Below are positions 1 through 64,000 of a stretch of DNA of 64,000 nucleotides, one piece after another. Below the pieces are notes generated by a model. The model was not told the origin of the DNA. It saw only the letters and a list, made by a program, of their open reading frames with translations, and searched no databases. The stretch is from Escherichia coli (GTDB lineage: Bacteria; Pseudomonadota; Gammaproteobacteria; Enterobacterales; Enterobacteriaceae). Within the stretch, counting starts at the first letter, position 1; every line of letters starts with the position of its first letter. Where the stretch lies: NCBI RefSeq assembly GCF_024700885.2, contig NZ_CP117016.1. One strand, written 5' to 3'. Made by a program: the position numbers and the translations under genes.

Positions 1-148
1 CCAGCTCGCGTGCCACGTCGATCTCTGCGCGATGCCGCTGACCGTAATCGAACGTTACGCAATGGACTTCATCATATTGTTGTAATGCCTGCACCAGACA
101 GGTGGTGGAATCCTGGCCTCCACTGAACACAACGACAGCACGTTTCAT
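1..148 (-). CDS. queC: 7-cyano-7-deazaguanine synthase QueC, N-terminal 49 codons only (gene continues beyond window start)
   Basis: Reverse-strand ATG at 148..146; translation [50 protein letters not shown] contains the SGGxDS PP-loop motif typical of QueC; truncated by window edge. Confidence 0.85.
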
Positions 149-212
149 AGATAATCCTGCTTGAACAATAAAAGCGTTATGGTAACGCCTGCGATTAACC
201 CGGACCAGCTAT

Positions 213-1913
213 TCATTGCGACGGCGCGGGAAGCCAGGCTTCGGTAAATTCAAACCAGCCGCGCGGTGTCAGTCGCACACCGTTCACGCCGGGAGGGGCA
301 CTAATGCGATAGTGATAGTTGAACAGCGGCGTCAGCGTCGCATCTGTCATTAACTGGCTAAAAACCGCTTTCAGGGCATTAAATCGGTTTTCTTCATCAG
401 GCATTATTTGCACGGCATCCAGTGTCGATTGTAGATGTGCGTATGCTGGAGCGTCGAAAACATGTGGCCATAGTGGATCGCAACGCAGCCATTGCTCCAG
501 GGTATATTCCGGTGCTTCGCCAATTAATCTGTCGCCCATCATGAGGTCTGCGTGTGCCAGTAGGGTCGTGTCGTCCCAGTTTTTTGCGTTATGAAAAATA
601 ATTGTGAGTTCACAGCCTTCCGCTGCCAGTGTCGCCTGTAGACGTTCTGCCATGGTATGAAGTTCTATCGGTAGGTGATAAACCAGCGTCAAGGTTTTCG
701 GTAGTTTGACCTCATCCGGTACTTGCCATTGCGGAATAGTCCAGCCTGGCAGTAATGCATGACTGGCGGTGATCAGGTTTTCTCCGACTTCTAACGTTTG
801 TAATAAACCGGATTGATGAATAATGGAGATCACTTTTCGCGCCTGCCAGAGGGACAGTCGGGGACTTTTGCGCAACGTTAAATAGCAAAAACCTAAACTG
901 ATGCCACTACTGACCTGGCTGACCCGTTGCAGCTCCTCCGGTTTGCCGATGGTGATTTGCACGGGATGCCGACAACTGGTTCCCAAATCTTTTTCGAAAA
1001 GCGGCGGAGTTATCCAGTACTCAACCGCTTTAAGCAGCGGATGACGTAAATGGTAATAATCATGGCTTTCCAGGCGCACCAGCTCCGCTGTGAATTGTGT
1101 TAAGCGAAAAGGACCCGTGCCGATCAGTGGGAATTGCGGATGCGCCAGATGGCTGCAATAGCTCGCCAGCCGGTGCGCAAGCCAGTAATCAGGGCGATGT
1201 AAAAAGAAGGTCAGACACTGCGGATGGGTGACTTCAATACGCTTCACGCTAATAAATAATTGATCCAGTGCTGGCAGTTGTAACAGCATCAATAATCGCT
1301 GGTGTAAGTGTGAGGCTTTTACTGCATCGCCGTTATGCCAGTGTAGGGTTGAACGAAGATAAAAGTCCCAGCGTAACCCGTCAGCAGAGGTTTCCCAGTG
1401 ATGCGCTAAATCGCCAATCGGGCGCTGGGTATTATTATCGAAGCGGGTCAGGCCGGAAAATATCTGTCCGGCGAGATGCTGCTCGGCACGGCCGGGCAAA
1501 AAGCCCGGTTGTAGCGGTTCGAGCGGGCGATAGTATGGAATACGCAACGTGGGTGTATCGTTTTGCCATTGTCCGCCCATAAACGGCTGTAACAGAGTGC
1601 GCAGCTCACCTGGGGCCAGTTGCGCCAGCTCCAGCACATCTTGCTGCTTTCCGGTTTCCAGCGCCTGTTCCATCATCGTATTGCGTAGCGATTCTGGCGT
1701 GACCAGAAAGCGTAGTTGCCCGCGCTTTCCGCGTCCTGACTGCGCCTGCCACTCCAGCCATCCCGCCTCCTGTGCCTGGCGTAACAGCGTACGAACATGG
1801 CGTTCGCTGCAAAAACAGCGTTCGGCCAGTTCGCTGACGGTGACGGTTTGCGGCTTTCCGGCGGAAGGTTGCCACAGACGTTGATACTGGTTAAGACGGT
1901 TGAGCAGTCGCAT
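213..1913 (-). CDS. ybaE: YbaE, SgrR-like N-terminal HTH domain fused to family-5 solute-binding-protein-like domain
   Basis: Track ORF 213..1928 (571 aa); K-12 YbaE recalled as 566 aa, so start placed at the second in-frame Met (MRLLNRL...); alternative upstream ATG at 1928. Confidence 0.85.
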   Translation of the reverse strand: MRLLNRLNQYQRLWQPSAGKPQTVTVSELAERCFCSERHVRTLLRQAQEAGWLEWQAQSGRGKRGQLRFLVTPESLRNTMMEQALETGKQQDVLELAQLAPGELRTLLQPFMGGQWQNDTPTLRIPYYRPLEPLQPGFLPGRAEQHLAGQIFSGLTRFDNNTQRPIGDLAHHWETSADGLRWDFYLRSTLHWHNGDAVKASHLHQRLLMLLQLPALDQLFISVKRIEVTHPQCLTFFLHRPDYWLAHRLASYCSHLAHPQFPLIGTGPFRLTQFTAELVRLESHDYYHLRHPLLKAVEYWITPPLFEKDLGTSCRHPVQITIGKPEELQRVSQVSSGISLGFCYLTLRKSPRLSLWQARKVISIIHQSGLLQTLEVGENLITASHALLPGWTIPQWQVPDEVKLPKTLTLVYHLPIELHTMAERLQATLAAEGCELTIIFHNAKNWDDTTLLAHADLMMGDRLIGEAPEYTLEQWLRCDPLWPHVFDAPAYAHLQSTLDAVQIMPDEENRFNALKAVFSQLMTDATLTPLFNYHYRISAPPGVNGVRLTPRGWFEFTEAWLPAPSQ

Positions 1914-2012
1914 ATAAACCCGGAACAATATTATTTAACTATTCACTATTACTTCCGTATATATCAGGTGATACTCAATCACCATTAACCGTGTCACAGA
2001 GTGGAGAAAGAA

Positions 2013-2831
2013 ATGGCTCGTCTGGCAGCATTTGATATGGATGGCACTTTATTGATGCCTGACCATCATTTAGGTGAGAAAACCCTCTCTACTTTGGCGC
2101 GACTGCGTGAACGCGACATTACCCTCACTTTTGCCACGGGGCGTCATGCGCTGGAGATGCAGCATATTCTCGGGGCGCTATCGCTGGATGCATATTTGAT
2201 TACCGGCAACGGAACGCGCGTGCATTCTCTGGAAGGTGAACTTTTACATCGTGATGATTTACCTGCGGATGTCGTGGAGCTGGTGCTGTATCAGCAATGG
2301 GATACCCGAGCCAGCATGCATATCTTCAATGACGACGGTTGGTTTACCGGGAAAGAGATCCCTGCGTTGTTGCAGGCATTTGTCTATAGCGGTTTTCGTT
2401 ATCAGATAATCGATGTCAAAAAAATGCCACTCGGCAGCGTCACCAAGATCTGCTTCTGTGGCGATCACGACGATCTTACACGCTTGCAGATCCAGCTATA
2501 CGAAGCATTAGGCGAGCGTGCACATTTGTGTTTTTCCGCCACGGATTGCCTCGAAGTGCTGCCGGTGGGCTGCAATAAAGGCGCTGCATTGACGGTGCTG
2601 ACCCAACATTTAGGTTTATCGTTGCGCGATTGCATGGCCTTTGGTGATGCGATGAACGATCGCGAAATGTTAGGCAGCGTCGGTAGCGGATTTATTATGG
2701 GCAATGCGATGCCGCAATTGCGCGCGGAGCTCCCGCATTTACCGGTGATTGGACATTGCCGAAATCAGGCTGTCTCTCACTATTTGACGCACTGGCTGGA
2801 CTATCCACATCTACCTTATTCCCCCGAATAA
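2013..2831 (+). CDS. cof: HAD-family HMP-PP phosphatase Cof
   Basis: Track ORF 2001..2831; HAD motif [10 protein letters not shown] near N-terminus; start set at ATG 2013 ([14 protein letters not shown], 272 aa) rather than the upstream GTG. Confidence 0.9.
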
Positions 2832-2983
2832 CGAGATCCCTTCCAGCACCGGGCAATTGCCCGGTTTTTTTTGCGTTGAATTTGTCATTTTGTGCCGTGG
2901 TGTTTAAACCGCACAGAATAAATTGTCGCGATTTCACCTTTAAAATAGAATTAAAAGAGAAAAAAATTCTCCGTGGAAGGGCT

Positions 2984-3442
2984 ATGTTAGATAAAATTGA
3001 CCGTAAGCTGCTGGCCTTACTACAGCAGGATTGCACCCTCTCTTTGCAGGCACTGGCTGAAGCCGTTAATCTGACAACTACCCCCTGCTGGAAGCGTCTG
3101 AAACGGCTGGAGGACGACGGTATTCTTATCGGCAAAGTCGCCCTGCTGGATCCGGAAAAAATAGGCCTCGGCCTGACTGCCTTTGTGCTGATAAAAACGC
3201 AACATCACAGCAGCGAATGGTATTGCCGCTTTGTCACGGTGGTTACCGAAATGCCAGAAGTGCTGGGGTTCTGGCGCATGGCCGGTGAATACGATTATCT
3301 GATGCGCGTCCAGGTTGCCGACATGAAACGCTACGACGAGTTTTATAAGCGTCTGGTAAACAGCGTGCCGGGGCTGTCGGACGTCACTTCCAGCTTCGCG
3401 ATGGAACAGATTAAATACACCACTTCTTTACCCATCGAATAA
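2984..3442 (+). CDS. ybaO: Lrp/AsnC-family transcriptional regulator YbaO (DecR)
   Basis: Within track ORF 2756..3442; start at internal ATG 2984 gives the 152-aa product [16 protein letters not shown]... with HTH and RAM domain features; the upstream track extension overlaps the cof 3' end and is rejected. Confidence 0.88.
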
Positions 3443-3471
3443 ATATCCAGAATCAGGTCAGGACACAACGC

Positions 3472-7018
<3,547 letters not shown>

Positions 7019-7039
7019 ATAGCGCAATATTTCATCGTT

Positions 7040-7078
7040 GGTGCAAAAATGTAACGCACTGTGCACTGTCATAGTGCG
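7040..7078 (+). promoter_or_regulatory. Putative NtrC enhancer-like dyads upstream of glnK, overlapping the mdlB terminator hairpin
   Basis: TGCAC...GTGCG dyad TGCACTGTCATAGTGCG at 7062..7078 followed by a T-tract at 7079..7088; a second partial dyad around 7041..7060; resembles the NtrC consensus TGCACC-N-GGTGCA. Confidence 0.4.
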
Positions 7079-7130
7079 TTTTTGTTTTCAATCTTCTTAA
7101 CTTCCTGCTCTCCTTCTCGTTTTTCATTTC

Positions 7131-7146
7131 TGGCACACCGCTTGCA
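7131..7146 (+). promoter_or_regulatory. Sigma-54 (-24/-12) promoter of glnK-amtB
   Basis: TGGCAC-N5-TTGCA exact match to the sigma-54 consensus, about 55 nt upstream of the glnK ATG. Confidence 0.85.
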
Positions 7147-7198
7147 ATACCTTCTTCGTGTAGCAGAACCATTACCGAATTCTGACCGGAGGGGATCT

Positions 7199-7537
7199 AT
7201 GAAGCTGGTGACCGTGATAATCAAACCATTCAAGCTGGAAGACGTTCGTGAAGCGTTATCTTCCATTGGTATTCAGGGCCTGACCGTCACCGAAGTGAAA
7301 GGTTTCGGGCGTCAGAAAGGGCATGCCGAGCTGTACCGGGGAGCGGAATACAGCGTCAACTTTCTGCCAAAAGTAAAAATTGATGTGGCGATTGCTGATG
7401 ACCAACTCGATGAAGTGATCGATATCGTCAGTAAGGCGGCTTACACCGGAAAAATTGGCGACGGCAAAATCTTTGTCGCTGAATTGCAACGCGTCATTCG
7501 TATTCGTACCGGCGAAGCCGACGAAGCGGCGCTGTAA
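7199..7537 (+). CDS. glnK: PII nitrogen regulatory protein GlnK
   Basis: 112-aa product MKLVTVIIKPFKLEDVREAL... with T-loop GRQKGHAELYRGAEY; start at ATG 7199 inside track ORF 7061..7537. Confidence 0.95.
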   Translation: MKLVTVIIKPFKLEDVREALSSIGIQGLTVTEVKGFGRQKGHAELYRGAEYSVNFLPKVKIDVAIADDQLDEVIDIVSKAAYTGKIGDGKIFVAELQRVIRIRTGEADEAAL

Positions 7538-7566
7538 TCTCTGGCACACAGCAACAGGAACGAAAA

Positions 7567-8853
7567 ATGAAGATAGCGACGATAAAAACTGGGCTTGCTT
7601 CACTGGCGATGCTGCCGGGACTGGTAATGGCTGCACCTGCGGTGGCCGATAAAGCCGACAATGCGTTTATGATGATCTGTACTGCGCTGGTGCTGTTTAT
7701 GACTATTCCGGGGATTGCCCTGTTTTACGGTGGGTTGATTCGCGGCAAAAACGTGCTGTCGATGCTGACGCAGGTGACGGTGACGTTTGCACTGGTCTGT
7801 ATTCTCTGGGTGGTTTACGGTTACTCGCTGGCGTTTGGTGAGGGCAACAACTTCTTCGGCAACATTAACTGGCTGATGCTGAAAAACATCGAACTGACGG
7901 CGGTGATGGGCAGCATTTATCAGTATATTCACGTAGCGTTTCAGGGATCGTTTGCCTGCATTACCGTAGGCTTGATAGTTGGGGCGCTGGCGGAACGAAT
8001 CCGCTTCTCAGCTGTGTTGATTTTCGTGGTGGTATGGCTGACGCTCTCCTACATTCCGATTGCGCATATGGTCTGGGGCGGCGGTTTGCTGGCTTCTCAC
8101 GGTGCACTGGATTTCGCGGGTGGCACGGTGGTCCACATTAACGCCGCAATCGCCGGTCTGGTGGGCGCATATCTGGTAGGCAAACGCGTGGGCTTCGGCA
8201 AAGAGGCGTTTAAACCGCACAACCTGCCGATGGTCTTCACCGGGACTGCCATTCTCTATATCGGTTGGTTTGGCTTTAATGCCGGGTCAGCGGGCACGGC
8301 GAATGAAATCGCAGCACTGGCATTTGTGAATACTGTGGTCGCAACGGCGGCGGCAATTCTTGGCTGGATCTTCGGTGAATGGGCGCTGCGTGGTAAGCCT
8401 TCACTGCTGGGAGCGTGTTCAGGCGCGATTGCCGGTCTGGTCGGCGTGACGCCAGCGTGTGGCTACATTGGTGTTGGCGGCGCGTTGATTATCGGCGTGG
8501 TAGCTGGTCTGGCGGGCTTGTGGGGCGTTACCATGCTCAAACGCTTGTTGCGGGTGGATGATCCCTGCGATGTCTTTGGTGTGCACGGCGTTTGTGGCAT
8601 TGTCGGCTGTATCATGACCGGGATTTTTGCCGCCAGCTCGCTGGGCGGCGTGGGCTTCGCTGAAGGTGTGACGATGGGCCATCAGTTGCTGGTACAGCTG
8701 GAAAGCATCGCCATTACGATCGTCTGGTCCGGTGTGGTGGCATTTATTGGCTACAAACTGGCGGATCTGACGGTTGGCCTGCGTGTGCCGGAAGAACAGG
8801 AGCGAGAAGGGCTGGATGTCAACAGCCACGGCGAGAATGCATATAACGCGTAA
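7567..8853 (+). CDS. amtB: Ammonium channel AmtB
   Basis: 428-aa polytopic membrane protein with signal peptide, immediately downstream of glnK (conserved glnK-amtB operon). Confidence 0.95.
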   Translation: MKIATIKTGLASLAMLPGLVMAAPAVADKADNAFMMICTALVLFMTIPGIALFYGGLIRGKNVLSMLTQVTVTFALVCILWVVYGYSLAFGEGNNFFGNINWLMLKNIELTAVMGSIYQYIHVAFQGSFACITVGLIVGALAERIRFSAVLIFVVVWLTLSYIPIAHMVWGGGLLASHGALDFAGGTVVHINAAIAGLVGAYLVGKRVGFGKEAFKPHNLPMVFTGTAILYIGWFGFNAGSAGTANEIAALAFVNTVVATAAAILGWIFGEWALRGKPSLLGACSGAIAGLVGVTPACGYIGVGGALIIGVVAGLAGLWGVTMLKRLLRVDDPCDVFGVHGVCGIVGCIMTGIFAASSLGGVGFAEGVTMGHQLLVQLESIAITIVWSGVVAFIGYKLADLTVGLRVPEEQEREGLDVNSHGENAYNA

Positions 8854-8865
8854 CAAGCACTGCAA

Positions 8866-8903
8866 AAAACAGCCGGACGGTTTTCACCTCCGGCTATTTT
8901 TTT
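8866..8903. terminator. Bidirectional Rho-independent terminator between convergent amtB and tesB
   Basis: A-run, hairpin AGCCGGA/TCCGGCT, then T-run (AAAAAACAGCCGGACGGTTTTCACCTCCGGCTATTTTTTT). Confidence 0.7.
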
Positions 8904-9762
8904 AATTATGATTACGCATTACCCCTTCCTGAACGGTCGAGGCAACCAGCACGCCATCCTGGGTATAAAACTCACCGCGCACAAAGCCGCGTGCGCTGGA
9001 CGCCGAGGTGCTCTCCACGCTATACAGCAGCCATTCATTCAAATTAAACGGGCGATGGAACCACATGGAATGGTCGATGGTCGCTATCTGAATTCCTGGT
9101 TCGAGAAAACCGATGCCGTGCGGCTGTAGAGCTACCGGCAGGAAGTTAAGATCAGAAGCGTAACCGAGCAGATACTGATGAACGCGCAGATCATCCGGCA
9201 CGCTACCATTTGCGCGGATCCACACCTGACGATGCGGTTCTGCGACGTGCCCTTTCAGTGGGTTATGAAACTCCACCGGACGGACTTCAAGCGGACGATC
9301 GCAGATGAATTTATCTTTCAGCACTGGCGGCAGCAGGTGCGCCAGCGATTGGGCGATTTGCGTTTCCGAAGGCAGGCCATCAGGCGCTGGCGCGGACGGC
9401 ATTGTTTTTTGATGTTCGAAACCCGCTTCTGGTGCCTGGAAAGAGGCAGTCATATAAAAAATCGGTTTGCCGTTTTGAATAGCAGCAACCCGGCGGGCGC
9501 TGAAGCTGTTACCGTCACGCAGCGTTTCGACATCATAAATAATCGGCTTCTTACTATCGCCAGGGCGAAGAAAGTAGCTATGAAACGAATGTACCAGCCG
9601 CTCTTCAGGGACGGTCTCTTTTGCAGCATACAAGGCCTGACCCACGACCTGGCCGCCAAACACCTGGCGTAAACCTAAATCTTCACTCTGGCCGCGAAAG
9701 AGTCCTTCCTCAATTTTTTCCAGATTTAACAATGTCAGTAAATTTTTTAGCGCCTGACTCAT
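8902..9762 (-). CDS. tesB: Acyl-CoA thioesterase II TesB
   Basis: Track ORF 8902..9846; start set at ATG 9762 ([20 protein letters not shown]..., 286 aa). Confidence 0.93.
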
Positions 9763-9979
9763 ATAACTCTCCAGTAACAAAGCTGCCGCAGCAAGCCAAA
9801 GTGAGTTGAGTATAACGCAAATTTGCCACTGGTCCGATGGGTGCAATGGTCTGAATTACGGGCTAATTACAGGCAGAAATGCGTGATGTGTGCCACACTT
9901 GTTGACGTTACTATTTTGTTAACCACTCTTCCGGCGAGGAAAGTTAGCCCGCTGGTGCATTGATAATAAGGAGAAGTGA

Positions 9980-10552
9980 ATGAAACTCGTGCACATGGCC
10001 AGTGGTTTAGCGGTTGCGATTGCGTTGGCGGCTTGCGCAGATAAAAGCGCGGATATTCAGACGCCAGCACCGGCTGCAAATACGTCTATTTCAGCAACAC
10101 AACAACCTGCTATCCAGCAACCGAATGTCTCCGGTACCGTCTGGATCCGTCAGAAAGTCGCACTGCCGCCTGATGCCGTGCTGACCGTGACACTTTCTGA
10201 CGCGTCGTTAGCCGATGCACCGTCAAAAGTGCTGGCGCAGAAAGCGGTGCGTACCGAAGGCAAACAGTCACCATTCAGCTTTGTTCTGCCATTTAACCCG
10301 GCAGATGTTCAGCCGAACGCGCGTATTCTGTTGAGTGCGGCGATTACCGTGAATGACAAACTGGTATTTATTACCGATACCGTTCAGCCGGTGATCAACC
10401 AGGGCGGAACTAAAGCCGACCTGACATTGGTGCCGGTGCAGCAAACCGCCGTGCCGGTTCAGGCCAGCGGTGGCGCAACGACTACCGTACCTTCGACTTC
10501 ACCAACTCAGGTGAATCCGTCTTCGGCAGTTCCAGCTCCTACGCAATATTAA
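9980..10552 (+). CDS. ybaY: Lipoprotein YbaY
   Basis: 190-aa ORF with lipobox signal peptide (LAACAD) and Pro/Ala/Thr-rich C-terminus. Confidence 0.9.
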   Translation: MKLVHMASGLAVAIALAACADKSADIQTPAPAANTSISATQQPAIQQPNVSGTVWIRQKVALPPDAVLTVTLSDASLADAPSKVLAQKAVRTEGKQSPFSFVLPFNPADVQPNARILLSAAITVNDKLVFITDTVQPVINQGGTKADLTLVPVQQTAVPVQASGGATTTVPSTSPTQVNPSSAVPAPTQY

Positions 10553-10558
10553 GCGCAG

Positions 10559-10585
10559 TTAACCCTCTCCGCCCGGAGAGGGTTA
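10559..10585. terminator. Hairpin terminator between convergent ybaY and atl
   Basis: Inverted repeat TAACCCTCTCCG-CCC-GGAGAGGGTTA immediately after the ybaY stop. Confidence 0.6.
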
Positions 10586-10972
10586 GTAGTTCCAGCGATA
10601 ACGCTGCAAGTCGATTTGCCCGCTTCCCGATACCATCACACCTTCTGCCAGTAATGCCTGTCGTTGACGCTGTAAATCCGGTCCGGTTAGCGAAATTGTG
10701 CCGTGGCGATTAACCACCCGGTGCCAGGGCAAGGTGCTGCCTTCAGGGAGACGCTTTAACACACCGCCCACCTGGCGCGCGGCGCGGGGCGATCCTGCCA
10801 GTTTCGCCACATCACCGTAAGTGGTGACATAGCCTTCGGGAATAGCGGCGACGATTTGCCAGACGCGTTGGGGAAATGAATCTTCTTTTTCCATCTTTTT
10901 TTCCTGAGGTAATTTTTCAGCATAATCTGGAAAAACGCCCGAGTGAAGTCGCATTGCGCAAGAAACCAGCAT
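10583..10972 (-). CDS. atl: Alkyltransferase-like DNA-binding protein Atl (YbaZ)
   Basis: Track ORF 10583..10993; start placed at the second Met (129 aa); MGMT-like DNA-binding domain lacking the catalytic Cys context (PWHRVVN). Confidence 0.85.
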   Translation of the reverse strand: MLVSCAMRLHSGVFPDYAEKLPQEKKMEKEDSFPQRVWQIVAAIPEGYVTTYGDVAKLAGSPRAARQVGGVLKRLPEGSTLPWHRVVNRHGTISLTGPDLQRQRQALLAEGVMVSGSGQIDLQRYRWNY

Positions 10973-11048
10973 CCGGCACGCAATGGGTTGCAATTAGCCG
11001 GGGCAGCAGTGATAATGCGCCTGCGCGTTGGTTCTCAACGCTCTCAAT

Positions 11049-11162
11049 GGGGGCTCTGTTGGTTCTCCCGCAACGCTACTCTGTTTACCAGGTCAGGTCC
11101 GGAAGGAAGCAGCCAAGGCAGATGACGCGTGTGCCGGGATGTAGCTGGCAGGGCCCCCACCC
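11049..11162 (+). ncRNA. ffs: 4.5S RNA (SRP RNA) ffs
   Basis: GGGGGCTCTGTTGGTTCTCCCGCAACGCTACTCTGTTTACCAGGTCAGGTCCGGAAGGAAGCAGCCAAGGCAGATGACGCGTGTGCCGGGATGTAGCTGGCAGGGCCCCCACC matches the recalled E. coli 4.5S RNA, including the conserved SRP domain IV GGAAGGAAGCAGCC motif. Confidence 0.93.
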
Positions 11163-11272
11163 ATTTCTGCCTCCCAGCGTTTCGTCAAAAAATCCCAATA
11201 TGGCTAAACTTTAACCACGACTGACGTCGCAAGAATTTTCTGGCTGCGCAGTACGCTTCGGAGGTATGTCTG

Positions 11273-11626
11273 ATGAAGTATGTTGATGGTTTTGTGGTTG
11301 CCGTTCCTGCCGATAAAAAGGATGCCTATCGGGAAATGGCCGCTAAGGCCGCGCCATTGTTTAAAGAGTTTGGCGCGCTTCGTATTGTCGAATGCTGGGC
11401 CAGCGATGTACCGGATGGCAAAGTGACCGATTTTCGTATGGCGGTGAAAGCGGAAGAGAATGAAGAGGTTGTCTTTAGCTGGATTGAATACCCTTCAAAA
11501 GAGGTCCGCGACGCTGCTAATCAAAAGATGATGTCGGACCCACGGATGAAAGAGTTCGGCGAGTCCATGCCGTTTGATGGTAAGCGAATGATCTATGGCG
11601 GATTCGAGTCAATCATCGACGAATAG
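11273..11626 (+). CDS. ybaA: DUF1428-family protein YbaA
   Basis: 117-aa ORF with a good RBS (GGAGG), position conserved. Confidence 0.88.
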   Translation: MKYVDGFVVAVPADKKDAYREMAAKAAPLFKEFGALRIVECWASDVPDGKVTDFRMAVKAEENEEVVFSWIEYPSKEVRDAANQKMMSDPRMKEFGESMPFDGKRMIYGGFESIIDE

Positions 11627-11667
11627 GTAGCGTGACGGGCTGTGCGGCGTGCCGTCAGCCCTACAAT

Positions 11668-13224
11668 TCACAAATGTTGCTCGGCCCAGCGTAAGAAATC
11701 TTCTTTCGGTAATGCCTTGCTGTAGAGCCAGCCCTGACCGTAGTGCACGCCATGCTGGCGTAACCACTCTTCTTGTTTACTGGTTTCGATTCCCTCCGCT
11801 ACCATTTTCAGTTTCAGTGTTTTTGCCATTTCGATGATATGCGGCGTGACATTTTTATATTCCAGCGCATCAACGAAAGATTTATCTATCTTCAGAATGT
11901 CGACATCCAGATCCTGTAAATAACTTAAACTTGAATACCCCGTACCAAAATCATCAAGATAAATTTCATGGCCCGCCTCCCGGTAGCGAGAAATTATCGG
12001 GGCGCTGGTTTTCGGATCGGCAAACTCGCGTTCAGTGAGTTCAAGCGCGATCTGTCTGGGATTAACCTGATAGTGATTGATCATTTCACGCAGCAATTGC
12101 GGGATTTTTTCCGAGGTGAGCACGGTGGATTCAAGATTGATCGAAATATGCTGCTGCGGATGCTGACGCAGCCAGTCGCCCATATCTTCAAAGACGCTTC
12201 TTATAATCAGTAGCGTCAATGGCTCAGAAAGGCCCGTTTGCTGTGCCAGCGGAATAAAACTATCTGGTGATAACCAACTACCGTCTGTCTGCGGCCAGCG
12301 CGCCAGTGCCTCAGCACCGACAATTTTGCCATTGGCTAAGGAGACAATCGGCTGATAGTGCACGCAAATATCACGATTTTCGATAGCATCCTGCAGCCGA
12401 TGATGCGGTGACTGGATACGGCGCAAAATACGCAGCACAAACATCGCTGCCAGCAGGCCAATCACCAACCCGAGCGGTAACCAAATAAAGACTTGCCGAT
12501 GCCAGCCTTTCTGCAACATTTTCGTTGAAGCCCAGGTGATGATCGAAATATTCATTTCCGGGAAGGGCAGGATATCGTAAATGATTCCATTATTTTCGAT
12601 ATGCTCACCGGGTGTTTTTTGTAGTCTGGTAATAATTCCCTGAGCAATTTCATCGCTGCTGGTTATGACAACGTTATGGGCATTGCCAATAATGGCGGCA
12701 TCAATTTGCCATGAACTATAGGGAATGACATCAATAAAGGAAGCAGGGTCGATCATGACGACATAATGTGCCGTTCCCATGGCGACCATGTAACGGATAA
12801 TGCCTAAATCGTTATGCGATGTTAACCAGACACGATAACCATCTTTCGAAATTTTACCTGGCTCGGGGAAGGTATCGGGCGGGCTTTCATGCTCCAGAGA
12901 CGAACACTGGGGAACGTTGTTATCGATATAAACCACTTCCTGAATATAGCGATAACTGTAAGATACCCGACGCATTTCCATGAGATGGGCTTCGCTACAG
13001 GCAGCGCCTTGCCATCTTTCCAGCTCTTGCAGCGCATCTTTCCCTTGTGTCGCCACCTTATTGGCCCGAATAGCGACGCGGGAGGAATACGTATTCAGCT
13101 CTTCAATAAATGATGTTTCTACCTGCTGATGGGCCAGCCAGATGCTTAAGCCGACAGGCAGCAATACTGAAAGAATCAGTACTCCCGAAATAAGGCCGAC
13201 CAGATGTCGTGTTCTCACCAGCAT
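11668..13224 (-). CDS. pdeB: c-di-GMP phosphodiesterase PdeB (YlaB), CSS-motif sensor with EAL domain
   Basis: 518-aa ORF; N-terminal TM plus periplasmic domain, C-terminal EAL domain (EALARW, DDFGTGYSSL motifs). Confidence 0.9.
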   Translation of the reverse strand: MLVRTRHLVGLISGVLILSVLLPVGLSIWLAHQQVETSFIEELNTYSSRVAIRANKVATQGKDALQELERWQGAACSEAHLMEMRRVSYSYRYIQEVVYIDNNVPQCSSLEHESPPDTFPEPGKISKDGYRVWLTSHNDLGIIRYMVAMGTAHYVVMIDPASFIDVIPYSSWQIDAAIIGNAHNVVITSSDEIAQGIITRLQKTPGEHIENNGIIYDILPFPEMNISIITWASTKMLQKGWHRQVFIWLPLGLVIGLLAAMFVLRILRRIQSPHHRLQDAIENRDICVHYQPIVSLANGKIVGAEALARWPQTDGSWLSPDSFIPLAQQTGLSEPLTLLIIRSVFEDMGDWLRQHPQQHISINLESTVLTSEKIPQLLREMINHYQVNPRQIALELTEREFADPKTSAPIISRYREAGHEIYLDDFGTGYSSLSYLQDLDVDILKIDKSFVDALEYKNVTPHIIEMAKTLKLKMVAEGIETSKQEEWLRQHGVHYGQGWLYSKALPKEDFLRWAEQHL

Positions 13225-13381
13225 ATCCTTATTAACACAGTGTAGGGAAAGTATATCTGATTGTGGAAAAAGGCTGGCAGGAGATAAGGAGGTAGAGCCG
13301 GGATTTCATGAAGTGATGGGTGGAAACGATCGTTGTCATTTGACCAGGCGCAGAGCTTTACGCCTGGTATGTAACCCTAAT

Positions 13382-13852
13382 TTAAGATGTTGATTCGGCG
13401 CGAGCGAGGGTAAAAATATCGTAAAAAGACAGTTCACCTTTACGGACGATCATTTTTTGCAGTTGTTCCTTATGAACATCCGCGACACGCGGAGAGTTCA
13501 AGATGGCTTCAACCAGCGCGGCAGGTACAAAGCGCGTGTTGTACCATTCGCCGTTATAGCAAACGCGGAAATCCAGCACGTCGATATCTTCATAGCGGTA
13601 GCGTGGGTAGACATCGAAAAAGAAGAAACCATTAAGCAGGATAAATAATACCACCAGTAGCCAGACAGAGCCTGAAAGCGTTTCGGACTGCAACATCACC
13701 GCCAGGGTGGCAAAAAAAGCAACGTACATACCGATAAACAGCCCCGGATGTTTACGGATAAAACTGATACTAAAGCGGGGTTTGTTGTCGCGTTTTTCGC
13801 GGGTATTCAGAGACTCAATCGTTTCGGTCAGCAGGCGTTGTATTTCGGTCAT
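13382..13852 (-). CDS. ylaC: Inner membrane protein YlaC
   Basis: Track ORF 13382..13891; start set at ATG 13852 (MTEIQRLL..., 156 aa); two predicted TM helices. Confidence 0.85.
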
Positions 13853-13967
13853 CGTTTGCCTTCGTGGTATCTGCAACTTTCCAGGGAACACCCTATTTTA
13901 ACGTGGGAATAGTAGAGGGAAAGTAACAGATTTACCACAATTTTGCATAACAGTTGCGAAAAACCGA

Positions 13968-14519
13968 TTACAATTTTTTAATTATTCTGGCTGGATTACC
14001 GCCCACGACAACGTTGTCCGGGACATCTTTTGTGACAACTGCACCTGAGGCTACCACGACGTTATCACCAATGGTCACACCAGGGTTAATGACCGCGCGT
14101 CCGCCAATCCAGACGTTATTACCGATGGTGACGGGTTTCCCCAGTTCAGCACCGCTATTACGTGCTACAGGGTCGATGGGATGTGTTGCCGTGTAGATAT
14201 GAACGCCTGGTGCCAACATACAGTTATCACCGATGCGAATAGGGCAGACATCAAGCATCACGCAATCGAAGTTGGCGAAAAAATTATTGCCGAGAAAAAT
14301 GTTATAGCCATAATCACAGCGAAACGTTGGCTCAATATAAGCCTCTGTCACCTGACCGAATAAATCAGCGAGAATTTGCTGGCGTAATGTGTGCTCTTCC
14401 GCCAGGGAATGATTGTATCGGTGAATAAGCTGACGAGCGCGCAGGCGATCGCGAGATAACGTCTCATCTGCCGAGCGATACAACTCACCAGCAATCATCT
14501 TTTCTTTTTCTGTGCTCAT
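13968..14519 (-). CDS. maa: Maltose O-acetyltransferase (hexapeptide-repeat acyltransferase)
   Basis: 183-aa ORF with left-handed beta-helix hexapeptide repeats ([16 protein letters not shown]). Confidence 0.93.
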
Positions 14520-14690
14520 TACTGACCTCCGGTTGCTGAAAATGCGGCAACACAGTAAGACGAAAAGTCAGTGAAGAGAACGTTCCCATTACATCTGTGT
14601 GATAAAGATCACATAGGGTATGTCTTCATGGCGAAAAAGTATAAAATTCTTAATAAACAGCCGGTTATAGCTCCGAAAGCGAATTATTTA

Positions 14691-14909
14691 TTAGCGAATA
14701 AATTTCCATACTGAGGAAGGGATCTTGTCGTACAGTTTATTCATGGTCAATTCGGCGAGGCGGTGATCTGCGGCTGAGTAAAATACCGCCAGTTCATTAT
14801 CTGATAATTCGTATTTATTTTTCTCGATAACACGCTCCAGCGTGTCAATTGTCTGGCAACGACGTAAACGCATTAAATAATCGGTTTTCGTTAAAGGTTT
14901 TTCGGACAT
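14691..14909 (-). CDS. hha: Hemolysin expression modulator Hha (H-NS co-regulator)
   Basis: 72-aa product [72 protein letters not shown]; start ATG 14909 within longer track ORF 14691..15155. Confidence 0.95.
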
Positions 14910-14934
14910 ACTTCTACCCATGGTTGTAATAATT

Positions 14935-15309
14935 CTAACAAGATAAACTCGCAGGATTCTCTTTCGTCGCATTGACAAAACAACGGAATAGTCGATTACC
15001 TGACTTCCGCCATTTCTGAAGATCCTGCATATTAATACCATAACTGCTGAACAACATAAAGGTGTCATCCAGATATTCGTCGATCTGCTCAATGAGCTTA
15101 TTGTCTTCATTATACTTAATTTTGTAATTAAGTGCGAAGGTCGCAATATGCTCAATCAGTTCATTCAACTGGAGGTTGATCGCCGAGGTTGGGTCGTTAA
15201 CCCAGCCATGATTGCTTTCTTCAAGGTTTGCAAGACAGTCATGATACAGGGTTTCACAGAGAAACTTAAGCTGTGCGATATCATGTCTTTTGGGTGAGTA
15301 TTCATCCAT
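14935..15309 (-). CDS. tomB: Hha toxicity modulator TomB (YbaJ)
   Basis: 124-aa ORF immediately upstream of hha in the same orientation (tomB-hha operon). Confidence 0.93.
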
Positions 15310-15812
15310 AACGCGTCCCCTTCTTAGTGGTTGAACTAACGGACACCTTTCGGGATGGAAAAAACTTACTGACCTGGACTTGCCCTCTCGTTTGTTAGCT
15401 TAACTATAAGCCACTCTTTGCAGGTTTTCATCGCATTATTACGAAAAATTACAATTAGGAAGGAAGCGGGACAGGACTTACTTTTTCATACTAGCACTAA
15501 CCCGCAGCAGGTAAAAGCAGTTTGCTCGAACTGTTCATAACATTTCAGGATTATCGCCAGATGAAATTGGTAACACTAATACCAGGATTGCTCTGAATAT
15601 GACGTAATAACCGAGGAATGAATAAAGAATTACCGCAAATAATTAAGAATAGCCTCTAAATGATTATGGATTATTAAATCTATTAGCGCTACTTAATATA
15701 AATTAACTAACAATCAGTATTTTTTATGAATTTTAAACGTGTTTAATACTGGTTTTCGTATGAGATCCTGAGTTGGTGGTTCAATGACTTCTTAATGTTC
15801 GTCGGTTATGCA

Positions 15813-15835
15813 TAAAAAAGGCCGCTTGCGCGGCC
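15813..15835 (-). terminator. Rho-independent terminator of acrAB
   Basis: On the minus strand, hairpin GGCCGC-GCAA-GCGGCC followed by TTTTTT, just downstream of the acrB stop. Confidence 0.75.
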
Positions 15836-15854
15836 TTTGTGATTACACGTTGTA

Positions 15855-19007
<3,153 letters not shown>

Positions 19008-19026
19008 TTAACGGCTCCTGTTTAAG

Positions 19027-20220
19027 TTAAGACTTGGACTGTTCAGGCTGAGCACCGCTTGCGGCTTGCTGGTTATTATCAGCGGTAACTTCTTGTGCTT
19101 TTACCTGGACACCAGGACGCACTTTCTGCAGCCCACTTATTACTACGCGATCGCCTGCTTTCAGACCTTCTGTCACCAGCCACTTATCGCCGATAGCCTG
19201 GCTTGCAACGATCGGACGGGTTTCCACTTTGTCATCCGCGCCAACCACCAGTACGGTGGCATCGCCACGCGGCGTACGGGTTACGCCCTGTTGCGGGACT
19301 AAAATAGCGTTTGGATTAAGCCCTTCTTCCAGACGTGCACGTACGAACATACCCGGCAGCAGAGTGTGATCCGGGTTCGGGAAGATAGCGCGTAGGGTGA
19401 TAGACCCAGTGGTCTGATCAACGGTAACGTCAGAGAATTCCAGCGTACCGTCCTGCGGGAACTTAATGCCGTCACTGGTGATCAGCGACACTTTGGCTTT
19501 GCCGTTCTCTTGTTTCAGCGTGCCATTTGCCAGTTCCTGTTTCAGGCGCAGGAAGTCGTTGCTGGACTGGGTCACATCAACGTAGATCGGATCAAGTTGC
19601 TGCACGGTTGCCAGCGCAGTCGCCTGACCGTTCTGTACCAATGCGCCTTCCGTCACGTTCGACTTACCAATGCGACCGCTAATCGGAGAGGTAACTTTGG
19701 TGTAAGCCAGATTGATCCGCGCAGTTTCAACGGCAGCTTTCGCCGCAGTTACCGCAGCATTCGCCTGTTGCGCATCAGCCAGAGCCTGATCGTACTCTTG
19801 CTTACTGATGTACTGAGTACCGAGCAATTTCTGATAACGATTCACCGTCAATTGCGCGATATTGGCTGCAGCCTGGGCTTTCGCCAGATCGCCTTTCGCG
19901 CTGTCGTATGCCGCCTGATAGGTCGCAGGATCAATCTGATAGAGAGAGACACCTGCTTCGATGTCGCTACCTTCTTTGAAATTACGCTTCAGGATAATCC
20001 CGCTAACTTGAGGACGAACTTCTGCGATCCGGTAGGCACTGGTGCGACCCGGAAGCTCGGTTGTGATCTGCAGAGGTTCAGTTTTGACTGTTACTACGCC
20101 AACGGCGGGCATCTGCTGGCCACCTTGTTGGGCCTGTTTGTCGTCACATCCTGTTAGGGCTAAGCTGCCTGAGAGCATCAGAACGACCGCCAGAGGCGTA
20201 AACCCTCTGTTTTTGTTCAT
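19027..20220 (-). CDS. acrA: RND efflux periplasmic adaptor (membrane fusion lipoprotein) AcrA
   Basis: Track ORF 19027..20256; start set at ATG 20220 (MNKNRGFTPLAVVLMLSGSLALTGCDD, lipobox; 397 aa). Confidence 0.95.
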   Translation of the reverse strand: MNKNRGFTPLAVVLMLSGSLALTGCDDKQAQQGGQQMPAVGVVTVKTEPLQITTELPGRTSAYRIAEVRPQVSGIILKRNFKEGSDIEAGVSLYQIDPATYQAAYDSAKGDLAKAQAAANIAQLTVNRYQKLLGTQYISKQEYDQALADAQQANAAVTAAKAAVETARINLAYTKVTSPISGRIGKSNVTEGALVQNGQATALATVQQLDPIYVDVTQSSNDFLRLKQELANGTLKQENGKAKVSLITSDGIKFPQDGTLEFSDVTVDQTTGSITLRAIFPNPDHTLLPGMFVRARLEEGLNPNAILVPQQGVTRTPRGDATVLVVGADDKVETRPIVASQAIGDKWLVTEGLKAGDRVVISGLQKVRPGVQVKAQEVTADNNQQAASGAQPEQSKS

Positions 20221-20309
20221 ATGTAAACCTCGAGTGTCCGATTTCAAATTGGTCAATGGTCAAAAGTTAATAAACCCATTGCTGCGTTTATATTATCGTC
20301 GTGCTATGG

Positions 20310-20333
20310 TACATACATTCACAAATGTATGTA
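20310..20333. promoter_or_regulatory. AcrR operator (24-bp palindrome) in the acrR-acrAB divergent promoter region
   Basis: TACATACATTCACAAATGTATGTA is a perfect inverted repeat and is the reverse complement of the recalled AcrR operator TACATACATTTGTGAATGTATGTA. Confidence 0.9.
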
Positions 20334-20361
20334 AATCTAACGCCTGTAAATTCACGAACAT

Positions 20362-21009
20362 ATGGCACGAAAAACCAAACAAGAAGCGCAAGAAACGCGC
20401 CAACACATCCTCGATGTGGCTCTACGTCTTTTCTCACAGCAGGGGGTATCATCCACCTCGCTGGGCGAGATTGCAAAAGCAGCTGGCGTTACGCGCGGTG
20501 CAATCTACTGGCATTTTAAAGACAAGTCGGATTTGTTCAGTGAGATCTGGGAACTGTCAGAATCCAATATTGGTGAACTAGAGCTTGAGTATCAGGCAAA
20601 ATTCCCTGGCGATCCACTCTCAGTATTAAGAGAGATATTAATTCATGTTCTTGAATCCACGGTGACAGAAGAACGGCGTCGATTATTGATGGAGATTATA
20701 TTCCACAAATGCGAATTTGTCGGAGAAATGGCTGTTGTGCAACAGGCACAACGTAATCTCTGTCTGGAAAGTTATGACCGTATAGAACAAACGTTAAAAC
20801 ATTGTATTGAAGCGAAAATGTTGCCTGCGGATTTAATGACGCGTCGCGCAGCAATTATTATGCGCGGCTATATTTCCGGCCTGATGGAAAACTGGCTCTT
20901 TGCCCCGCAATCTTTTGATCTTAAAAAAGAAGCCCGCGATTACGTTGCCATCTTACTGGAGATGTATCTCCTGTGCCCCACGCTTCGTAATCCTGCCACT
21001 AACGAATAA
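20362..21009 (+). CDS. acrR: TetR-family repressor AcrR
   Basis: 215-aa ORF with N-terminal TetR HTH ([32 protein letters not shown]). Confidence 0.95.
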
Positions 21010-21136
21010 CCCTGAATCTGACTCCAGGATTTTTCCTGGACATTTTCGTCGTTGCTATTCTGGTTCACTGCGTCGTGATATTCTTGCGGTTTGACTTTTT
21101 CAGGTCGTTCTTCAGGTTCAGAAACCTTCATTCATC

Positions 21137-24100
21137 ATGACTATGTTCCAGTATTACAAACGATCACGGCATTTTGTTTTTTCAGCATTTATTGCTTTTG
21201 TTTTTGTCTTGTTATGCCAGAACACGGCGTTTGCGCGGGCGTCATCGAATGGTGATCTGCCGACAAAAGCGGACCTGCAGGCGCAACTTGACTCACTAAA
21301 TAAACAAAAAGATCTTTCTGCTCAGGACAAACTGGTGCAGCAGGATCTGACAGATACATTAGCCACCCTCGATAAAATCGATCGCGTAAAAGAAGAGACA
21401 GTTCAGCTACGGCAAAAAGTCGCTGAAGCGCCGGAAAAAATGCGCCAGGCGACCGCGGCGTTAACAGCACTTAGCGATGTCGATAACGACGAAGAAACGC
21501 GCAAAATTCTGAGCACGCTTTCGTTGCGCCAGCTGGAAACTCGCGTTGCCCAGGCGCTGGACGATTTGCAAAACGCACAAAACGATCTGGCGTCTTATAA
21601 CAGCCAGCTGGTTTCGTTACAGACGCAGCCCGAACGCGTGCAAAATGCGATGTATAACGCTTCGCAGCAGCTGCAACAAATTCGCAGTCGTCTGGATGGG
21701 ACTGATGTCGGCGAGACTGCCTTACGTCCCAGCCAGAAAGTGTTAATGCAGGCTCAGCAGGCTTTGCTGAATGCCGAGATTGACCAGCAGCGTAAAAGCC
21801 TGGAAGGGAACACAGTCTTACAGGATACCTTGCAAAAGCAACGGGATTACGTGACGGCGAACAGCGCCCGTCTGGAGCATCAGTTGCAGCTGTTGCAAGA
21901 AGCAGTAAACAGCAAGCGCCTGACTTTAACCGAAAAAACGGCGCAGGAAGCCGTCTCCCCGGATGAAGCCGCGCGTATTCAGGCTAATCCGCTGGTGAAG
22001 CAGGAACTGGAAATTAACCAGCAGTTAAGTCAGCGTCTGATTACCGCGACTGAAAACGGTAATCAGTTGATGCAGCAAAACATTAAAGTCAAAAACTGGC
22101 TGGAGCGGGCGCTGCAATCGGAACGCAATATTAAAGAGCAGATTGCCGTCCTGAAGGGCAGCCTGCTGTTGTCTCGTATCCTTTACCAGCAACAACAAAC
22201 GCTGCCCTCGGCGGATGAACTGGAAAACATGACCAACCGCATCGCGGATTTGCGTCTCGAACAGTTTGAAGTCAACCAGCAGCGTGATGCACTCTTCCAG
22301 AGCGATGCGTTCGTCAACAAACTGGAAGAAGGTCACGCCAACGAAGTCAACAGCGAAGTTCACGATGCGTTATTGCAAGTGGTTGATATGCGTCGCGAAT
22401 TGCTGGATCAGCTTAACAAACAGTTGGGTAACCAGCTGATGATGGCCATTAACCTGCAAATCAACCAGCAGCAGTTGATGAGTGTGTCGAAAAACCTGAA
22501 ATCCATCCTGACTCAGCAAATCTTTTGGGTGAACAGTAACCGTCCAATGGACTGGGACTGGATCAAAGCGTTCCCACAAAGCCTGAAAGATGAATTTAAG
22601 TCGATGAAAATCACGGTGAACTGGGAAAAAGCCTGGCCTGCCGTTTTTATCGCTTTCCTCGCCGGTTTGCCGCTGCTGTTGATTGCCGGGCTGATCCACT
22701 GGCGTCTGGGCTGGCTGAAAGCGTATCAACAAAAACTGGCTTCCGCTGTGGGTTCCCTGCGTAACGACAGCCAGCTCAACACACCAAAAGCGATCCTTAT
22801 CGACCTGATCCGTGCGCTGCCGGTGTGCCTGATTATTCTCGCGGTTGGCCTGATTCTGTTGACCATGCAGCTCAACATCAGCGAACTGCTATGGTCGTTC
22901 AGTAAAAAACTGGCGATTTTCTGGCTGGTGTTTGGCCTGTGCTGGAAGGTACTGGAGAAAAACGGCGTTGCCGTGCGTCACTTTGGTATGCCGGAACAGC
23001 AGACCAGCCACTGGCGTCGGCAAATTGTCCGCATCAGTCTCGCATTGCTGCCTATCCATTTCTGGTCTGTGGTGGCAGAACTTTCCCCGCTGCATCTGAT
23101 GGATGATGTGCTGGGGCAGGCGATGATTTTCTTCAACCTGCTGCTGATTGCCTTCCTGGTATGGCCGATGTGCCGCGAAAGCTGGCGTGATAAAGAGTCG
23201 CACACCATGCGACTGGTCACCATTACCGTACTGTCGATTATCCCGATTGCGTTGATGGTGCTGACCGCCACGGGTTATTTCTACACCACGCTGCGCCTCT
23301 CCGGGCGTTGGATTGAAACCGTTTATTTGGTGATCATCTGGAACCTGCTGTACCAGACGGTATTGCGCGGCTTAAGCGTAGCGGCGCGGCGTATCGCCTG
23401 GCGTCGTGCGCTGGCGCGTCGGCAGAATCTGGTGAAAGAGGGCGCAGAAGGTGCCGAACCGCCGGAAGAACCCACCATTGCACTGGAGCAGGTTAACCAG
23501 CAGACGCTGCGTATTACCATGTTGCTGATGTTTGCGCTGTTCGGTGTCATGTTCTGGGCAATTTGGTCCGATTTGATCACCGTGTTCAGCTATCTGGACA
23601 GCATCACGCTCTGGCATTACAACGGTACTGAAGCTGGTGCTGCGGTGGTGAAAAACGTCACCATGGGCAGTCTGTTGTTTGCGATTATCGCCTCAATGGT
23701 GGCCTGGGCGTTGATTCGCAACCTGCCTGGTTTGCTGGAAGTGCTGGTGCTCTCGCGACTGAATATGCGCCAGGGCGCGTCGTATGCCATTACTACCATC
23801 CTTAACTACATCATTATTGCCGTTGGTGCGATGACGGTGTTCGGATCGCTGGGCGTCTCGTGGGATAAACTCCAGTGGCTGGCCGCAGCATTATCCGTAG
23901 GTCTTGGTTTTGGTTTACAAGAAATTTTTGGTAACTTCGTCTCCGGTTTGATCATTCTGTTCGAACGTCCGGTGCGTATTGGCGATACGGTAACCATTGG
24001 TAGCTTCTCGGGGACAGTAAGTAAGATCCGTATTCGTGCGACAACGATTACCGATTTCGATCGCAAAGAAGTGATCATCCCGAATAAAGCGTTTGTTACC

Positions 24101-24499
24101 GAGCGTCTGATCAACTGGTCGTTGACTGACACTACTACGCGTCTGGTGATCCGTCTCGGCGTGGCCTATGGCTCCGATCTGGAAAAAGTGCGTAAAGTGT
24201 TACTGAAGGCGGCGACTGAGCACCCAAGGGTGATGCACGAACCAATGCCGGAAGTCTTCTTTACGGCGTTTGGTGCCAGCACGTTGGATCATGAGCTGCG
24301 TCTGTATGTGCGTGAACTGCGTGACCGTAGCCGTACTGTCGATGAGCTGAACCGTACTATCGATCAGCTGTGCCGTGAAAACGACATCAACATTGCCTTT
24401 AACCAGCTTGAAGTGCATCTGCACAACGAGAAGGGCGATGAGGTGACGGAAGTAAAACGCGACTACAAAGGCGACGATCCGACACCAGCGGTTGGGTAA
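21137..24499 (+). CDS. mscK: Potassium-dependent mechanosensitive channel MscK (KefA)
   Basis: 1120-aa ORF: signal peptide, long coiled-coil periplasmic region, multiple TM helices, C-terminal MscS-like domain. Confidence 0.95.
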   Translation: MTMFQYYKRSRHFVFSAFIAFVFVLLCQNTAFARASSNGDLPTKADLQAQLDSLNKQKDLSAQDKLVQQDLTDTLATLDKIDRVKEETVQLRQKVAEAPEKMRQATAALTALSDVDNDEETRKILSTLSLRQLETRVAQALDDLQNAQNDLASYNSQLVSLQTQPERVQNAMYNASQQLQQIRSRLDGTDVGETALRPSQKVLMQAQQALLNAEIDQQRKSLEGNTVLQDTLQKQRDYVTANSARLEHQLQLLQEAVNSKRLTLTEKTAQEAVSPDEAARIQANPLVKQELEINQQLSQRLITATENGNQLMQQNIKVKNWLERALQSERNIKEQIAVLKGSLLLSRILYQQQQTLPSADELENMTNRIADLRLEQFEVNQQRDALFQSDAFVNKLEEGHANEVNSEVHDALLQVVDMRRELLDQLNKQLGNQLMMAINLQINQQQLMSVSKNLKSILTQQIFWVNSNRPMDWDWIKAFPQSLKDEFKSMKITVNWEKAWPAVFIAFLAGLPLLLIAGLIHWRLGWLKAYQQKLASAVGSLRNDSQLNTPKAILIDLIRALPVCLIILAVGLILLTMQLNISELLWSFSKKLAIFWLVFGLCWKVLEKNGVAVRHFGMPEQQTSHWRRQIVRISLALLPIHFWSVVAELSPLHLMDDVLGQAMIFFNLLLIAFLVWPMCRESWRDKESHTMRLVTITVLSIIPIALMVLTATGYFYTTLRLSGRWIETVYLVIIWNLLYQTVLRGLSVAARRIAWRRALARRQNLVKEGAEGAEPPEEPTIALEQVNQQTLRITMLLMFALFGVMFWAIWSDLITVFSYLDSITLWHYNGTEAGAAVVKNVTMGSLLFAIIASMVAWALIRNLPGLLEVLVLSRLNMRQGASYAITTILNYIIIAVGAMTVFGSLGVSWDKLQWLAAALSVGLGFGLQEIFGNFVSGLIILFERPVRIGDTVTIGSFSGTVSKIRIRATTITDFDRKEVIIPNKAFVTERLINWSLTDTTTRLVIRLGVAYGSDLEKVRKVLLKAATEHPRVMHEPMPEVFFTAFGASTLDHELRLYVRELRDRSRTVDELNRTIDQLCRENDINIAFNQLEVHLHNEKGDEVTEVKRDYKGDDPTPAVG

Positions 24500-24557
24500 T
24501 AACCAAAGGGGGCGACATTTAGTTGCCCCGAGATTACTGACAAAGTGCGCGTTGTTC

Positions 24558-24657
24558 ATGCCGGATGCGGCGTGACCGCCTTATCCGGCCTACGGAACCG
24601 CAAGAATTCAATATATTGCAGGAGCGGTGTAGGCCTGATAAGCGTAGCGCATCAGGC
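24558..24657. repeat. REP/BIME element (two inverted REP copies)
   Basis: GCCGGATGCGGCGTGACCGCCTTATCCGGCCTAC and GTAGGCCTGATAAGCGTAGCGCATCAGGC are classical E. coli REP palindromes, between mscK and ybaM. Confidence 0.85.
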
Positions 24658-24710
24658 AGTTTTGCGTTTGCCCACAATCTTAGGGGACATTTAGCGGCCC
24701 CATTTATTTC

Positions 24711-24872
24711 TCACTTTTCCGCCTCATCATCGCGCGTTAATTTCTTTTCATAATCGCGTTTTACAATATCCAGCGCGCGCAGCACGGTGCGGGTTGGGAT
24801 CTGATTTTCTTCCAGCAGCACAATCAAATCGACAGCCAGTTTGACATCGTCAGGGGCATTTTCCAGTGACAT
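24711..24872 (-). CDS. ybaM: Small protein YbaM (DUF2496), 53 aa
   Basis: Below the track's 60-aa cut-off; found manually: [56 protein letters not shown] at 24872, stop at 24711; immediately upstream of priC. Confidence 0.8.
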
Positions 24873-24885
24873 ACTCTCTCCATTG

Positions 24886-25413
24886 CTAGCGGGTTAAGCG
24901 CGCTAGCCTGTTTTCGATTTTTTCCAGCGCATGGCGGCAGCGTGCCAGGCGCGCTTCATAGGCTTCCACTTCACGATGCAGCGTTTGCTGTTCCACGAGA
25001 TCGGTCACCCGCGCCAGGCGGGCTCTGCGTTCGGCAACCATCTCACGTAGCCGCCGCTCAAAATCCTGATGCTGAATACGTTTACGCTGCCAGCGGGCAA
25101 TTTTCGGTGGTGCGCTATCCCACTCGCGCAATGACCAGGCGGAGGCTTCACGCGCGATGGCTTCCAGTTGTGCCGCCAGATGTTCTGCCAGCCAGGCCAC
25201 TTGCGGCAGCTGTTGCTGCTCAACCGCATGACGAAGCGCAGCCATGTTATCGCCCGCCTCATCGAGACAAGCCTGCAGTGTTGTCGCACGAGTCTGAAAA
25301 AGGTGCCTGTCAAAACGGGCACTTAGCGTGGCAAATTGCGCTACCGGGGCACAACGCTGACGCAGCGTAGCGAGCTGTCCTTCCAGTTTTTCCAGCAGCA
25401 GGGCGGTTTTCAC
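24886..25413 (-). CDS. priC: Primosomal replication protein N'' PriC
   Basis: 175-aa [43 protein letters not shown]... Confidence 0.92.
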
Positions 25414-25482
25414 GATAAGACCTCAATGAAAATGATAATTGTTATGCTAAAGTAGCAACTCTGTAAGCTGACAACACTCAAT

Positions 25483-25860
25483 ATGCAACGAATCATTTTA
25501 ATCATCATTGGCTGGCTGGCGGTAGTGCTGGGTACGCTGGGCGTGGTATTACCGGTATTACCGACGACGCCGTTTATCCTGCTGGCGGCCTGGTGCTTTG
25601 CCCGTTCTTCCCCGCGCTTTCACGCCTGGTTGCTGTACCGCTCATGGTTTGGCAGCTATCTACGTTTCTGGCAGAAACATCATGCGATGCCGCGCGGCGT
25701 CAAACCGCGGGCGATTTTGCTTATTTTGCTCACGTTTGCCATTTCTCTGTGGTTCGTCCAGATGCCATGGGTGCGCATCATGTTGCTGGTAATTCTCGCC
25801 TGTTTGCTTTTTTATATGTGGCGAATTCCGGTGATTGATGAAAAGCAAGAAAAGCACTGA
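25483..25860 (+). CDS. ybaN: Inner membrane protein YbaN (DUF454)
   Basis: 125-aa ORF with hydrophobic TM segments. Confidence 0.88.
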
Positions 25861-26012
25861 AGCACAACAATCGCAGTTGCAATTATTGCGTACAGCCAGT
25901 ACATTCTGGCGTTTTCGAGCACAGGCGCAGGCGGTCAAAGGTTAAACAACTGTTACTTTTGATACGTTTAAAACGCGCCGTGAGTACCACCGTAACAAGC
26001 AGGCATACACTT

Positions 26013-26564
26013 ATGACCGCGACTGCACAGCAGCTTGAGTATCTCAAAAATAGCATCAAAAGCATTCAGGACTACCCAAAACCCGGCATTCTTTTCCGTG
26101 ATGTCACCAGCTTACTGGAAGACCCGAAAGCTTACGCTCTCAGCATCGACTTGCTGGTTGAGCGTTACAAAAATGCGGGCATTACCAAAGTTGTCGGCAC
26201 CGAAGCGCGTGGCTTCTTGTTTGGCGCTCCGGTAGCTCTGGGTCTGGGCGTTGGCTTTGTACCGGTCCGTAAACCGGGCAAACTGCCGCGTGAGACCATC
26301 AGTGAAACTTACGATCTGGAATACGGCACCGATCAGCTGGAAATCCACGTTGATGCCATCAAACCGGGCGACAAAGTTCTGGTGGTGGACGATCTGCTGG
26401 CAACCGGCGGCACTATCGAAGCGACCGTTAAACTGATCCGTCGTCTGGGTGGTGAAGTGGCTGATGCTGCGTTCATTATCAACCTGTTCGATCTCGGCGG
26501 CGAGCAGCGTCTCGAAAAACAGGGCATTACCAGCTACAGCCTAGTCCCGTTCCCGGGCCATTAA
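26013..26564 (+). CDS. apt: Adenine phosphoribosyltransferase
   Basis: Track ORF 25959..26564; start at ATG 26013 ([32 protein letters not shown]..., 183 aa); PRPP-binding motif [13 protein letters not shown]. Confidence 0.95.
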
Positions 26565-26692
26565 TTATCGCCAGTCTTGTGCTGCCCACGCTACGGACAG
26601 CACAAGATGTGCATTCAGCCTCGCCGTTCTGACGGGGCTGTGTTAGCATTACCCCTTCGTGAATCCACCTTCCAGCGTTTCAGAGCCTGCCA

Positions 26693-28624
26693 ATGAGTTA
26701 TCAGGTCTTAGCCCGAAAATGGCGCCCACAAACCTTTGCTGACGTCGTCGGCCAGGAACATGTGCTGACCGCACTGGCGAACGGCTTGTCGTTAGGGCGT
26801 ATTCATCATGCTTATCTTTTTTCCGGCACCCGTGGCGTCGGAAAAACCTCTATCGCCCGACTGCTGGCGAAGGGGCTAAACTGCGAAACCGGCATTACCG
26901 CGACGCCGTGCGGCGTGTGCGATAACTGTCGTGAAATCGAGCAGGGGCGCTTTGTCGATCTGATTGAAATCGACGCCGCCTCGCGCACCAAAGTTGAAGA
27001 CACTCGCGACCTGCTGGATAACGTCCAGTACGCTCCGGCGCGTGGTCGTTTCAAAGTTTATCTGATCGACGAAGTGCATATGCTGTCGCGCCACAGCTTT
27101 AACGCACTGTTAAAAACCCTTGAAGAGCCGCCGGAGCACGTTAAGTTTCTGCTGGCGACGACCGATCCGCAGAAATTGCCGGTGACGATTTTGTCGCGCT
27201 GTCTGCAATTCCATCTCAAGGCGCTGGATGTCGAGCAAATTCGCCATCAGCTTGAACACATCCTCAACGAAGAACATATCGCTCACGAGCCGCGGGCGCT
27301 GCAATTGCTGGCGCGCGCCGCTGAAGGCAGCCTGCGAGATGCCTTAAGTCTGACCGACCAGGCGATTGCCAGCGGTGACGGCCAGGTTTCAACTCAGGCG
27401 GTCAGTGCGATGCTGGGTACGCTTGACGACGATCAGGCGCTGTCGCTGGTTGAAGCGATGGTCGAGGCCAACGGCGAGCGCGTAATGGCGCTGATTAATG
27501 AAGCCGCTGCCCGTGGTATCGAGTGGGAAGCGTTGCTGGTGGAAATGCTCGGTCTGTTGCATCGTATTGCGATGGTACAACTTTCGCCTGCTGCACTTGG
27601 CAACGACATGGCCGCCATCGAGCTGCGGATGCGTGAACTGGCGCGCACCATACCGCCGACGGATATTCAGCTTTACTATCAGACGCTGTTGATTGGTCGC
27701 AAAGAATTACCGTATGCGCCAGACCGCCGTATGGGCGTTGAGATGACGCTGCTTCGTGCGCTGGCGTTCCATCCGCGTATGCCGCTGCCTGAGCCAGAAG
27801 TGCCACGCCAGTCCTTTGCGCCCGTCGCGCCAACGGCAGTAATGACGCCAACCCAGGTGCCGCCGCAACCGCAATCAGCGCCGCAGCAGGCACCGACTGT
27901 ACCGCTCCCGGAAACCACCAGCCAGGTGCTGGCGGCGCGCCAGCAGTTGCAGCGCGTGCAGGGAGCAACCAAAGCAAAAAAGAGTGAACCGGCAGCCGCT
28001 ACCCGCGCGCGGCCGGTGAATAACGCTGCGCTGGAAAGACTGGCTTCGGTCACCGATCGCGTTCAGGCGCGTCCGGTGCCATCGGCGCTGGAAAAAGCGC
28101 CAGCCAAAAAAGAAGCGTATCGCTGGAAGGCCACCACTCCAGTGATGCAGCAAAAAGAAGTGGTCGCCACGCCGAAGGCGCTAAAAAAAGCGCTGGAACA
28201 TGAAAAAACGCCGGAACTGGCGGCGAAGCTGGCGGCAGAAGCCATTGAGCGCGACCCGTGGGCGGCACAGGTGAGCCAACTTTCGCTACCAAAACTGGTC
28301 GAACAGGTGGCCTTAAATGCCTGGAAAGAGGAGAGCGACAACGCAGTATGTCTGCATTTGCGCTCCTCTCAGCGGCATTTGAACAACCGCGGCGCACAGC
28401 AAAAACTGGCTGAAGCGTTGAGCACGTTAAAAGGTTCAACGGTTGAACTGACTATCGTTGAAGATGATAATCCCGCGGTGCGTACGCCGCTGGAATGGCG
28501 TCAGGCGATATACGAAGAAAAACTTGCGCAGGCGCGCGAGTCCATTATTGCGGATAATAATATTCAGACCCTGCGTCGATTCTTCGATGCGGAGCTGGAT
28601 GAAGAAAGTATCCGCCCCATTTGA
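26693..28624 (+). CDS. dnaX: DNA polymerase III tau subunit (full length); the gamma subunit is made from the same start by -1 frameshifting
   Basis: 643-aa ORF; Walker A GTRGVGKTS, Zn-binding CGVCDNC. Confidence 0.96.
   Translation: MSYQVLARKWRPQTFADVVGQEHVLTALANGLSLGRIHHAYLFSGTRGVGKTSIARLLAKGLNCETGITATPCGVCDNCREIEQGRFVDLIEIDAASRTKVEDTRDLLDNVQYAPARGRFKVYLIDEVHMLSRHSFNALLKTLEEPPEHVKFLLATTDPQKLPVTILSRCLQFHLKALDVEQIRHQLEHILNEEHIAHEPRALQLLARAAEGSLRDALSLTDQAIASGDGQVSTQAVSAMLGTLDDDQALSLVEAMVEANGERVMALINEAAARGIEWEALLVEMLGLLHRIAMVQLSPAALGNDMAAIELRMRELARTIPPTDIQLYYQTLLIGRKELPYAPDRRMGVEMTLLRALAFHPRMPLPEPEVPRQSFAPVAPTAVMTPTQVPPQPQSAPQQAPTVPLPETTSQVLAARQQLQRVQGATKAKKSEPAAATRARPVNNAALERLASVTDRVQARPVPSALEKAPAKKEAYRWKATTPVMQQKEVVATPKALKKALEHEKTPELAAKLAAEAIERDPWAAQVSQLSLPKLVEQVALNAWKEESDNAVCLHLRSSQRHLNNRGAQQKLAEALSTLKGSTVELTIVEDDNPAVRTPLEWRQAIYEEKLAQARESIIADNNIQTLRRFFDAELDEESIRPI
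27976..28016 (+). other. dnaX: dnaX programmed -1 ribosomal frameshift site (slippery heptamer plus downstream stem-loop) yielding gamma
   Basis: A AAA AAG at 27976..27982 in the dnaX frame (codons GCA AAA AAG); the -1 frame reads GAG TGA (Glu, stop) directly after; GC-rich stem-loop CCGGCAGCCGC...GCGCGGCCGG at 27989..28016. Confidence 0.9.
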
Positions 28625-28661
28625 TCGTAAGCACAGCTTACGTTCGTCATCCTTAACGTGA

Positions 28662-29005
<344 letters not shown>

Positions 29006-29006
<1 letters not shown>

Positions 29007-29611
29007 TGCAAACCAGCCCGCTGTTAACACAGCTTATGGAAGCACTGCGCTGTCTGCCGGGCGTTGGCCCGAAGTCGGCGCAGCGTATGGCGTTCACGCT
29101 GCTTCAGCGCGATCGTAGCGGCGGGATGCGTCTGGCGCAGGCGCTCACCCGGGCGATGTCGGAAATCGGCCACTGCGCCGATTGCCGCACCTTCACCGAA
29201 CAGGAAGTCTGTAACATCTGTTCGAATCCGCGTCGTCAGGAAAACGGTCAAATCTGCGTGGTGGAGAGTCCGGCGGACATCTACGCCATTGAGCAGACGG
29301 GGCAGTTTTCAGGCCGTTATTTTGTGTTGATGGGGCACCTGTCACCGCTGGACGGCATCGGTCCGGATGATATCGGGCTTGATCGTCTGGAACAGCGTCT
29401 GGCAGAGGAAAAAATCACTGAAGTGATCCTCGCCACCAACCCCACGGTTGAAGGTGAAGCTACCGCTAACTACATTGCCGAGCTTTGCGCGCAATATGAC
29501 GTGGAAGCCAGCCGAATCGCTCATGGCGTACCGGTTGGCGGCGAACTGGAAATGGTCGATGGCACCACGCTGTCACACTCCCTTGCCGGGCGTCATAAGA
29601 TTCGTTTTTAA
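29006..29611 (+). CDS. recR: Recombination protein RecR
   Basis: 201-aa ORF; C4 zinc finger (CADCRTF...CNIC) and Toprim domain; start overlaps the ybaB stop. Confidence 0.95.
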
Positions 29612-29640
29612 GCAAACGAGAGCAGGATCACCTGCTCTCG

Positions 29641-29669
29641 CTTGAAATTATTCCCCCTTGTCCCCATCT
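29641..29669 (+). promoter_or_regulatory. Sigma-32 heat-shock promoter of htpG
   Basis: -35 CTTGAAA (29641..29647), 14-nt spacer, -10 CCCCATCT (29662..29669), matching the sigma-32 consensus CTTGAAA/CCCCATnT; a preceding hairpin (29617..29640) likely terminates recR. Confidence 0.8.
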
Positions 29670-29720
29670 CTCCCTCATCCTGTTTTTAACCTTAAAATGG
29701 CATTATTGAGGTAGACCTAC

Positions 29721-31595
29721 ATGAAAGGACAAGAAACTCGTGGTTTTCAGTCAGAAGTGAAGCAGCTTCTGCACCTGATGATCCATTCTCTCTATTCCAA
29801 TAAAGAAATCTTCCTGCGTGAGCTTATCTCTAACGCCTCCGATGCGGCGGACAAGCTGCGTTTCCGCGCGCTATCTAACCCGGACCTGTATGAAGGTGAT
29901 GGCGAACTGCGCGTTCGTGTCTCTTTCGATAAAGACAAGCGTACGCTGACCATCTCCGATAACGGCGTGGGGATGACCCGCGACGAAGTGATTGACCATC
30001 TGGGGACTATCGCTAAATCCGGCACCAAATCATTCCTCGAATCCCTGGGTTCTGACCAGGCGAAAGACAGCCAGCTGATCGGTCAGTTTGGTGTTGGTTT
30101 CTACTCTGCGTTTATCGTGGCTGACAAAGTGACCGTGCGTACTCGCGCGGCAGGCGAAAAACCAGAAAACGGCGTCTTCTGGGAATCGGCTGGCGAAGGT
30201 GAATACACCGTTGCCGACATCACTAAAGAAGATCGTGGTACTGAAATCACCCTGCATCTGCGTGAAGGCGAAGACGAGTTCCTCGATGACTGGCGTGTGC
30301 GTTCCATCATCAGCAAATATTCCGACCATATCGCGCTGCCGGTAGAGATCGAAAAACGCGAAGAGAAAGACGGCGAAACCGTTATCTCCTGGGAGAAAAT
30401 CAACAAAGCGCAGGCGCTGTGGACTCGTAACAAGTCGGAAATCACCGATGAAGAGTACAAAGAGTTCTACAAACACATCGCCCACGACTTTAACGATCCG
30501 CTGACCTGGAGCCACAACCGTGTTGAAGGTAAGCAGGAGTACACCAGCCTGCTGTACATTCCGTCCCAGGCTCCGTGGGATATGTGGAACCGCGATCATA
30601 AACATGGCCTGAAACTGTACGTCCAGCGTGTGTTCATCATGGACGACGCAGAACAGTTCATGCCGAACTATCTGCGCTTCGTGCGTGGTCTGATTGACTC
30701 CAGCGATCTGCCGCTGAACGTTTCCCGTGAAATCCTCCAGGACAGCACGGTAACGCGTAACCTGCGCAATGCGCTGACCAAGCGTGTGCTGCAAATGCTG
30801 GAAAAACTGGCGAAAGACGACGCGGAAAAATACCAGACCTTCTGGCAACAGTTTGGCCTGGTACTGAAAGAAGGTCCGGCGGAAGATTTCGCTAACCAGG
30901 AAGCGATCGCCAAACTGCTGCGTTTTGCGTCTACTCATACCGCTTCTTCTGCGCAGACCGTGTCTCTGGAAGACTACGTTTCCCGCATGAAAGAAGGGCA
31001 GGAGAAAATCTACTACATTACCGCAGACAGCTATGCGGCAGCGAAGAGCAGCCCGCACCTGGAACTGCTGCGTAAGAAAGGCATCGAAGTTCTGCTGCTT
31101 TCCGACCGCATCGATGAGTGGATGATGAACTATCTGACTGAGTTCGACGGTAAACCGTTCCAGTCTGTGTCTAAAGTTGACGAGTCGCTGGAAAAACTGG
31201 CTGACGAAGTTGATGAGAGCGCGAAAGAAGCGGAGAAAGCCCTGACTCCGTTCATCGACCGTGTGAAAGCCCTGCTCGGCGAGCGCGTGAAAGATGTCCG
31301 TCTGACTCACCGTCTGACCGATACGCCAGCGATTGTTTCTACCGACGCGGACGAAATGAGCACTCAGATGGCGAAACTGTTCGCTGCGGCGGGCCAGAAA
31401 GTGCCAGAAGTGAAATACATCTTTGAACTGAACCCGGATCACGTACTGGTGAAACGTGCGGCAGATACTGAAGATGAAGCGAAGTTCAGCGAGTGGGTAG
31501 AACTGCTGCTGGATCAGGCGCTGCTGGCAGAACGCGGCACGCTGGAAGATCCGAACCTGTTTATTCGTCGTATGAACCAGCTGCTGGTTTCCTGA
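29721..31595 (+). CDS. htpG: Hsp90-family chaperone HtpG
   Basis: 624-aa ORF; GHKL ATPase motifs ([16 protein letters not shown]). Confidence 0.97.
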
Positions 31596-31596
31596 T

Positions 31597-31640
31597 GTCA
31601 TGCCGGATGACCTTCGTGTCATCCGGCATTTTTCTTTTCA
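31597..31640 (+). terminator. Rho-independent terminator of htpG
   Basis: Hairpin ATGCCGGATGAC-CTTCGT-GTCATCCGGCAT followed by TTTTTCTTTTC. Confidence 0.85.
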
Positions 31641-31703
31641 TTATCTGCACTTTCCGCAAATTATCTCGCCATTAACCGTTTCAGCCCCAGGTGCCTTTCT
31701 TGA

Positions 31704-32420
<717 letters not shown>

Positions 32421-32551
32421 TCAAGCCGCAGCAGATCTGCTTTCGGGCAGGTCTGCTCATCCTCCTCAGGCAATACCTCTCACAGCAATTAGTTCTTCTT
32501 CTTCACTTTTCCGCTACAATTATCAACAAGTTGAATCGATAAGAGGCGGTA

Positions 32552-33514
32552 ATGCGTCAGACTAAAACCGGTATCCTGCTGGCAAACCTGGGTACGCCCG
32601 ATGCCCCCACACCTGAAGCGGTAAAACGCTATCTGAAACAATTTTTAAGCGACAGACGCGTGGTTGATACCTCACGGTTGTTATGGTGGCCGTTGCTGCG
32701 CGGCGTGATTTTGCCGCTGCGCTCGCCACGTGTGGCGAAGCTGTATGCCTCTGTCTGGATGGACGGTGGCTCGCCGCTGATGGTTTACAGCCGCCAGCAA
32801 CAGCAGGCGCTGGCACAACGTTTACCGGAGACGCCCGTAGCGCTGGGAATGAGCTACGGCTCGCCATCACTGGAAAGCGCCGTAGATGAACTCCTGGCAG
32901 AGCATGTAGATCATATTGTGGTGCTGCCGCTTTATCCGCAATACTCCTGTTCAACGGTCGGTGCGGTATGGGATGAACTGGCACGCATTCTGGCGCGCAA
33001 ACGTAGCATTCCGGGGATATCGTTTATTCGTGATTACGCCGATAACCACGATTACATTAATGCACTGGCGAACAGCGTACGTGCTTCTTTTGCCAAACAT
33101 GGCGAACCGGATCTGCTGCTGCTCTCTTATCATGGCATTCCCCAGCGTTATGCCGATGAAGGCGATGATTATCCGCAACGTTGCCGCACAACGACTCGCG
33201 AACTGGCTTCCGCACTGGGGATGGCACCGGAAAAAGTGATGATGACCTTTCAGTCGCGCTTTGGGCGGGAACCCTGGCTGATGCCTTATACCGACGAAAC
33301 GCTGAAAATGCTCGGAGAAAAAGGCGTAGGTCATATACAGGTGATGTGCCCGGGCTTTGCTGCGGATTGTCTGGAGACGCTGGAAGAGATTGCCGAGCAA
33401 AACCGTGAGGTCTTCCTCGGTGCGGGCGGGAAAAAATATGAATATATTCCGGCGCTTAATGCCACGCCGGAACATATCGAGATGATGGCTAATCTTGTTG
33501 CCGCGTATCGCTAA
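32552..33514 (+). CDS. hemH: Ferrochelatase
   Basis: 320-aa [37 protein letters not shown]... Confidence 0.95.
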
Positions 33515-34470
33515 AGCTGAGCGGTAAAGAACTGAGCGCCGTCACGAAGAGCCTCGTCGGCGGTTTTCATCATCCGTGAATAATGCAAAAAGGCGTGCAG
33601 CGTGCCTGGGTAGAGTTTGAACTCACAGGGCTGCTGATGCGCCGCTAACGTCTGGTAAAGCAGACGGCTGTCATCCAGCAGCGGATCGAACTCCGCCCCG
33701 GCAATAAAACAGGGCGGAACTTCGCGAGTGAGATCATTATTAAACAGGCAGTAATACGGCGACTCGCGGTCCGCGTCGTTGCTTAAATACGCCTCTTCAT
33801 ACATCTGTAAATCCTGTTGCGTTAAGCCATCCCAGACACCGCCCAACAGACGACGAGTCACGGAATCCCGTAATCCGTAAAGCCCATACCACAGCAAAAC
33901 GCCCGCAACTTTACCGCAATCGATCTGATTATCACGCAACCACAACGCACTGGCGAGCGCCAGCATGGCACCTGCGGAATCACCGGCAAAGCCAATGCGG
34001 GACATATTGATTTGATAATCTTCCGCCTGCTGGTGGAAATAACAACAGGCAGCCACAATTTCCTCTATCGCTTGCGGAAAACACGCTTCAGGTGAAAGGG
34101 TGTAATCAATGCCAATCACCGTACATTGGCTGTAGCTTGCCAGCAGGCGCATGATGCGATCGTGGGTATCAAGATTGCCGAGAATAAAACCGCCGCCATG
34201 CAAATAAAATAGCGTCGCCGGGCTATCTGGCTGCGGACAAAAGAGACGTGTTTCCACCTGCCCATATTTTGTTGGAACCATGTAAGCTCTGGTTGCCATT
34301 TCTGGAGCGCCCGCATTCCAGAATCGGCGCTCAAGCGTGTAATACTGTCGTTGCTCAGCAATCGTTCCCGTTGCGGGCCAGGGCGGTAAATCCGGCTGAA
34401 GAGTATTCACAACAGTCTTCATTTCAGCAGAAATAAGGTCCAGAACGGGTAATTTGTTTTCCGGCTTCAT
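33511..34470 (-). CDS. aes: Acetyl esterase (alpha/beta hydrolase, HSL family)
   Basis: 319-aa ORF; HGGG oxyanion motif and GDSAG nucleophile elbow; 4-bp overlap with the convergent hemH stop. Confidence 0.94.
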
Positions 34471-34621
34471 GCAAAAACTCCTTTCAAATTACGTCATTGT
34501 AAGGAACCACTGCCATGAAAATGCGATCCCGCCTGCTGATATTGAAACTGGCTGCGTCTCGCGCGCTCCCGTCAGATTGTGTTAACATTCGCCGCTCAGT
34601 TAACCACCCGTAAAAACAACC

Positions 34622-35926
34622 ATGAAATTTCCCGGTAAACGTAAATCCAAACATTACTTCCCTGTAAATGCACGCGATCCGCTGCTTCAGCAGTTCCAGC
34701 CAGAAAACGAAACCAGCGCCGCCTGGGTAGTGGGTATCGATCAAACGCTGGTCGATATTGAAGCGAAAGTGGATGACGAATTCATTGAGCGTTATGGATT
34801 AAGCGCCGGGCATTCACTGGTGATTGAGGATGACGTAGCCGAAGCGCTTTATCAGGAACTAAAACAGAAAAACCTGATTACCCATCAATTTGCGGGTGGC
34901 ACTATTGGTAACACCATGCACAACTACTCGGTGCTCGCGGACGACCGTTCGGTGCTGCTGGGCGTCATGTGTAGCAATATTGAAATTGGCAGCTATGCCT
35001 ATCGTTACCTGTGTAACACCTCCAGCCGTACCGATCTTAACTATCTACAAGGCGTGGATGGCCCGATTGGTCGTTGCTTTACGCTGATTGGCGAGTCCGG
35101 GGAACGTACCTTTGCTATCAGCCCTGGCCACATGAACCAGCTGCGGGCTGAAAGTATTCCGGAAGATGTGATTGCCGGAGCCTCGGCACTGGTTCTCACT
35201 TCTTATCTGGTGCGTTGCAAGCCGGGTGAACCCATGCCGGAAGCAACCATGAAAGCCATTGAGTACGCGAAGAAATATAACGTACCGGTGGTGCTGACGC
35301 TGGGCACCAAGTTTGTCATTGCAGAGAATCCGCAGTGGTGGCAGCAATTCCTCGAAGACCACGTTTCTATCCTTGCGATGAACGAAGATGAAGCCGAAGC
35401 GTTGACCGGAGAAAGCGATCCGTTGTTAGCATCTGACAAGGCGCTGGACTGGGTTGATCTGGTGCTGTGCACCGCAGGGCCAATCGGCTTGTATATGGCG
35501 GGCTTTACCGAAGACGAAGCGAAACGTAAAACCCAGCATCCGTTGCTGCCGGGCGCTATAGCGGAATTTAACCAGTATGAGTTTAGCCGTGCCATGCGCC
35601 ACAAGGATTGCCAGAATCCGCTGCGTGTTTATTCGCACATTGCGCCGTACATGGGCGGGCCGGAAAAAATCATGAACACCAACGGAGCAGGGGATGGCGC
35701 ACTGGCAGCGTTGCTGCATGATATTACCGCCAACAGCTACCACCGTAGCAACGTACCAAACTCCAGCAAACATAAATTCACCTGGTTAACTTATTCATCG
35801 TTAGCGCAGGTGTGTAAATATGCTAACCGTGTGAGCTATCAGGTACTGAACCAGCATTCACCTCGTTTAACGCGCGGCTTGCCGGAGCGTGAAGACAGCC
35901 TGGAAGAGTCTTACTGGGATCGTTAA
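34622..35926 (+). CDS. gsk: Inosine-guanosine kinase
   Basis: 434-aa ORF, PfkB-family kinase fold. Confidence 0.94.
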   Translation: MKFPGKRKSKHYFPVNARDPLLQQFQPENETSAAWVVGIDQTLVDIEAKVDDEFIERYGLSAGHSLVIEDDVAEALYQELKQKNLITHQFAGGTIGNTMHNYSVLADDRSVLLGVMCSNIEIGSYAYRYLCNTSSRTDLNYLQGVDGPIGRCFTLIGESGERTFAISPGHMNQLRAESIPEDVIAGASALVLTSYLVRCKPGEPMPEATMKAIEYAKKYNVPVVLTLGTKFVIAENPQWWQQFLEDHVSILAMNEDEAEALTGESDPLLASDKALDWVDLVLCTAGPIGLYMAGFTEDEAKRKTQHPLLPGAIAEFNQYEFSRAMRHKDCQNPLRVYSHIAPYMGGPEKIMNTNGAGDGALAALLHDITANSYHRSNVPNSSKHKFTWLTYSSLAQVCKYANRVSYQVLNQHSPRLTRGLPEREDSLEESYWDR

Positions 35927-35940
35927 GTTATCGTCGGTTC

Positions 35941-36046
35941 GTAGGCCAGATAAGGCGTTCACGCCGTATCTGGCATTTTGCTCTCAATGCCTGATGCGAC
36001 GCTGGCGCGTCTTATCATGCCTACATATCCGCGCCTATTATCCGGC
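35941..36046. repeat. REP/BIME cluster between gsk and ybaL
   Basis: GTAGGCCAGATAAGGCGTTCACGCCGTATCTGGC and GCCTGATGCGACGCTGGCGCGTCTTATCATGCCTAC are REP-type palindromes. Confidence 0.8.
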
Positions 36047-36055
36047 AACCACCGT

Positions 36056-37732
36056 TTACCCCGTCACCACTTCACCCGCCGGTGGTGTTTCCAGCAGTTC
36101 TAGCATAGTACGGGCAATTTCACGCTCACCCATCACTACCTGATTCGCGCCACGTTCGGTGATATACGCCACTTCATCGTCATAATGGGCGCGGGCGATA
36201 ATCTCAATATCCGGGTTTTTCGCGCGGGCAGATGCCACAATCTCGCCTGCTTCATAACCGTTGGGAATCGTCAGGATCAGCCATTTTGCACATTCCAGAT
36301 GCGCCAGTTGCATAATTTCTTCGTTCGCCGCATTGCCCAATACTGCGCGGACCCCGCGCTCTCGCAGCTCATCAACACGGGTTCGTGACGTCTCAATCAC
36401 CACCAGCGGAATATCAGAGGCGAGCAATTTCTCCCCCAGCAGGCTGCCTACACGACCGTAACCTACCAGTAGCGCATGGTTGCAAATATCCACTGGGATC
36501 TGCTTCTCTTCTTCGATAGCCTCTTCCAGCGTCTGCTCTTCCAGCGTTTCGGTCTTCGCCAGATATTTCTCCAGCAGCGCAAACAGGACCGGGTTGAGCA
36601 TAATCGACAAAATCGCCCCTGCCAGTACCAGGTTCTGCCCGGCTTGCGGCAACAGATCCAGCGCCATGCCCAGTCCCGCCAGGATAAACGCGAACTCACC
36701 AATTTGCGCCAGGCTGGCGGCGATAGTTAATGCCGTACGTTGGGAGTGACCAAACAGTCGCACCAGGAAAAACGCGGCTAACGACTTACCAAACAGAATA
36801 ATCGCCAGCGTCGCCAGCACTGCCAGCGGTTGCTGAATCAGAATTAACGGATCAAACAACATCCCGACGGAGACAAAAAACAGCACCGCAAACGCGTCGC
36901 GCAATGGCAGCGTATCGTGGGCGGCACGGTGACTCAGTTCAGACTCGTTCAGTACCATCCCGGCAAAGAACGCACCGAGTGCAAAGGAGACATCAAACAG
37001 CTCCACCGCACCAAAGGCAATCCCTAACGCCAGCGCCAGCACCGACAGGGTAAACAGCTCACGGGAACCGGTTGCTGCGCTACGTGCCATAATCCACGGC
37101 ACCAGACGGCGACCTACCAGCATCATAATGGCGATAAATGCGATCACCTTGCCGATGGTGATCCCCATATCGACAGCAAGAGTGGCAAAGCCCACATCGC
37201 CTTGTTCCATCATTCCTGCCACTGCGGGCAGCAACACCAGCGTCAGAACCATTACCAGGTCTTCCACAATCAACCAACCGATGGCGATTTGCCCACGCTG
37301 ACTGTCTATTAATTGCCGTTCTTCAAGTGCGCGCAGTAACACCACGGTACTGGCGGTGGAAAGGCATAAGCCGAACACGATACCGGTCATTAACGACCAG
37401 CCCAGCACGGCGGAGAGCGCCATACCCAGCAGCGTCGCCACGGCTATCTGGGCGATCGCACCGGGAATGGCGATGGCCTTTACCGCCATCAAATCCTTCA
37501 GCGAAAAGTGCAGACCCACGCCAAACATCAACAGAATGACGCCCAGTTCAGCCAGTTCCGGCGCAAGCTTGGTATCGGCAACAAAGCCCGGAGTGAATGG
37601 TCCTGCCAGCACACCCGCTAACAGATATCCCACCAGAGGAGAAATACGTAGTTTATTGGCCAGCATGCCGAGGATAAAGGCGAGCACAAGGCCGCCAACA
37701 ATGGTGGTGATAAGCGGGGTGGCGTGATGCAT
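36056..37732 (-). CDS. ybaL: CPA2-family cation:proton antiporter with C-terminal RCK/TrkA-N domain, YbaL
   Basis: 558-aa ORF; multi-TM N-terminus, Rossmann-like GYGRVG motif in the C-terminal domain. Confidence 0.92.
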   Translation of the reverse strand: MHHATPLITTIVGGLVLAFILGMLANKLRISPLVGYLLAGVLAGPFTPGFVADTKLAPELAELGVILLMFGVGLHFSLKDLMAVKAIAIPGAIAQIAVATLLGMALSAVLGWSLMTGIVFGLCLSTASTVVLLRALEERQLIDSQRGQIAIGWLIVEDLVMVLTLVLLPAVAGMMEQGDVGFATLAVDMGITIGKVIAFIAIMMLVGRRLVPWIMARSAATGSRELFTLSVLALALGIAFGAVELFDVSFALGAFFAGMVLNESELSHRAAHDTLPLRDAFAVLFFVSVGMLFDPLILIQQPLAVLATLAIILFGKSLAAFFLVRLFGHSQRTALTIAASLAQIGEFAFILAGLGMALDLLPQAGQNLVLAGAILSIMLNPVLFALLEKYLAKTETLEEQTLEEAIEEEKQIPVDICNHALLVGYGRVGSLLGEKLLASDIPLVVIETSRTRVDELRERGVRAVLGNAANEEIMQLAHLECAKWLILTIPNGYEAGEIVASARAKNPDIEIIARAHYDDEVAYITERGANQVVMGEREIARTMLELLETPPAGEVVTG

Positions 37733-37969
37733 TCCGTCTCCTTTTCCTGGTGGTTATTGTCCATTTTTGGCCGGGAAAACCAAAATTACAGGTAATAGTT
37801 TATGACAATTTCATTGATGATGTTTATGAATAATTGTTGAATTTTGCAGAAAAATGGAATTAGCTGCAAAAAAAGCACGGATCGGAAAACTGAAGGCGGT
37901 TTAACAGAGGAAAGGCTTATGGCGACTGTAAAATGATGCAGCCAAAGTTTGCCTTTGGCTGCAATGAAA

Positions 37970-39190
37970 TCACTCTTTATGCCGGTTATCAGGCAGGAAT
38001 ATGGTCAACATCCCCAATAGTGGCAGGAAAGCACAGATTTTATAGACTAACTCGATGCTGGTGTGATCGGCGATAAGCCCCAGAACTGCCGCTCCCAGAC
38101 CTCCCATGCCAAAAGCAAAACCGAAAAAGAGTCCAGAAACCATACCGATACGTCCCGGAAGTAGCTCCTGAGCGTAGACCAGAATGGCAGAGAATGCCGA
38201 AGCGAGGATAAATCCAATAATCACCGTTAAAACCCCCGTCCAGTGCAGGCTGGCGTAGGGTAAAATCAGCGTAAACGGCGCAACGCCGAGGATAGAGCCC
38301 CAAATCACATATTTCCGCCCAATTTTATCCCCTACAGGCCCGCCGATCACCGTACCTGCCGCAACGGCAAACAGGAAGGCAAACAGATGAAGCTGAGCAT
38401 TCTGGATAGATAATCCGAATTTTTGCATCAGATAAAAGGTGTAATAGCTGCTGATGCTCGCCATATAGAAATATTTCGAGAAAATGAGGATTAACAGAAT
38501 GCTGACCGCCAGTACCACTTTGTTTCGCGGCAGTGGATTGATAATCGTCGCTTTGGGTTTTCCTTTATTCATTCGGTGCTGTGCCGAGTACCAACGGCTG
38601 ATTTGCGCCAACACCACGATCGCCAGCAGTGCCGCAAGCACAAACCAGGCAACGTTGCCTTTACCATAAGGCGCGATAATCACCGCCGCCAGCAAGGGCC
38701 CCAGGGAACTGCCAAAGTTGCCGCCGACCTGAAAGATAGATTGCGCCAGGCCATGACGCCCGCCAGAAGCCATACGGGCCACGCGAGAAGATTCCGGATG
38801 AAAGACCGATGAACCGGTACCGACCAGCGCCGCCGCCAGCAGAACTGCGCCAAAACTGCCCGCCAGCGCAAGTAGCACCAGACCACTTAAGGTAAAGCAC
38901 ATGCCAATTGGCAACGACCACGGCATCGGATATTTATCGGTCCAGTAGCCGACCACTGGTTGCAGTAGCGAAGAGGCGAGCTGGAAGGTGAGGGTTATCA
39001 TGCCAATCTGCATAAATGTCAGAGAAAATTCTGACTGAAGCAGCGGATAAATCGCCAGAATCAGCGATTGGATCATGTCGTTCAGCAGATGTGAGAGGCT
39101 GATAGCACCTAAAATACCAAACGATGTTCGGGCCTTGGTCGTTGACGCAGCCGCGCCCGCCACAGGCTGGGTTTGTTCACTCATTGCCAT
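37970..39190 (-). CDS. fsr: MFS transporter Fsr (fosmidomycin resistance)
   Basis: 406-aa 12-TM ORF. Confidence 0.92.
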   Translation of the reverse strand: MAMSEQTQPVAGAAASTTKARTSFGILGAISLSHLLNDMIQSLILAIYPLLQSEFSLTFMQIGMITLTFQLASSLLQPVVGYWTDKYPMPWSLPIGMCFTLSGLVLLALAGSFGAVLLAAALVGTGSSVFHPESSRVARMASGGRHGLAQSIFQVGGNFGSSLGPLLAAVIIAPYGKGNVAWFVLAALLAIVVLAQISRWYSAQHRMNKGKPKATIINPLPRNKVVLAVSILLILIFSKYFYMASISSYYTFYLMQKFGLSIQNAQLHLFAFLFAVAAGTVIGGPVGDKIGRKYVIWGSILGVAPFTLILPYASLHWTGVLTVIIGFILASAFSAILVYAQELLPGRIGMVSGLFFGFAFGMGGLGAAVLGLIADHTSIELVYKICAFLPLLGMLTIFLPDNRHKE

Positions 39191-39407
39191 AGGAAAGTCA
39201 CTTTTTCAGGGTTGCGATGTAAAGAATGATCTTATTTGTGATTATTACCCGACTAACATACCTGTATGCGTCGCCTGAAGGAAGTCTCAACGCTGAATAC
39301 AGAATTTCTAATCTGGATGCAGATTTATCTTCACCGGACGCAGACTTGTCTATGATGTCGCGTCATACTATTTTTCAACACGTTGAAATCAGGTCAGGGA
39401 GAGAAGT

Positions 39408-41060
39408 ATGAAATTATTGCAGCGGGGCGTGGCGTTAGCACTGTTAACCACATTTACACTGGCGAGTGAAACTGCTCTGGCGTATGAGCAGGATAAAACC
39501 TACAAAATTACAGTTCTGCACACCAATGATCATCATGGGCATTTTTGGCGCAATGAATATGGCGAATATGGTCTGGCGGCGCAAAAAACGCTGGTGGATG
39601 GTATCCGCAAAGAGGTTGCGGCTGAAGGCGGTAGCGTGCTGCTACTTTCCGGTGGCGACATTAACACTGGCGTGCCCGAGTCTGACTTACAGGATGCCGA
39701 ACCTGATTTTCGCGGCATGAATCTGGTGGGTTACGATGCGATGGCAATCGGTAATCATGAATTTGATAACCCGCTCACCGTATTACGCCAGCAGGAAAAG
39801 TGGGCAAAGTTCCCGTTACTTTCTGCCAATATCTACCAGAAAAGTACCGGCGAGCGCCTGTTTAAACCATGGGCGCTGTTTAAGCGTCAGGATCTGAAAA
39901 TTGCCGTTATTGGCCTGACGACGGATGACACAGCGAAGTTAGGCAACCCAGAAAACTTCACCGATATTGAGTTCCGTAAGCCCGCCGATGAAGCGAAGCT
40001 GGTGATTCAGGAGCTGCAACAGACAGAAAAGCCAGACATTATTATCGCGGCGACCCATATGGGGCATTACGACAATGGTGAGCACGGCTCTAACGCACCG
40101 GGCGATGTGGAGATGGCACGCGCGCTGCCTGCCGGATCGCTGGCGATGATCGTCGGTGGTCACTCGCAAGATCCGGTCTGCATGGCGGCAGAAAACAAAA
40201 AACAGGTCGATTACGTGCCGGGTACGCCATGTAAACCGGATCAACAAAACGGCATCTGGATTGTGCAGGCGCATGAGTGGGGCAAATACGTGGGACGGGC
40301 TGATTTTGAGTTTCGTAATGGCGAAATGAAAATGGTTAACTACCAGCTGATTCCGGTGAACCTGAAGAAGAAAGTGACCTGGGAAGACGGGAAAAGCGAG
40401 CGCGTGCTTTACACTCCTGAAATCGCTGAAAACCAGCAAATGATCTCGCTGTTATCGCCGTTCCAGAACAAAGGCAAAGCGCAGCTGGAAGTGAAAATAG
40501 GCGAAACCAATGGTCGTCTGGAAGGCGATCGTGACAAAGTGCGTTTTGTACAGACCAATATGGGGCGGTTGATTCTGGCAGCCCAAATGGATCGCACTGG
40601 TGCTGACTTTGCGGTGATGAGTGGAGGCGGAATTCGTGATTCTATCGAAGCAGGCGATATCAGCTATAAAAACGTGCTGAAAGTGCAGCCATTCGGCAAT
40701 GTGGTGGTGTATGCCGACATGACCGGTAAAGAGGTGATTGATTACCTGACCGCCGTCGCACAAATGAAGCCAGATTCAGGTGCCTACCCGCAATTTGCCA
40801 ACGTTAGCTTTGTGGCGAAAGATGGCAAACTGAACGACCTGAAAATCAACGGCGAACCGGTCGATCCGGCGAAAACTTACCGCATGGCGACATTAAACTT
40901 CAATGCCACCGGCGGTGATGGCTATCCGCGCCTTGATAACAAACCGGGCTATGTGAATACCGGCTTTATTGATGCCGAAGTGCTGAAAGCGTATATCCAG
41001 AAGAGCTCGCCGCTGGATGTGAGTGTTTATGAACCGAAAGGTGAGGTGAGCTGGCAGTAA
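39408..41060 (+). CDS. ushA: Periplasmic UDP-sugar hydrolase / 5'-nucleotidase UshA
   Basis: 550-aa ORF with signal peptide; metallophosphatase motifs (DHHGH, GNHEFD). Confidence 0.96.
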   Translation: MKLLQRGVALALLTTFTLASETALAYEQDKTYKITVLHTNDHHGHFWRNEYGEYGLAAQKTLVDGIRKEVAAEGGSVLLLSGGDINTGVPESDLQDAEPDFRGMNLVGYDAMAIGNHEFDNPLTVLRQQEKWAKFPLLSANIYQKSTGERLFKPWALFKRQDLKIAVIGLTTDDTAKLGNPENFTDIEFRKPADEAKLVIQELQQTEKPDIIIAATHMGHYDNGEHGSNAPGDVEMARALPAGSLAMIVGGHSQDPVCMAAENKKQVDYVPGTPCKPDQQNGIWIVQAHEWGKYVGRADFEFRNGEMKMVNYQLIPVNLKKKVTWEDGKSERVLYTPEIAENQQMISLLSPFQNKGKAQLEVKIGETNGRLEGDRDKVRFVQTNMGRLILAAQMDRTGADFAVMSGGGIRDSIEAGDISYKNVLKVQPFGNVVVYADMTGKEVIDYLTAVAQMKPDSGAYPQFANVSFVAKDGKLNDLKINGEPVDPAKTYRMATLNFNATGGDGYPRLDNKPGYVNTGFIDAEVLKAYIQKSSPLDVSVYEPKGEVSWQ

Positions 41061-41067
41061 TCCGAAA

Positions 41068-41091
41068 GTGCCGGATGTTCGCATCCGGCAC
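41068..41091. terminator. Bidirectional hairpin terminator between convergent ushA and ybaK
   Basis: GTGCCGGATG-TTCG-CATCCGGCAC perfect 10-bp stem. Confidence 0.7.
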
Positions 41092-41096
41092 AATGC

Positions 41097-41591
<495 letters not shown>

Positions 41592-41697
41592 TTAAACAAA
41601 AAAACGAAGCAAGCATACGCCTGATGGCGGTCCAAAAAAAAGAGTCATCTTGCCTAAGAGTATTGGCAGGATGGTGAGATTGAGCGACAATCGAGTT

Positions 41698-41781
41698 ACA
41701 CCGTCGCTTAAAGTGACGGCATAATAATAAAAATATGAAATTCCTCTTTGACGGGCCAATAGCGATATTGGCCATTTTTTT
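41698..41781 (+). ncRNA. chiX: Small regulatory RNA ChiX (MicM/SroB)
   Basis: ACACCGTCGCTTAAAGTGACGGCATAATAATAAAAATATGAAATTCCTCTTTGACGGGCCAATAGCGATATTGGCCATTTTTTT matches the recalled ChiX sequence; ends in an intrinsic terminator (GGCCAATAGCGATATTGGCC plus T7) that abuts the convergent ybaP stop. Confidence 0.88.
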
Positions 41782-42574
41782 AACGCAACATCTGCGGCAA
41801 ATTCCCTTCTCCATACAGGTGTAGTGCACCGACTGCGACCACATAGCGCCCCGGCGGCATGGCGCATAATTTGTCCCGCCAGGCGAGATTTCGCTGATGC
41901 ATCAGCACATCGTACAGCGACTGACTGAACGTATTAGGCAGCGTTATTTCATTATTTTGCGGCGGCGCATTCAGCCACCAGCTCATCATTTGTTGCAGCA
42001 ACCGTGCATTGGTGTGCCAGTGGGTCAGCGTATCGTCCAGCAGCGCCAGTCCGTTGTCAGGGAGCTGGAGCAACATGGCAATCTGGTTTTCTGCCCCTTC
42101 CAGTTCAATCACGGGTTTATGTTGTTGCTTCGCCGCCTGCAATAGCTGGTAATCGATACCGTATTCTGCCCGCAGCCCCAGTTTTTGTGCCTGCGTCGCC
42201 TGAAGAACCATCGCGATTTGCCACAGCGGTTGGGTAGAAAAGAGCGACGGAGAAATGCCCATCTCCTGGCTAATGTGCTGCAGATTTTGGAGTTGCTCCT
42301 CGCTAATGCGCTCTTCCAGCGCCTCGCAGGCAGGCAAATTAGCAAAAGGCGTATCGCTGGTGGAAACATCCGCCTCGACGATCAGCGCATCGGCGTTTTT
42401 GAGCTTTTTGAGCAAACGGGTGGGCAGGGGAGCCATATCGTGGCTGCCCATATGAATACTGCCAATCAGATGAAAATGGCGATTGCCGGGAAGAGAGATA
42501 TCGATAGCAGGCCAGGTGTAATGATTACCGCGCAGCGCGGCCCAAAGCGTTTTTACCCGGTACAACAGATCCAT
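41780..42574 (-). CDS. ybaP: TraB-family protein YbaP
   Basis: 264-aa ORF. Confidence 0.9.
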   Translation of the reverse strand: MDLLYRVKTLWAALRGNHYTWPAIDISLPGNRHFHLIGSIHMGSHDMAPLPTRLLKKLKNADALIVEADVSTSDTPFANLPACEALEERISEEQLQNLQHISQEMGISPSLFSTQPLWQIAMVLQATQAQKLGLRAEYGIDYQLLQAAKQQHKPVIELEGAENQIAMLLQLPDNGLALLDDTLTHWHTNARLLQQMMSWWLNAPPQNNEITLPNTFSQSLYDVLMHQRNLAWRDKLCAMPPGRYVVAVGALHLYGEGNLPQMLR

Positions 42575-43002
42575 ACGACCTCCCTTTGTGAAATATCATG
42601 CTAGCGCGCGGGGAGGGATGGCGCAAATGGAGTTATGAGGCTTGTTCAGTGGTAGCTTAAATATGATCAAAAAATTGTTTTTGCTTTGAAACGAAAGACT
42701 GCACCGGTGTTGGTGGCGTCAAAATCGCCGAGGCGTTCCCTGAAGGCCGGGGCAGCCCACATGGATGTGGGCTGAGGGCGCGTTTTACAGGGATGTTACC
42801 TCGCGCCCGACCCGGTAGCCGCAAGGGATAAGCTGAGGGTACCGCGCAGCGGCGATTTTGTTCGCCAGAGCCCGGGGGCGCAGGGGGCGGCGGCGATTGG
42901 CCGCCCCCTGCGCGCTCCCTGCGCCAGTCACTTTATATGGCATTACTCATAAAAGGAGCGCAACAAGAACTGGATCTCACAAACGCATTAAGTAAATACC
43001 AA

Positions 43003-45507
43003 TCATTCCTTCGGTTTAAACCGCAGCAACCGGTTGGCGTTACTCACTACGGTAATCGACGAGAGCGCCATTGCCGCTCCGGCGACCACCGGGTTAAGCA
43101 GCGTACCGGTGAACGGCCACAAAATACCGGCGGCGACCGGAATACCGATACTGTTGTAGATAAACGCGCCGAGCAGGTTCTGCTTCATATTGCGCAGCGT
43201 TGCGCGGGAAATCGCGAGCGCATCCGCAACACCCATCAGGCTATGGCGCATCAGGGTAATCGCCGCGGTTTCAATGGCAACATCACTGCCGCCACCCATC
43301 GCAATACCGACATCCGCCTGAGCCAGCGCTGGCGCGTCGTTAATGCCGTCGCCCACCATTGCCACCTGACGTCCTTCACTTTGCAGACGTTTGATCGCTT
43401 CGGCTTTACCGTCCGGCAGCACCCCAGCTATCACCTCATCAATCCCTGCTTCTTTGGCGATCGCATTGGCGGTGGTTGGGTTATCCCCGGTTAGCATCAC
43501 CAGACGATATCCCGCTTTATGCAGGCGTTGCAGCGCCGCCACGCTATCACTACGCAATGGATCGCGTACAGCCAGCAGGGCTACCGCTTTCCCGTCAACC
43601 GCCAGCAGCACAGGCGTTGCCCCTTGCGATGCCTGAGCTGAAATATCTGCCTCAATCGCTTTAGTATCAACTTGCTGGTCATTTAACAGCGCCTGATTGC
43701 CCAGCAATACCGCATGACCTTCAGCTTCACCGCTCACACCCAGCCCGCGCAATGTGCGGAAACCGTTGACCTGCGGTAGCTGCATATCACCTGCTTTATC
43801 GAGGATCGCCCGTGCCAGCGGGTGGCTGGAACCTTGCTCCAGCGCCGCCGCCAGACGCAATGCTTGCGCTTCATCAACATCAGCAAATGTTTTTACTGCG
43901 ACAACCTGCGGCTTCCCTTCGGTCAGCGTCCCGGTTTTATCGAACACCACGGTGTCGAGCGTACTGGCGCGTTGCAGCGCGTCGGCGTCCCGCACCAGCA
44001 CACCAAACTCAGCCGCCCGCCCGACGCCCGAAATAATCGACATCGGCGTCGCCAGTCCCAGCGCACACGGACAGGCGATAATCAGCACCGTGGTGGCAAT
44101 CACCAGGGTATAGACAATCTGCGGTGCCGGACCAAAGAAATACCAGATTGCCGCACTGATCAGCGCAATGACTACCACTACCGGCACAAACACGGCGGAG
44201 ATTTTATCCGCCAGTTGACCGATTTCTGGCTTGCTGCTCTGGGCCTGTCGCACCATGCGAATGATCCGTGACAGCGTAGTATGGCTGCCGACCGCACTGG
44301 CACGAAACAGCACACTGCCGTCCTGTACCACTGTCCCGGCATGGACGCTATCGCCTTCGCCTTTTTGCTGCGGGATAGGTTCGCCCGTCAGCATCGCTTC
44401 ATCCAGCCACGCTTCGCCTTGAGTAATCTCACCATCTACCGGCACACGGTCGCCGGTCGTCAGGCGCAGTAACATACCTGGCTGAACATCTGCCAGCGGC
44501 ACGTTTTTTTCACCTTCGTCAGTGACCAGGCGCGCCGTCGGTGGGGTTAAATCGAGTAATTTCTCCAGCGCCTTAGAAGAACGCTGACGCGCGCGCGCTT
44601 CCAGCATATGGCCGAGATTGATCAGACCGATAATCATCGCGCTGGCTTCGTAATAAAGATGTCGCGCTTCCATCGGGAACCACTGCGGCCACAGGTTGAC
44701 GCTCATCGAATAGAGCCACGCCACGCCCGTACCCAGCGCCACCAGCGTATCCATTGTCGCCGCGCCGTTCAGCAGGCTTTTCCATGCACTGCGGTAAAAA
44801 TGCCCGCCGGCGAAAACCATTACCGCCAGGGTTATCAGGCCGATAACCAACCACAGGCTGCGGTTGTCGGCGGTGACCATCATGTTATCGCCGATCATCC
44901 CCCAGACCATCACCGGGATACCCACCGCCAGTGCGACAATCGCCTGCCAGCGGAAGCGCTTCATCGTAGCGACGGCGGTTTCTTGCTGGCGCTCGCGGCG
45001 TTTAGCGTCATCTTCAATCGCTTCCGCGCCGTAGCCCGCTTTTTCCACCGCCTGCACTAAATCTTGTGGGGAGGCACTGCCCATCACCAGCGCAGTACGC
45101 TCCGCCAGGTTTACCCGTGCCTGAGTGACGCCCGGTACGCTTTGCAACGCATTTTGTACGCGGGTGACACAGCTGGCGCAGCTCATGCCGCTCAGCAGCA
45201 ACTGCTGGCTGTCATCGTCATCGGCGGTCGCTGCCGGAAGCGCCTCAGAAACCGCTGTCAGTGCTTCCGACGGGATTGATGACTCCGCCAGCGGTTTAGC
45301 CTTTGGGTGGCTTACAGATGCGTCATAACCCGCTTGTTTGATGGTTTCGATCAGCTGTTCTGCACTGGCAGTCCCGGTAACGTGCGCTTCAGTGACAGAC
45401 ACATCCGCCTGCTCAACATCCGGGCGCTGTTCGAGACTTTCTTTCACGCGTTTAACGCAGTGACCGCAGGACAGGCCGTCCAGGGTCAGGTCGATAGTTT
45501 GTGACAT
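43003..45507 (-). CDS. copA: Cu(I)-translocating P1B-type ATPase CopA
   Basis: 834-aa ORF; two N-terminal GxxCxxC metal-binding domains, CPC motif, DKTGTLT phosphorylation site. Confidence 0.97.
45301..45307 (-). other. copA: copA programmed -1 frameshift slippery site giving the ~70-aa CopA(Z) chaperone
   Basis: Minus-strand heptamer C CCA AAG spans codons 67-69 (His-Pro-Lys); the -1 frame reads CCC AAA GGC TAA, terminating after Gly70. Confidence 0.75.
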
Positions 45508-45555
45508 AAAACACTCCTTTTAAGACAGTTTTGACTGGCTGTGATAAAGGTTAAA

Positions 45556-45574
45556 CCTTCCAGCAAGGGGAAGG
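45556..45574. promoter_or_regulatory. CueR (MerR-family) operator within the copA promoter
   Basis: Inverted repeat CCTTCC-N7-GGAAGG (CCTTCCAGCAAGGGGAAGG) adjacent to a TTGACC -35 on the copA strand; typical MerR-type long-spacer promoter about 50 bp upstream of the copA ATG. Confidence 0.75.
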
Positions 45575-45769
45575 TCAAGAAATTAATAAACCAGGCGGGT
45601 AAAAGTCCGTAAAGATTAAAAAATCGGCTCGATTTGCATCAGGATTAGACATTTATCTCTTTGTTTTCCTGTAGTTAAGTTGCGGGTGCTAAGTTAAATC
45701 AGGATGCCTGAAAATCGGCACCGGGGTGAGGAATTACCTCCCGCATCTATAAAAAGGAGTTAACAAAAG

Positions 45770-46702
45770 ATGTTAGATGCAAACAAATTACAGCAGGCAG
45801 TGGATCAGGCTTACACCCAATTTCACTCACTTAACGGCGGACAAAATGCCGACTACATTCCCTTTCTGGCGAATGTACCTGGTCAACTGGCAGCAGTGGC
45901 TATTGTGACCTGCGATGGCAACATCTATCGCGCGGGTGATAGTGATTACCGCTTTGCGCTGGAATCCATCTCGAAAGTCTGTACGTTAGCCCTTGCGTTA
46001 GAAGATGTCGGCCCGCAGGCGGTACAGGACAAAGTTGGCGCTGACCCGACCGGATTGCCCTTTAACTCAGTTATCGCCTTAGAGTTGCATGGCGGCAAAC
46101 CGCTGTCGCCACTGGTAAATGCTGGCGCTATTGCCACCACCAGCCTGATTAACGCTGAAAATGCCGAACAACGCTGGCAGCGAATTTTACATATCCAACA
46201 ACAACTGGCTGGTGAGCAGGTAGCGCTCTCTGACGAAGTCAACCAGTCGGAACAAACAACCAACTTCCATAACCGGGCCATTGCCTGGCTGCTGTACTCC
46301 GCCGGATATCTCTATTGTGATGCAATGGAAGCCTGTGACGTGTACACCCGTCAGTGCTCCACGCTCATCAATACTGTTGAACTGGCAACGCTTGGCGCGA
46401 CGCTGGCGGCGGGTGGTGTGAATCCGCTGACGCATAAACGCGTTCTTCAGGCCGACAACGTGCCGTACATTCTGGCTGAAATGATGATGGAAGGGCTGTA
46501 TGGTCGCTCCGGTGACTGGGCGTATCGCGTTGGTTTACCGGGCAAAAGCGGTGTAGGTGGCGGTATTCTGGCGGTCGTCCCTGGCGTGATGGGAATTGCC
46601 GCGTTCTCACCACCGCTGGACGAAGAAGGCAACAGTGTTCGCGGTCAAAAAATGGTGGCATCGGTCGCTAAGCAACTCGGCTATAACGTGTTTAAGGGCT
46701 GA
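45770..46702 (+). CDS. glsA: Glutaminase 1 (GlsA/YbaS)
   Basis: 310-aa ORF, serine-dependent glutaminase family. Confidence 0.94.
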   Translation: MLDANKLQQAVDQAYTQFHSLNGGQNADYIPFLANVPGQLAAVAIVTCDGNIYRAGDSDYRFALESISKVCTLALALEDVGPQAVQDKVGADPTGLPFNSVIALELHGGKPLSPLVNAGAIATTSLINAENAEQRWQRILHIQQQLAGEQVALSDEVNQSEQTTNFHNRAIAWLLYSAGYLYCDAMEACDVYTRQCSTLINTVELATLGATLAAGGVNPLTHKRVLQADNVPYILAEMMMEGLYGRSGDWAYRVGLPGKSGVGGGILAVVPGVMGIAAFSPPLDEEGNSVRGQKMVASVAKQLGYNVFKG

Positions 46703-46704
46703 TC

Positions 46705-47997
46705 ATGATGAACACGGAAGGTAATAACGATAACAAACCCCTCGGTCTATGGAACGTCGTTTCCATCGGTATTGGGGCAATGGTGGGGGCGGGGATCTTC
46801 GCGCTGCTGGGGCAGGCTGCGTTGCTAATGGAAGCCTCGACCTGGGTCGCCTTTGCTTTTGGCGGTATTGTGGCGATGTTTTCCGGTTATGCCTATGCGC
46901 GCCTGGGGGCGAGCTATCCCAGCAATGGCGGTATTATCGACTTCTTTCGTCGCGGATTAGGCAACGGCGTCTTTTCGCTGGCACTCTCGTTATTGTACCT
47001 GTTGACGCTGGCGGTGAGCATCGCCATGGTCGCCCGTGCTTTTGGCGCTTATGCCGTGCAGTTTTTGCATGAAGGCAGCCAGGAGGAGCACCTTATATTG
47101 CTCTACGCGTTGGGGATCATTGCGGTGATGACGCTTTTCAACTCCTTAAGCAACCATGCGGTAGGGCGGCTGGAAGTGATCCTCGTCGGCATTAAAATGA
47201 TGATCCTGTTATTGCTGATTATTGCCGGTGTCTGGTCGCTGCAACCGGCGCATATTTCCGTCTCTGCGCCCCCCAGCTCCGGTGCGTTCTTCTCCTGTAT
47301 CGGGATAACCTTCCTTGCCTATGCGGGCTTTGGCATGATGGCGAACGCGGCGGATAAAGTGAAAGATCCGCAGGTCATTATGCCACGGGCGTTTCTGGTG
47401 GCGATTGGCGTTACCACGTTGCTTTATATCTCGCTGGCGCTGGTTTTGCTTAGCGATGTATCGGCATTAGAGTTAGAAAAATATGCCGATACCGCCGTAG
47501 CGCAGGCAGCTTCTCCGCTGCTCGGGCATGTGGGTTATGTGATCGTCGTCATCGGCGCTTTACTGGCGACGGCTTCAGCCATCAACGCGAACCTGTTCGC
47601 CGTGTTTAACATCATGGACAACATGGGCAGCGAACGCGAACTGCCAAAGCTAATGAATAAATCCCTGTGGCGGCAGAGTACCTGGGGCAACATCATTGTC
47701 GTGGTGCTGATTATGCTGATGACGGCGGCGCTGAATTTAGGCTCACTCGCCAGCGTTGCCAGCGCCACCTTTTTGATCTGCTATCTGGCGGTGTTTGTGG
47801 TGGCGATCCGCCTGCGTCATGATATTCACGCCTCGTTGCCGATTCTTATCGTTGGTACGTTGGTGATGTTGTTGGTGATCGTTGGCTTTATCTACAGCCT
47901 GTGGTCCCAGGGCAGCCGTGCGTTGATATGGATTATTGGTGCAATCTTACTCAGCCTTATTGTGGCAATGGTCATGAAGCGCAATAAAACCGTATAA
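46705..47997 (+). CDS. ybaT: APC-family amino acid transporter YbaT
   Basis: 430-aa 12-TM ORF starting 3 bp after glsA (operon). Confidence 0.92.
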   Translation: MMNTEGNNDNKPLGLWNVVSIGIGAMVGAGIFALLGQAALLMEASTWVAFAFGGIVAMFSGYAYARLGASYPSNGGIIDFFRRGLGNGVFSLALSLLYLLTLAVSIAMVARAFGAYAVQFLHEGSQEEHLILLYALGIIAVMTLFNSLSNHAVGRLEVILVGIKMMILLLLIIAGVWSLQPAHISVSAPPSSGAFFSCIGITFLAYAGFGMMANAADKVKDPQVIMPRAFLVAIGVTTLLYISLALVLLSDVSALELEKYADTAVAQAASPLLGHVGYVIVVIGALLATASAINANLFAVFNIMDNMGSERELPKLMNKSLWRQSTWGNIIVVVLIMLMTAALNLGSLASVASATFLICYLAVFVVAIRLRHDIHASLPILIVGTLVMLLVIVGFIYSLWSQGSRALIWIIGAILLSLIVAMVMKRNKTV

Positions 47998-48008
47998 CAC
48001 CTCTCTGC

Positions 48009-48041
48009 GCGCAGTACAGCCTGTACTGCGCCTTTGTCTTT
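48009..48041 (+). terminator. Rho-independent terminator of glsA-ybaT; last recognisable core-backbone feature before the island
   Basis: Hairpin GCGCAGTACA-GCC-TGTACTGCGC followed by CTTTGTCTTT. Confidence 0.7.
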
Positions 48042-48334
48042 AATTCAAATTACCTTTCTTATTCCTTTAATAAATAAGTCACAAAAAAATGATATATACG
48101 CGATAAATCTGTGATGCTAATCACTTATTACCGTGGATTATTCTTAATGTGTATGATGGTAATCTAAAAGTCGTAGTGTATTCTAAATAAATAACGTATA
48201 AGCTTTTTAGCTGCATTTCTTTGCCCATATCAAAGATCGACAAAAGAGATGCACAAGTTATTACCCTTCTTAATAAAATGAGACTGGTTATAAAAACCAG
48301 TTAAAATAATGACCTGGAAGGAAGTGACTTATCT

Positions 48335-49690
48335 ATGGCGCGATTCCAGTTTAAAAGCCGTAAAAATAATGGGTTTATTTTTTTAATAAGTTTTATGGTG
48401 ATGGGAGAGGCTACAATTGCTGCACCGCTGCCACAATGGGCGAACGCCCCAGCGGTAACGCCAGTTGCCCGATTATCTTTACAGGAAAGTATATTACGCG
48501 CCTTTGCGCGAAATCCCGACGTCACTCAACAGGCGGCGCAGATAGGTATTGGCGAAGCGCAAATTGATGAAGCCAAAAGTGCCTGGTATCCGCACGTTGG
48601 ATTAACCGGCAATGCGGGACCGTCCCGACAAACGGACTCCAGTGGCAGGCTTGATAACAACGTTTCGTATGGCATAACCCTGACACAGCTGGTGTATGAC
48701 TTTGGTAAAACTAACAACGATATCAAACTGCAAACTGCCGCCCGTGACAGCTACCGCTTTAAATTGATGGCAACATTAACCGATGTTGCAGAGAAAACGG
48801 CGACTGCCTATATGGAAGTCAGTCGTTATCAGGCTTTGTGCGATGCGGCTCAACGCAATATTCACTCGCTGGAAAACGTCTACAACATGGCGGCATTGCG
48901 CGCTAATGCTGGCCTGAACTCATCGTCGGATGAATTACAAGCCCAGACGCGCATTGCCGGAATGCGCTCAACGCTGGAGCAATATCAGGCGCAGATGGCA
49001 AGCGCCAAAGCGCAACTGGCGGTGCTCACTGGCGTACAGCCGGAGGCGATAGCCGCGCCACCTGCTGAATTAGCCGAGCAGCCGGTATCGCTGAAAAATA
49101 TTGATTACCAGTCCATCCCGCTGGTGCTGGCGGCAGAAAACTTACGCCAGTCAGCACAGTACGGCGTGGAAAAAACGAAAGCGCAATACTGGCCAACGCT
49201 CAGTATTCAGGGGGGCAAAACGCGCTACCAGACCAGTGACCGCTCGTATTGGGACGATCAGTTACAACTGAACGTTAACGCGCCGCTGTATCAGGGCGGC
49301 GCAGTTTCAGCCCAGGTGCAACAGGCTGAAGGGCAACAAAAAATCTCTGCCTCGCAGGTCGAACAGGCAAAACTGGATGTGCTGCAACGAGCGTCTGTGG
49401 CATATGCCAACTGGACAGGCGCACGGGGTCGCGAAGAAGCCGGTTTAGCACAATCCGAAAGTGCGCACAAAACGCGAGATGTGTACCAAAATGAATATAA
49501 ATTGGGCAAACGCAGTCTGAATGATCTATTAACCGTCGAGCAAGATGTCTTTCAGGCGCAATCGGCTGAAATAAATGCCAATTATGATGGCTGGGTCGCC
49601 GCCGTAAATTATGCCGCTGCGGTGAATAACCTTATTCCATTAGCGGGAATTAAACAGGGCTTATACAACGACTTACCCGACTTGAAATAA
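48335..49690 (+). CDS. TolC-family outer membrane factor of a type I secretion system
   Basis: 451-aa ORF with signal peptide (KSRKNNGFIFLISFMVMGEATIA/APLP) and Gln/Ala-rich coiled-coil repeats typical of TolC-family channels; not part of the K-12 backbone at this position. Confidence 0.8.
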   Translation: MARFQFKSRKNNGFIFLISFMVMGEATIAAPLPQWANAPAVTPVARLSLQESILRAFARNPDVTQQAAQIGIGEAQIDEAKSAWYPHVGLTGNAGPSRQTDSSGRLDNNVSYGITLTQLVYDFGKTNNDIKLQTAARDSYRFKLMATLTDVAEKTATAYMEVSRYQALCDAAQRNIHSLENVYNMAALRANAGLNSSSDELQAQTRIAGMRSTLEQYQAQMASAKAQLAVLTGVQPEAIAAPPAELAEQPVSLKNIDYQSIPLVLAAENLRQSAQYGVEKTKAQYWPTLSIQGGKTRYQTSDRSYWDDQLQLNVNAPLYQGGAVSAQVQQAEGQQKISASQVEQAKLDVLQRASVAYANWTGARGREEAGLAQSESAHKTRDVYQNEYKLGKRSLNDLLTVEQDVFQAQSAEINANYDGWVAAVNYAAAVNNLIPLAGIKQGLYNDLPDLK

Positions 49691-49798
49691 TCCTGCCATT
49701 ATTAATATCAGGTATGCCTCGTTGTTAAGTGATTACCTTTGTCTTATTTAGATAAATGGACTCGCTAAGGATATGCGCCATTTATCAGGAATGCCATT

Positions 49799-52700
49799 AT
49801 GAGCCTGATTATTGATGTTATTTCGCGTAAAACATCCGTCAAACAAACGCTGATTAATCCTGGCGACGTCACGGTTGTTATTTATGAGCCTTCCGTGGTG
49901 CAGGTTCATGCTCAGGCCTCTGCCGTTTCGCGTTACGTCCGTGAAGGAAATGACCTGCTGATCTATATGCAGGACGGCACGGTGATCCGTTGCAACGGTT
50001 ATTTCCTGCAAGCGGCGAATACCGCTGAACAATCGGAACTGGTGTTTGCCGATGGGCAACAGCTAACCCATGTCACCTTTGCCGATACTGCTGCGGGTGG
50101 TTTAGCCCCCGTAGAACTGACTGCCCAGACCACTGCGATTGAAAGCATTGCGCCATTTCTTGATACCGTTGCTCAGACCAGCGCCTTCCCGTGGGGTTGG
50201 CTGGCGGGGGCGGCGGTAGGTGGTGGTGCGCTTGGTGCACTGCTGGCAAGCGGTGGTGATGGCGACTCGAAAACGGAAGTGATTAATAACCCTACGCCAC
50301 CCGCTGAGCCTGGCAACGCCACACCATCATTTTTAGTTACCGATAATCAGGGCGATCAGCGCGGCATTCTCGCCACCAATGACATCACCGATGACACCAC
50401 GCCAACCTTTAGCGGCAGCGGGCAGGCGGGGGCGACTATTCAGATTAAAGACAGTAACGGCAATACTATTGCCAGTACTCAGGTAGACAACAACGGTCAC
50501 TGGAGTGTCTCGTTACCCACGCAAAGTGCAGGTGAACATACCTGGTCAGTGGTGCAAATTGTCGGCAGTACCATCACTGACGCCGGTTCGATAACGTTAA
50601 CCATCGACAATAGTCAGGCCAGCGTGCAGGTTGCCACCACCGCAGGCGATAACATTATTAACGCCAGCGAACAGGCCGCCGGGTTTACGCTTTCTGGTAC
50701 CAGTAGCCATCTGGCGCAGGGAACAGAACTCACCGTTACGCTAAACGGCAAAACCTACACCACCAGCGTAGGCGCTAACGGTGCCTGGAGCGTGCAGGTA
50801 CCGACCGCCGATGCGCAGGCGTTAGGCGAAGGGAATCAGGCAGTGCTGGTCAGCGGGAAAGACGCCACAGGCAATACGGTCACCGGCGCGCAGCTTTTAA
50901 CGGTCGATACCCAACCGCCAACGCTTGCCATCAACACTATCGCTCAGGACAACATCGTCAGTGCTGCGGAACATAACGCCGCGCTGGTACTGAGCGGCAC
51001 TTCGAATGCAGAAGCGGGGCAAACCGTAACCCTGACCGTCAACGGGAAAAGCCATTCAGTAACCGTCGGTAGCGATGGAACCTGGCAAGTGACGCTGCCT
51101 GCCACGGAGGTACAGGCACTGGCGGAGGGGAACTACGCTGTCAATGCCAGTGTCAGCGATCGGGCAGGAAACACCACCAGCAACAGCGCGAATTTCACGG
51201 TAGACACCTCAGCACCCGTGGTCAGCGTTAACACCGTGGCGGGCGACGATATTCTTAATAATGCTGAGCAGGCCGTCGCGCAGATCATCTCCGGACAAGT
51301 CAGCGGTGCTTCTCCTGGCGATACGGTAACGGTGAAATTGGGCACTCATGTCCTGACGGGCATTGTGCTGGCAGATGGCAGCTGGAATGTGGCGCTGGAC
51401 CCAGCGGTAACCCGCACGCTGGATCGCGGAGCCAATACGATTTTCGTCACCGTGACAGATACTGCAGGAAATACCGGCGCGGCGTCTCGAGCAATCACGC
51501 TGGTCGGTGTCTCTCCGTTAATCACCATTAACACCGTCTCCGGCGATGACATTATCAGTGGCGCAGAAAAAGGTGCGCCACTGACCCTTACCGGTAGCAC
51601 TCAACAGGCCGAGACAGGACAAACCGTCACAGTAACCCTGGCTGGACAGAGTTTTACTACTACCGTGCAGGCTGATGGCTCCTGGAGTCTGACGGTACCT
51701 GCCGCCGCGATGGGAAATCTGCCTGACGGCGCGGTGGCGATTACCGCTTCTGTGACGGATCTCAGCGGCAATACCGGCAACACCTCTCGCACCATTACCG
51801 TCGACAGCCAGGCCCCGGCCTTAAGCATCGATCCACTGACCGCCGATAACATCATCAACGCCACCGAAAGCGGGCAGGATCTGCAAATCACCGGCACCAC
51901 CGACGCTCAGCCAGGGCAGACGGTGACCGTTACGTTGAATGGGCAGACCTATCAGGGCGTCGTGCAGTCCGACGGCACCTGGAGCGTGACCGTTCCCGCC
52001 GCCAACGTTGGCGCACTGGCTGACGGCAACGCTACGGTCACCGCCAGCGTGAACGATGTTGCCGGTAATCCGAGCAGCGTCTCACGCGTGGCGCTGGTCG
52101 ATGCCACGCCGCCGGTGGTAACCATTAATCCGGTGGCGACCGATAACGTCATCAACACGCCGGAACACACCCAGGCGCAAATCATCAGCGGCACGGTTAC
52201 TGGCGCTCAGGCGGGCGATATCGTCACCGTGACGCTGAATAATGTGGATTACACCACGGTGGTGGATGGTTCCGGCAACTGGAGTCTGGGTGTTCCGGCT
52301 TCCGTTGTCAGCGGACTGGTGGATGGCAGTTATCCGATCAACGTGTCAGTGACTGACCGCGCCGGAAACACGGGCAGCCAGTCACTGACTGTCACGGTCA
52401 ATACCGCCGCGCCAGTAATTGGTATTAACACCATTGCTGGCGATGATGTGATAAACGCCAGCGAAAAAGGGGCTGATGTCCAGATTACCGGTACCAGCGA
52501 TCAGCCAGCCAATACCGCCATCACCGTGACGCTGAACGGGCAAAATTACACCACCACGACCGACGCCTCCGGCAACTGGAGCGTCACCGTTCCGGCATCG
52601 GCGGTAACCGCACTGGGCCAGGCCAACTACACGGTAACGGCGGCGGTGACGAGTAATATCGGCAACAGCGCCACCGCCAGCCATAACGTGCTGGTTGACA

Positions 52701-55700
52701 GCGCGCTGCCCGGCGTGACCATTAACCCGGTGGCAACCGACGATATTATTAACGCCGCCGAAGCGGGCGTCGCGCAAACCATCAGCGGGCAGGTGACTGG
52801 AGCCGCCGTTGGCGACGCGGTAACCGTTACGCTGGGTGGCAATACCTACACCACCACCGTACAGCCGGGATTAAGCTGGAGCGTGAGCATTCCGGCGGAC
52901 GCTATTCAGGCGCTGGGTAATGGCGATTTAACGGTGAGCGCCTCGGTCACCAATCAAAACGGCAACACCGGCAGCGGCACGCGGGATATCACCATCGACG
53001 CCAATCTGCCCGGTCTGCGGGTCGATACGGTGGCAGGCGATGATGTGGTCAATATCATCGAGCACGGGCAGGCGCTGGTGGTCAGCGGCAGCAGCTCGGG
53101 GCTGGCTGAAGGCACGCCGCTTACCGTTACGATTAACAATGTGGAATACACCACTGCGGTGCAGGCCGATGGTAGCTGGAGCGTGGGCGTCACGGCGGCG
53201 CAGGTTAGCGCCTGGCCTGCGGGAACAGTAACGGTTACCGTGTCCGGGGAAAGTAGCGCCGAAAATCCGGTGAGCATTACGCATCCGGTTATGGTCGATC
53301 TCACTCCGGCGGCGATCACCATCAACACCATCGCCACGGATGATGTGATTAACGCCACAGAAAAAGGCGCTGATTTAACCCTTTCCGGCACCACCACTAA
53401 CGTAGAATCCGGTCAAACCGTCACCGTCACCTTTGGCGGGAAAAATTACACTGCCAGCGTGGCGAGCGATGGTAGCTGGGCTGCCACCGTTCCCGCCGCC
53501 GATCTGGCAGCATTACCAGAGGGCAGCGCCTCCGCGCAGGCCAGCGTCAGCAATATTAACGGCAATAGCGCCTCGGCGGTGCATAACTACAGCGTCGACA
53601 GCAGTGTCCCGACCATCATTATCAATACCGTTGCCAGCGACAATATCGTCAACGCCAGCGAAGCCGATGCGGGTGTGACGGTGAGCGGCAGCACCACTGC
53701 CGAGGCAGGGCAGATTGTTACGATAACGCTCAATAGCCCGACCGTGCAGACGTATCAGGCAACGGTACAGGCCGACGGTAGCTGGAGTATTAATATTCCG
53801 GCGGCAGATCTTGAGGCATTGACCGATGGCAGCCACACCCTGACCGCCACGGTCAATGACAAAGCAGGCAACCCGGCGAGCACCACGCATAATCTGGCGG
53901 TGGATCTCACCGTTCCGGTACTCACCATCAACACCATTGCGGGCGACGATATTATTAACGCCGCCGAACACGGGCAGGCGCTGGTGATTTCCGGTTCCAG
54001 CACTGGCGGAGAAGCGGGGGATGTCGTCACCGTCACGCTAAACAGTAAAACCTACACCACGACGCTGGATGCCTCCGGCAACTGGAGCGTCGGCGTTCCG
54101 GCGGCGGATGTCACGGCGCTGGGCAGCGGCCCGCAAACTGTCACCGCCAGCATTACCGACGCGGCAGGCAATAGCGATGATGCCAGCCGCACGGTTACAG
54201 TGAATCTGACCGCGCCGACCATTGGCATTAACACCATCGCCACCGATGACGTGATTAACGCCATCGAAAAAGGCGCGGATCTGCAAATTTCCGGCACCAG
54301 TAATCAGCCAGCTGGCACCACAATTACGCTGACGCTGAACGGGCAAAATTACACTGCCACGACGGACGCCGCAGGCAACTGGAGCACCACGGTGCCAGCC
54401 TCCGCCGTCAGTGCGCTGGGCGAAGCCAGTTATACGGTGACGGCGAATGTCACCGACAGCGCGGGTAACAGTAATTCCGCCAGCCATAACGTGCAGGTGA
54501 ATACCGCACTGCCTGGCGTCACCCTTAATCCGGTGGCGAGCGACGACATTATTAACGCCGCCGAATCGGGCGTGGCGCAGACCATCAGCGGGCAGGTGAC
54601 GGGCGCGGCGGCGGGCGATACGGTTACCGTAACGCTTGGCGGGAAAACCTACACCACTACCGTGCAGGGCAATTTAAGCTGGAGCGTGGGCGTTCCGGCG
54701 GCGGATATTCAGGCCATCGGCAATGGCGACCTGACAGTTAATGCCTCGGTGACCAACGGCGTTGGTAATACCGGCAGCGGTTCGCGAGATATTACTATCG
54801 ACGCTAATTTGCCTGGCCTGCGCGTCGATACCGTGGCGGGCGATGATGTGGTCAACAGCATCGAGCACGGTCAGGCACTGGTGATAACCGGTAGCAGCAG
54901 CGGGCTGGCGGCGGGCGCGGCGCTGACGGTGGTGATCAATAACGTCACCTACGGCGCGACGGTATTAGCCGATGGTACATGGAGCCTTGGCGTTCCAGCG
55001 GCAGATGTGGGCAACTGGCCTGCGGGTACGGTGAATATCACGGTTTCAGGTGCCACTAGCGCAGGAAACCCGGTCACTATCACCCATCCGGTCACCGTCG
55101 ATCTGGCGGCGGTGGCGATCTCCATTAACACCGTTTCCGGCGACGATGTGATTAACGCCGCCGAAAAAGGGGCAGATTTAACCCTTTCCGGCAGCACTTC
55201 CGGCGTGGAAGCGGGACAAACCGTCACCGTCACCTTTGGCGGTAAAACCTACACCGCCACCGTAGCGGGCGATGGTAGCTGGACAACCACCGTACCCGCC
55301 GCCGATCTCAGCGCGTTACGCGACGGCGACGCCACGGTACAGGCCAGCGTCAGCAATATTAACGGCAACACGGCTTCGGCGACCCACGCCTACAGCGTCG
55401 ATGCCACGGCACCGACGCTTGCCATTAACACCATCGCCACTGACGATATTCTGAACGCCGCCGAGGCGGGCAATCCGCTAACCATCAGCGGCAGTAGCAC
55501 CGCCGAAGCGGGGCAGACGGTAACTGTCACGCTTAATGGCGTGACTTACACCGGCACCGTCCTGGCGGACGGGAGCTGGAGCGTCAGCGTGCCGACGGCG
55601 GATCTCAGCAATCTGACCGCCAGCCAGTACACGGTCAGCGCCTCGGTAAGCGATAAAGCGGGTAACCCGGCAACCGCCACTCATGGGCTGGCGGTGGATC

Positions 55701-58700
55701 TCACCGTTCCCGTATTAACCATCAACACCGTCTCCGGCGATGACATTATTAACGCCGCCGAACACGGGCAGGCGCTGGTAATCTCCGGTTCCAGCGCTGG
55801 CGGCGAAGCGGGCGATGTCATCACCGTTACGTTAAACAGTAAAACCTATACCACCACGCTGGACGCTTCCGGCAACTGGAGCGTCGGCGTTCCGCTGTCA
55901 GATGTCACTGCGCTGGGCAGCGGCCCGCAAACCATCACAGCTACCATTACCGACGCGGCAGGCAACAGCGATGATGCCAGCCGCACGGTCACCGTGAATC
56001 TCACCGCGCCAACCATTGGTATCAACACTATCGCCAGCGATGACGTGATTAACGCCACGGAAAAAGGCGCGGATCTGCAAATTACCGGCACCAGTAATCA
56101 ACCCGCAGGCACCACAATAACGGTGACGCTGAACGGGCAAAATTACACCGCGACGACCGATTCCTCCGGCAACTGGAGCGCCACGGTGCCTGCCTCGGCA
56201 GTTAGCGCGCTGGGTGAGGCCAATTACACGGTAACCGCCGCCGCTACTGACGCCGATGGCAACAGCGGTTCCGCCAGCCATAACGTACAGGTTAATACCG
56301 CGCTGCCTGGCGTCACCATTAACGTGGTGGCAACGGACGATATTATTAACGCTGCCGAAGCAGGGACAGATCAAACTATCAGCGGGCAGGTGACGGGGGC
56401 TACGGCAGGCGATACGGTGACCGTCACGCTCGGCGGGGCGACTTACACTGCCACGGTGCAGGCGAATTTAAGCTGGAGCGTCGATGTTCCGGCCTCCGCG
56501 CTACAGGCGTTGGGCAACGGTGAGCTGACCATTTCGGCTTCGGTAACGAACAGCGTAGGCAATACCGGTAACGGCACGCGTGAAATCACCATCGACGCGA
56601 ATCTGCCCGGTCTGCGGATTGACACCGTGGCGGGCGATGACGTGGTCAATATTATCGAGCACGGACAGGCGCTGGTGATTACCGGCAGCAGCTCCGATCT
56701 GGCAGCGGGCAGCAACGTCACGCTGACCATTAACGGGCAAACCTATGTTGCGGCGGTACTGGCGGATGGCTCATGGAGCGTCGGCGTTCCGGCGGCAGAT
56801 GTCAGCGCCTGGCCTGCGGGGACGGTCACAATTACGGCGAGCGGCAACACCACCGCCGGAAATCCGGTCAGCGTTACGCATCCGGTGACTGTCGATCTCA
56901 CTGCGGTGGCGGTCAGCATCAACGCCATTACTGCCGATGACGTGATTAACGCTGCCGAAAAAGGCGCGGCGTTAACGCTCTCTGGCAGCACTTCTGGTGT
57001 GGAGGCCGGGCAAACGGTCACCGTCACCTTTGGCGGCAAAACTTACAGCGCCACGGTGGCTGCGAATGGTTCCTGGAGCACCTCGGTTCCGGCGGCAGAT
57101 ATGGCGGCCCTGCGTGATGGCGATGCCAGCGCACAGGCCAGAGTCAGCAATGTTAACGGCAACAGCGCCACCACTACTCACGCTTACAGCGTCGATGCCA
57201 GCGCGCCAACGGTGGCCATTAACACTATTGCAGGCGACGATATTCTTAACGCCGCCGAAGCGGGTGCTGCGCTGACTATCACTGGCAGCAGCACGGCGGA
57301 AGCGGGGCAGACGGTGACCGTCACCCTCAATGGCGAAAACTATACTGGCACGGTTCAAACGGACGGTAGCTGGAGCGTCAGCGTACCGCCAGCCGACTTA
57401 AGCGCCCTGACCGCCAGCAACTACACCGTTAGTGCGGCGGTGAGCGACAAAGCCGGAAACCCGGCCTCGGTTAATCACAACCTGACGGTGGATACGTCTG
57501 TTCCGGTTGTCACCATCAACACGGTGGCGGGCGATGATGTGATCAACGCGACGGAACACGCCCAGGCGCAGATTATCAGCGGCTCCGCCACGGGTGCGGC
57601 AACCGGCAGCACCGTGACGGTGACTATCGGCAGCACCACCTTCACCACCGTGCTGGACGCCAGCGGTAACTGGAGCGTCGGCGTTCCGGCAAGCGTCGTC
57701 TCGGCGCTGGCGAACGGCACGGTGACCATTAACGCCAGCGTCACCGATGCCGCCGGAAACAGCGGCAGCGCCACGCATCAGGTGACGGTCAATACTGGCC
57801 TGCCGTCAATTACCTTTAACGCCATCAGCGGCGATAACGTCCTGAACGCCGATGAAAAAGGCCAGCCGTTGACCATTAGCGGTAGCAGTACGGGGCTGGC
57901 GACGGGCGCGCAGGTCACCGTCACGCTCAACGGTCATAACTACAGCGCCACCACCGACGCGGCGGGCAACTGGACCTTAACCGTGCCGGTGAGCGATCTG
58001 GCGGCTCTGGGTCAGGCCAACTATACCGTCAGCGCCAGTGCCACCAGTGCGGCGGGTAACACCGCCAGCAGCCAGGCGAATTTACTGGTCGATAGCGGCC
58101 TGCCGGGCGTTACCATCAACACCGTGGCGGGCGATGATATTATCAACGCCGCCGAAGCCGGGGCCGATCAAACCATCAGCGGGGTGGTGACTCGCGCCGC
58201 CGCTGGCGATACGGTCACCGTGACGCTGGGCGGCAACACTTACACAGCGCAGGTTCAGCCCGATTTAAGTTGGAGCGTCACCGTTCCGGCAGACGATTTA
58301 CAGGCGTTGGGCAATGGCGATTTGACCATTAACGCCTCGGTTACCAACGCGAATGGCAACACTGGCAGCGGCTCGCGGGATATCACCATTGATGCCAACC
58401 TGCCGGGTCTGCGCGTGGATACCGTGGCGGGCGATGATATCGTCAACAGTATCGAGCACGGGCAGGCGCTGGTGATCACCGGCGGCAGTAGCGGCCTGAA
58501 TGCAGGTGCTGTGCTGACGGTTACCATCAACAGTGTGGCGTATTCCACCACGGTACAGGCGGACGGGAGCTGGAGCGTTGGCATTCCGGCGGCAAACGTC
58601 AGCGCCTGGCCTGCGGGGCCGTTAACCGTTGAAGTTACAGGACAGAGCAGCGCCGGAAACCCAGTCAGCGTCAGCCATCCGTTCACCGTCGATTTAACGG

Positions 58701-61700
58701 CGGTGGCAATCAGCATCAACACCGTTGCCAGCGATGACGTAATTAACGCCGCCGAAAAAGGCACTGGTCTGACCCTTTCCGGCAGCACCAGCGGGATTGA
58801 AAGCGGGCAAACCGTTACCGTCACTTTTGGCGGTAAAACCTACACTGCAAGCGTCGCCGCCAACGGTAGCTGGAGTGTGAACGTTCCAGCGGCAGATCTG
58901 GCAACTCTGCCAGACGGCGCGGCGAACGTGCAGGCTAGTGTCAGCAGCGCGAGCGGTAACAGTGCCTCGGCGACCCATGCGTATAGCGTTGACGCCAGCG
59001 CACCGACGCTCACCATTAACACCATTGCCAGCGACGATATTCTTAACGCCACGGAGGCGGGAAGCCCGCTCACCATCAGCGGCACCAGCACCGCCGAAAC
59101 CGGGCAGACGGTCACCGTGACCCTTAACGGCGCAACCTACACCGGCAATGTGCAGGCGGACGGTAGCTGGAGCGTCAGCGTTCCCACTTCAGCCCTGGGC
59201 GTGCTAAGTGCAAGCAATTACACCGTCAGCGCCACGGTCAACGACAAAGCGGGCAACCCCGGCAGCGCCAGCCATAATCTGGCGGTAGACACCACCGCGC
59301 CGGTTCTCACCATTAACACCGTGGCGGGCGATGACATCATCAACGACGCCGAACACGGGCAGGCGCTGGTGATTTCTGGCACCAGCACGGGCGGGGAAGC
59401 GGGCGATGTGGTGAGCGTTGTGCTCAACGGCAAAACCTACACCACCACCCTGGATGCCTCCGGCAACTGGAGCGTTGGCGTTCCGGCGGCGGATGTTACG
59501 GCACTGGGTAGCGGCGCACAGACCATCACCGCCAGCGTCAGCGATCGGGCGGGTAACAGCGATGACGCCAGCCGCACCGTGACCGTCAGCCTCAGCGCGC
59601 CAGTGATTAGCATCAACACCATCGCGGGCGATGATGTGATCAACGCGACGGAAAAAGGATCTGATCTGGCGCTTTCCGGCACCAGCGATCAGCCTGCGGG
59701 TACGGCGATCACCGTCACCCTGAACGGACAAAACTACAGCGCCACTACCGACGCCTCCGGCAACTGGAGCGTCACCGTGCCCGCCTCGGCGGTCAGTGCG
59801 CTGGGCGAAGCCACCTACAGCGTCACGGCGAGCGTTACCAATGCTCAGGGTAACAGCAGCACCGCCAGCCATAACGTGCAGGTCAATACCGCGCTGCCGG
59901 GCGTCACCATTAATCCGGTGGCGACGGACGATATTATCAACGCTTCAGAGGCGGGCAGCGCGCAAACTATCAGCGGCCAGGTAACCGGTGCGGCGGCGGG
60001 TAGCATCGTCACCGTTGAACTGGGCGGTAAAACTTACACCGCCACCGTCCAGCCAGATTTAAGCTGGAATGTGAGCGTACCAGCCGCCGACTGGCAGGCG
60101 TTAGGTAATGGTGAGTTAACGGTTAATGCCTCGGTAACCAACGCCGTTGGCAACACCGGTAGCGGCACGCGCGATATCACCATCGACGCCAGTCTGCCTG
60201 GCCTGCGGGTGGATACCGTTGCAGGCGATGATGTGGTCAATATCATCGAACATGCTCAGGCGCAGGTGATTACTGGCACCAGCTCTGGCTTTGCGGCGGG
60301 CACGGCGCTGACGGTGGTGATAAATAACCAAACTTATGCCGCCACGGTGCTGGCGAATGGTACCTGGAGCGTCGGCGTACCGGCGGCGGATGTCAGTAAC
60401 TGGCCTGCGGGAACGCTGAACATTACCGTTAGCGGCGCGAACAGTGCCGGAACGCAAACCAGCATTACCCATCCGCTGACAGTTGATCTCAGCACTGTCG
60501 CCGTCAGCATAAACAGCATCACCAGCGATGATGTGATTAACGCCGCCGAAAAAGGCGCGGCATTAACGCTCTCCGGCAGCACGTCCGGCGTCGAAGCGGG
60601 GCAAGCCGTTACCATTACTTTTGGCGGTAAAACCTACACCACCACGGTGGCGGCAAACGGTAGCTGGAGCACCACCGTTCCGGCGGCGGATATGGCGGCC
60701 CTGCGTGACGGCGATGCCAGCGCCCAGGTGCGGGTGACTAACGTCAACGGCAACAGCGCCACGGCAACGCATGAATACAGCGTCGATAGCGCCGCGCCAA
60801 CGGTGACCATCAATACCATTGCCAGTGATAACATCATCAACGCCAGCGAAGCGGCGGCGGGCGTGACGGTATCCGGCACCAGCACGGCGGAGGCAGGGCA
60901 GACGCTGACCGTCACGCTTAATGGCACTAACTACCAGACCACGGTGCAGGCAGACGGCAGCTGGAGTTTAACGCTGCCCGCCAGCGACTTAACCGCACTT
61001 GCCAATAACGGCTACACCCTGACCGCCACGGTCAGCGATTTGGCGGGTAACCCTGGCAGCGCCAGCAAAGGTGTGACCGTCGATACCACCGCGCCCGTCA
61101 TCAGCTTTAACACCGTGGCGGGCGACGATGTGATTAACAACGTTGAACACACTCAGGCGCAGATTATCAGCGGCACCGCCTCGGGCGCGGTGGCGGGCGA
61201 CCGCCTGGTGGTGACCATCGCCGGGCAGCAGTATGTCACCAGCACCGATGCCAGCGGCAACTGGAGCGTTGGCGTGCCTGCCAGCGTGATTTCCGGCCTT
61301 GCGGACGGCACAGTGACTATCAGCGCCACTGTCACCGATAGCGCAGGCAACAGCAGCACGCAGACGCACAACGTGCAGGTGAACACGGCGGCAGTGTCGC
61401 TCTCGGTCAGCACCATCAGCGGCGATAACCTTATTAACGCCGCCGAAGCAGGCAGTGCGCTGACCCTGAGCGGCACCGGAACGAACTTTGCCGCAGGTAC
61501 AGTAGTGACCGTGTTGCTTAACGGCAAAGGCTACAGCGCTACCATTCAGAGCAACGGGAGCTGGAGCGTGAACGTGCCGGCGGCAGACGTTGCGGCGCTT
61601 GCCGATGGCACCAGCTACACGGTCAGCGCTTCCGCCCAGGACAGCGCCGGAAACAGCGCCACGGCTTCGCGCAGTGTGGCGGTGGATCTCACCGCGCCGA

Positions 61701-64000: not shown

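Follow-up and report, generated by a model that had tools for sequence, protein, structure and literature searches.

The 180-bp spacer between mdlB and glnK in the stretch of Escherichia coli DNA analysed here (64,000 nucleotides from GCF_024700885.2, NZ_CP117016.1; hereafter the window) very probably contains an unusually compact form of the glnK-amtB promoter already known to depend on NtrC and sigma-54, in which the NtrC-type dyads share bases with a predicted mdlB terminator. The glnK-amtB operon is a textbook NtrC target, and its promoter, glnKp, is widely used as an NtrC reporter and as a synthetic-biology part; nothing reported here therefore changes the general picture. The module is already known, and the overlap is a neat detail of it, accompanied by a small comparative refinement. 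The locus is the same as that of glnKp in E. coli K-12, which was reportedly described by van Heeswijk in 1996 and by Atkinson in 2002 as the NtrC/sigma-54-dependent promoter of glnK-amtB, and the window holds an allele of it from a non-K-12 strain in which the U-run differs.

The gene order in this region is decR-mdlA-mdlB-glnK-amtB, followed by tesB on the opposite strand, according to the annotation of one identical E. coli record. The upstream gene, mdlB (5237-7018, plus strand; stop codon TGA at 7016-7018), encodes an SmdB-family ABC exporter, as indicated by the RefSeq annotation of a 100% identical stretch in strain 2012C-4502, the list of open reading frames (ORFs), and tblastn synteny in Enterobacterales. 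Downstream and on the same strand lie glnK (7199-7537; ORF list and RefSeq annotation), which encodes a PII-type nitrogen regulator of 112 amino acids, and amtB (7567-8853; ORF list, annotation, and synteny), which encodes the ammonium transporter of 428 amino acids and is co-transcribed with glnK. The Shine-Dalgarno sequence of glnK, GGAGGGG, is found at 7189-7195 on the plus strand, and its GGAG is invariant in the orthologues. A longer ORF at 7061-7537 also appears in the list, where it is a mere in-frame upstream extension of glnK and was not taken as real. The region is nearly universal in the species: a 401-base query around the glnK promoter found a match in 5423 of 5426 complete E. coli genomes, with the spacer present at 95% identity or more, and it was 100% identical to several non-K-12 strains, the features beneath it being mdlB and glnK. 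Four of the 180 spacer positions differ from MG1655 (7083, 7084, 7092, and 7113), none of which falls in a dyad, in the stem of the hairpin, in the sigma-54 element, or in the Shine-Dalgarno sequence; the variation within E. coli spares the dyads, the stem, and the promoter core.

The sigma-54 (-24/-12) promoter element of glnK-amtB, TGGCAC-ACCGC-TTGCA, is located at 7131-7146 on the plus strand. This sequence, TGGCACACCGCTTGCA, is the sole exact match to TGGCAC-N5-TTGCA in the whole window, against 0.10 matches expected from shuffled sequences (at least one match in 8 of 100 shuffles). When one mismatch is allowed, two matches are found and 2.5 are expected; matches of this kind are thus at chance level and only the exact one is informative. 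The GG and GC doublets of the element are exactly one helical turn apart. Its distance to the ATG of glnK at 7199 is 52 nt, close to the 55 nt or so proposed in the first-pass annotation, and a transcription start predicted near 7157, 19 bp past the motif centre (7138), would give a 42-nt leader. The element is also conserved: TGGCA and TTGC are invariant in ten Enterobacteriaceae, and a sigma-54 element precedes glnK in 16 of 16 Enterobacterales loci from other genomes. For most Pseudomonas loci and other distant ones, the 450 bp preceding glnK gave no hit in the same pattern search. From an experimental point of view, the 17-mer CTGGCACACCGCTTGCA upstream of glnK was found to be bound by sigma-54 in K-12 ChIP-seq (FAT 18), at a time when EcoCyc flagged the glnK promoter as predicted only (PMC4591121), and the motif of the window is likewise identical to the bound motifs given in PMC8743547, for binding in vitro, and in PMC2831329. 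The perfect element announced by the first-pass annotation is, in consequence, exact, unique in the window, and the same as the published bound K-12 sequence. Whether the sigma-54 holoenzyme, NtrC, or the two together are used, genomic SELEX (gSELEX) recovers the mdlB/glnK spacer (PMC8743547).

The dependence of this promoter on NtrC has been published at the level of the region. Under nitrogen starvation, NtrC gives a ChIP-seq peak in the region upstream of glnK-amtB, and deletion of glnG abolishes the glnK mRNA, which complementation brings back (PMC4066584). In addition, a 400-fold NtrC-specific activation of glnKp has been reported (PMC3870243). The published 80-bp NtrC ChIP-seq bin (PMC4066584) maps to 7118-7198 of the window, where it covers the promoter and lies 40 bp past the dyads, and thus it confirms the region rather than placing the dyad bases.

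The candidate enhancer consists of two tandem 17-bp dyads. The distal one, site 1 (TGCAAAAATGTAACGCA, 7042-7058), is centred at 7050, about -107 with respect to the start, and matches the NtrC consensus at 9 of 14 positions; NtrC binding to it is suggested by its sequence and conservation. The proximal one, site 2 (TGCACTGTCATAGTGCG, 7062-7078), is centred at 7070, about -87, and matches at 10 of 14, with conservation and helical phase as additional indications. The bases of the half-sites are GGTGCA (7040-7045) and ACGCAC (7054-7059) for the first, and TGCAC (7062-7066) and GTGCG (7074-7078) for the second. Measured from the sigma-54 element, these dyads span 53-91 bp upstream, where about 60-90 bp had previously been proposed. 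No paper printing the dyad sequences was found in a full-text literature search.

The consensus used for scoring was TGCACCAnnnTGGTGCA, as quoted in PMC8743547, with 14 scored positions. It is important to note that 211 17-mers of the 64-kb window reach at least 9 of 14, so the two dyads do not rise above chance by their scores alone; the top-scoring 17-mers of the window, with 12 of 14, belong to the repeats of the adhesin gene siiEA that contain TACACCACnnnGGTGCA. As consensus scanning does not discriminate, conservation and spacing were relied on instead, and it is the position, the tandem spacing, and the conservation that lift the dyads, as well as the terminator pattern, above chance. 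The scores were calibrated with the glnA upstream region of MG1655, where the strong NtrC sites of glnAp2 have been published with centres at -140 and -108, together with low-affinity sites (PMC1865078). In this calibration, which also provides the coordinates of about -107 and -87 for the glnK dyads, the strong sites reach 13 and 12 of 14, and two further 17-mers, in the region of the reported low-affinity 'governor' sites of glnAp2, score 9. With scores of 9 and 10, the glnK dyads are similar to these weak glnAp2 sites and look like NtrC sites of low affinity, in line with published work (summarised in PMC3870243) in which glnK activation has to await a rise in NtrC~P.

The comparison between species was based on a one-genome-per-species scan with GlnK, which returned 79 loci; distances and phases were analysed in 16 Enterobacterales loci. 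The order mdlB-glnK-amtB is found in all the Enterobacterales among the 79 loci except the Orbaceae locus. An alignment of the spacers of ten Enterobacteriaceae reveals a few invariant clusters: CGC at 7055-7057, TGCAC at 7062-7066, T.GTGCGTTTT at 7072-7082, the TGGCA/TTGC of the promoter, and the Shine-Dalgarno sequence. The DNA between the enhancer and the promoter, which in the window is a CT- and T-rich segment (7089-7130) over which the loop would form, is unalignable and of variable length in these ten spacers, and its length and sequence vary between genera. Both half-sites of site 2, TGCAC and GTGCG, are invariant in the ten Enterobacteriaceae, and its orthologues score 10 to 13 of 14 in 15 Enterobacterales loci (for instance TGCACCAGCATGGTGCG in Superficieibacter). 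In Escherichia, Citrobacter, and two of the three Enterobacter loci, site 1 keeps the sequence GGTGCAAAAAnGTAACGCA; its middle part diverges in Enterobacter Ag1 and Superficieibacter, it takes the form TGCAC-N7-GACGCG in Yersinia artesiana and CGCAC-N7-GACGCA in Y. aldovae, and it could not be recognised in Photorhabdus or Klebsiella sp. BIGb0407. The centres of the two sites are 20 bp apart in Escherichia, Citrobacter, Enterobacter, Superficieibacter, Yersinia, Rahnella, and Acerihabitans, a spacing that puts them on one face of the DNA, as the assembly of an NtrC oligomer requires.

Between the centre of site 2 and the GG of the -24 element, the spacing falls into five classes: 62 bp in Escherichia, 72 bp in Citrobacter, 93 bp in Superficieibacter, 105-106 bp in Klebsiella sp. 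BIGb0407 and Photorhabdus, and 115-117 bp in Enterobacter, Yersinia, Acerihabitans, and Rahnella. These classes are coherent in helical phase, with a mean resultant length of 0.85 at 10.5 bp per turn and of 0.93 at 10.8-11. A Monte Carlo phase test in which the repeat was left free over 10.4-11.2 gave p ~0.009, a value that refers to five classes only and to a pattern tested after it had been seen. The preservation of phase across such different lengths is what one would predict for dyads that have to face the closed complex over a short loop, and would be hard to explain if they were only part of a terminator; the glnK spacers would illustrate phase-constrained looping at short range. The distance classes also share the phase of the strong glnAp2 sites. 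Both promoters have tandem 17-bp NtrC-type dyads upstream of a sigma-54 element, in the same phase with respect to the -24 GG (115 and 83 bp in glnAp2, 82 and 62 bp in glnK). They differ in that the strong sites of glnAp2 score 13 and 12 of 14 and are separated by 32 bp, whereas those of glnK score 9 and 10 and are separated by 20 bp, and in that the glnAp2 enhancer overlaps the sigma-70 promoter glnAp1, while that of glnK overlaps a predicted terminator hairpin. Taken together, the conserved tandem dyads in phase with the -24 element, and the region-level NtrC binding and dependence published by others, bear out the NtrC-activated architecture suggested in the first-pass annotation, and the dyads at 7042-7058 and 7062-7078 are supported as the NtrC enhancer, with base-level contacts that are presumed from the sequence.

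A different possibility is that the hairpin described below is the mdlB terminator and nothing else, and that the working NtrC sites lie elsewhere, for example at 6860-6876 or 7010-7026. NtrC is able to act at a distance, chance alone often yields 9-10 of 14, and the 17-mer GACACCATTCTGGTGCT at 6860-6876, inside mdlB, is conserved in relatives and, with 11 of 14, surpasses both intergenic dyads. Nevertheless, the GCA core that PMC8743547 describes as conserved is missing from its left half, and the conservation of this 17-mer is probably due to coding, since it encodes the conserved ABC-ATPase stretch DTILVLH. The intergenic dyads, on the contrary, hold their helical phase with the -24 element through length changes of 10 to 55 bp, and they persist, nearer to the consensus, in genera where no T-run follows them. 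We consequently regard a location of the working sites elsewhere as highly improbable. The sequence at 7010-7026, across the mdlB stop codon, was considered as a third NtrC site and rejected, as it is not conserved even in E. albertii.

Two further sequence features of the spacer were noticed. First, another NtrC-like 17-mer (e.g., TGCACCAAAATCAGGCG) is present about 62 bp upstream of the proximal dyad in three Enterobacter loci, Yersinia artesiana, and Acerihabitans (L005-L007, L010, and L011), so the longer spacers may belong to three-site enhancers; no counterpart of this extra 17-mer was found in E. coli. Second, a 13-nt T-tract direct repeat occurs as CGTTTTTGTTTTC at 7077-7089 and CGTTTTTCATTTC at 7118-7130, 41 bp or about four helical turns apart. 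The pair brackets the spacer between enhancer and promoter, and the Enterobacteriaceae conserve the copy that adjoins the -24 element (TTTTTYATTYC-TGGCA). Such an arrangement hints at intrinsic bending or an upstream contact; a bend that aids the loop is speculation. No match to the IHF consensus with two or fewer mismatches was found in 7031-7160, and an IHF-assisted loop is therefore not supported.

The second function assigned to the same bases is the termination of mdlAB transcription. An inverted repeat pairs 7053-7063 with 7070-7080 in a stem of 11 pairs (five of them G-C) with a 6-nt loop at 7064-7069, and is followed by TTTTTGTTTT, a T-run at 7079-7088; the whole, 7053-7088 on the plus strand, is the predicted intrinsic terminator of mdlB. 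The hairpin was called by both a terminator scan and a repeat finder, and it begins 35 nt past the mdlB stop codon. Loose terminator patterns are common, with four found against 3.1 expected in 2.5 kb. The RNA of 7019-7095 folds with -20.1 kcal/mol (z -2.4; a value reached by 4 of 200 shuffles), and the 28-nt hairpin at 7053-7080 alone with -14.4 kcal/mol. In the stable stem, the right half of site 1, the inter-site spacer, and the first bases of site 2 pair with the right half of site 2; the self-pairing of TGCAC with GTGCG within site 2 is an alternative fold of only -6.4 kcal/mol. Accordingly, the earlier proposal that the dyads double as the mdlB terminator hairpin holds for the overlap, which is real and conserved in Enterobacteriaceae, but not for the stem, which is not made of the TGCAC and GTGCG of one dyad. 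With respect to canonical Rho-independent terminators, the 11-pair stem, the 6-nt loop, the immediate U-run, and the position 35 nt past a stop codon are all typical, and what differs is that the arms of the predicted stem double as half-sites for the activator of the next operon.

The hairpin is paired in 92.7% of the cells of the alignment of ten Enterobacteriaceae, while controls slid along it reach 25-66%. As much of the stem is also constrained by NtrC, this conservation constitutes modest evidence for a terminator. In this sense, an alternative has to be considered in which the dyads are a true NtrC enhancer and the hairpin is a by-product of closely placed, near-palindromic half-sites that does not terminate mdlAB transcription; termination would then be Rho-dependent or would not occur at all, and the read-through would be neutralised by the anti-Shine-Dalgarno insulator discussed below. 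Any NtrC dyad folds as RNA, as site 2 does by itself, and just one pair of the stem covaries. That pair, 7060:7073, is T-A in five sequences and C-G in the other five, and position 7060 lies in the 3-bp gap between the dyads, where no NtrC constraint is known. The same observation speaks against a by-product, since the stem includes the inter-site bases 7059-7061, which are not known to be constrained by NtrC, and one of them varies together with its partner. Likewise, at least five T directly follow the stem in 10 of 10 Enterobacteriaceae sequences, although the spacer that comes after is unalignable, and a hairpin of -14.4 kcal/mol with a U-run satisfies the usual description of an intrinsic terminator. 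In Enterobacter sp. BIGb0383, this hairpin is likewise predicted to be a terminator.

Outside the Enterobacteriaceae the situation is different. No T-run follows the dyad in Yersinia, Rahnella, Acerihabitans, or Photorhabdus; all four keep the proximal dyad, and the first three retain the distal one too. No intrinsic terminator was detected anywhere in the Yersinia and Rahnella spacers scanned, which indicates that a terminator at this place is not indispensable; in Photorhabdus, a separate hairpin is located just downstream. The dyads without a T-run in Yersinia, Rahnella, and Acerihabitans favour the by-product explanation, as do the Term-seq supplements of PMC7815308, where no mdlB or glnK entry was found among the 3' ends, and the published insulator against read-through, whose existence suggests that read-through happens. 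A full-text literature search combining mdlB, glnK, and terminator returned nothing relevant. Considering both sides, we judge it unlikely that the hairpin is devoid of terminator function: 7053-7088, predicted and conserved, most likely terminates mdlAB transcription. As far as the sequences sampled indicate, the proximal dyad is common to all the Enterobacterales and the distal one to most of them, while the predicted terminator overlay is present only in the Enterobacteriaceae, and it would thus be a later addition to ancient enhancer dyads of the Enterobacterales. As a side observation, the U-run of the window, TTTTTGTTTT (UUUUUGUUUU), differs at 7083-7084 from that of K-12, TTTTCATTTT (UUUUCAUUUU). 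The K-12 version is present in MG1655 and in four other E. coli sampled, and E. albertii has the version of the window, whose longer uninterrupted U-run could allow more efficient termination.

A further barrier to read-through has been described at the translational level. Levy et al. report that a 50-bp glnKp core, if transcription enters it from upstream, silences the gene behind it. The effect is rpoN-independent and relies on the pairing of CT-rich stretches with the Shine-Dalgarno sequence, of which the decisive one is centred at about -4 (bioRxiv 10.1101/086108). In the window, the corresponding CT-rich anti-Shine-Dalgarno stretch is CCTTCTTC at 7150-7157 on the plus strand. In the fold of a read-through RNA (7090-7230), CCUUCUUC at 7150-7157 pairs with the GGAGGGG region; glnKp is the founding example of these sigma-54-promoter insulators. 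In an RNA that begins at 7158, the CT stretch is absent and most of the Shine-Dalgarno sequence is unpaired. The energy of the read-through fold has a z of +0.4, so what is predicted is a local pairing and not a stable domain. The CT stretch, with its published activity and the pairing reproduced here in folding models, would then constitute a second barrier to read-through, placed after the terminator and acting only in read-through RNA. The work of Levy et al. differs from the native locus in that the 50-bp core was studied in synthetic contexts; in the chromosome, the insulator would come into play after the hairpin. A text search of bioRxiv 10.1101/086108 for a terminator found none mentioned.

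According to these data, the following mechanism can be proposed, the enhancer steps of which are deduced from sequence, conservation, and helical phasing. The closed complex of RNA polymerase and sigma-54 would sit on 7131-7146, where occupancy has been published by K-12 ChIP-seq. Upon nitrogen limitation, NtrC~P would assemble on the weak dyads centred at 7050 and 7070 and loop over about 60 bp of T-tract- and CT-rich DNA to give the open complex, with transcription starting near 7157. In the mdlAB RNA, the same bases would form the 11-bp hairpin followed by the U-run, leading to termination 35-70 nt past the mdlB stop codon, so that nitrogen-independent read-through is kept from glnK-amtB. 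The transcripts that escape would carry CCUUCUUC, able to pair with the glnK Shine-Dalgarno sequence, while the RNA started at the promoter would be free of this stretch.

A stronger version of the overlap can also be envisaged, in which the sharing of bases between enhancer and terminator is an evolved fusion, specific to the Enterobacteriaceae, with regulatory consequences of its own. An NtrC~P oligomer bound to the terminator DNA would act as a roadblock that sharpens mdlAB termination in nitrogen starvation; conversely, mdlAB transcription would sweep NtrC off the enhancer; and the spacer would contract only in whole helical turns (from 116 to 105, 93, 72, and 62 bp), with Escherichia as the compact extreme. 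The restriction of the overlay to one lineage and the phase-preserving length classes may bear on such a fusion, while its cross-talk part is conjecture. All in all, we consider this version improbable.

The modest comparative addition to the known module would comprise three points: dyads that are ancient in the Enterobacterales, a terminator overlay acquired later, and a distance from enhancer to promoter that has shifted only by roughly whole helical turns. In functional terms, three stacked barriers would oppose nitrogen-independent expression of glnK-amtB: the predicted terminator, the anti-Shine-Dalgarno insulator, and a promoter that depends on an activator. There is also a practical implication, as cloned 'glnK UAS' fragments bring with them a terminator-like hairpin.

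Some observations of minor scope were made in the course of the analysis. An Rfam scan of 6900-7300 found no RNA family. Elsewhere in the window, four Rfam matches exceed the gathering score, namely the small SRP RNA (ffs, 11057-11153), the dnaX frameshift element (27957-28021), naRNA4 (35944-36021), and sroB (41698-41781), all of which are expected for the E. coli chromosome here. In one E. coli isolate (L086, NZ_OZ040756.1), the glnK leader carries, at the equivalent of window position 7185 approximately, what looks like a terminal repeat of IS1. The insert sits between the sigma-54 promoter and the Shine-Dalgarno sequence, and it would uncouple glnK-amtB from its promoter. At the other end of the window, an open frame of more than 4700 codons (49799-64000) that runs off the window end encodes a BapA-related adhesin. 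It is annotated as siiEA in identical genomes, is an accessory gene (959 of 5426 E. coli genomes), and contains 12 Big_13 repeat stretches and a BapA_N domain in its first 2000 residues. Inside this gene, at 62852-62867 on the minus strand, lies TGGCACCGACGTTGCC, a sigma-54-like element with one mismatch, which is probably due to chance, since about 2.5 such matches are predicted by the shuffles.

Follow-up and report, generated by a model that had tools for sequence, protein, structure and literature searches.

The window analysed here, a stretch of DNA of 64,000 nucleotides, is a segment of an Escherichia coli chromosome in which dnaX is accompanied by the neighbours priC, ybaN, apt, ybaB, recR, htpG and adk in an E. 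coli-like order. The dnaX coding sequence spans positions 26693..28624 of the plus strand. It comprises 643 codons and, in the zero frame, encodes tau (643 amino acids) up to a TGA stop codon at 28622-28624 (ORF list). No other long open reading frame (ORF) crosses the recoding site described below. Minus-strand ORFs across the site (e.g. 27679-28053, 124 amino acids) are unsupported and were taken for the antisense open frames that GC-rich genes usually show. The dnaX product scores 982.5 bits with NF005942 (‘DNA polymerase III subunit gamma/tau’), an NCBIfam equivalog whose cutoff is 613. DnaX contains the Pfam models DNA_pol3_delta2, DNAX_ATPase_lid, DNA_pol3_gamma3, DNA_pol3_tau_4 and DNA_pol3_tau_5 (domains I-V). 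By the Pfam assignments, residues 20-178 constitute the clamp-loader ATPase module, residues 182-230 the lid, residues 232-358 domain III, residues 417-498 the DnaB-binding tau domain IV and residues 500-640 the alpha-binding tau domain V. The protein is identical to WP_000122015.1 of E. coli 042, and the gene differs from that of strain 042 at 13 nucleotides, all of them synonymous and none inside 27957-28021.

Elsewhere in the window, Rfam models locate two expected small RNAs on the plus strand, ffs (4.5S/SRP RNA; 11057-11153, 68.1 bits) and sroB (41698-41781, 81.1 bits), and an intact naRNA4 element (REP/BIME-type; 35944-36021, plus strand, 73 bits). In E. coli 042, an IS1397 element of ~1.4 kb (IS3-like, with a programmed-frameshift transposase) is inserted at the point that matches a window position of about 36005, about 8 kb downstream of dnaX. 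IS1397 is absent from the window, and its programmed frameshift was therefore dropped as an in-window comparison. The stretch from about 50900 to 64000 (plus strand) contains a giant BapA/SiiEA-like adhesin gene with internal repetition, which follows a TolC-family gene. The adhesin gene yields strong internal repeats in blastn self-matches here and is a pseudogene in strain 042. Between 34000 and 58000, 98.2% is the highest identity reached by a complete RefSeq E. coli genome, and this strain's version is thus not in that collection.

The recoding element of dnaX occupies 65 nt (27957..28021, plus strand) and reads UGC AGGGAG CAACCAAAGC AAAAAAG AGUGA ACCGGCAGCCGCUACCCGCGCGCGGCCGGU GAAU. In a cmscan search, this stretch matches the Rfam family RF00382 (DnaX frameshifting element) over its full extent (model positions 1-65 of 65), with a score of 96.8 bits against a gathering score of 35 and an E-value of 5.8e-20. 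Each sequence-level feature that defines RF00382 was looked for in the window and found. The RefSeq sequence_feature ‘DnaX frameshifting element’ of strain 042 has the same offset as the Rfam match. Many E. coli chromosomes match a 401-nt piece surrounding the site with 100% identity, and beneath this match lies the same RefSeq label. The element is 100% identical to that of the K-12 derivative J53. These matches uphold the description of the locus as a classic recoding site in the first-pass annotation.

The element is nearly invariant within the species. It is located at a single place in each of 5,423 of the 5,426 complete E. coli genomes and was not found in the other three. Its identity over the aligned stretch reaches 99% or more in 5,372 of the 5,423 genomes, a count in which a few genomes may differ at the last bases because BLAST trims terminal mismatches. 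Two E. coli genomes carry the element on records labelled ‘plasmid’. These two cases and the three missing ones probably reflect replicon mislabelling or problems of assembly or species assignment.

The slippery heptamer A_AAA_AAG is positioned at 27976..27982 on the plus strand and encodes Lys429 and Lys430 in the zero frame. Its register was checked arithmetically. Counted from the ATG at 26693, the heptamer begins at an offset of 1283 nt (27976), and 1283 mod 3 equals 2, so the zero-frame codons at the site are GCA AAA AAG AGU GAA and the heptamer adopts the register A_AAA_AAG (X_XXY_YYZ). Translation in the shifted frame gives GAG (27982-27984) followed immediately by TGA (27985-27987) within 27982..27987 of the plus strand. 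Both the correct frame of the heptamer and the immediate -1-frame stop had been proposed in the first-pass annotation, and both agree with this arithmetic. The -1 product, gamma, gains one Glu residue at position 431, where the zero frame has Ser, and then stops. It is 431 amino acids long with the C-terminus ...GATKAKKE, compared with 643 amino acids for the zero-frame product. The AGUGA linker (27983-27987) between the heptamer and the downstream hairpin overlaps the -1-frame GAG and TGA codons. The shift residue, 430, lies past domain III and near the start of the Pfam model of tau domain IV. Given this placement relative to the Pfam domains, a shift at residue 430 is predicted to leave the protein without domain V and with hardly any of domain IV, and the truncation would thereby take away the tau-only functions.

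The bare AAAAAAG heptamer is present in 14 copies on the two strands of the window, and dnaX itself contains two copies besides the one at the recoding site. The two extra copies, at 28106-28112 and 28184-28190 on the plus strand in the tau-specific part of dnaX, are in the wrong register (AAA_AAA_G, offset mod 3 = 0), and no AGGGAG is found upstream of either. They are most likely ordinary Lys-Lys-Glu codons. It is very unlikely that these heptamers give low-level extra frameshift products, or that the strain shifts with an efficiency unlike that of K-12 through trans factors. Nothing was observed in favour of extra products or altered efficiency; the two heptamers are out of register and lack AGGGAG, and the cassette is identical to that of K-12.

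On the 5′ side of the heptamer at the recoding site, an internal Shine-Dalgarno (SD)-like sequence, AGGGAG, is found at 27960..27965 of the plus strand, within the Rfam DnaX model. It is followed by the 10-nt spacer CAACCAAAGC (27966-27975) and then by the heptamer. The SD-like sequence is known as a major 5′ stimulator of dnaX frameshifting (PMC5009743, PMC6771820). The combined motif AGGGAG-N10-AAAAAAG occurs once in the window, against an expectation of 0.06, even with one mismatch allowed.

On the 3′ side, the stimulatory hairpin is located at 27988..28017 of the plus strand by both the Rfam consensus structure and the minimum free energy (MFE) fold, and it starts 5 nt 3′ of the heptamer. 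The hairpin is GC-rich (ACCGGC-A-GCCGC-UACCC-GCG-C-GC-G-GCCGGU) and consists of 11 base pairs. A 6-bp lower stem and an A bulge lead to five upper pairs, which are interrupted by a C bulge and a G bulge and capped by a 5-nt loop. The MFE of the hairpin is -19.1 kcal/mol, and the structure makes up 84% of the ensemble. For the fold of positions 27983-28020 (38 nt), the check suggested in the first-pass annotation, the z-score relative to dinucleotide shuffles is -1.7, with 12 of 200 shuffles folding equally well. The z-score is -2.6 for a 42-nt stretch (3 of 200 shuffles equally good) and -0.8 for the 76-nt context. By itself, the folding energy of the hairpin is only weakly better than that of shuffled sequences, and the support comes from the combination of features and not from the fold. 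Folding energy was dropped as stand-alone evidence, and the covariance model and covariation were relied on, because neither the 38-nt nor the 76-nt fold clearly surpasses the shuffles.

The dnaX locus is undamaged, and none of its three stimulators carries a mutation. The parts named in the first-pass annotation, which had reported an intact cassette at 27976-28016, are all in place, including the GC-rich stem-loop. However, the stem-loop ends at 28017 rather than 28016, and the annotated extent omitted the third stimulator, AGGGAG. The E. coli K-12 dnaX element (RF00382) has the same 65 nt, heptamer, register, AGGGAG at -10, AGUGA and 11-bp hairpin, and it leads to the same -1 GAG-UGA and the same product lengths of 643 and 431 amino acids. 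The host strain differs from K-12 and 042 only outside the element, by synonymous changes elsewhere in dnaX.

A pattern scan with AGGGAG-N10-AAAAAAGAGTGA in one genome per species returned 120 stretches. Removal of duplicates and unrelated stretches left 62 distinct Enterobacterales cassettes from Citrobacter, Enterobacter, Kosakonia, Kluyvera, Pluralibacter, Pseudescherichia, Trabulsiella, Siccibacter, Buttiauxella, Pantoea, Erwinia, Mixta and Serratia, and the resulting alignment (A1) contains 63 Enterobacterales sequences. Because the scan pattern required the bases of the SD-like sequence, the heptamer and GAGTGA, their invariance in the alignment is circular, and cross-species conservation is not claimed for them. 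The hairpin alone is informative in this set, and a post-hoc [AG]CCG filter dropped 0 Enterobacterales matches.

Across the 63 sequences, 87.4% of the cells pair under the E. coli structure, and sliding the 3′ partner by 1-3 columns gives 29-53%. At the closing pair of the hairpin, 42 sequences have A-U and 19 have G-C, both sides being changed, and pair 36/57 changes from G-C to A-U in one Mixta sequence. The covariation score exceeds those of 500 of 500 shuffles. Judged from this alignment, the lower stem is kept via compensatory changes across Citrobacter, Enterobacter, Pantoea, Erwinia, Mixta, Serratia, Buttiauxella and other genera. The register of the upper stem is not kept between lineages, and pairs 41-51 and 42-50 of the E. 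coli structure are formed in less than half of the sequences. The Enterobacter, Pantoea, Serratia and Buttiauxella types have a different 4-bp upper helix, and their hairpins have energies of -20.7 to -22.6 kcal/mol. An E. coli-type upper stem for all genera was rejected, and conservation is claimed for the lower stem only, because these upper pairs fail and other lineages use the different helix.

Three groups of scan matches stand apart from the typical cassettes. In dnaX of Candidatus Pantoea persica (L052 2962-3036, minus strand), the SD-like element, heptamer and GAG TGA are retained. Relative to another Pantoea sequence (L014), 12 nt are deleted in frame, and with them the hairpin loses its upper stem and 3′ arm. 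No canonical hairpin is predicted for L052, and an alternative fold has an energy of -18.6 kcal/mol (z-score of -1.1). This cassette may represent a weakened stimulator in a reduced-genome symbiont. A Citrobacter-type dnaX cassette was returned from CACSKA010000001.1 (L065 3021-3095), a record labelled Chryseobacterium sp. 18061 (Bacteroidota). It is almost identical to the cassette of Citrobacter sp. 18056 from the same project (L062) and probably originates from contamination or a mislabelled assembly. The pattern is also nearly invariant over many Collinsella species (L002, L003, L012, L013, L034 and about 40 other loci), where it corresponds to the ribosome-binding site and the GTG codon that starts an RpoD-like sigma factor of 448 amino acids (VPKKSESTGTG...) (e.g. 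L034 9769-9796, minus strand). The Collinsella matches, which have stops in all three upstream frames and no hairpin, are coincidental and do not constitute a recoding site. They were rejected as a second distant cassette.

The frequency of the bare heptamer in the window and the modest z-score of the hairpin energy would fit a chance meeting, free of function, between a Lys-Lys heptamer and a GC-rich hairpin in a GC-rich coding region. That such a chance meeting accounts for the cassette has a negligible probability in view of the Rfam E-value, the expectation of the combined motif per window, the near-invariance of the element in >5,000 genomes, the covariation across genera and decades of experiments (PMC5009743, PMC6771820, PMC7282821). 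The chance reading is already refuted by motif statistics, conservation and experiments.

The cassette is almost certainly the programmed -1 ribosomal frameshift element of E. coli dnaX, and nothing was found in the sequence against this assignment. The K-12 element is the sequence on which frameshifting was characterised experimentally (reviewed in PMC5009743 and PMC6771820). In the following account, the anatomy is derived from the sequence in the window, and the dynamics and the ~50% efficiency are taken from literature on the identical sequence. When ribosomes translating dnaX arrive at A_AAA_AAG, one Lys codon occupies the P site and the other the A site, AGGGAG lies 10 nt upstream and the 11-bp GC-rich hairpin begins 5 nt downstream. 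The internal SD-like sequence would pair with the anti-SD of 16S rRNA. The hairpin, positioned at the mRNA entry channel, would slow translocation and also make it harder for tRNA to bind in the A site. The single tRNA-Lys (mnm5s2U34) would pair with the -1-frame AAA at least as well as with AAG. With translocation impeded, approximately half of the ribosomes would move back by one base, read GAG (Glu) and stop at UGA. This early stop would release gamma (431 amino acids), which comprises the clamp-loader domains I-III and a linker. Ribosomes that stay in frame would produce tau (643 amino acids), which also has domain IV, for binding DnaB, and domain V, for binding polymerase alpha. Both clamp-loader subunits would thus be supplied by one gene at a ratio of ~1:1.

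A_AAA_AAG is especially shift-prone in E. coli, where one tRNA-Lys decodes both Lys codons, and the 3′ stem-loop of dnaX has 11 base pairs (PMC5009743). Slippage occurs mainly during the translocation of two tRNAs, which is hindered by the hairpin, and limiting aminoacyl-tRNA opens a slow one-tRNA ‘hungry’ route (PMC6771820). In a reconstituted in vitro system, removal of the hairpin reduced frameshifting from ~60% to ~25%, and mutations of the heptamer left at most 5%. Binding of A-site tRNA is likewise obstructed by the hairpin (PMC7282821). The wild-type linker used in these experiments is the purine-rich AGUGA (PMC7282821), which is matched exactly at 27983-27987.

Other bacteria reach the same outcome, tau and gamma from one dnaX gene, by different routes, transcriptional slippage in Thermus thermophilus and proteolysis in Caulobacter (PMC5009743). 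A short product of the dnaX gene in the window could likewise be attributed to RNA polymerase slipping along the A run at the heptamer, as in Thermus. This origin is extremely improbable here. The A run is 6 nt long, whereas efficient slippage has been described at runs of ~9 A or T (PMC5009743). Furthermore, the window combines its 6-A run with ribosomal stimulators, the SD-like element and the hairpin, at spacings of 10 nt and 5 nt that are appropriate for the ribosome, and the shift is reproduced by in vitro translation of defined mRNAs (PMC6771820, PMC7282821). The Caulobacter crescentus precedent, in which gamma derives from tau by proteolysis (PMC5009743), raises the further possibility that gamma, if made, is a cleavage product of tau and the cassette is incidental. 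The likelihood of this is as slight as that of polymerase slippage. In E. coli, 50% of ribosomes slip into the -1 frame at dnaX and terminate one codon later (PMC5009743), the cassette in the window is identical to the characterised one, and mutation of the heptamer abolishes frameshifting in vitro, to the residual level given above (PMC7282821). Moreover, compensatory conservation of a hairpin in a coding region would be unexpected of an incidental sequence.

Programmed ribosomal frameshifting, the reading preferred here, is shared with the transposase (orfA-orfB) sites of the IS3 family, whose heptamers are reported to be of the A_AAA_AAG type and are often accompanied by an SD-like stimulator upstream and a structure downstream (PMC5009743). 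The outcomes differ in that the IS3-family shift fuses two ORFs into a longer protein, whereas the dnaX shift leads to an immediate stop and a shorter protein.

Both tau and gamma should be made from the dnaX gene of this strain. This conclusion is sound on established knowledge because the element is identical to the experimentally characterised K-12 sequence. The dnaX frameshift has been a textbook case of recoding since 1990. The element is already known and ordinary, RefSeq annotates it automatically, and it brings no new biology. Its value is practical. As anticipated in the first-pass annotation, which had offered the site as an internal check on frame assignment, the element confirms both which gene dnaX is and the frame in which it is read, and it shows that the locus is undamaged. 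For annotators, a second product (gamma, 431 amino acids, ending ...KKE) should be recorded for dnaX.

Follow-up and report, generated by a model that had tools for sequence, protein, structure and literature searches.

TRIP1e between ybaP and copA of Escherichia coli: a conserved three-domain structure with a TwoAYGGAY-like domain and candidate CsrA-binding loops

Introduction

TRIP1 was described as an interspersed repeat of Escherichia coli by Rudd (1999). Its type TRIP1e, together with the locus that it occupies, was reported by Li et al. (2024, Genes 15:236), whose sequence (CP057178.1, 1232542-1232806) lies between the two genes, 124 bp away from the start of ybaP and 38 bp away from the stop of copA. 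That study presents RNAfold pictures of single sequences and rearrangement counts only. It reports neither homologues outside E. coli nor covariation, and both a link to TwoAYGGAY or CsrA and the displacement of ybaQ are absent from it.

TwoAYGGAY is an RNA class (Rfam RF01731; Weinberg et al. 2010) that Rfam regards as an RNA with covariation support, and its members have been proposed as CsrA binders (Gardner & Eldai 2015, PMC4333381). Both families are orphans, TRIP1 since 1999 and TwoAYGGAY since 2010. CsrA is present in the groups with the motif, namely Clostridia and gamma-proteobacteria, and CsrA sponge RNAs contain many more GGA sites than two.

Here, a stretch of 64 kb from E. coli, referred to as the window, was analysed at the spacer between ybaP and copA. 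New with respect to the literature consulted are a conserved three-domain fold, sequences intermediate between TRIP1 and TwoAYGGAY, and loops that carry the CsrA motif. TRIP1 is more than a G+C-rich repeat, as its three-domain structure is found across many genera.

Results

A repeated element in place of ybaQ

The genes around the spacer are arranged as follows.

39408-41060, + strand: ushA
41097-41576, - strand: ybaK
41780-42574, - strand: ybaP (start at 42574)
42575-43002: ybaP-copA gap, 428 bp
43003-45507, - strand: copA (stop at 43003)
45770-46702, + strand: glsA

In a first-pass annotation of the window, ybaQ had been expected between ybaP and copA and was reported as missing from a gap of about 430 bp, with no open reading frame of at least 60 aa other than one antisense to copA. 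Both observations were borne out. The longest reading frames of the gap encode 55, 52 and 45 aa, next to a copA-antisense frame of 185 aa. YbaQ of K-12, which is a HigA-type antitoxin, gave no match in a tblastn search of the whole 64-kb window, and the neighbouring toxin protein gave noise only. In blastn searches with the intergenic DNA of K-12 and of the toxin-antitoxin allele, matches were confined to the first 60-72 bp beside ybaP. No similarity to ybaQ or to the toxin gene was thus found at the protein or DNA level, either in the gap or in the rest of the window. Since the searches were blank beyond the ybaP-side flank, a frameshifted ybaQ remnant, the possibility of which had been raised, is absent, and a relocated ybaQ within the window was likewise rejected. 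The alignment also confirmed that the gap differs from the normal K-12 intergenic region, which holds ybaQ and REP units.

The segment that has taken the place of ybaQ is almost certainly TRIP1e, one chromosomal copy of the E. coli TRIP1 repeat, and it was found at exactly the published distances from the ybaP start (124 bp) and the copA stop (38 bp). Similarity to the repeat starts at 42698, and the published end maps to ~42964-42965.

42694..42970, + strand: TRIP1e, whole element (boundaries of Li et al., ~42699-42964)

TRIP1e is 93.7% identical to TRIP1a of K-12 over 271 nt and 90.4% identical to TRIP1c and TRIP1d. The G+C content of its 157-nt first domain (0.64) compares with 62-65% published for the family, and the element itself shows no difference from the published TRIP1 repeats. 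The identity of the segment is therefore already published and its strain polymorphism known, a point that the first-pass annotation missed. Its view that ybaQ had been replaced by a structured element was correct, as was its suggestion that the same element might recur elsewhere in the genome: TRIP1 occupies 2-8 places per E. coli genome (median 4), with verified loci at lysO-aqpZ, yohP-dusC, putP-efeU and alx-sstT. The missing ybaQ and the hairpins are neither an assembly error nor a scar.

Alleles of the ybaP-copA spacer

Comparison of the alleles divides the spacer outside the element into four parts.

42575..42646: flank on the ybaP side, common to the alleles with ybaQ; marks the left edge of the replacement
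42647..42693: allele-specific 5' flank of the repeat
42971..42993: allele-specific 3' flank
42994..43002: nine bases present in every allele, immediately beyond the copA stop codon; marks the right edge of the replacement

Over 72 bp the ybaP-proximal flank matches K-12 with 94% identity, and over 60 bp it has the same sequence as the toxin-antitoxin allele (100%). In alignments, the allele-specific 5' flank shows a weak likeness to the corresponding flanks of other TRIP1 copies, and the copies of Pseudocitrobacter and Kluyvera can be aligned from 42680 onward. The allele-specific 3' flank occupies the place of a K-12 hairpin downstream of copA that, judged by eye, is read as the putative copA terminator; the aligned TRIP1e allele lacks both ybaQ and this hairpin.

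The TRIP1e allele was found in ~346 (346-347) of 5,426 complete E. coli genomes, about one in sixteen (6%), and is also uncommon among the genomes of Li et al. (3%). In most of the others, ybaQ is present, either alone or together with a RelE/ParE toxin gene, and a true deletion-scar allele of ybaQ is seen in a few. In one of these (L005), a gap of 171 bp retains the ybaQ upstream region and the last 22 nt of the gene.

A deletion scar had also been offered in the first-pass annotation, which is wrong for the TRIP1e allele. The reading of the segment as a scar, or as a degraded or relocated ybaQ, can draw on the loss of ybaQ here and on the scar allele in other strains. However, no part of the gap or of the remaining window resembles ybaQ or the toxin gene, the segment shares 90-94% identity with repeats at other loci, and ybaQ is a single-copy gene that is missing from 592 of the 5,426 complete genomes. 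This reading is refuted, with practically no probability left to it.

Folding and domain structure

The GC-rich palindromes that the first-pass annotation had noticed are present, at coordinates about 8 nt higher than those it gave. The long-range imperfect inverted repeat that it had seen around a core of ~110 bp was also recovered.

42720-42735 / 42845-42860: long-range inverted repeat I1, 16 nt, 88% complementary, 109 nt between the arms
42753-42762 / 42765-42774: inverted repeat, 10 nt, 100% complementary
42878-42891 / 42900-42913: inverted repeat I2, 14 nt, 100% complementary

RNA folding, proposed there as a check, revealed a stability well beyond chance on both strands. The + strand has a minimum free energy of -145.5 kcal/mol compared to -116.2 ± 5.2 kcal/mol for shuffled sequences (z = -5.6), and the - strand gave z = -5.0 against its shuffles. 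TRIP1 is a structure of ~275 nt with three domains, a multi-branch domain followed by P6 and P7.

42712..42868, + strand: domain 1, TwoAYGGAY-like multi-branch fold with P1, an interrupted P2, two GGA-loop hairpins and P5
42720..42727, + strand: P1 5' strand (CAAAAUCG), pairing with 42853-42860; part of I1
42853..42860, + strand: P1 3' strand (CGAUUUUG)
42753..42774, + strand: hairpin 1, CAGCCCACA-UGGA-UGUGGGCUG, GGA at 42763-42765; the first palindrome of the first-pass annotation
42776..42808, + strand: hairpin 2, GGGCGCG...UACAGGGAUGU...CGCGCCC, GGA at 42791-42793; helices 7 and 8
42842..42852, + strand: P5, small hairpin CCGC-GCA-GCGG, 99% paired, 2 of 4 pairs covarying
42878..42913, + strand: P6, perfect 14-bp G+C hairpin with loop GGCGAUUG; identical to I2 and to the second palindrome of the first-pass annotation
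42913..42960, + strand: P7, CGCUCC (42913-42918) with GGAGCG (42955-42960) and a variable loop inside

A covariance model of the TRIP1 family (R1) scored domain 1 with 176 bits, and this was its sole hit in the window.

Conservation of the structure by compensatory changes

The TRIP1 structure is kept by compensatory changes in Escherichia, Klebsiella, Enterobacter, Leclercia, Silvania, Kluyvera and Citrobacter; more distant relatives of TRIP1 were found in Pantoea. Paired cells amount to 97% of the alignment, compared to 87% in shuffles and ~41% with slid partners. Compensatory changes were seen in 21 pairs, compared to ~10 in shuffles and 6-9 with slid partners. On four of five measures, none of 500 shuffles reached the observed value in either alignment, and on the fifth, which counts further pair types, 0 of 500 did so in alignment A1 and 2 of 500 in A2.

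Compensatory changes were present in four of the eight P1 pairs. The stem of hairpin 1 is 100% paired in 36 sequences, with covariation in four of its six pairs, and in hairpin 2 the GGA is retained, whereas the position before it can hold any of the four bases (G, A, C, U) or be empty. P6 and P7 covary as well. The P6 stems differ widely among genera (for example GCAGGGGGCGGC, GCCAGGGUGGU and UGUUAAGGGGGC), and P7 shows a full compensatory swap, from GCGCUCC/GGAGCGC in Escherichia and Klebsiella to CGUUCAC/GUGAACG in Enterobacter, Leclercia and Silvania. Of the "structured RNA" that had been considered in the first-pass annotation, the conserved structure is established by this covariation across genera, and the folded molecule is a candidate RNA. 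The ratio of G.U to A.C pairs (18:10) is too weak to decide which strand is the functional one.

A third conserved GGA (AAGGGAUAAG) and the sequence AAGGAG both sit in helix strands. According to one alternative, AAAGGAGCGCAACAAGATG, which some copies have at their 3' end, represents a ribosome-binding site and start codon, so that the upstream structure would regulate a short open reading frame. TRIP1a and TRIP1c of K-12 do carry an ATG 8 nt after AAGGAG, but the copy in the window has no ATG there, and the "ORFs" that follow vary from copy to copy in both length and sequence. Moreover, AAGGAGCGC is the 3' strand of P7, and other genera have GUGAACG with the matching change on the opposite strand. 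AAGGAG in P7 is a helix strand and no ribosome-binding site. The Shine-Dalgarno and ATG arrangement was rejected, and a small-protein leader is very improbable.

Relation to the TwoAYGGAY class

The covariance search against Rfam that had been suggested found no family at or above its gathering score in the gap. The TwoAYGGAY model (RF01731) matched domain 1 of TRIP1e with 31.5 bits in a local search (E = 0.009), below its gathering score of 43. Full-length TRIP1 types reached 28.4-33.1 bits with this model, also below 43 in every case. Hits to MIR1437, mir-B6, Pxr and the flavivirus xrRNA were rejected as merely matching a G+C hairpin.

The connection of TRIP1 to TwoAYGGAY is drawn because some sequences match both models. 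A Pantoea copy (L098, 9051-9177) scored 48.3 bits with RF01731, above the gathering score, and 35.5 bits with R1 (E = 3.5e-5). A gammaproteobacterial metagenome-assembled genome (L175) gave 51.8 bits with RF01731, again above the gathering score, and 42 bits with R1 (E = 1.6e-6). A member of the Clostridiales (L161) scored 103.8 bits with the Rfam model and 16.7 bits with R1; for a related copy (L162) the R1 score was 20.8 bits.

Structurally, the first domain of TRIP1 belongs with the TwoAYGGAY class. Both have a closing P1 stem, which is present and covarying in TRIP1, around two adjacent hairpins whose loops hold GGA in a CAUGGAUG-like context, and both are multicopy within genomes, as is the case for the Psychromonas seed sequences. 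Loop 1 of TRIP1e (AUGGAU) fits AYGGAY. In contrast, the second loop of TRIP1 is either AGGGAU, which has G for Y and is the form in TRIP1e, or AAGGAC. TRIP1 also differs in being G+C-rich and in having an additional conserved interrupted P2, P5, P6 and P7. The 5' domain of TRIP1 is a divergent relative of TwoAYGGAY that scores below the threshold.

A search of a phage collection gave no match to the element. On viral contigs, a loose two-loop pattern yielded 55 hits, mainly coding repeats and palindromic DNA sites, and only 2-4 of these (L013, L062, L026) resembled TwoAYGGAY. Because the loose pattern was too noisy, a tighter one was used for the genome scan.

CsrA-type motifs in the two loops

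Both GGA sites of domain 1 lie in covarying hairpins with loops of the form CA(N)GGA(Y)G. The site of hairpin 1 (ACAUGGAUGU, 42759-42768) and that of hairpin 2 (ACAGGGAUGU, 42787-42796) each fit WCANGGANGW, and both fit the optimum of CsrA/RsmE, A/U-CANGGANG-U/A; their GGA sites are 28 nt apart. Single WCANGGANGW sites are common (7 in the window compared to 5.3 expected), and it is therefore the pairing and the conservation that carry weight. Among 23 copies detected with the model rather than picked by the scan pattern, nearly all retain the GGA, "type B" copies of divergent sequence included.

Our best guess, which we hold tentatively, is that TRIP1 serves as a CsrA-binding module of structured RNA. 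Assuming that the + strand is transcribed, the two GGA-loop hairpins could be bound by one CsrA dimer, and the outcome would be either titration of CsrA or placement of the host transcript under CsrA control. TRIP1e has no co-directional gene upstream of its + strand and no recognisable promoter, so this particular copy may be silent. Alternatively, its main importance might lie in giving the convergent copA mRNA a new, structured 3' end.

A likeness to CsrB, CsrC, RsmX/Y/Z and McaS is seen in the GGA within hairpin loops in the A/U-CANGGANG-U/A context, and, as for two-site binders such as McaS, the spacing of the sites could be bridged by one CsrA dimer. The sponges of CsrA and RsmA differ from TRIP1 in having many sites, whereas TRIP1 has two in its loops, its other conserved GGAs being within helices. 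The sponges are also single genes, whereas TRIP1 is dispersed and multicopy with a CsrA binding that is predicted. TRIP1 has neither the many GGA sites nor the dedicated, regulated sRNA gene of a sponge.

Scanning of 42500-43100 found no sigma-70-like promoter and no intrinsic terminator, and inspection by eye of the 5' flanks of other TRIP1 copies found no convincing -35/-10 elements. An upstream box of the UvrY/GacA type, also looked for by eye, is unsupported, with only a CTTACA half-site in some genera. Among the listed rows of a CsrA CLIP-seq gene table of E. coli, dusC and ybjE are marked "No" and TRIP1 coordinates are absent; with its gene-based layout and this range of rows, the table is weak evidence against CsrA binding. 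The YohP paper and the CsrA CLIP-seq supplements held nothing usable on expression or binding of TRIP1.

A broader proposal, that TRIP1 is the Enterobacteriaceae branch of TwoAYGGAY and that both are dispersed, multicopy CsrA-binding RNA modules, is more speculative still and rather doubtful. If it were true, each transcribed copy, alone or within a neighbouring mRNA, would clamp one CsrA dimer with its two GGA hairpins. The copies (3-5 in E. coli, ~13 in Klebsiella) would together extend the Csr network in a distributed way that differs between strains, and the presence or absence of alleles such as TRIP1e would shift the buffering of CsrA or the degree to which adjacent genes depend on it. 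Independently of this proposal, the conserved structure, the intermediate sequences and the CsrA motif in the loops open the function of both orphans to study in E. coli K-12, where such work is easiest.

Copies as interspersed DNA

The multicopy distribution over variable sites fits a selfish repeat equally well. TRIP1 might be a non-autonomous interspersed DNA element, similar to BIMEs or MITEs and with no host function, whose hairpins and loops are needed as folded single-stranded or cruciform DNA for a transposase, recombinase or nuclease. TRIP1e would then be one neutral copy that arrived by insertion or by allelic replacement. Such a selfish DNA repeat is possible but taken by itself unlikely, and it is almost as likely as the CsrA module. 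There are 2-8 copies in an E. coli genome and ~13 in Klebsiella, where they form mosaics with REP-like units and can be tandem, and head-to-head pairs occur in several genera. Presence at fixed loci varies and chromosomal inversions are mediated by TRIP1 copies (Li et al. 2024). In the same aqpZ-lysO spacer, the orientation in K-12 is opposite to that in O157. Both strands fold equally well, and the promoter scan was negative.

According to ORF calls that are crude, the copies lie in 33 convergent, 26 tandem and 5 divergent contexts (convergent enriched, divergent rare), and the orientation in tandem contexts is 13:13, without bias. This ratio counts against the CsrA reading, as the element shows no preference for the sense strand of the adjacent genes.

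Against this reading, TRIP1e has no terminal inverted repeats; its inverted repeats are internal only, and its ends (AAAGACTGCAC... and ...GGAGCGCAAC) are not complementary. Head-to-head partner copies, considered as long terminal inverted repeats, show no inverted repeat at the sequence level. Filled and empty sites were compared at ybaP-copA, aqpZ-lysO and alx-sstT, and at each locus the whole spacer differs, with neither a clean empty site nor a target duplication. No associated transposase was found and the copy number is low. Moreover, the exact fit of two loops to an RNA motif of CsrA would have to be a coincidence, and TwoAYGGAY is held to be an RNA on the basis of covariation. Of the "miniature repeat" suggested in the first-pass annotation, the repetition in the genome stands; the strict MITE reading is unsupported, as no terminal inverted repeats, clean empty site or target duplications were found.

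Position at gene 3' ends and possible effect on copA

TRIP1 resembles REP/BIME and ERIC/IRU elements in being extragenic, G+C-rich, palindromic and enriched near gene 3' ends, in avoiding divergent promoter regions, and in its mosaics with REP in Klebsiella. It differs in being much longer, with a complex branched fold and conserved loop motifs, and in its low copy number of 2-8 per genome. A model of the REP-derived naRNA4, taken as a test for REP-type palindromic units of ~35-40 bp, did not match the gap, whereas true REP units lie in this spacer of K-12.

By analogy with such elements, the stable hairpins could work on either strand, depending on which one read-through transcription reaches, as a block to 3'-exonucleases, or as a pause site or insulator between converging genes. 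This seems unlikely, somewhat more so than a selfish repeat. Here, the copA mRNA would end in the - strand of TRIP1e in place of the K-12 hairpin, which is absent from this allele. The replaced segment begins 9-38 bp past the copA stop, the 3' end of the element in E. coli adjoins the 3' end of aqpZ, dusC or copA, and 52% of the classified contexts are between convergent genes. Stability is strong on both strands, and other strains carry REP arrays or another repeat in the same spacers. However, there is no hairpin followed by a U-run, and the GGA loops and multi-helix architecture shared across genera remain unexplained, as any stable hairpin would do. Lacking the hairpin downstream of copA, the TRIP1e allele may change the 3' end and the stability of the copper-exporter mRNA.

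Replacement of ybaQ by a TRIP1 copy

The window is E. coli DNA. The spacer between ybaP and copA is 428 bp long (42575-43002) and lies in the following gene order, the annotation of which was checked on strain 1190 (100% identical):

39408-41060 (+), ushA
41097-41576 (-), ybaK
41780-42574 (-), ybaP, bordering the spacer
43003-45507 (-), copA, bordering the spacer
45770-46702 (+), glsA

The first-pass annotation had described ybaQ as missing here and the spacer as free of ORFs of at least 60 aa besides a copA-antisense one. Both statements hold: no remnant of YbaQ, or of the RelE/ParE toxin that neighbours it, was detected in the gap or in the rest of the 64-kb window, and the longest ORFs have 55, 52 and 45 aa, next to an antisense ORF of 185 aa. 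It had also proposed looking for the element elsewhere in the genome, and copies are present. Nearly all E. coli genomes have 2-8 other places that match 42698-42968 with 90-95% identity, at lysO-aqpZ, yohP-dusC, putP-efeU (partial copy) and alx-sstT. This identifies it almost certainly as TRIP1e, a copy of the TRIP1 repeat described by Rudd (1999). Li et al. 2024 (PMC10888264) defined five TRIP1 types, and since the locus of one is exactly the window copy, element and location were already known; that work gives single-sequence RNAfold pictures and rearrangement counts only and calls the role of TRIP1 unclear. A plasmid match (NZ_CP194962.1, E. coli, 243 kb; 204484-204568) covers 85 bp with 88% identity to 42880-42964, the P6-P7 part only.

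Of 5,426 complete E. coli genomes, 4,834 have ybaQ and 592 lack it; the TRIP1e allele is found in 346-347 (at least 80% coverage). At least four allele classes occupy the spacer, TRIP1e being one; the others are:

RelE/ParE toxin gene and ybaQ (L004)
orphan ybaQ, then REP units in differing number (K-12, L003; O26, L006)
true ybaQ deletion scar (L005), a 171-bp gap keeping the ybaQ upstream region and the last 22 nt of ybaQ

All alleles have in common 60-72 bp adjoining ybaP and 9 bp before the copA stop, and everything between differs. Thus the window allele also lacks the K-12 hairpin 3' of copA, which reads by eye as the copA terminator. A deletion scar, considered in the first-pass annotation, is rejected: the window allele is a replacement, in which no ybaQ or toxin remnant was detected and a TRIP1 copy lies in the spacer interior. 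The orphan ybaQ of K-12 looks toxin-deleted, derived from the toxin-antitoxin allele. Match spans at the locus rise in steps of about 101 bp (1785, 1886, 1987 and 2088 bp), in agreement with the differing REP content of L003 and L006.

A conserved three-domain structure

The GC-rich palindromes noticed at first reading are real; their positions are shifted rightwards by about 8 nt relative to those then assigned:

42753-42762 / 42765-42774, palindrome 1, 10 nt, perfect
42878-42891 / 42900-42913, palindrome 2, 14 nt, perfect
42720-42735 / 42845-42860, long-range inverted pair, 16 nt, 88% complementary

RNA folding, proposed there as a check, gave the 277-nt core a stability far beyond that of shuffled controls, with z = -5.6 on the + strand and -5.0 on the - strand. 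The consensus structure comprises the following parts:

42712-42868, domain 1 (5' domain)
42720-42727 with 42853-42860, P1, domain 1
P2, domain 1, a long interrupted helix with the conserved AAGGGAUAAG within its 3' strand
42753-42774, hairpin 1, domain 1
42776-42808, hairpin 2, domain 1
42842-42852, P5, a small hairpin, domain 1
42878-42913, P6, a perfect G+C hairpin; covaries
42913-42918 with 42955-42960, P7; covaries

Covariation was tested on 36 non-redundant Enterobacteriaceae copies (alignment A1). Standard pairs filled 97.1% of cells, compared to 87.5% with partners shuffled and about 40% with partners slid by 1-3 columns, where the cells, coming from paralogues and orthologues of one family, are not independent events and the consensus structure was taken from the same alignment. 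Compensatory changes were seen in 21 of 39 pairs (10 when shuffled, 6-9 when slid), and on every measure none of 500 shuffles reached the observed value. A second alignment of 24 copies (A2) with a hand-set structure gave the same outcome, but 2 of 500 shuffles reached its further-pair-type count. In P7, GCGCUCC/GGAGCGC of Escherichia and Klebsiella is exchanged for CGUUCAC/GUGAACG in Enterobacter, Leclercia and Silvania. The three-domain structure of TRIP1 is conserved, a result new in this analysis. A small ORF, suggested by AAGGAG and a downstream ATG, was dropped, because P7 covariation accounts for the AAGGAG strand.

Kinship to TwoAYGGAY RNAs

The sole Rfam family resembling the gap is TwoAYGGAY (RF01731), which scores 31.5 bits at 42719-42858 (+) (E = 0.009 in a local search) and 28-33 bits for TRIP1a, c and d, copies at other E. 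coli loci. As the gathering score is 43, TRIP1 is not a TwoAYGGAY member by Rfam's rule. A covariance model built from Enterobacteriaceae copies only (R1) matches the window exactly once, with 176 bits, which leaves no further copy within the 64 kb. Above the RF01731 threshold, the scan hits were from Pantoea (48.3 bits), a gammaproteobacterial MAG (51.8 bits) and a Clostridiales MAG (103.8 bits). R1 gives the first two 35.5 and 42 bits (E = 3.5e-5 and 1.6e-6); the families are linked by such sequences, which score significantly with either model. Other Pantoea copies reach 64-77 bits with R1, Marinomonas about 32 and Clostridiales members 17-21. Like TRIP1, Weinberg's Psychromonas seed sequences of TwoAYGGAY occur in multiple copies and have another hairpin after them. 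Structural kinship of domain 1 to TwoAYGGAY, as a G+C-rich and diverged branch to which further domains are added, is therefore well supported.

A pattern scan with one genome per species found relatives, among the matches listed, in Escherichia species, Enterobacter, Klebsiella, Raoultella, Leclercia, Silvania, Pseudescherichia, Pseudocitrobacter, Kluyvera, Citrobacter and Pantoea, and remoter ones in Marinomonas, Shewanella, Thalassotalea, gammaproteobacterial MAGs and a Clostridiales MAG. By BLAST, Klebsiella carries about 13 copies per genome (82-87% identical).

Four other RNA features of the window score above their Rfam gathering scores and are expected for this chromosomal region:

11057-11153 (+), SRP RNA
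27957-28021 (+), dnaX frameshift element
35944-36021 (+), naRNA4 match, REP-derived
41698-41781 (+), sroB sRNA, between ybaK and ybaP

Putative CsrA binding and competing readings

The loops of hairpins 1 and 2 share the pattern A-CA-N-GGA-N-G-U (ACAUGGAUGU at 42759-42768, ACAGGGAUGU at 42787-42796), which is that of the optimal CsrA/RsmE site A/U-CANGGANG-U/A with GGA in the loop. The CsrA SELEX consensus is RUACARGGAUGU, and the 28-nt spacing of the loop GGAs is inside the range bridgeable by one CsrA dimer. Single motif matches are not unusual (7 in the window, 5.3 expected), so the weight rests on loop arrangement and conservation. BLAST-found copies retain GGA with G, A, C, U or no base in front of it, and nearly all of 23 model-found copies outside the scan-pattern selection retain it too, sequence-divergent type B partners included. 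TwoAYGGAY RNAs were proposed as CsrA binders by Gardner & Eldai 2015 (PMC4333381); our literature search found no paper linking TRIP1 with TwoAYGGAY or with CsrA. From these sequence features, a putative CsrA-binding structured RNA module is our best single guess for TRIP1, offered tentatively.

Several results count against such a role. No promoter or intrinsic terminator was detectable for the element, the ratio of G.U to A.C pairs is only 18:10, and the gene-based tables of a CsrA CLIP-seq study, in the part covered, list no TRIP1 coordinates and nothing for dusC or ybjE. With ybaP divergent upstream and copA convergent downstream on the + strand, copA read-through is the likeliest transcript covering TRIP1e, and it carries the antisense sequence. 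Among 93 copies surveyed by crude ORF calls, 64 contexts could be classified fully, as 33 convergent, 26 tandem and 5 divergent, and in tandem contexts the orientation was 13:13, with no preferred direction. Repeats of the REP-like or selfish kind behave in this way. The main rivals to the CsrA-binding module are a selfish DNA repeat that depends on its structure, almost as probable as the module, and, with less weight, a REP-like mRNA 3'-end element; these readings are not mutually exclusive. Also counted against the CsrA-binding module are the lack of a clean empty site in any allele comparison, the fusion of Klebsiella copies to REP-like units, sometimes in tandem, and the opposite orientation of TRIP1a at aqpZ-lysO in O157:H7 (L008, 2451-2907) compared to K-12 (L001, 2844-3337). 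The K-12 aqpZ terminator hairpin is missing from the O157 allele, so that the element there follows aqpZ immediately and in sense orientation.

Associated repeats and composite arrangements

REP-like sequence (GCCGGGTGGCGGCTGCGCCTTACCCGGCCTAC...) lies directly 5' of every Klebsiella copy (L068, 1440-2220; L069-L071, about 1440-1500), and L068 has two copies in tandem, 437 nt apart. At alx-sstT, K-12 carries a different repeat (L192, 1547-1944; type CCCTCTCCC...GGGAGAGGG / GGGTGAGGG) where some strains have TRIP1d (L012, 554-1168); repeats of this type lie directly 3' of TRIP1-like elements in Enterobacter, Silvania and Leclercia (L119, L135, L137, L165, L183).

Many genera show head-to-head pairs in which a strong copy faces a type B copy, divergent in sequence but sharing the structure (36-82 bits); the distance between the 5' ends is often exactly 57 nt. 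TRIP1e in E. coli has no such partner. These pairs could be divergent transcription units or composite elements. Examples are:

L181, 3851-4007 (-) / 4065-4220 (+)
L087, 1964-2121 (-) / 2179-2335 (+)
L164, 5416-5573 (-) / 5631-5787 (+)
further pairs in L143, L148, L136, L146, L182, L113, L106-L111, L081-L083 and Pantoea L098-L104

BLAST against the curated phage collection found no match. TwoAYGGAY/TRIP1-like double hairpins occur in two IMG/VR viral contigs (L062, 11675-11798 (-), 29.4 bits with the TRIP1 model; L013, about 14217-14265). In L130, L081, L185, L122 and L113, about 100 nt of extra sequence inserted into the P2 3' strand (3' half of domain 1) adds a third hairpin, GGCCCAGGGATGGGCC, with a further CANGGANG loop.

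Follow-up and report, generated by a model that had tools for sequence, protein, structure and literature searches.

Comparative sequence support for the known −1 frameshift cassette of Escherichia coli copA

Introduction

Does the copA gene of Escherichia coli, which encodes a copper pump, also encode a short copper-binding protein by way of a slippery site placed just behind its first metal-binding domain (MBD1)? The original prediction for this locus had named such a product, CopA(Z), and this reading is supported by the identity of the locus, by the published length of 70 aa, and by a product that comprises the first metal-binding domain. We conclude that the locus is almost certainly the known programmed −1 ribosomal frameshift (−1 PRF) cassette of E. 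coli copA. The copA frameshift site is already published and is not new.

Meydan et al. 2017 (Mol Cell 65:207) are said to have found that E. coli makes the CopA(Z) chaperone by −1 PRF in copA, and Drees et al. 2017 (Mol Microbiol 106:635) reportedly obtained CopA(Z) from PRF together with a truncated transcript. According to the published record, E. coli copA shifts efficiently into the −1 frame to give a 70-aa putative chaperone as against the 834-aa full product (PMC5009743), the metal-binding domain used by the frameshift product is the first of two (PMC6747150), and copA carries a slippery sequence with a downstream pseudoknot (PMC7558416). Further papers report frameshifting at copA and the CopA(Z) product (PMC6771820), back the event with ribosome profiling and an independent study (PMC9548414), or otherwise support −1 PRF in copA (PMC6182138, PMC10861913). 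The occurrence and the efficiency of frameshifting, a contribution of the nascent chain to it, and protection against copper by the product are all taken from this literature. The exact heptamer and stems reported below were deduced here from the sequence and the published 70-aa length and are not quoted from Meydan et al. 2017.

Results

The locus, the slippery site, and the product of the −1 frame

The whole stretch of DNA that was analyzed (64 kb; hereafter the window) is E. coli chromosome, and the features discussed here are collected in Table 1. The copA protein scores 1747.8 bits against the NCBIfam equivalog NF007952 (cutoff 1316), and its Pfam architecture consists of two HMA domains, E1-E2_ATPase, and Hydrolase. 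The 601 nt around the frameshift site are 100% identical to copA of many E. coli genomes and were found in 5422 out of 5426 genomes. RefSeq names the matching region copA and lists the 834-aa CDS alone, so the 70-aa product is invisible from the annotation alone.

Table 1. Positions of the copA frameshift features, the copA promoter, and the dnaX slippery site in the window
Feature	Position	Strand	Remarks
copA, copper-exporting P1B-type ATPase	43003..45507	minus	834-aa ORF, zero-frame product, two N-terminal HMA domains
CopA(Z) reading frame	45296..45507	minus	codons 1-69 in frame 0, −1 slip, GGC UAA; ends ...SHPKG
Slippery heptamer C_CCA_AAG	45301..45307	minus	last base of His67, Pro68, Lys69; in frame
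−1 frame stop UAA	45296..45298	minus	one sense codon (GGC) past the slip
Spacer GCUAAA, 6 nt	45295..45300	minus	between heptamer and stem 1; computed distance
Stem 1 5′ arm CCGCUG	45289..45294	minus	partner 45257..45252
Possible 2-bp stem 1 extension, 5′ side CG	45286..45287	minus	past a 1-nt mismatch
Stem 2 5′ arm GUCGGAAGC	45263..45271	minus	within stem 1 loop; partner 45241..45233
Possible 2-bp stem 1 extension, 3′ side UG	45259..45260	minus	RNAalifold
Stem 1 3′ arm CAGCGG	45252..45257	minus	partner 45294..45289
Stem 2 3′ arm GCUUCCGGC	45233..45241	minus	partner 45271..45263
copA promoter: TTGACC, 19-nt spacer, TAACCT, dyad ACCTTCC/GGAAGGT	45548..45578	minus	MerR-type CueR operator
dnaX slippery site A_AAA_AAG, then GAG UGA	27976..27982		same window

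On the minus strand, positions 45312..45295 read AGC CAC CCA AAG GCT AAA, which encodes Ser66 His67 Pro68 Lys69 Ala70 Lys71 of copA. The heptamer has the sequence and the register that had been claimed for it at codons 67-69: It starts at gene offset 200 (200 mod 3 = 2), the X_XXY_YYZ register, and both tRNAs can re-pair in the −1 frame, as is canonical for −1 PRF. It had also been placed right after the first metal-binding domain, and it indeed lies 5 residues past MBD1 (HMA residues 8-62). The −1 frame, CCC AAA GGC TAA, ends after one further codon, and the 69 zero-frame residues plus one Gly add up to 70 aa, in agreement with the MBD1-only polypeptide of about this length that was expected. 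A −1 product of 70 aa requires a shift within copA nt 185-209, where CCCAAAG is the sole heptamer. By reading, no Shine-Dalgarno-like sequence was seen in the 16 nt upstream of the heptamer.

CopA(Z) is a single HMA domain (PF00403, residues 8-62, 52.1 bits vs. a cutoff of 24.8) that contains the Cu(I) site motif CxxC as C14-G-H-C17. Its best NCBIfam match is the N terminus of CopA, and CopZ families come next (E = 1.7e-16 and 5e-10). The product itself falls short of the cutoffs set for the CopZ families NF047957 (60.4 vs. 85 bits), NF033794 (39.4 vs. 95), and NF033795 (38.1 vs. 91); CopZ and HMA chains in the PDB also match it.

Upstream of the gene, the copA promoter contains an inverted repeat (45555-45561 / 45569-45575), and a sigma-70 scan with 16-18 nt spacing returned nothing at this promoter. 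Its link to CueR is one that we take from established knowledge of the cue regulon.

Conservation of the site among copA genes

Close relatives of copA were gathered by protein look-ups and by a metagenome pattern scan, in which metagenomic copA was retrieved with an upstream protein pattern of 10 letters that excludes the site itself. C_CCA_AAR in frame with a −1 stop exactly one codon later is present in 16 out of 16 Enterobacterales copA 5′ regions, and all 98 evaluable distinct metagenomic sequences likewise have an in-frame C_CCA_AAR and a one-codon −1 tail; the related sequences compared are not phylogenetically independent. The Enterobacterales loci that keep the site range down to ∼50% N-terminal protein identity. 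Contigs that were too short or that had obvious assembly indels (L121, L130, L131, L164, and L190) were omitted from the counts or the alignment. The invariance of the heptamer and the one-codon −1 stop (114 out of 114) is accounted for by slippage alone.

We found no conserved equivalent of the cassette in 74 distant CopA loci outside Enterobacterales, an outgroup that came from a whole-CopA protein scan of genome contigs; the scan returned mostly distant P-type ATPases and only three close loci. This comparison shows a restriction of the cassette to copA of the Enterobacterales type. Polymorphism within E. coli does not discriminate between the element and its surroundings, the numbers of identical genomes being 5348 for the 77-nt element, 4559 for the upstream flank, and 5385 for the downstream flank.

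These counts bear on the possibility that the short CopA(Z) arises mainly from a separate truncated copA transcript, with the RNA structure serving truncation or processing and with frameshifting playing a minor part. We consider this improbable. A short copA transcript does exist alongside PRF, as the title of Drees et al. states, but Drees et al. describe both mechanisms jointly and not as alternatives, and an mRNA cut short before any stop codon could not be the source of a defined 70-aa protein. A scan of the copA strand past the frameshift site turned up no intrinsic terminator, and the presence of an in-frame heptamer with a one-codon −1 stop in every one of the 114 sequences argues for frameshifting as the source of the product.

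Selection at the level of codons

Out of the 16 Enterobacterales sequences, all have CCA as the Pro codon of the site, vs. 6.5% of Pro codons elsewhere, and 13 have AAG as the Lys codon, vs. 12% of Lys codons elsewhere. The preference for CCA and AAG may have reasons at the tRNA level. In all 16, the codon before the site ends in C, across six codon types (encoding His/Phe/Tyr/Leu/Ser); the next zero-frame codon has U as its third base, whether it encodes Ala, Pro, Ser, or Thr, as compared with 18% U at four-fold sites elsewhere; and alignment column 67 is NNA, whether the residue is Thr, Ala, Glu, or Ser. Farther downstream, third codon positions are near-invariant in the pseudoknot stems and variable in the loops, and the rare Leu codon CUU is found in the 3′ arm of stem 2 in 11 of the 16 sequences (11% elsewhere). 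These patterns point to purifying selection at the nucleotide level, beyond what the protein would require, as expected of a −1 PRF cassette. The comparison as a whole, including the pseudoknot data below, shows that the heptamer, the position of the −1 stop, and the two pseudoknot stems are all under strong selection.

The downstream pseudoknot

The original prediction had pointed to 45250..45300 as a region where downstream structure on the minus strand might be sought. An H-type pseudoknot with covariation support is predicted there, at 45294..45233 on the minus strand, 6 nt past the heptamer, with a stem 1 of 6 bp (+2 bp of possible extension) and a stem 2 of 9 bp. A covarying structure with a spacer of this length is in keeping with canonical −1 PRF, in which the structure lies ∼5-9 nt past the heptamer.

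Because the two stems were defined on E. coli copA itself, the percentages of paired cells are inflated, but the compensatory changes are unaffected: Overall, 94.6% and 95.2% of base-pair cells are paired, and 7 out of 15 pairs show compensatory changes. None of 500 shuffles reached the observed values, and slid controls were 21%-57% paired. In stem 1, 99.4% of cells are paired over 60 distinct sequences, and three of the six pairs vary on both sides, with U-A in place of C-G in 14 sequences among these changes; in the 8-bp helix of stem 2 the paired fraction is 94.4%, and three pairs vary on both sides. In MAFFT alignment A3, the 3′ arm of stem 2 is misplaced in one sequence (L092) by a one-codon insertion; this was left as it is, and the pair counts are therefore conservative.

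RNAalifold recovers stem 1 independently, together with its extension (columns 33-64, C-G in 60/60; columns 34-63, A-U in 48 and G-U in 10), and stem 2 is also present in the single-sequence MFE fold. The nested-only MFE fold of the region, from a program that cannot model pseudoknots, does not exceed shuffled sequences in stability (z = −0.85). Rfam seems to contain no family for the copA element: In 44900..45700 no match came near any gathering score, the best (14.5 bits) belonging to an unrelated family.

Conservation of this kind could also reflect a protein-level need for the linker between MBD1 and MBD2 (H-P-K-A-K-P-L...SEALTA...LPA), the heptamer and the arms being by-products. The stems do overlap conserved linker residues (P-L ... 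S/P-E-A-L-T-A ... L-P-A), and some of the conservation may serve the protein. This reading is nevertheless very improbable, since synonymous positions are fixed against codon bias (the CCA and AAG codons of the site), the bases of the heptamer and of the −1 stop are kept while flanking amino acids change, and paired positions change together, as in the C-G to U-A replacement.

Frequency of the heptamer in the window

The bare sequence CCCAAAG is not over-represented in the window, where it occurs four times vs. 7.55 expected; the other three copies are in the wrong register or antisense to a gene. An in-frame X_XXY_YYZ heptamer (Y = A/U) is present in 14 out of 27 long ORFs of the window, and among these 14 only copA and dnaX, which we take to be the two known −1 PRF genes of E. 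coli, have N_NNA_AAG followed by a −1 stop one codon later. The unusual feature is the full configuration and not the bare heptamer. Transcriptional slippage is supported by homopolymers far longer than the runs of C and A found here, each of only three bases. The count of four copies would suit a functionless chance occurrence of the heptamer, but both this and an origin of the short product in transcriptional slippage by RNA polymerase are scarcely credible in view of the universal in-frame conservation, the adjacent −1 stop, and the covarying pseudoknot, and external ribosome profiling favors a translational event (PMC9548414).

Discussion

Taken as a programmed −1 frameshift, the locus would work as follows. 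Ribosomes would translate MBD1 and arrive at C_CCA_AAG, where CCA is paired with tRNA-Pro in the P site and AAG with tRNA-Lys in the A site, while the pseudoknot 6 nt downstream, at the mRNA entrance, would resist unwinding. A fraction of the ribosomes would slip back by one base, their tRNAs re-pairing with CCC and AAA, and would then read GGC (Gly), stop at UAA, and release the 70-aa, single-HMA CopA(Z), which may serve the cytosol as a Cu(I) chaperone in the manner of CopZ. The remaining ribosomes, which stay in frame, would make the 834-aa pump, so that one copper-induced, CueR-controlled mRNA would yield pump and chaperone in a set ratio.

In two lineages the cassette has another place. 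The three-HMA copA of Photorhabdus (L004) and of a metagenomic relative (L088) carries it after the second HMA domain, and the predicted product there is therefore a 140-aa tandem two-domain chaperone and not a 70-aa CopA(Z). We know of no description of a two-domain frameshift product of copA. The cassette (C_CCA_AAR, one-codon −1 tail, and pseudoknot) may perhaps be a movable unit that is placed before the last HMA domain, a view that we put forward tentatively and with some doubt.

The copA frameshift explains the source of a copper chaperone in E. coli, which has no copZ gene. Only three programmed frameshifts are well characterized in E. coli genes that are not mobile, namely those of copA, dnaX, and prfB (PMC10861913). 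The present case indicates that a true recoding site can be recognized from raw sequence. The comparative numbers assembled across Enterobacterales for the invariant heptamer, the invariant tail of one codon, and the covarying pseudoknot leave existing knowledge of copA frameshifting unchanged; they could be a template for similar cassettes.

Comparison with known systems

With the published E. coli copA/CopA(Z) system we find no difference: The gene, the organism, the −1 shift, the lengths of 70 and 834 aa, the use of the first MBD, and the pseudoknot are the same. The comparative detail worked out here consists of the invariant one-codon tail, the stem coordinates, and the three-HMA lineages with the site after the second HMA.

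Stand-alone CopZ/Atx1-like chaperones, such as CopZ of Enterococcus hirae and Bacillus subtilis, resemble CopA(Z) in having ∼70 aa, one HMA (ferredoxin-like) domain, and CxxC. They differ from it in that CopA(Z) scores under the curated CopZ family cutoffs and is closest to CopA itself. CopA(Z) works like CopZ, yet by descent it is a CopA N-terminal domain.

The nearest parallel within the window is dnaX (tau/gamma of DNA polymerase III). Like copA, it is a chromosomal −1 PRF gene whose heptamer ends in A_AAG, with the single tRNA-Lys of E. coli, and it shares a −1 stop one sense codon past the slip, a truncated product, and a stimulatory downstream RNA structure. In dnaX the slippery site is A_AAA_AAG, stimulated by a Shine-Dalgarno-like sequence upstream and accompanied by a stem-loop downstream, whereas copA has C_CCA_AAG and a pseudoknot.

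The same 2017 paper by Meydan et al. reportedly proposed −1 PRF in human ATP7B, the copA orthologue, with a similar slippery site and pseudoknot. That frameshift was later shown to be a reporter artifact, with neither profiling nor conservation in its support (PMC9548414). Conservation of synonymous sites and of the heptamer, which ATP7B lacks, is present on both counts at the bacterial copA site.

The copA frameshift site and its product

The window is E. coli chromosome. The ORF that holds the slippery heptamer encodes a protein scoring 1747.8 bits against the NCBIfam CopA equivalog (cutoff 1316), in which two HMA domains precede the P-type ATPase core. A 601-nt stretch surrounding the site shows 100% identity to annotated copA from many complete E. 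coli genomes, and a genome search matched this region in 5422 out of 5426 E. coli genomes. The neighboring genes (ybaP, the ybaQ toxin-antitoxin pair, glsA, and ybaT) are consistent with this assignment. Four of the 5426 genomes have no match to the copA 5′ region; of the matches in complete genomes, two are on plasmids rather than the chromosome.

The minus-strand sequence of 45312..45295 is AGC CAC CCA AAG GCT AAA (Ser66-His67-Pro68-Lys69-Ala70-Lys71), so that the heptamer has the sequence and register given for codons 67-69 in the original prediction. The −1 frame across it is CCC AAA GGC UAA, the predicted stop after a single codon being read directly from the sequence. The ∼70-aa polypeptide foreseen, limited to the first metal-binding domain (HMA, residues 8-62), computes to exactly 70 aa and ends in SHPKG. 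After CopA itself, the next-best family matches of this product are CopZ chaperones, all under the curated cutoffs; it is therefore CopZ-like in action but stands outside the CopZ families.

Features of the copA region and of other frames in the window
Feature	Coordinates	Strand	Description
copA ORF	43003..45507	minus	834 aa
copA promoter	45548..45578	minus	TTGACC and TAACCT hexamers, 19-nt spacing
Promoter dyad	45575..45569, 45561..45555		ACCTTCC/GGAAGGT, perfect, 7 nt
copA heptamer	45307..45301	minus	C_CCA_AAG, X_XXY_YYZ register
Stem 1 (S1)	45294..45289, 45257..45252	minus	CCGCUG with CAGCGG
Stem 2 (S2)	45271..45263, 45241..45233	minus	GUCGGAAGC with GCUUCCGGC, 5′ arm within S1 loop
dnaX	26693..28624	plus	643 aa
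dnaX heptamer	27976..27982	plus	A_AAA_AAG, in frame; −1 frame continues GAG UGA
ORF after ybaT	48335..49690	plus	451 aa
Giant open frame	ATG 49799 to beyond window end (64000)	plus	at least 4734 aa

The dyad spans the promoter spacer, the architecture of promoters activated by MerR-type regulators (here CueR). A standard sigma-70 scan did not detect this promoter because its spacer is long. Beyond ybaT, the giant open frame is about 60% GC, compared with about 50% nearby, and its sequence is repetitive and Ig-like or adhesin-like. Another E. coli strain has cueR almost directly after ybaT at the corresponding position. The region 48335..64000 looks like a strain-variable island, possibly encoding a type I secretion outer-membrane component and a giant repetitive adhesin.

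Conservation among relatives

A genome scan yielded three close and 77 more distant CopA loci, and protein look-ups a further twelve, with N-terminal identities of about 50-89%. In this first set, all 16 Enterobacterales-type sequences have the in-frame heptamer after an HMA domain (C_CCA_AAG in 13, C_CCA_AAA in three) and a −1 stop exactly one sense codon past it. Metagenomes supplied 120 loci through a DNA pattern for a 10-residue protein motif ∼150 nt upstream of the frameshift site and independent of it; 98 out of 107 distinct sequences were evaluable, the remainder being too short or disrupted in frame by indels of the assembly. The same heptamer and one-codon tail occur in all 98 (AAG in 97, AAA in one). 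Outside Enterobacterales, 74 distant CopA loci yielded no conserved equivalent of the cassette. Among E. coli genomes the element does not exceed both flanks in invariance: it is identical in 5348 genomes, the upstream flank in 4559, and the downstream flank in 5385.

A rival reading makes a short transcript (Drees et al.) the main route to CopA(Z), the 70-aa product; such a transcript is complementary to frameshifting at most, since it leaves the invariant heptamer and stop unexplained, and a terminator scan found no intrinsic terminator after the site. Many database matches to the CopA N terminus are 100- to 290-aa fragments (L082, L086, L087, L088, L091, and L093 among the collected loci), the result of gene calling that breaks copA up wherever the assembly contains an indel. 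Such short entries are mostly artefacts and no evidence for CopA(Z). One fragment entry (P0093) carries the source label "copper chaperone CopZ."

Codon choice at the site departs strongly from that elsewhere in the same 16 sequences. The Pro codon is CCA in 16/16 (6.5% of Pro codons elsewhere) and the Lys codon AAG in 13/16 (12%). The preceding codon always ends in C, through six codon types encoding His, Phe, Tyr, Leu, and Ser (elsewhere, C makes up about 33% of four-fold sites), and the following codon always in U, across Ala, Pro, Ser, and Thr (18% U at such sites); it is this U that gives the −1 frame its UAA or UGA stop.

Two copA genes with three HMA domains, from Photorhabdus caribbeanensis (L004:1001-1900) and a metagenome (L088:209-1042), have a C_CCA_AAA heptamer, one-codon tail, and pseudoknot all after the second domain. 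Their position predicts a 140-aa two-domain frameshift chaperone; of all the results, only this one may extend past what is published.

A downstream pseudoknot

The structure sought on the minus strand around 45250..45300 is present: an H-type pseudoknot starts 6 nt past the heptamer, S1 and S2 lying within 45294..45233. A nested-only minimum free energy fold gives the S2 hairpin alone, no more stable than shuffles (z = −0.85), as expected from a program unable to represent pseudoknots. The element has no counterpart among Rfam families. RNAalifold, blind to the proposed structure, recovers S1 and adds two pairs to it (45287-45286 with 45260-45259). With stems defined on the E. coli sequence and relatives that are not phylogenetically independent, 94.6% of cells are paired in the 16-sequence alignment and 95.2% among 60 distinct sequences, 7 of 15 pairs being changed on both sides in each. 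None of 500 shuffles reaches the observed values in the smaller alignment (slid registers, 21-49% paired); in the larger, none does on four of five measures and 3/500 do on further pair types (slid registers, 22-57%). S1 is 99.4% paired in the latter, with a C-G to U-A swap in 14 sequences.

The stems coincide with conserved linker residues, and conservation could reflect a constraint on the linker peptide itself. The compensatory changes in the stems and the synonymous sites contradict that reading: Third codon positions are near-invariant in stems and freely variable in loops. A rare NNA codon occupies alignment column 67 in 16/16, across four amino acids, and a rare CUU codon the stem region in 11/16 (11% elsewhere); both are retained where pairing requires them. 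At the frameshift site, selection acts on the RNA rather than the protein.

The anatomy is that of a textbook tandem-slippage cassette. P-site tRNA-Pro would slip from CCA to CCC and A-site tRNA-Lys from AAG to AAA, while the pseudoknot, held 6 nt downstream by the spacer, sits where the mRNA enters its channel; slipped ribosomes would add Gly and terminate, freeing the first metal-binding domain as a 70-aa HMA protein. E. coli has a single tRNA-Lys, whose pairing with AAG is weak, and its tRNA-Pro for CCA also reads CCC; these two facts would account for codons so strictly chosen against the usual bias.

Comparison with known systems

Efficient −1 frameshifting in E. coli copA yields a 70-aa putative chaperone besides the 834-aa product (PMC5009743), and CopA(Z) contains the first of two metal-binding domains (PMC6747150). 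Efficiency depends on the slippery sequence, the pseudoknot, and the nascent chain (PMC7558416), and in single-molecule assays ribosomes stall at the copA pseudoknot (PMC6182138). Ribosome profiling and Drees et al. 2017 support the copA frameshift; the parallel claim for human ATP7B was an artefact (PMC9548414). The well-characterized chromosomal cases are copA, dnaX, and prfB (PMC10861913).

A 70-aa −1 product demands a shift within copA nt 185-209, where CCCAAAG is the sole heptamer; the site is therefore the published one, already known and not new. Every factual statement made about it is confirmed, and its interpretation as the CopA(Z) frameshift is supported.

Origin of the heptamer by chance, or transcriptional slippage, is contradicted by the conservation of the site and the shortness of its homopolymer runs. 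Bare CCCAAAG is not above chance in the window (four copies, 7.55 expected), and 27 long ORFs hold 14 in-frame X_XXY_YYZ heptamers (Y = A/U). The full configuration is unusual: among these 14, only those of copA and dnaX, the two known −1 frameshift genes of E. coli, combine an A_AAG ending with a −1 stop one codon further on. The dnaX heptamer is the classical site of the other known E. coli −1 programmed frameshift (gamma subunit), and the two genes are alike in their one-codon −1 tail.

Follow-up and report, generated by a model that had tools for sequence, protein, structure and literature searches.

Downstream of ybaT, the Escherichia coli chromosome analysed here (a stretch of 64,000 nucleotides, henceforth called the window) contains a short interval of very low GC content (48042–48334) that ends at the start codon of a gene for a TolC-family outer-membrane factor (OMF). 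The locus raises the question of what this interval does, and of whether its composition and its absence from K-12 mark the edge of a recently acquired island. The interval is, with high confidence, the 5′ control region of the T1SS/giant adhesin operon of O-island 28 (OI-28), comprising a promoter with activator sites upstream and, probably, a structured leader. Since the role of the region has already been published and AT-rich promoters are ordinary, the consequence of this assignment is low; minor new points of modest weight are a conservation map, a CRP-like site that is conserved, and a predicted fold of the leader in which the ribosome-binding site is hidden. The history of the locus is treated separately below.

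Composition, surroundings, and identity of the locus

The GC content of 48042–48334 is 29.4%, which is the minimum among all 293-bp segments of the 64 kb; equally low values were found in 0.02% of such segments, every one of which overlaps the interval itself. The window as a whole has 54% GC, ybaT 53.7%, the OMF gene 51.2%, and the adhesin gene 60.8%, and the single comparable AT-rich trough elsewhere in the window lies at ~15.4–15.6 kb. Open reading frames inside the interval are 21–40 aa long, lack ribosome-binding sites, and are unconserved as open reading frames. The initial annotation, made from the window alone, had described an AT-rich gap free of open reading frames between the ybaT terminator and the OMF start, contrasting with a GC-rich adhesin gene, and both parts of this description were borne out.

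On the upstream side, ybaT (an APC-family permease and backbone gene; 46705–47997, + strand) was assigned from its open reading frame and from the RefSeq annotation of the identical strain MLI114, with its stop codon at 47995–47997. The gene is followed by an intrinsic terminator hairpin (48009–48031, + strand) with a perfect 10-bp stem and a 3-nt loop (fold energy −16.4 kcal/mol, z = −4.5), and then by CTTTGTCTTT, with the T-rich run extending to about 48041. This terminator is intact in Escherichia sp. E1V33, E. whittamii, and E. albertii, and destroyed in K-12. On the downstream side, the OMF gene (48335–49690, + strand; supported by its open reading frame, RefSeq, and the literature) is the ortholog of Z0608/tolC28 and the first gene of the T1SS/adhesin operon; its ATG at 48335 coincides with the RefSeq start and is preceded by the SD GGAAGGAAG at 48316–48324. 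The 5′ part of the giant adhesin gene (siiEA in the RefSeq annotation of MLI114, 17.2 kb) occupies 49799–64000 on the + strand and runs off the window. A second, smaller AT-rich gap (49691–49798, GC about 0.41 in 300-bp windows) separates the OMF and adhesin genes, and the adhesin mRNA level is below the OMF mRNA level in EDL933 and 042.

The hha/tomB pair, which had been placed ~33 kb upstream of the gap and linked to it as an H-NS co-regulator, is indeed present at that distance (window ~14.7–15.3 kb). Both are ordinary backbone genes, and their link to the gap is co-location on the backbone only. A perfect CRP consensus, TGTGATAAAGATCACA, was found in the acrB-tomB-hha neighbourhood at 14598–14613, near the AT-rich trough at 15386–15624 (minimum GC 0.307).

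Window positions 47700–48700 match E. coli MLI114 (stool, Mali) at 100%, and the gene order in that genome (RefSeq) is copA, glsA, ybaT, TolC-family OMF, “BapA-related adhesin SiiEA” of 17.2 kb, T1SS ABC permease/ATPase, HlyD-family adaptor, and cueR. In EHEC O157:H7 the corresponding locus is OI-28, with Z0608 (tolC28), Z0609/Z0615 (adhesin), Z0634 (hlyB28), and Z0635 (hlyD28), or ECs0540–0544 in strain Sakai. The operon thus named consists of tolC28, the adhesin gene (siiEA, or rtxA28/rtxB28), hlyB28, and hlyD28. The intergenic region (IGR) between ybaT and the OMF gene is 99.0% identical over 315 bp to many O157:H7 genomes, and O157 SS17 and EAEC 042 share the same layout, with the gap between ybaT and the tolC28 ortholog. 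As to EAEC, strain 042 carries OI-28 (L044, 34410–49001), and Boisen 2012 lists siiEA in an EAEC from Mali; Niu et al. 2025 (PMC12758282) report OI-28 in 0 of 10 EAEC.

Regulation, anatomy, and conservation of the control region

The regulatory role that the initial annotation had proposed as likely is already known and published for the 99%-identical sequence of O157:H7, by means of a lacZ fusion, ChIP-qPCR, and a box-dependent EMSA; these data stem from a strain other than that of the window. In brief, the 320 bp upstream of tolC28 drive transcription of a lacZ fusion in O157:H7 (Niu et al. 2025, PMC12758282), the activity is RstA-dependent and responds to Ca2+ via RstA, and binding of RstA to the tolC28 region was detected by ChIP-qPCR enrichment and by an EMSA shift dependent on the box TAATTCAAATTACC (−294 to −280; PMC12758282). 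An exact match to this EMSA-defined box, identical in O157 SS17, lies at 48041–48054 (+ strand), i.e., −294 to −281 when counted from the start codon at 48335. The ecs0540–0544 operon is reported to be PhoB-regulated (Yoshida et al. 2010, PubMed 20640580, as cited in later papers). Moreover, Z0608 is 55-fold RpoS-dependent in stationary phase (log2 10.8 in the wild type vs 5.0 in the rpoS mutant), and ECs0540/ECs0541 rise by 3.5–4.1 log2 on entry into stationary phase.

Conservation along the region was determined as block identities between the window and Escherichia sp. E1V33/E. whittamii, with the four-fold degenerate sites of ybaT and the OMF gene (66–72%) as the neutral yardstick. The distal block (48032–48133), which holds the RstA box, is 62% identical and hence at or below the neutral level. 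It is followed by a promoter-proximal conserved block (48134–48222, + strand) with 90% identity, by an unconserved segment of 21 bp (48223–48243, + strand) with 19–33% identity between species, and by a putative conserved 5′ leader (48244–48334, + strand) with 93.5% identity between species. By this comparison the functional core would be the proximal ~200 bp (48134–48334), which appear to be under clear purifying selection across Escherichia species. The RstA box is unconserved in E1V33, E. whittamii, and the divergent lineage L030; given that the box lies in the 62% block, the part of the region that is unconserved outside E. coli, control by RstA may be recent or marginal. For experimenters, the conservation map directs attention to 48134–48334 rather than to the poorly conserved RstA box.

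Among candidate activator sites, a CRP-like palindrome, TGTGAtgctaaTCACt, is located at 48110–48125 and matches 9 of 10 consensus bases (TGTGA-N6-TCACA). Matches of this kind number 3 in the window vs 1.9 expected and are thus not significant by count; the half-sites, though, are unchanged across four Escherichia lineages that differ in the spacer, a pattern that would fit a real binding site and induction on glucose exhaustion. Such a candidate site may add a carbon-source input, and its bases could instead belong to a PhoB site. Weak Pho-box-like repeats with 11-bp phasing extend over 48054–48115 (+ strand), the best at 48065–48082 with 14/18 matches and others starting at 48054 (12/18) and 48098 (13/18). 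The consensus scan returned 3 sites of at least 14/18 in the whole window, which is not significant by count, and a search for the strict 18-bp Pho box CTGTCATAWAWCTGTCAY with up to 3 mismatches returned none. The published BPROM elements, −35 ATGATG at 48153–48158 and −10 GTGTATTCT at 48176–48184 (+ strand), are predictions; they are identical in O157, and the pair has a poor spacer of 20 bp. A simple sigma-70 scan gave 2 matches vs 2.2 expected, one of which relies on the candidate −10 TAAAAT (48274–48279), which reads TAAAAC in O157, and this candidate was distrusted.

The RNA of 48185–48345 folds with an MFE of −36.2 kcal/mol (z = −3.57). In the three-species RNAalifold consensus, an anti-SD segment (48256–48262 and 48265–48270) pairs with the SD region (48316–48321 and 48323–48329), and pairing in a leader hairpin at 48283–48301 is kept through G-U transitions on the + strand only. 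No pair of the leader helix shows a double compensatory change among the three species, because the helix sequence is invariant in them. The ribosome-binding site may be concealed within this long-range helix of the transcript leader, and the conserved leader may in that case be a switch, as far as folding predictions indicate; reading 48244–48334 as a leader would require a transcription start upstream of about 48250. In strain ECNB21-M121, an IS1A element is inserted in the IGR (L043, about 2769–3586; corresponding to window ~48293), where it separates the conserved promoter block from the ribosome-binding site of the OMF gene.

The alternative that survives best is that the gap is the promoter of a recently acquired island which, owing to its AT-richness, is xenogeneically silenced by H-NS together with Hha, as the initial annotation had suggested. 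We consider this possible but doubtful. It would agree with the GC minimum over about 300 bp, and AT-rich upstream regions being a rule in this operon family (see below), H-NS binding is plausible on composition alone; the analogous sii promoter of Salmonella SPI-4 is reported to be H-NS-repressed. Expression data from EAEC 042 point in the same direction at first sight (Prieto et al. 2018, PMC5861252, Table S1; RPKM from single unreplicated libraries). The OMF gene has 38.5 in the wild type, 58.7 in hha hha2, 195.8 in hns, 82.7 in hns2, and 337 in hns hns2, i.e., a 5.1-fold rise in hns and an 8.8-fold rise in hns hns2, and the adhesin gene has 22.5, 38.4, 106, 57.7, and 83, respectively. However, the backbone genes rise equally: glsA goes from 58 to 279 in hns (83 in hha hha2, 120 in hns2, 289 in hns hns2) and ybaT from 41 to 273 (71, 92, and 280, respectively), which corresponds to 4.8- to 6.9-fold, and the effect of hha hha2 on the OMF gene is only about 1.5-fold. 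RpoS and the Gad regulators are elevated in hns mutants. Given the equal rise of glsA and ybaT and the RpoS dependence of tolC28, direct silencing is inseparable in these data from indirect effects through RpoS, the Gad regulators, or read-through.

Further observations speak against silencing of a recent arrival. Z0608 is highly expressed, in an RpoS-dependent manner, in wild-type stationary phase, so the tolC28 promoter is not simply silent. A match to the H-NS motif TCGATAAATT, namely GCGATAAATC at 48100, is at chance level, with 65 such matches in the window vs 46 expected. The literature searched for H-NS ChIP in O157 and for OI-28 locus tags in hns studies contained no H-NS ChIP or binding result for the locus. 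Finally, the locus is not recent: three or more further Escherichia lineages have it at this site, and K-12 and E. albertii retain fossils of it.

That the gap encodes a product of its own, either a small RNA or a small protein, instead of control signals only, is very improbable. Strong conservation of 48244–48334, its stable predicted fold, and a terminator-like hairpin predicted on the minus strand at 48301–48283 could be read in this way. The hairpin substitutions, though, preserve G-U pairs on the + strand only, which fits an mRNA leader, and the conserved block continues straight into the SD and the ATG; an Rfam scan of 47500–50500 at E ≤ 1 gave no match, and a small protein would have to come from the short open reading frames described above, which are without an SD and unconserved.

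The K-12 junction and the history of the locus

In its ybaT-cueR interval, K-12 has no copy of the gap sequence; whether such a copy existed, which would have made the sequence backbone, had been put forward as a check of the island idea. Among 5426 complete E. coli genomes, the IGR is present in 958, always single-copy, chromosomal, and at ≥95% identity, and 4458 have the K-12 arrangement, all sharing one junction. The locus of K-12 type lacks ~22.2 kb relative to MLI114. Homology of island-negative genomes to the window ends at 48025, which sets the left breakpoint at 48025/48026, within the descending arm of the ybaT terminator. The truncated K-12 hairpin is unfolded (−7.1 kcal/mol, z = +0.83), and its T-run is lost (L001 4872–4917 compared with window 48000–48045).

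On the other side of the junction, the K-12 spacer just upstream of cueR (L001 4900–4997; also L045 301–398) can be aligned to the final 99 nt of hlyD28 and lacks one G. The intact 3′ end of hlyD28 encodes GMVATVDIRTGKKSVLDYLLKPFNKAQEALRER followed by the stop codon, and the K-12 version reads IVVAVDIRTGKK and is then out of frame. Since GMVATVDIRTGKKSVLDYLLKPFNKAQEALRER aligns to the extreme C-terminus of E. coli HlyD (PDB 8dck, 8dck_C, ending in GMAVTAEIKTGMRSVISYLLSPLEESVTESLHER), the segment in the K-12 spacer is genuine HlyD-family coding sequence rather than recruited spacer. At the same spot in K-12-type genomes, PGAP, independently of these alignments, annotates a 98-nt pseudogene (“frameshifted; missing N-terminus”) of a ‘hypothetical protein’. 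The K-12 spacer of 124 nt can thus be broken down into 28 nt of ybaT 3′ flank, 2 unassigned bases, and 94 nt of hlyD28 fossil. No mention of an hlyD28-derived fossil in this spacer was found in the literature examined.

Because the ‘empty site’ is a decayed hlyD 3′ end (98 nt) fused to half of the ybaT terminator, the K-12 state is a deletion. The initial annotation had taken the gap for the possible left boundary of the island, and the position was nearly right, as homology ends 16 bp to the left of 48042; the insertion model behind it was wrong. The proposed alignment of the K-12 ybaT-cueR interval yields neither an insertion point nor direct repeats, and shows the scar with its hlyD fossil instead. 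A repeat search within 47900–48450 and between the two island ends returned only short repeats at chance level and none at the breakpoints, a tRNA scan of 40–64 kb returned none, and no integrase or transposase is annotated among the island genes (RefSeq). That the gap is an att-like insertion junction, made of AT-rich junk left by integration and with repeats recoverable against K-12, can hardly be maintained: the absence of the sequence from K-12-type genomes and an 11-nt direct repeat (CCTTTAATAAA) at 48064–48074 and near the hlyD28 3′ end (L003 about 6288–6278) would agree with it, but the repeat lies at neither breakpoint, its right copy falls inside codons conserved in the HlyD family and is unconserved in O157 (so that it is probably due to chance), the empty site holds hlyD28 sequence together with no more than the left half of the ybaT terminator, tRNA gene, integrase, and transposase are absent, and the proximal 200 bp are under purifying selection.

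Its distribution outside E. coli shows the OI-28 locus to be old within Escherichia. The ybaT-IGR-OMF arrangement was also found in Escherichia sp. E1V33 and in E. whittamii (where the OMF gene is interrupted and the match is split into three pieces), and three or more Escherichia lineages besides E. coli have the locus at this position. In the divergent lineage L030, a deletion of 625 bp fuses window ~48201 to OMF codon ~168, and the island is mostly gone. In E. albertii, ybaT and cueR are 180 bp apart and the sequence of the ybaT hairpin is largely kept; after about 110 unrelated bases, a decayed hlyD remnant of ~55 nt follows just upstream of cueR (L039 6419–6473; L038), which reads ATGCTGAATTATCTGTTT vs GTGCTGGATTATCTGTTG in the intact gene. 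This remnant is different and more decayed, and it marks an independent deletion of the same locus. Identity at four-fold degenerate sites between the window and these Escherichia species is 0.66–0.72 in both ybaT and the OMF gene, and this equal divergence indicates that the island diverged along with the backbone.

The AT-rich gap had been regarded as typical of horizontally acquired promoter regions, and as a sign of recent acquisition this does not hold, given the locus in E1V33 and E. whittamii, the fossils in K-12 and E. albertii, and the backbone-like divergence. Low GC instead characterises the DNA ahead of operons of this family across many Enterobacterales and is not a mark of recent acquisition: in Enterobacter, Pseudocitrobacter, Budvicia, Rosenbergiella, and others, the 300 bp preceding the OMF homologue mostly have a GC content of 0.30–0.40, with outliers of up to 0.48, e.g., in Trabulsiella and in a distant Pseudomonas match. 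The adhesin genes of these homologous operons mostly have 0.57–0.63, with lower values in the low-GC Budvicia and Rosenbergiella, and the high GC of the adhesin gene indicates that the locus was foreign once. Sequence homology to the IGR itself was absent outside Escherichia in a blastn search against the upstream regions of 30 OMF homologues, and E. fergusonii, for which a sii locus is cited, was not among the matches of an OMF protein search of genome contigs. Contigs labelled Collinsella sp. and Bacillota MAGs (L004 and L033) carry an Enterobacterales locus of OI-28 type, which in L004 is 99% identical to ybaT-IGR-OMF of E. coli; these copies are probably binning contamination.

The present/absent polymorphism within E. 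coli accordingly reflects loss, not gain. The broader account is held at about even odds: that OI-28 is an old Escherichia locus and not an EHEC gain, with about 82% of E. coli including K-12 descending from a single deletion of ~22 kb, and, separately, with a leader that is possibly a switch hiding the ribosome-binding site. The patchy distribution of OI-28 would then result from loss, through one deletion shared by most E. coli, an independent one in E. albertii, and further decay by IS1, frameshifts, and partial deletions, and such a history changes how the “presence in virulent lineages” of OI-28 is to be read. Niu et al. 2025 (PMC12758282) write of acquisition and of spread by horizontal transfer, without mention of ybaT or cueR. 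In individual island-positive strains, the OMF gene of O157:H7 SS17 is frameshifted (L041), and the adhesin gene of EAEC 042 is pseudogenised by a frameshift and an internal stop.

The deletion also explains the origin of the sequence upstream of cueR in K-12. Where the island is present, the stop codon of hlyD28 and the start codon of cueR overlap (ATGA; L003 6250–6253, and likewise in EAEC 042), and RPKM values of hlyD across the five 042 strains (56/98/96/80/58) track those of cueR (58/88/84/77/58), while the upstream ABC gene does not. This co-variation and the overlap suggest an hlyD28-cueR transcript from an internal promoter. In K-12, the loss of the 3′ arm of the terminator and of its T-run means that glsA-ybaT transcription may read into cueR, and such read-through could relate to the previously reported induction by acid of ybaST together with the cue genes (PMC9628877). 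If the deletion account is true, cueR of K-12 may now receive transcription from glsA-ybaT read-through as well as input from signals formerly located within a secretion gene; in strains with the island, by contrast, cueR is the last gene of the hlyD28 transcript and overlaps hlyD28.

Variability extends to neighbouring intervals. A second strain-variable insert lies between cueR and ybbJ in MLI114 (L003 2990–5842) and encodes a YadA-like protein and three hypothetical proteins, and E. albertii has a different gene of 407 aa at this position. Outside Escherichia (E. coli and E. albertii, ≥91%), no close relatives of YbaT (glsA-ybaT, 45770–47997) were found, the next best being Edwardsiella at about 71% and Serratia at 57%; judged by this distribution, the copA-cueR interval looks like a mosaic of old acquisitions.

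Comparison with known systems

The closest known counterpart is the tolC28 region of O157:H7 (Niu et al. 2025, PMC12758282; Yoshida et al. 2010), which lies at the same site between ybaT and a TolC-family gene; the IGR is 99% identical, with the RstA box and the predicted −35/−10 elements unchanged. The two differ in the adhesin, which is one open reading frame of 17.2 kb here and two open reading frames in OI-28 of O157:H7. The K-12 ybaT-cueR spacer and the island-positive locus have in common the first 28 nt past the stop codon of ybaT, as well as cueR and its ribosome-binding site; K-12 is without all of 48026–48334 plus about 22 kb more, and its ybaT terminator is broken. A more distant parallel is siiABCDEF of Salmonella SPI-4, likewise a T1SS operon that exports a giant GC-rich adhesin with Ig repeats (SiiE, from which compare the RefSeq name SiiEA of the E. 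coli adhesin) and has an AT-rich control region ahead of it. SPI-4 is under H-NS/HilA control. The two loci differ in gene order, with the OMF gene first and hlyD last in OI-28, and in chromosomal site, and their upstream DNA is without homology.
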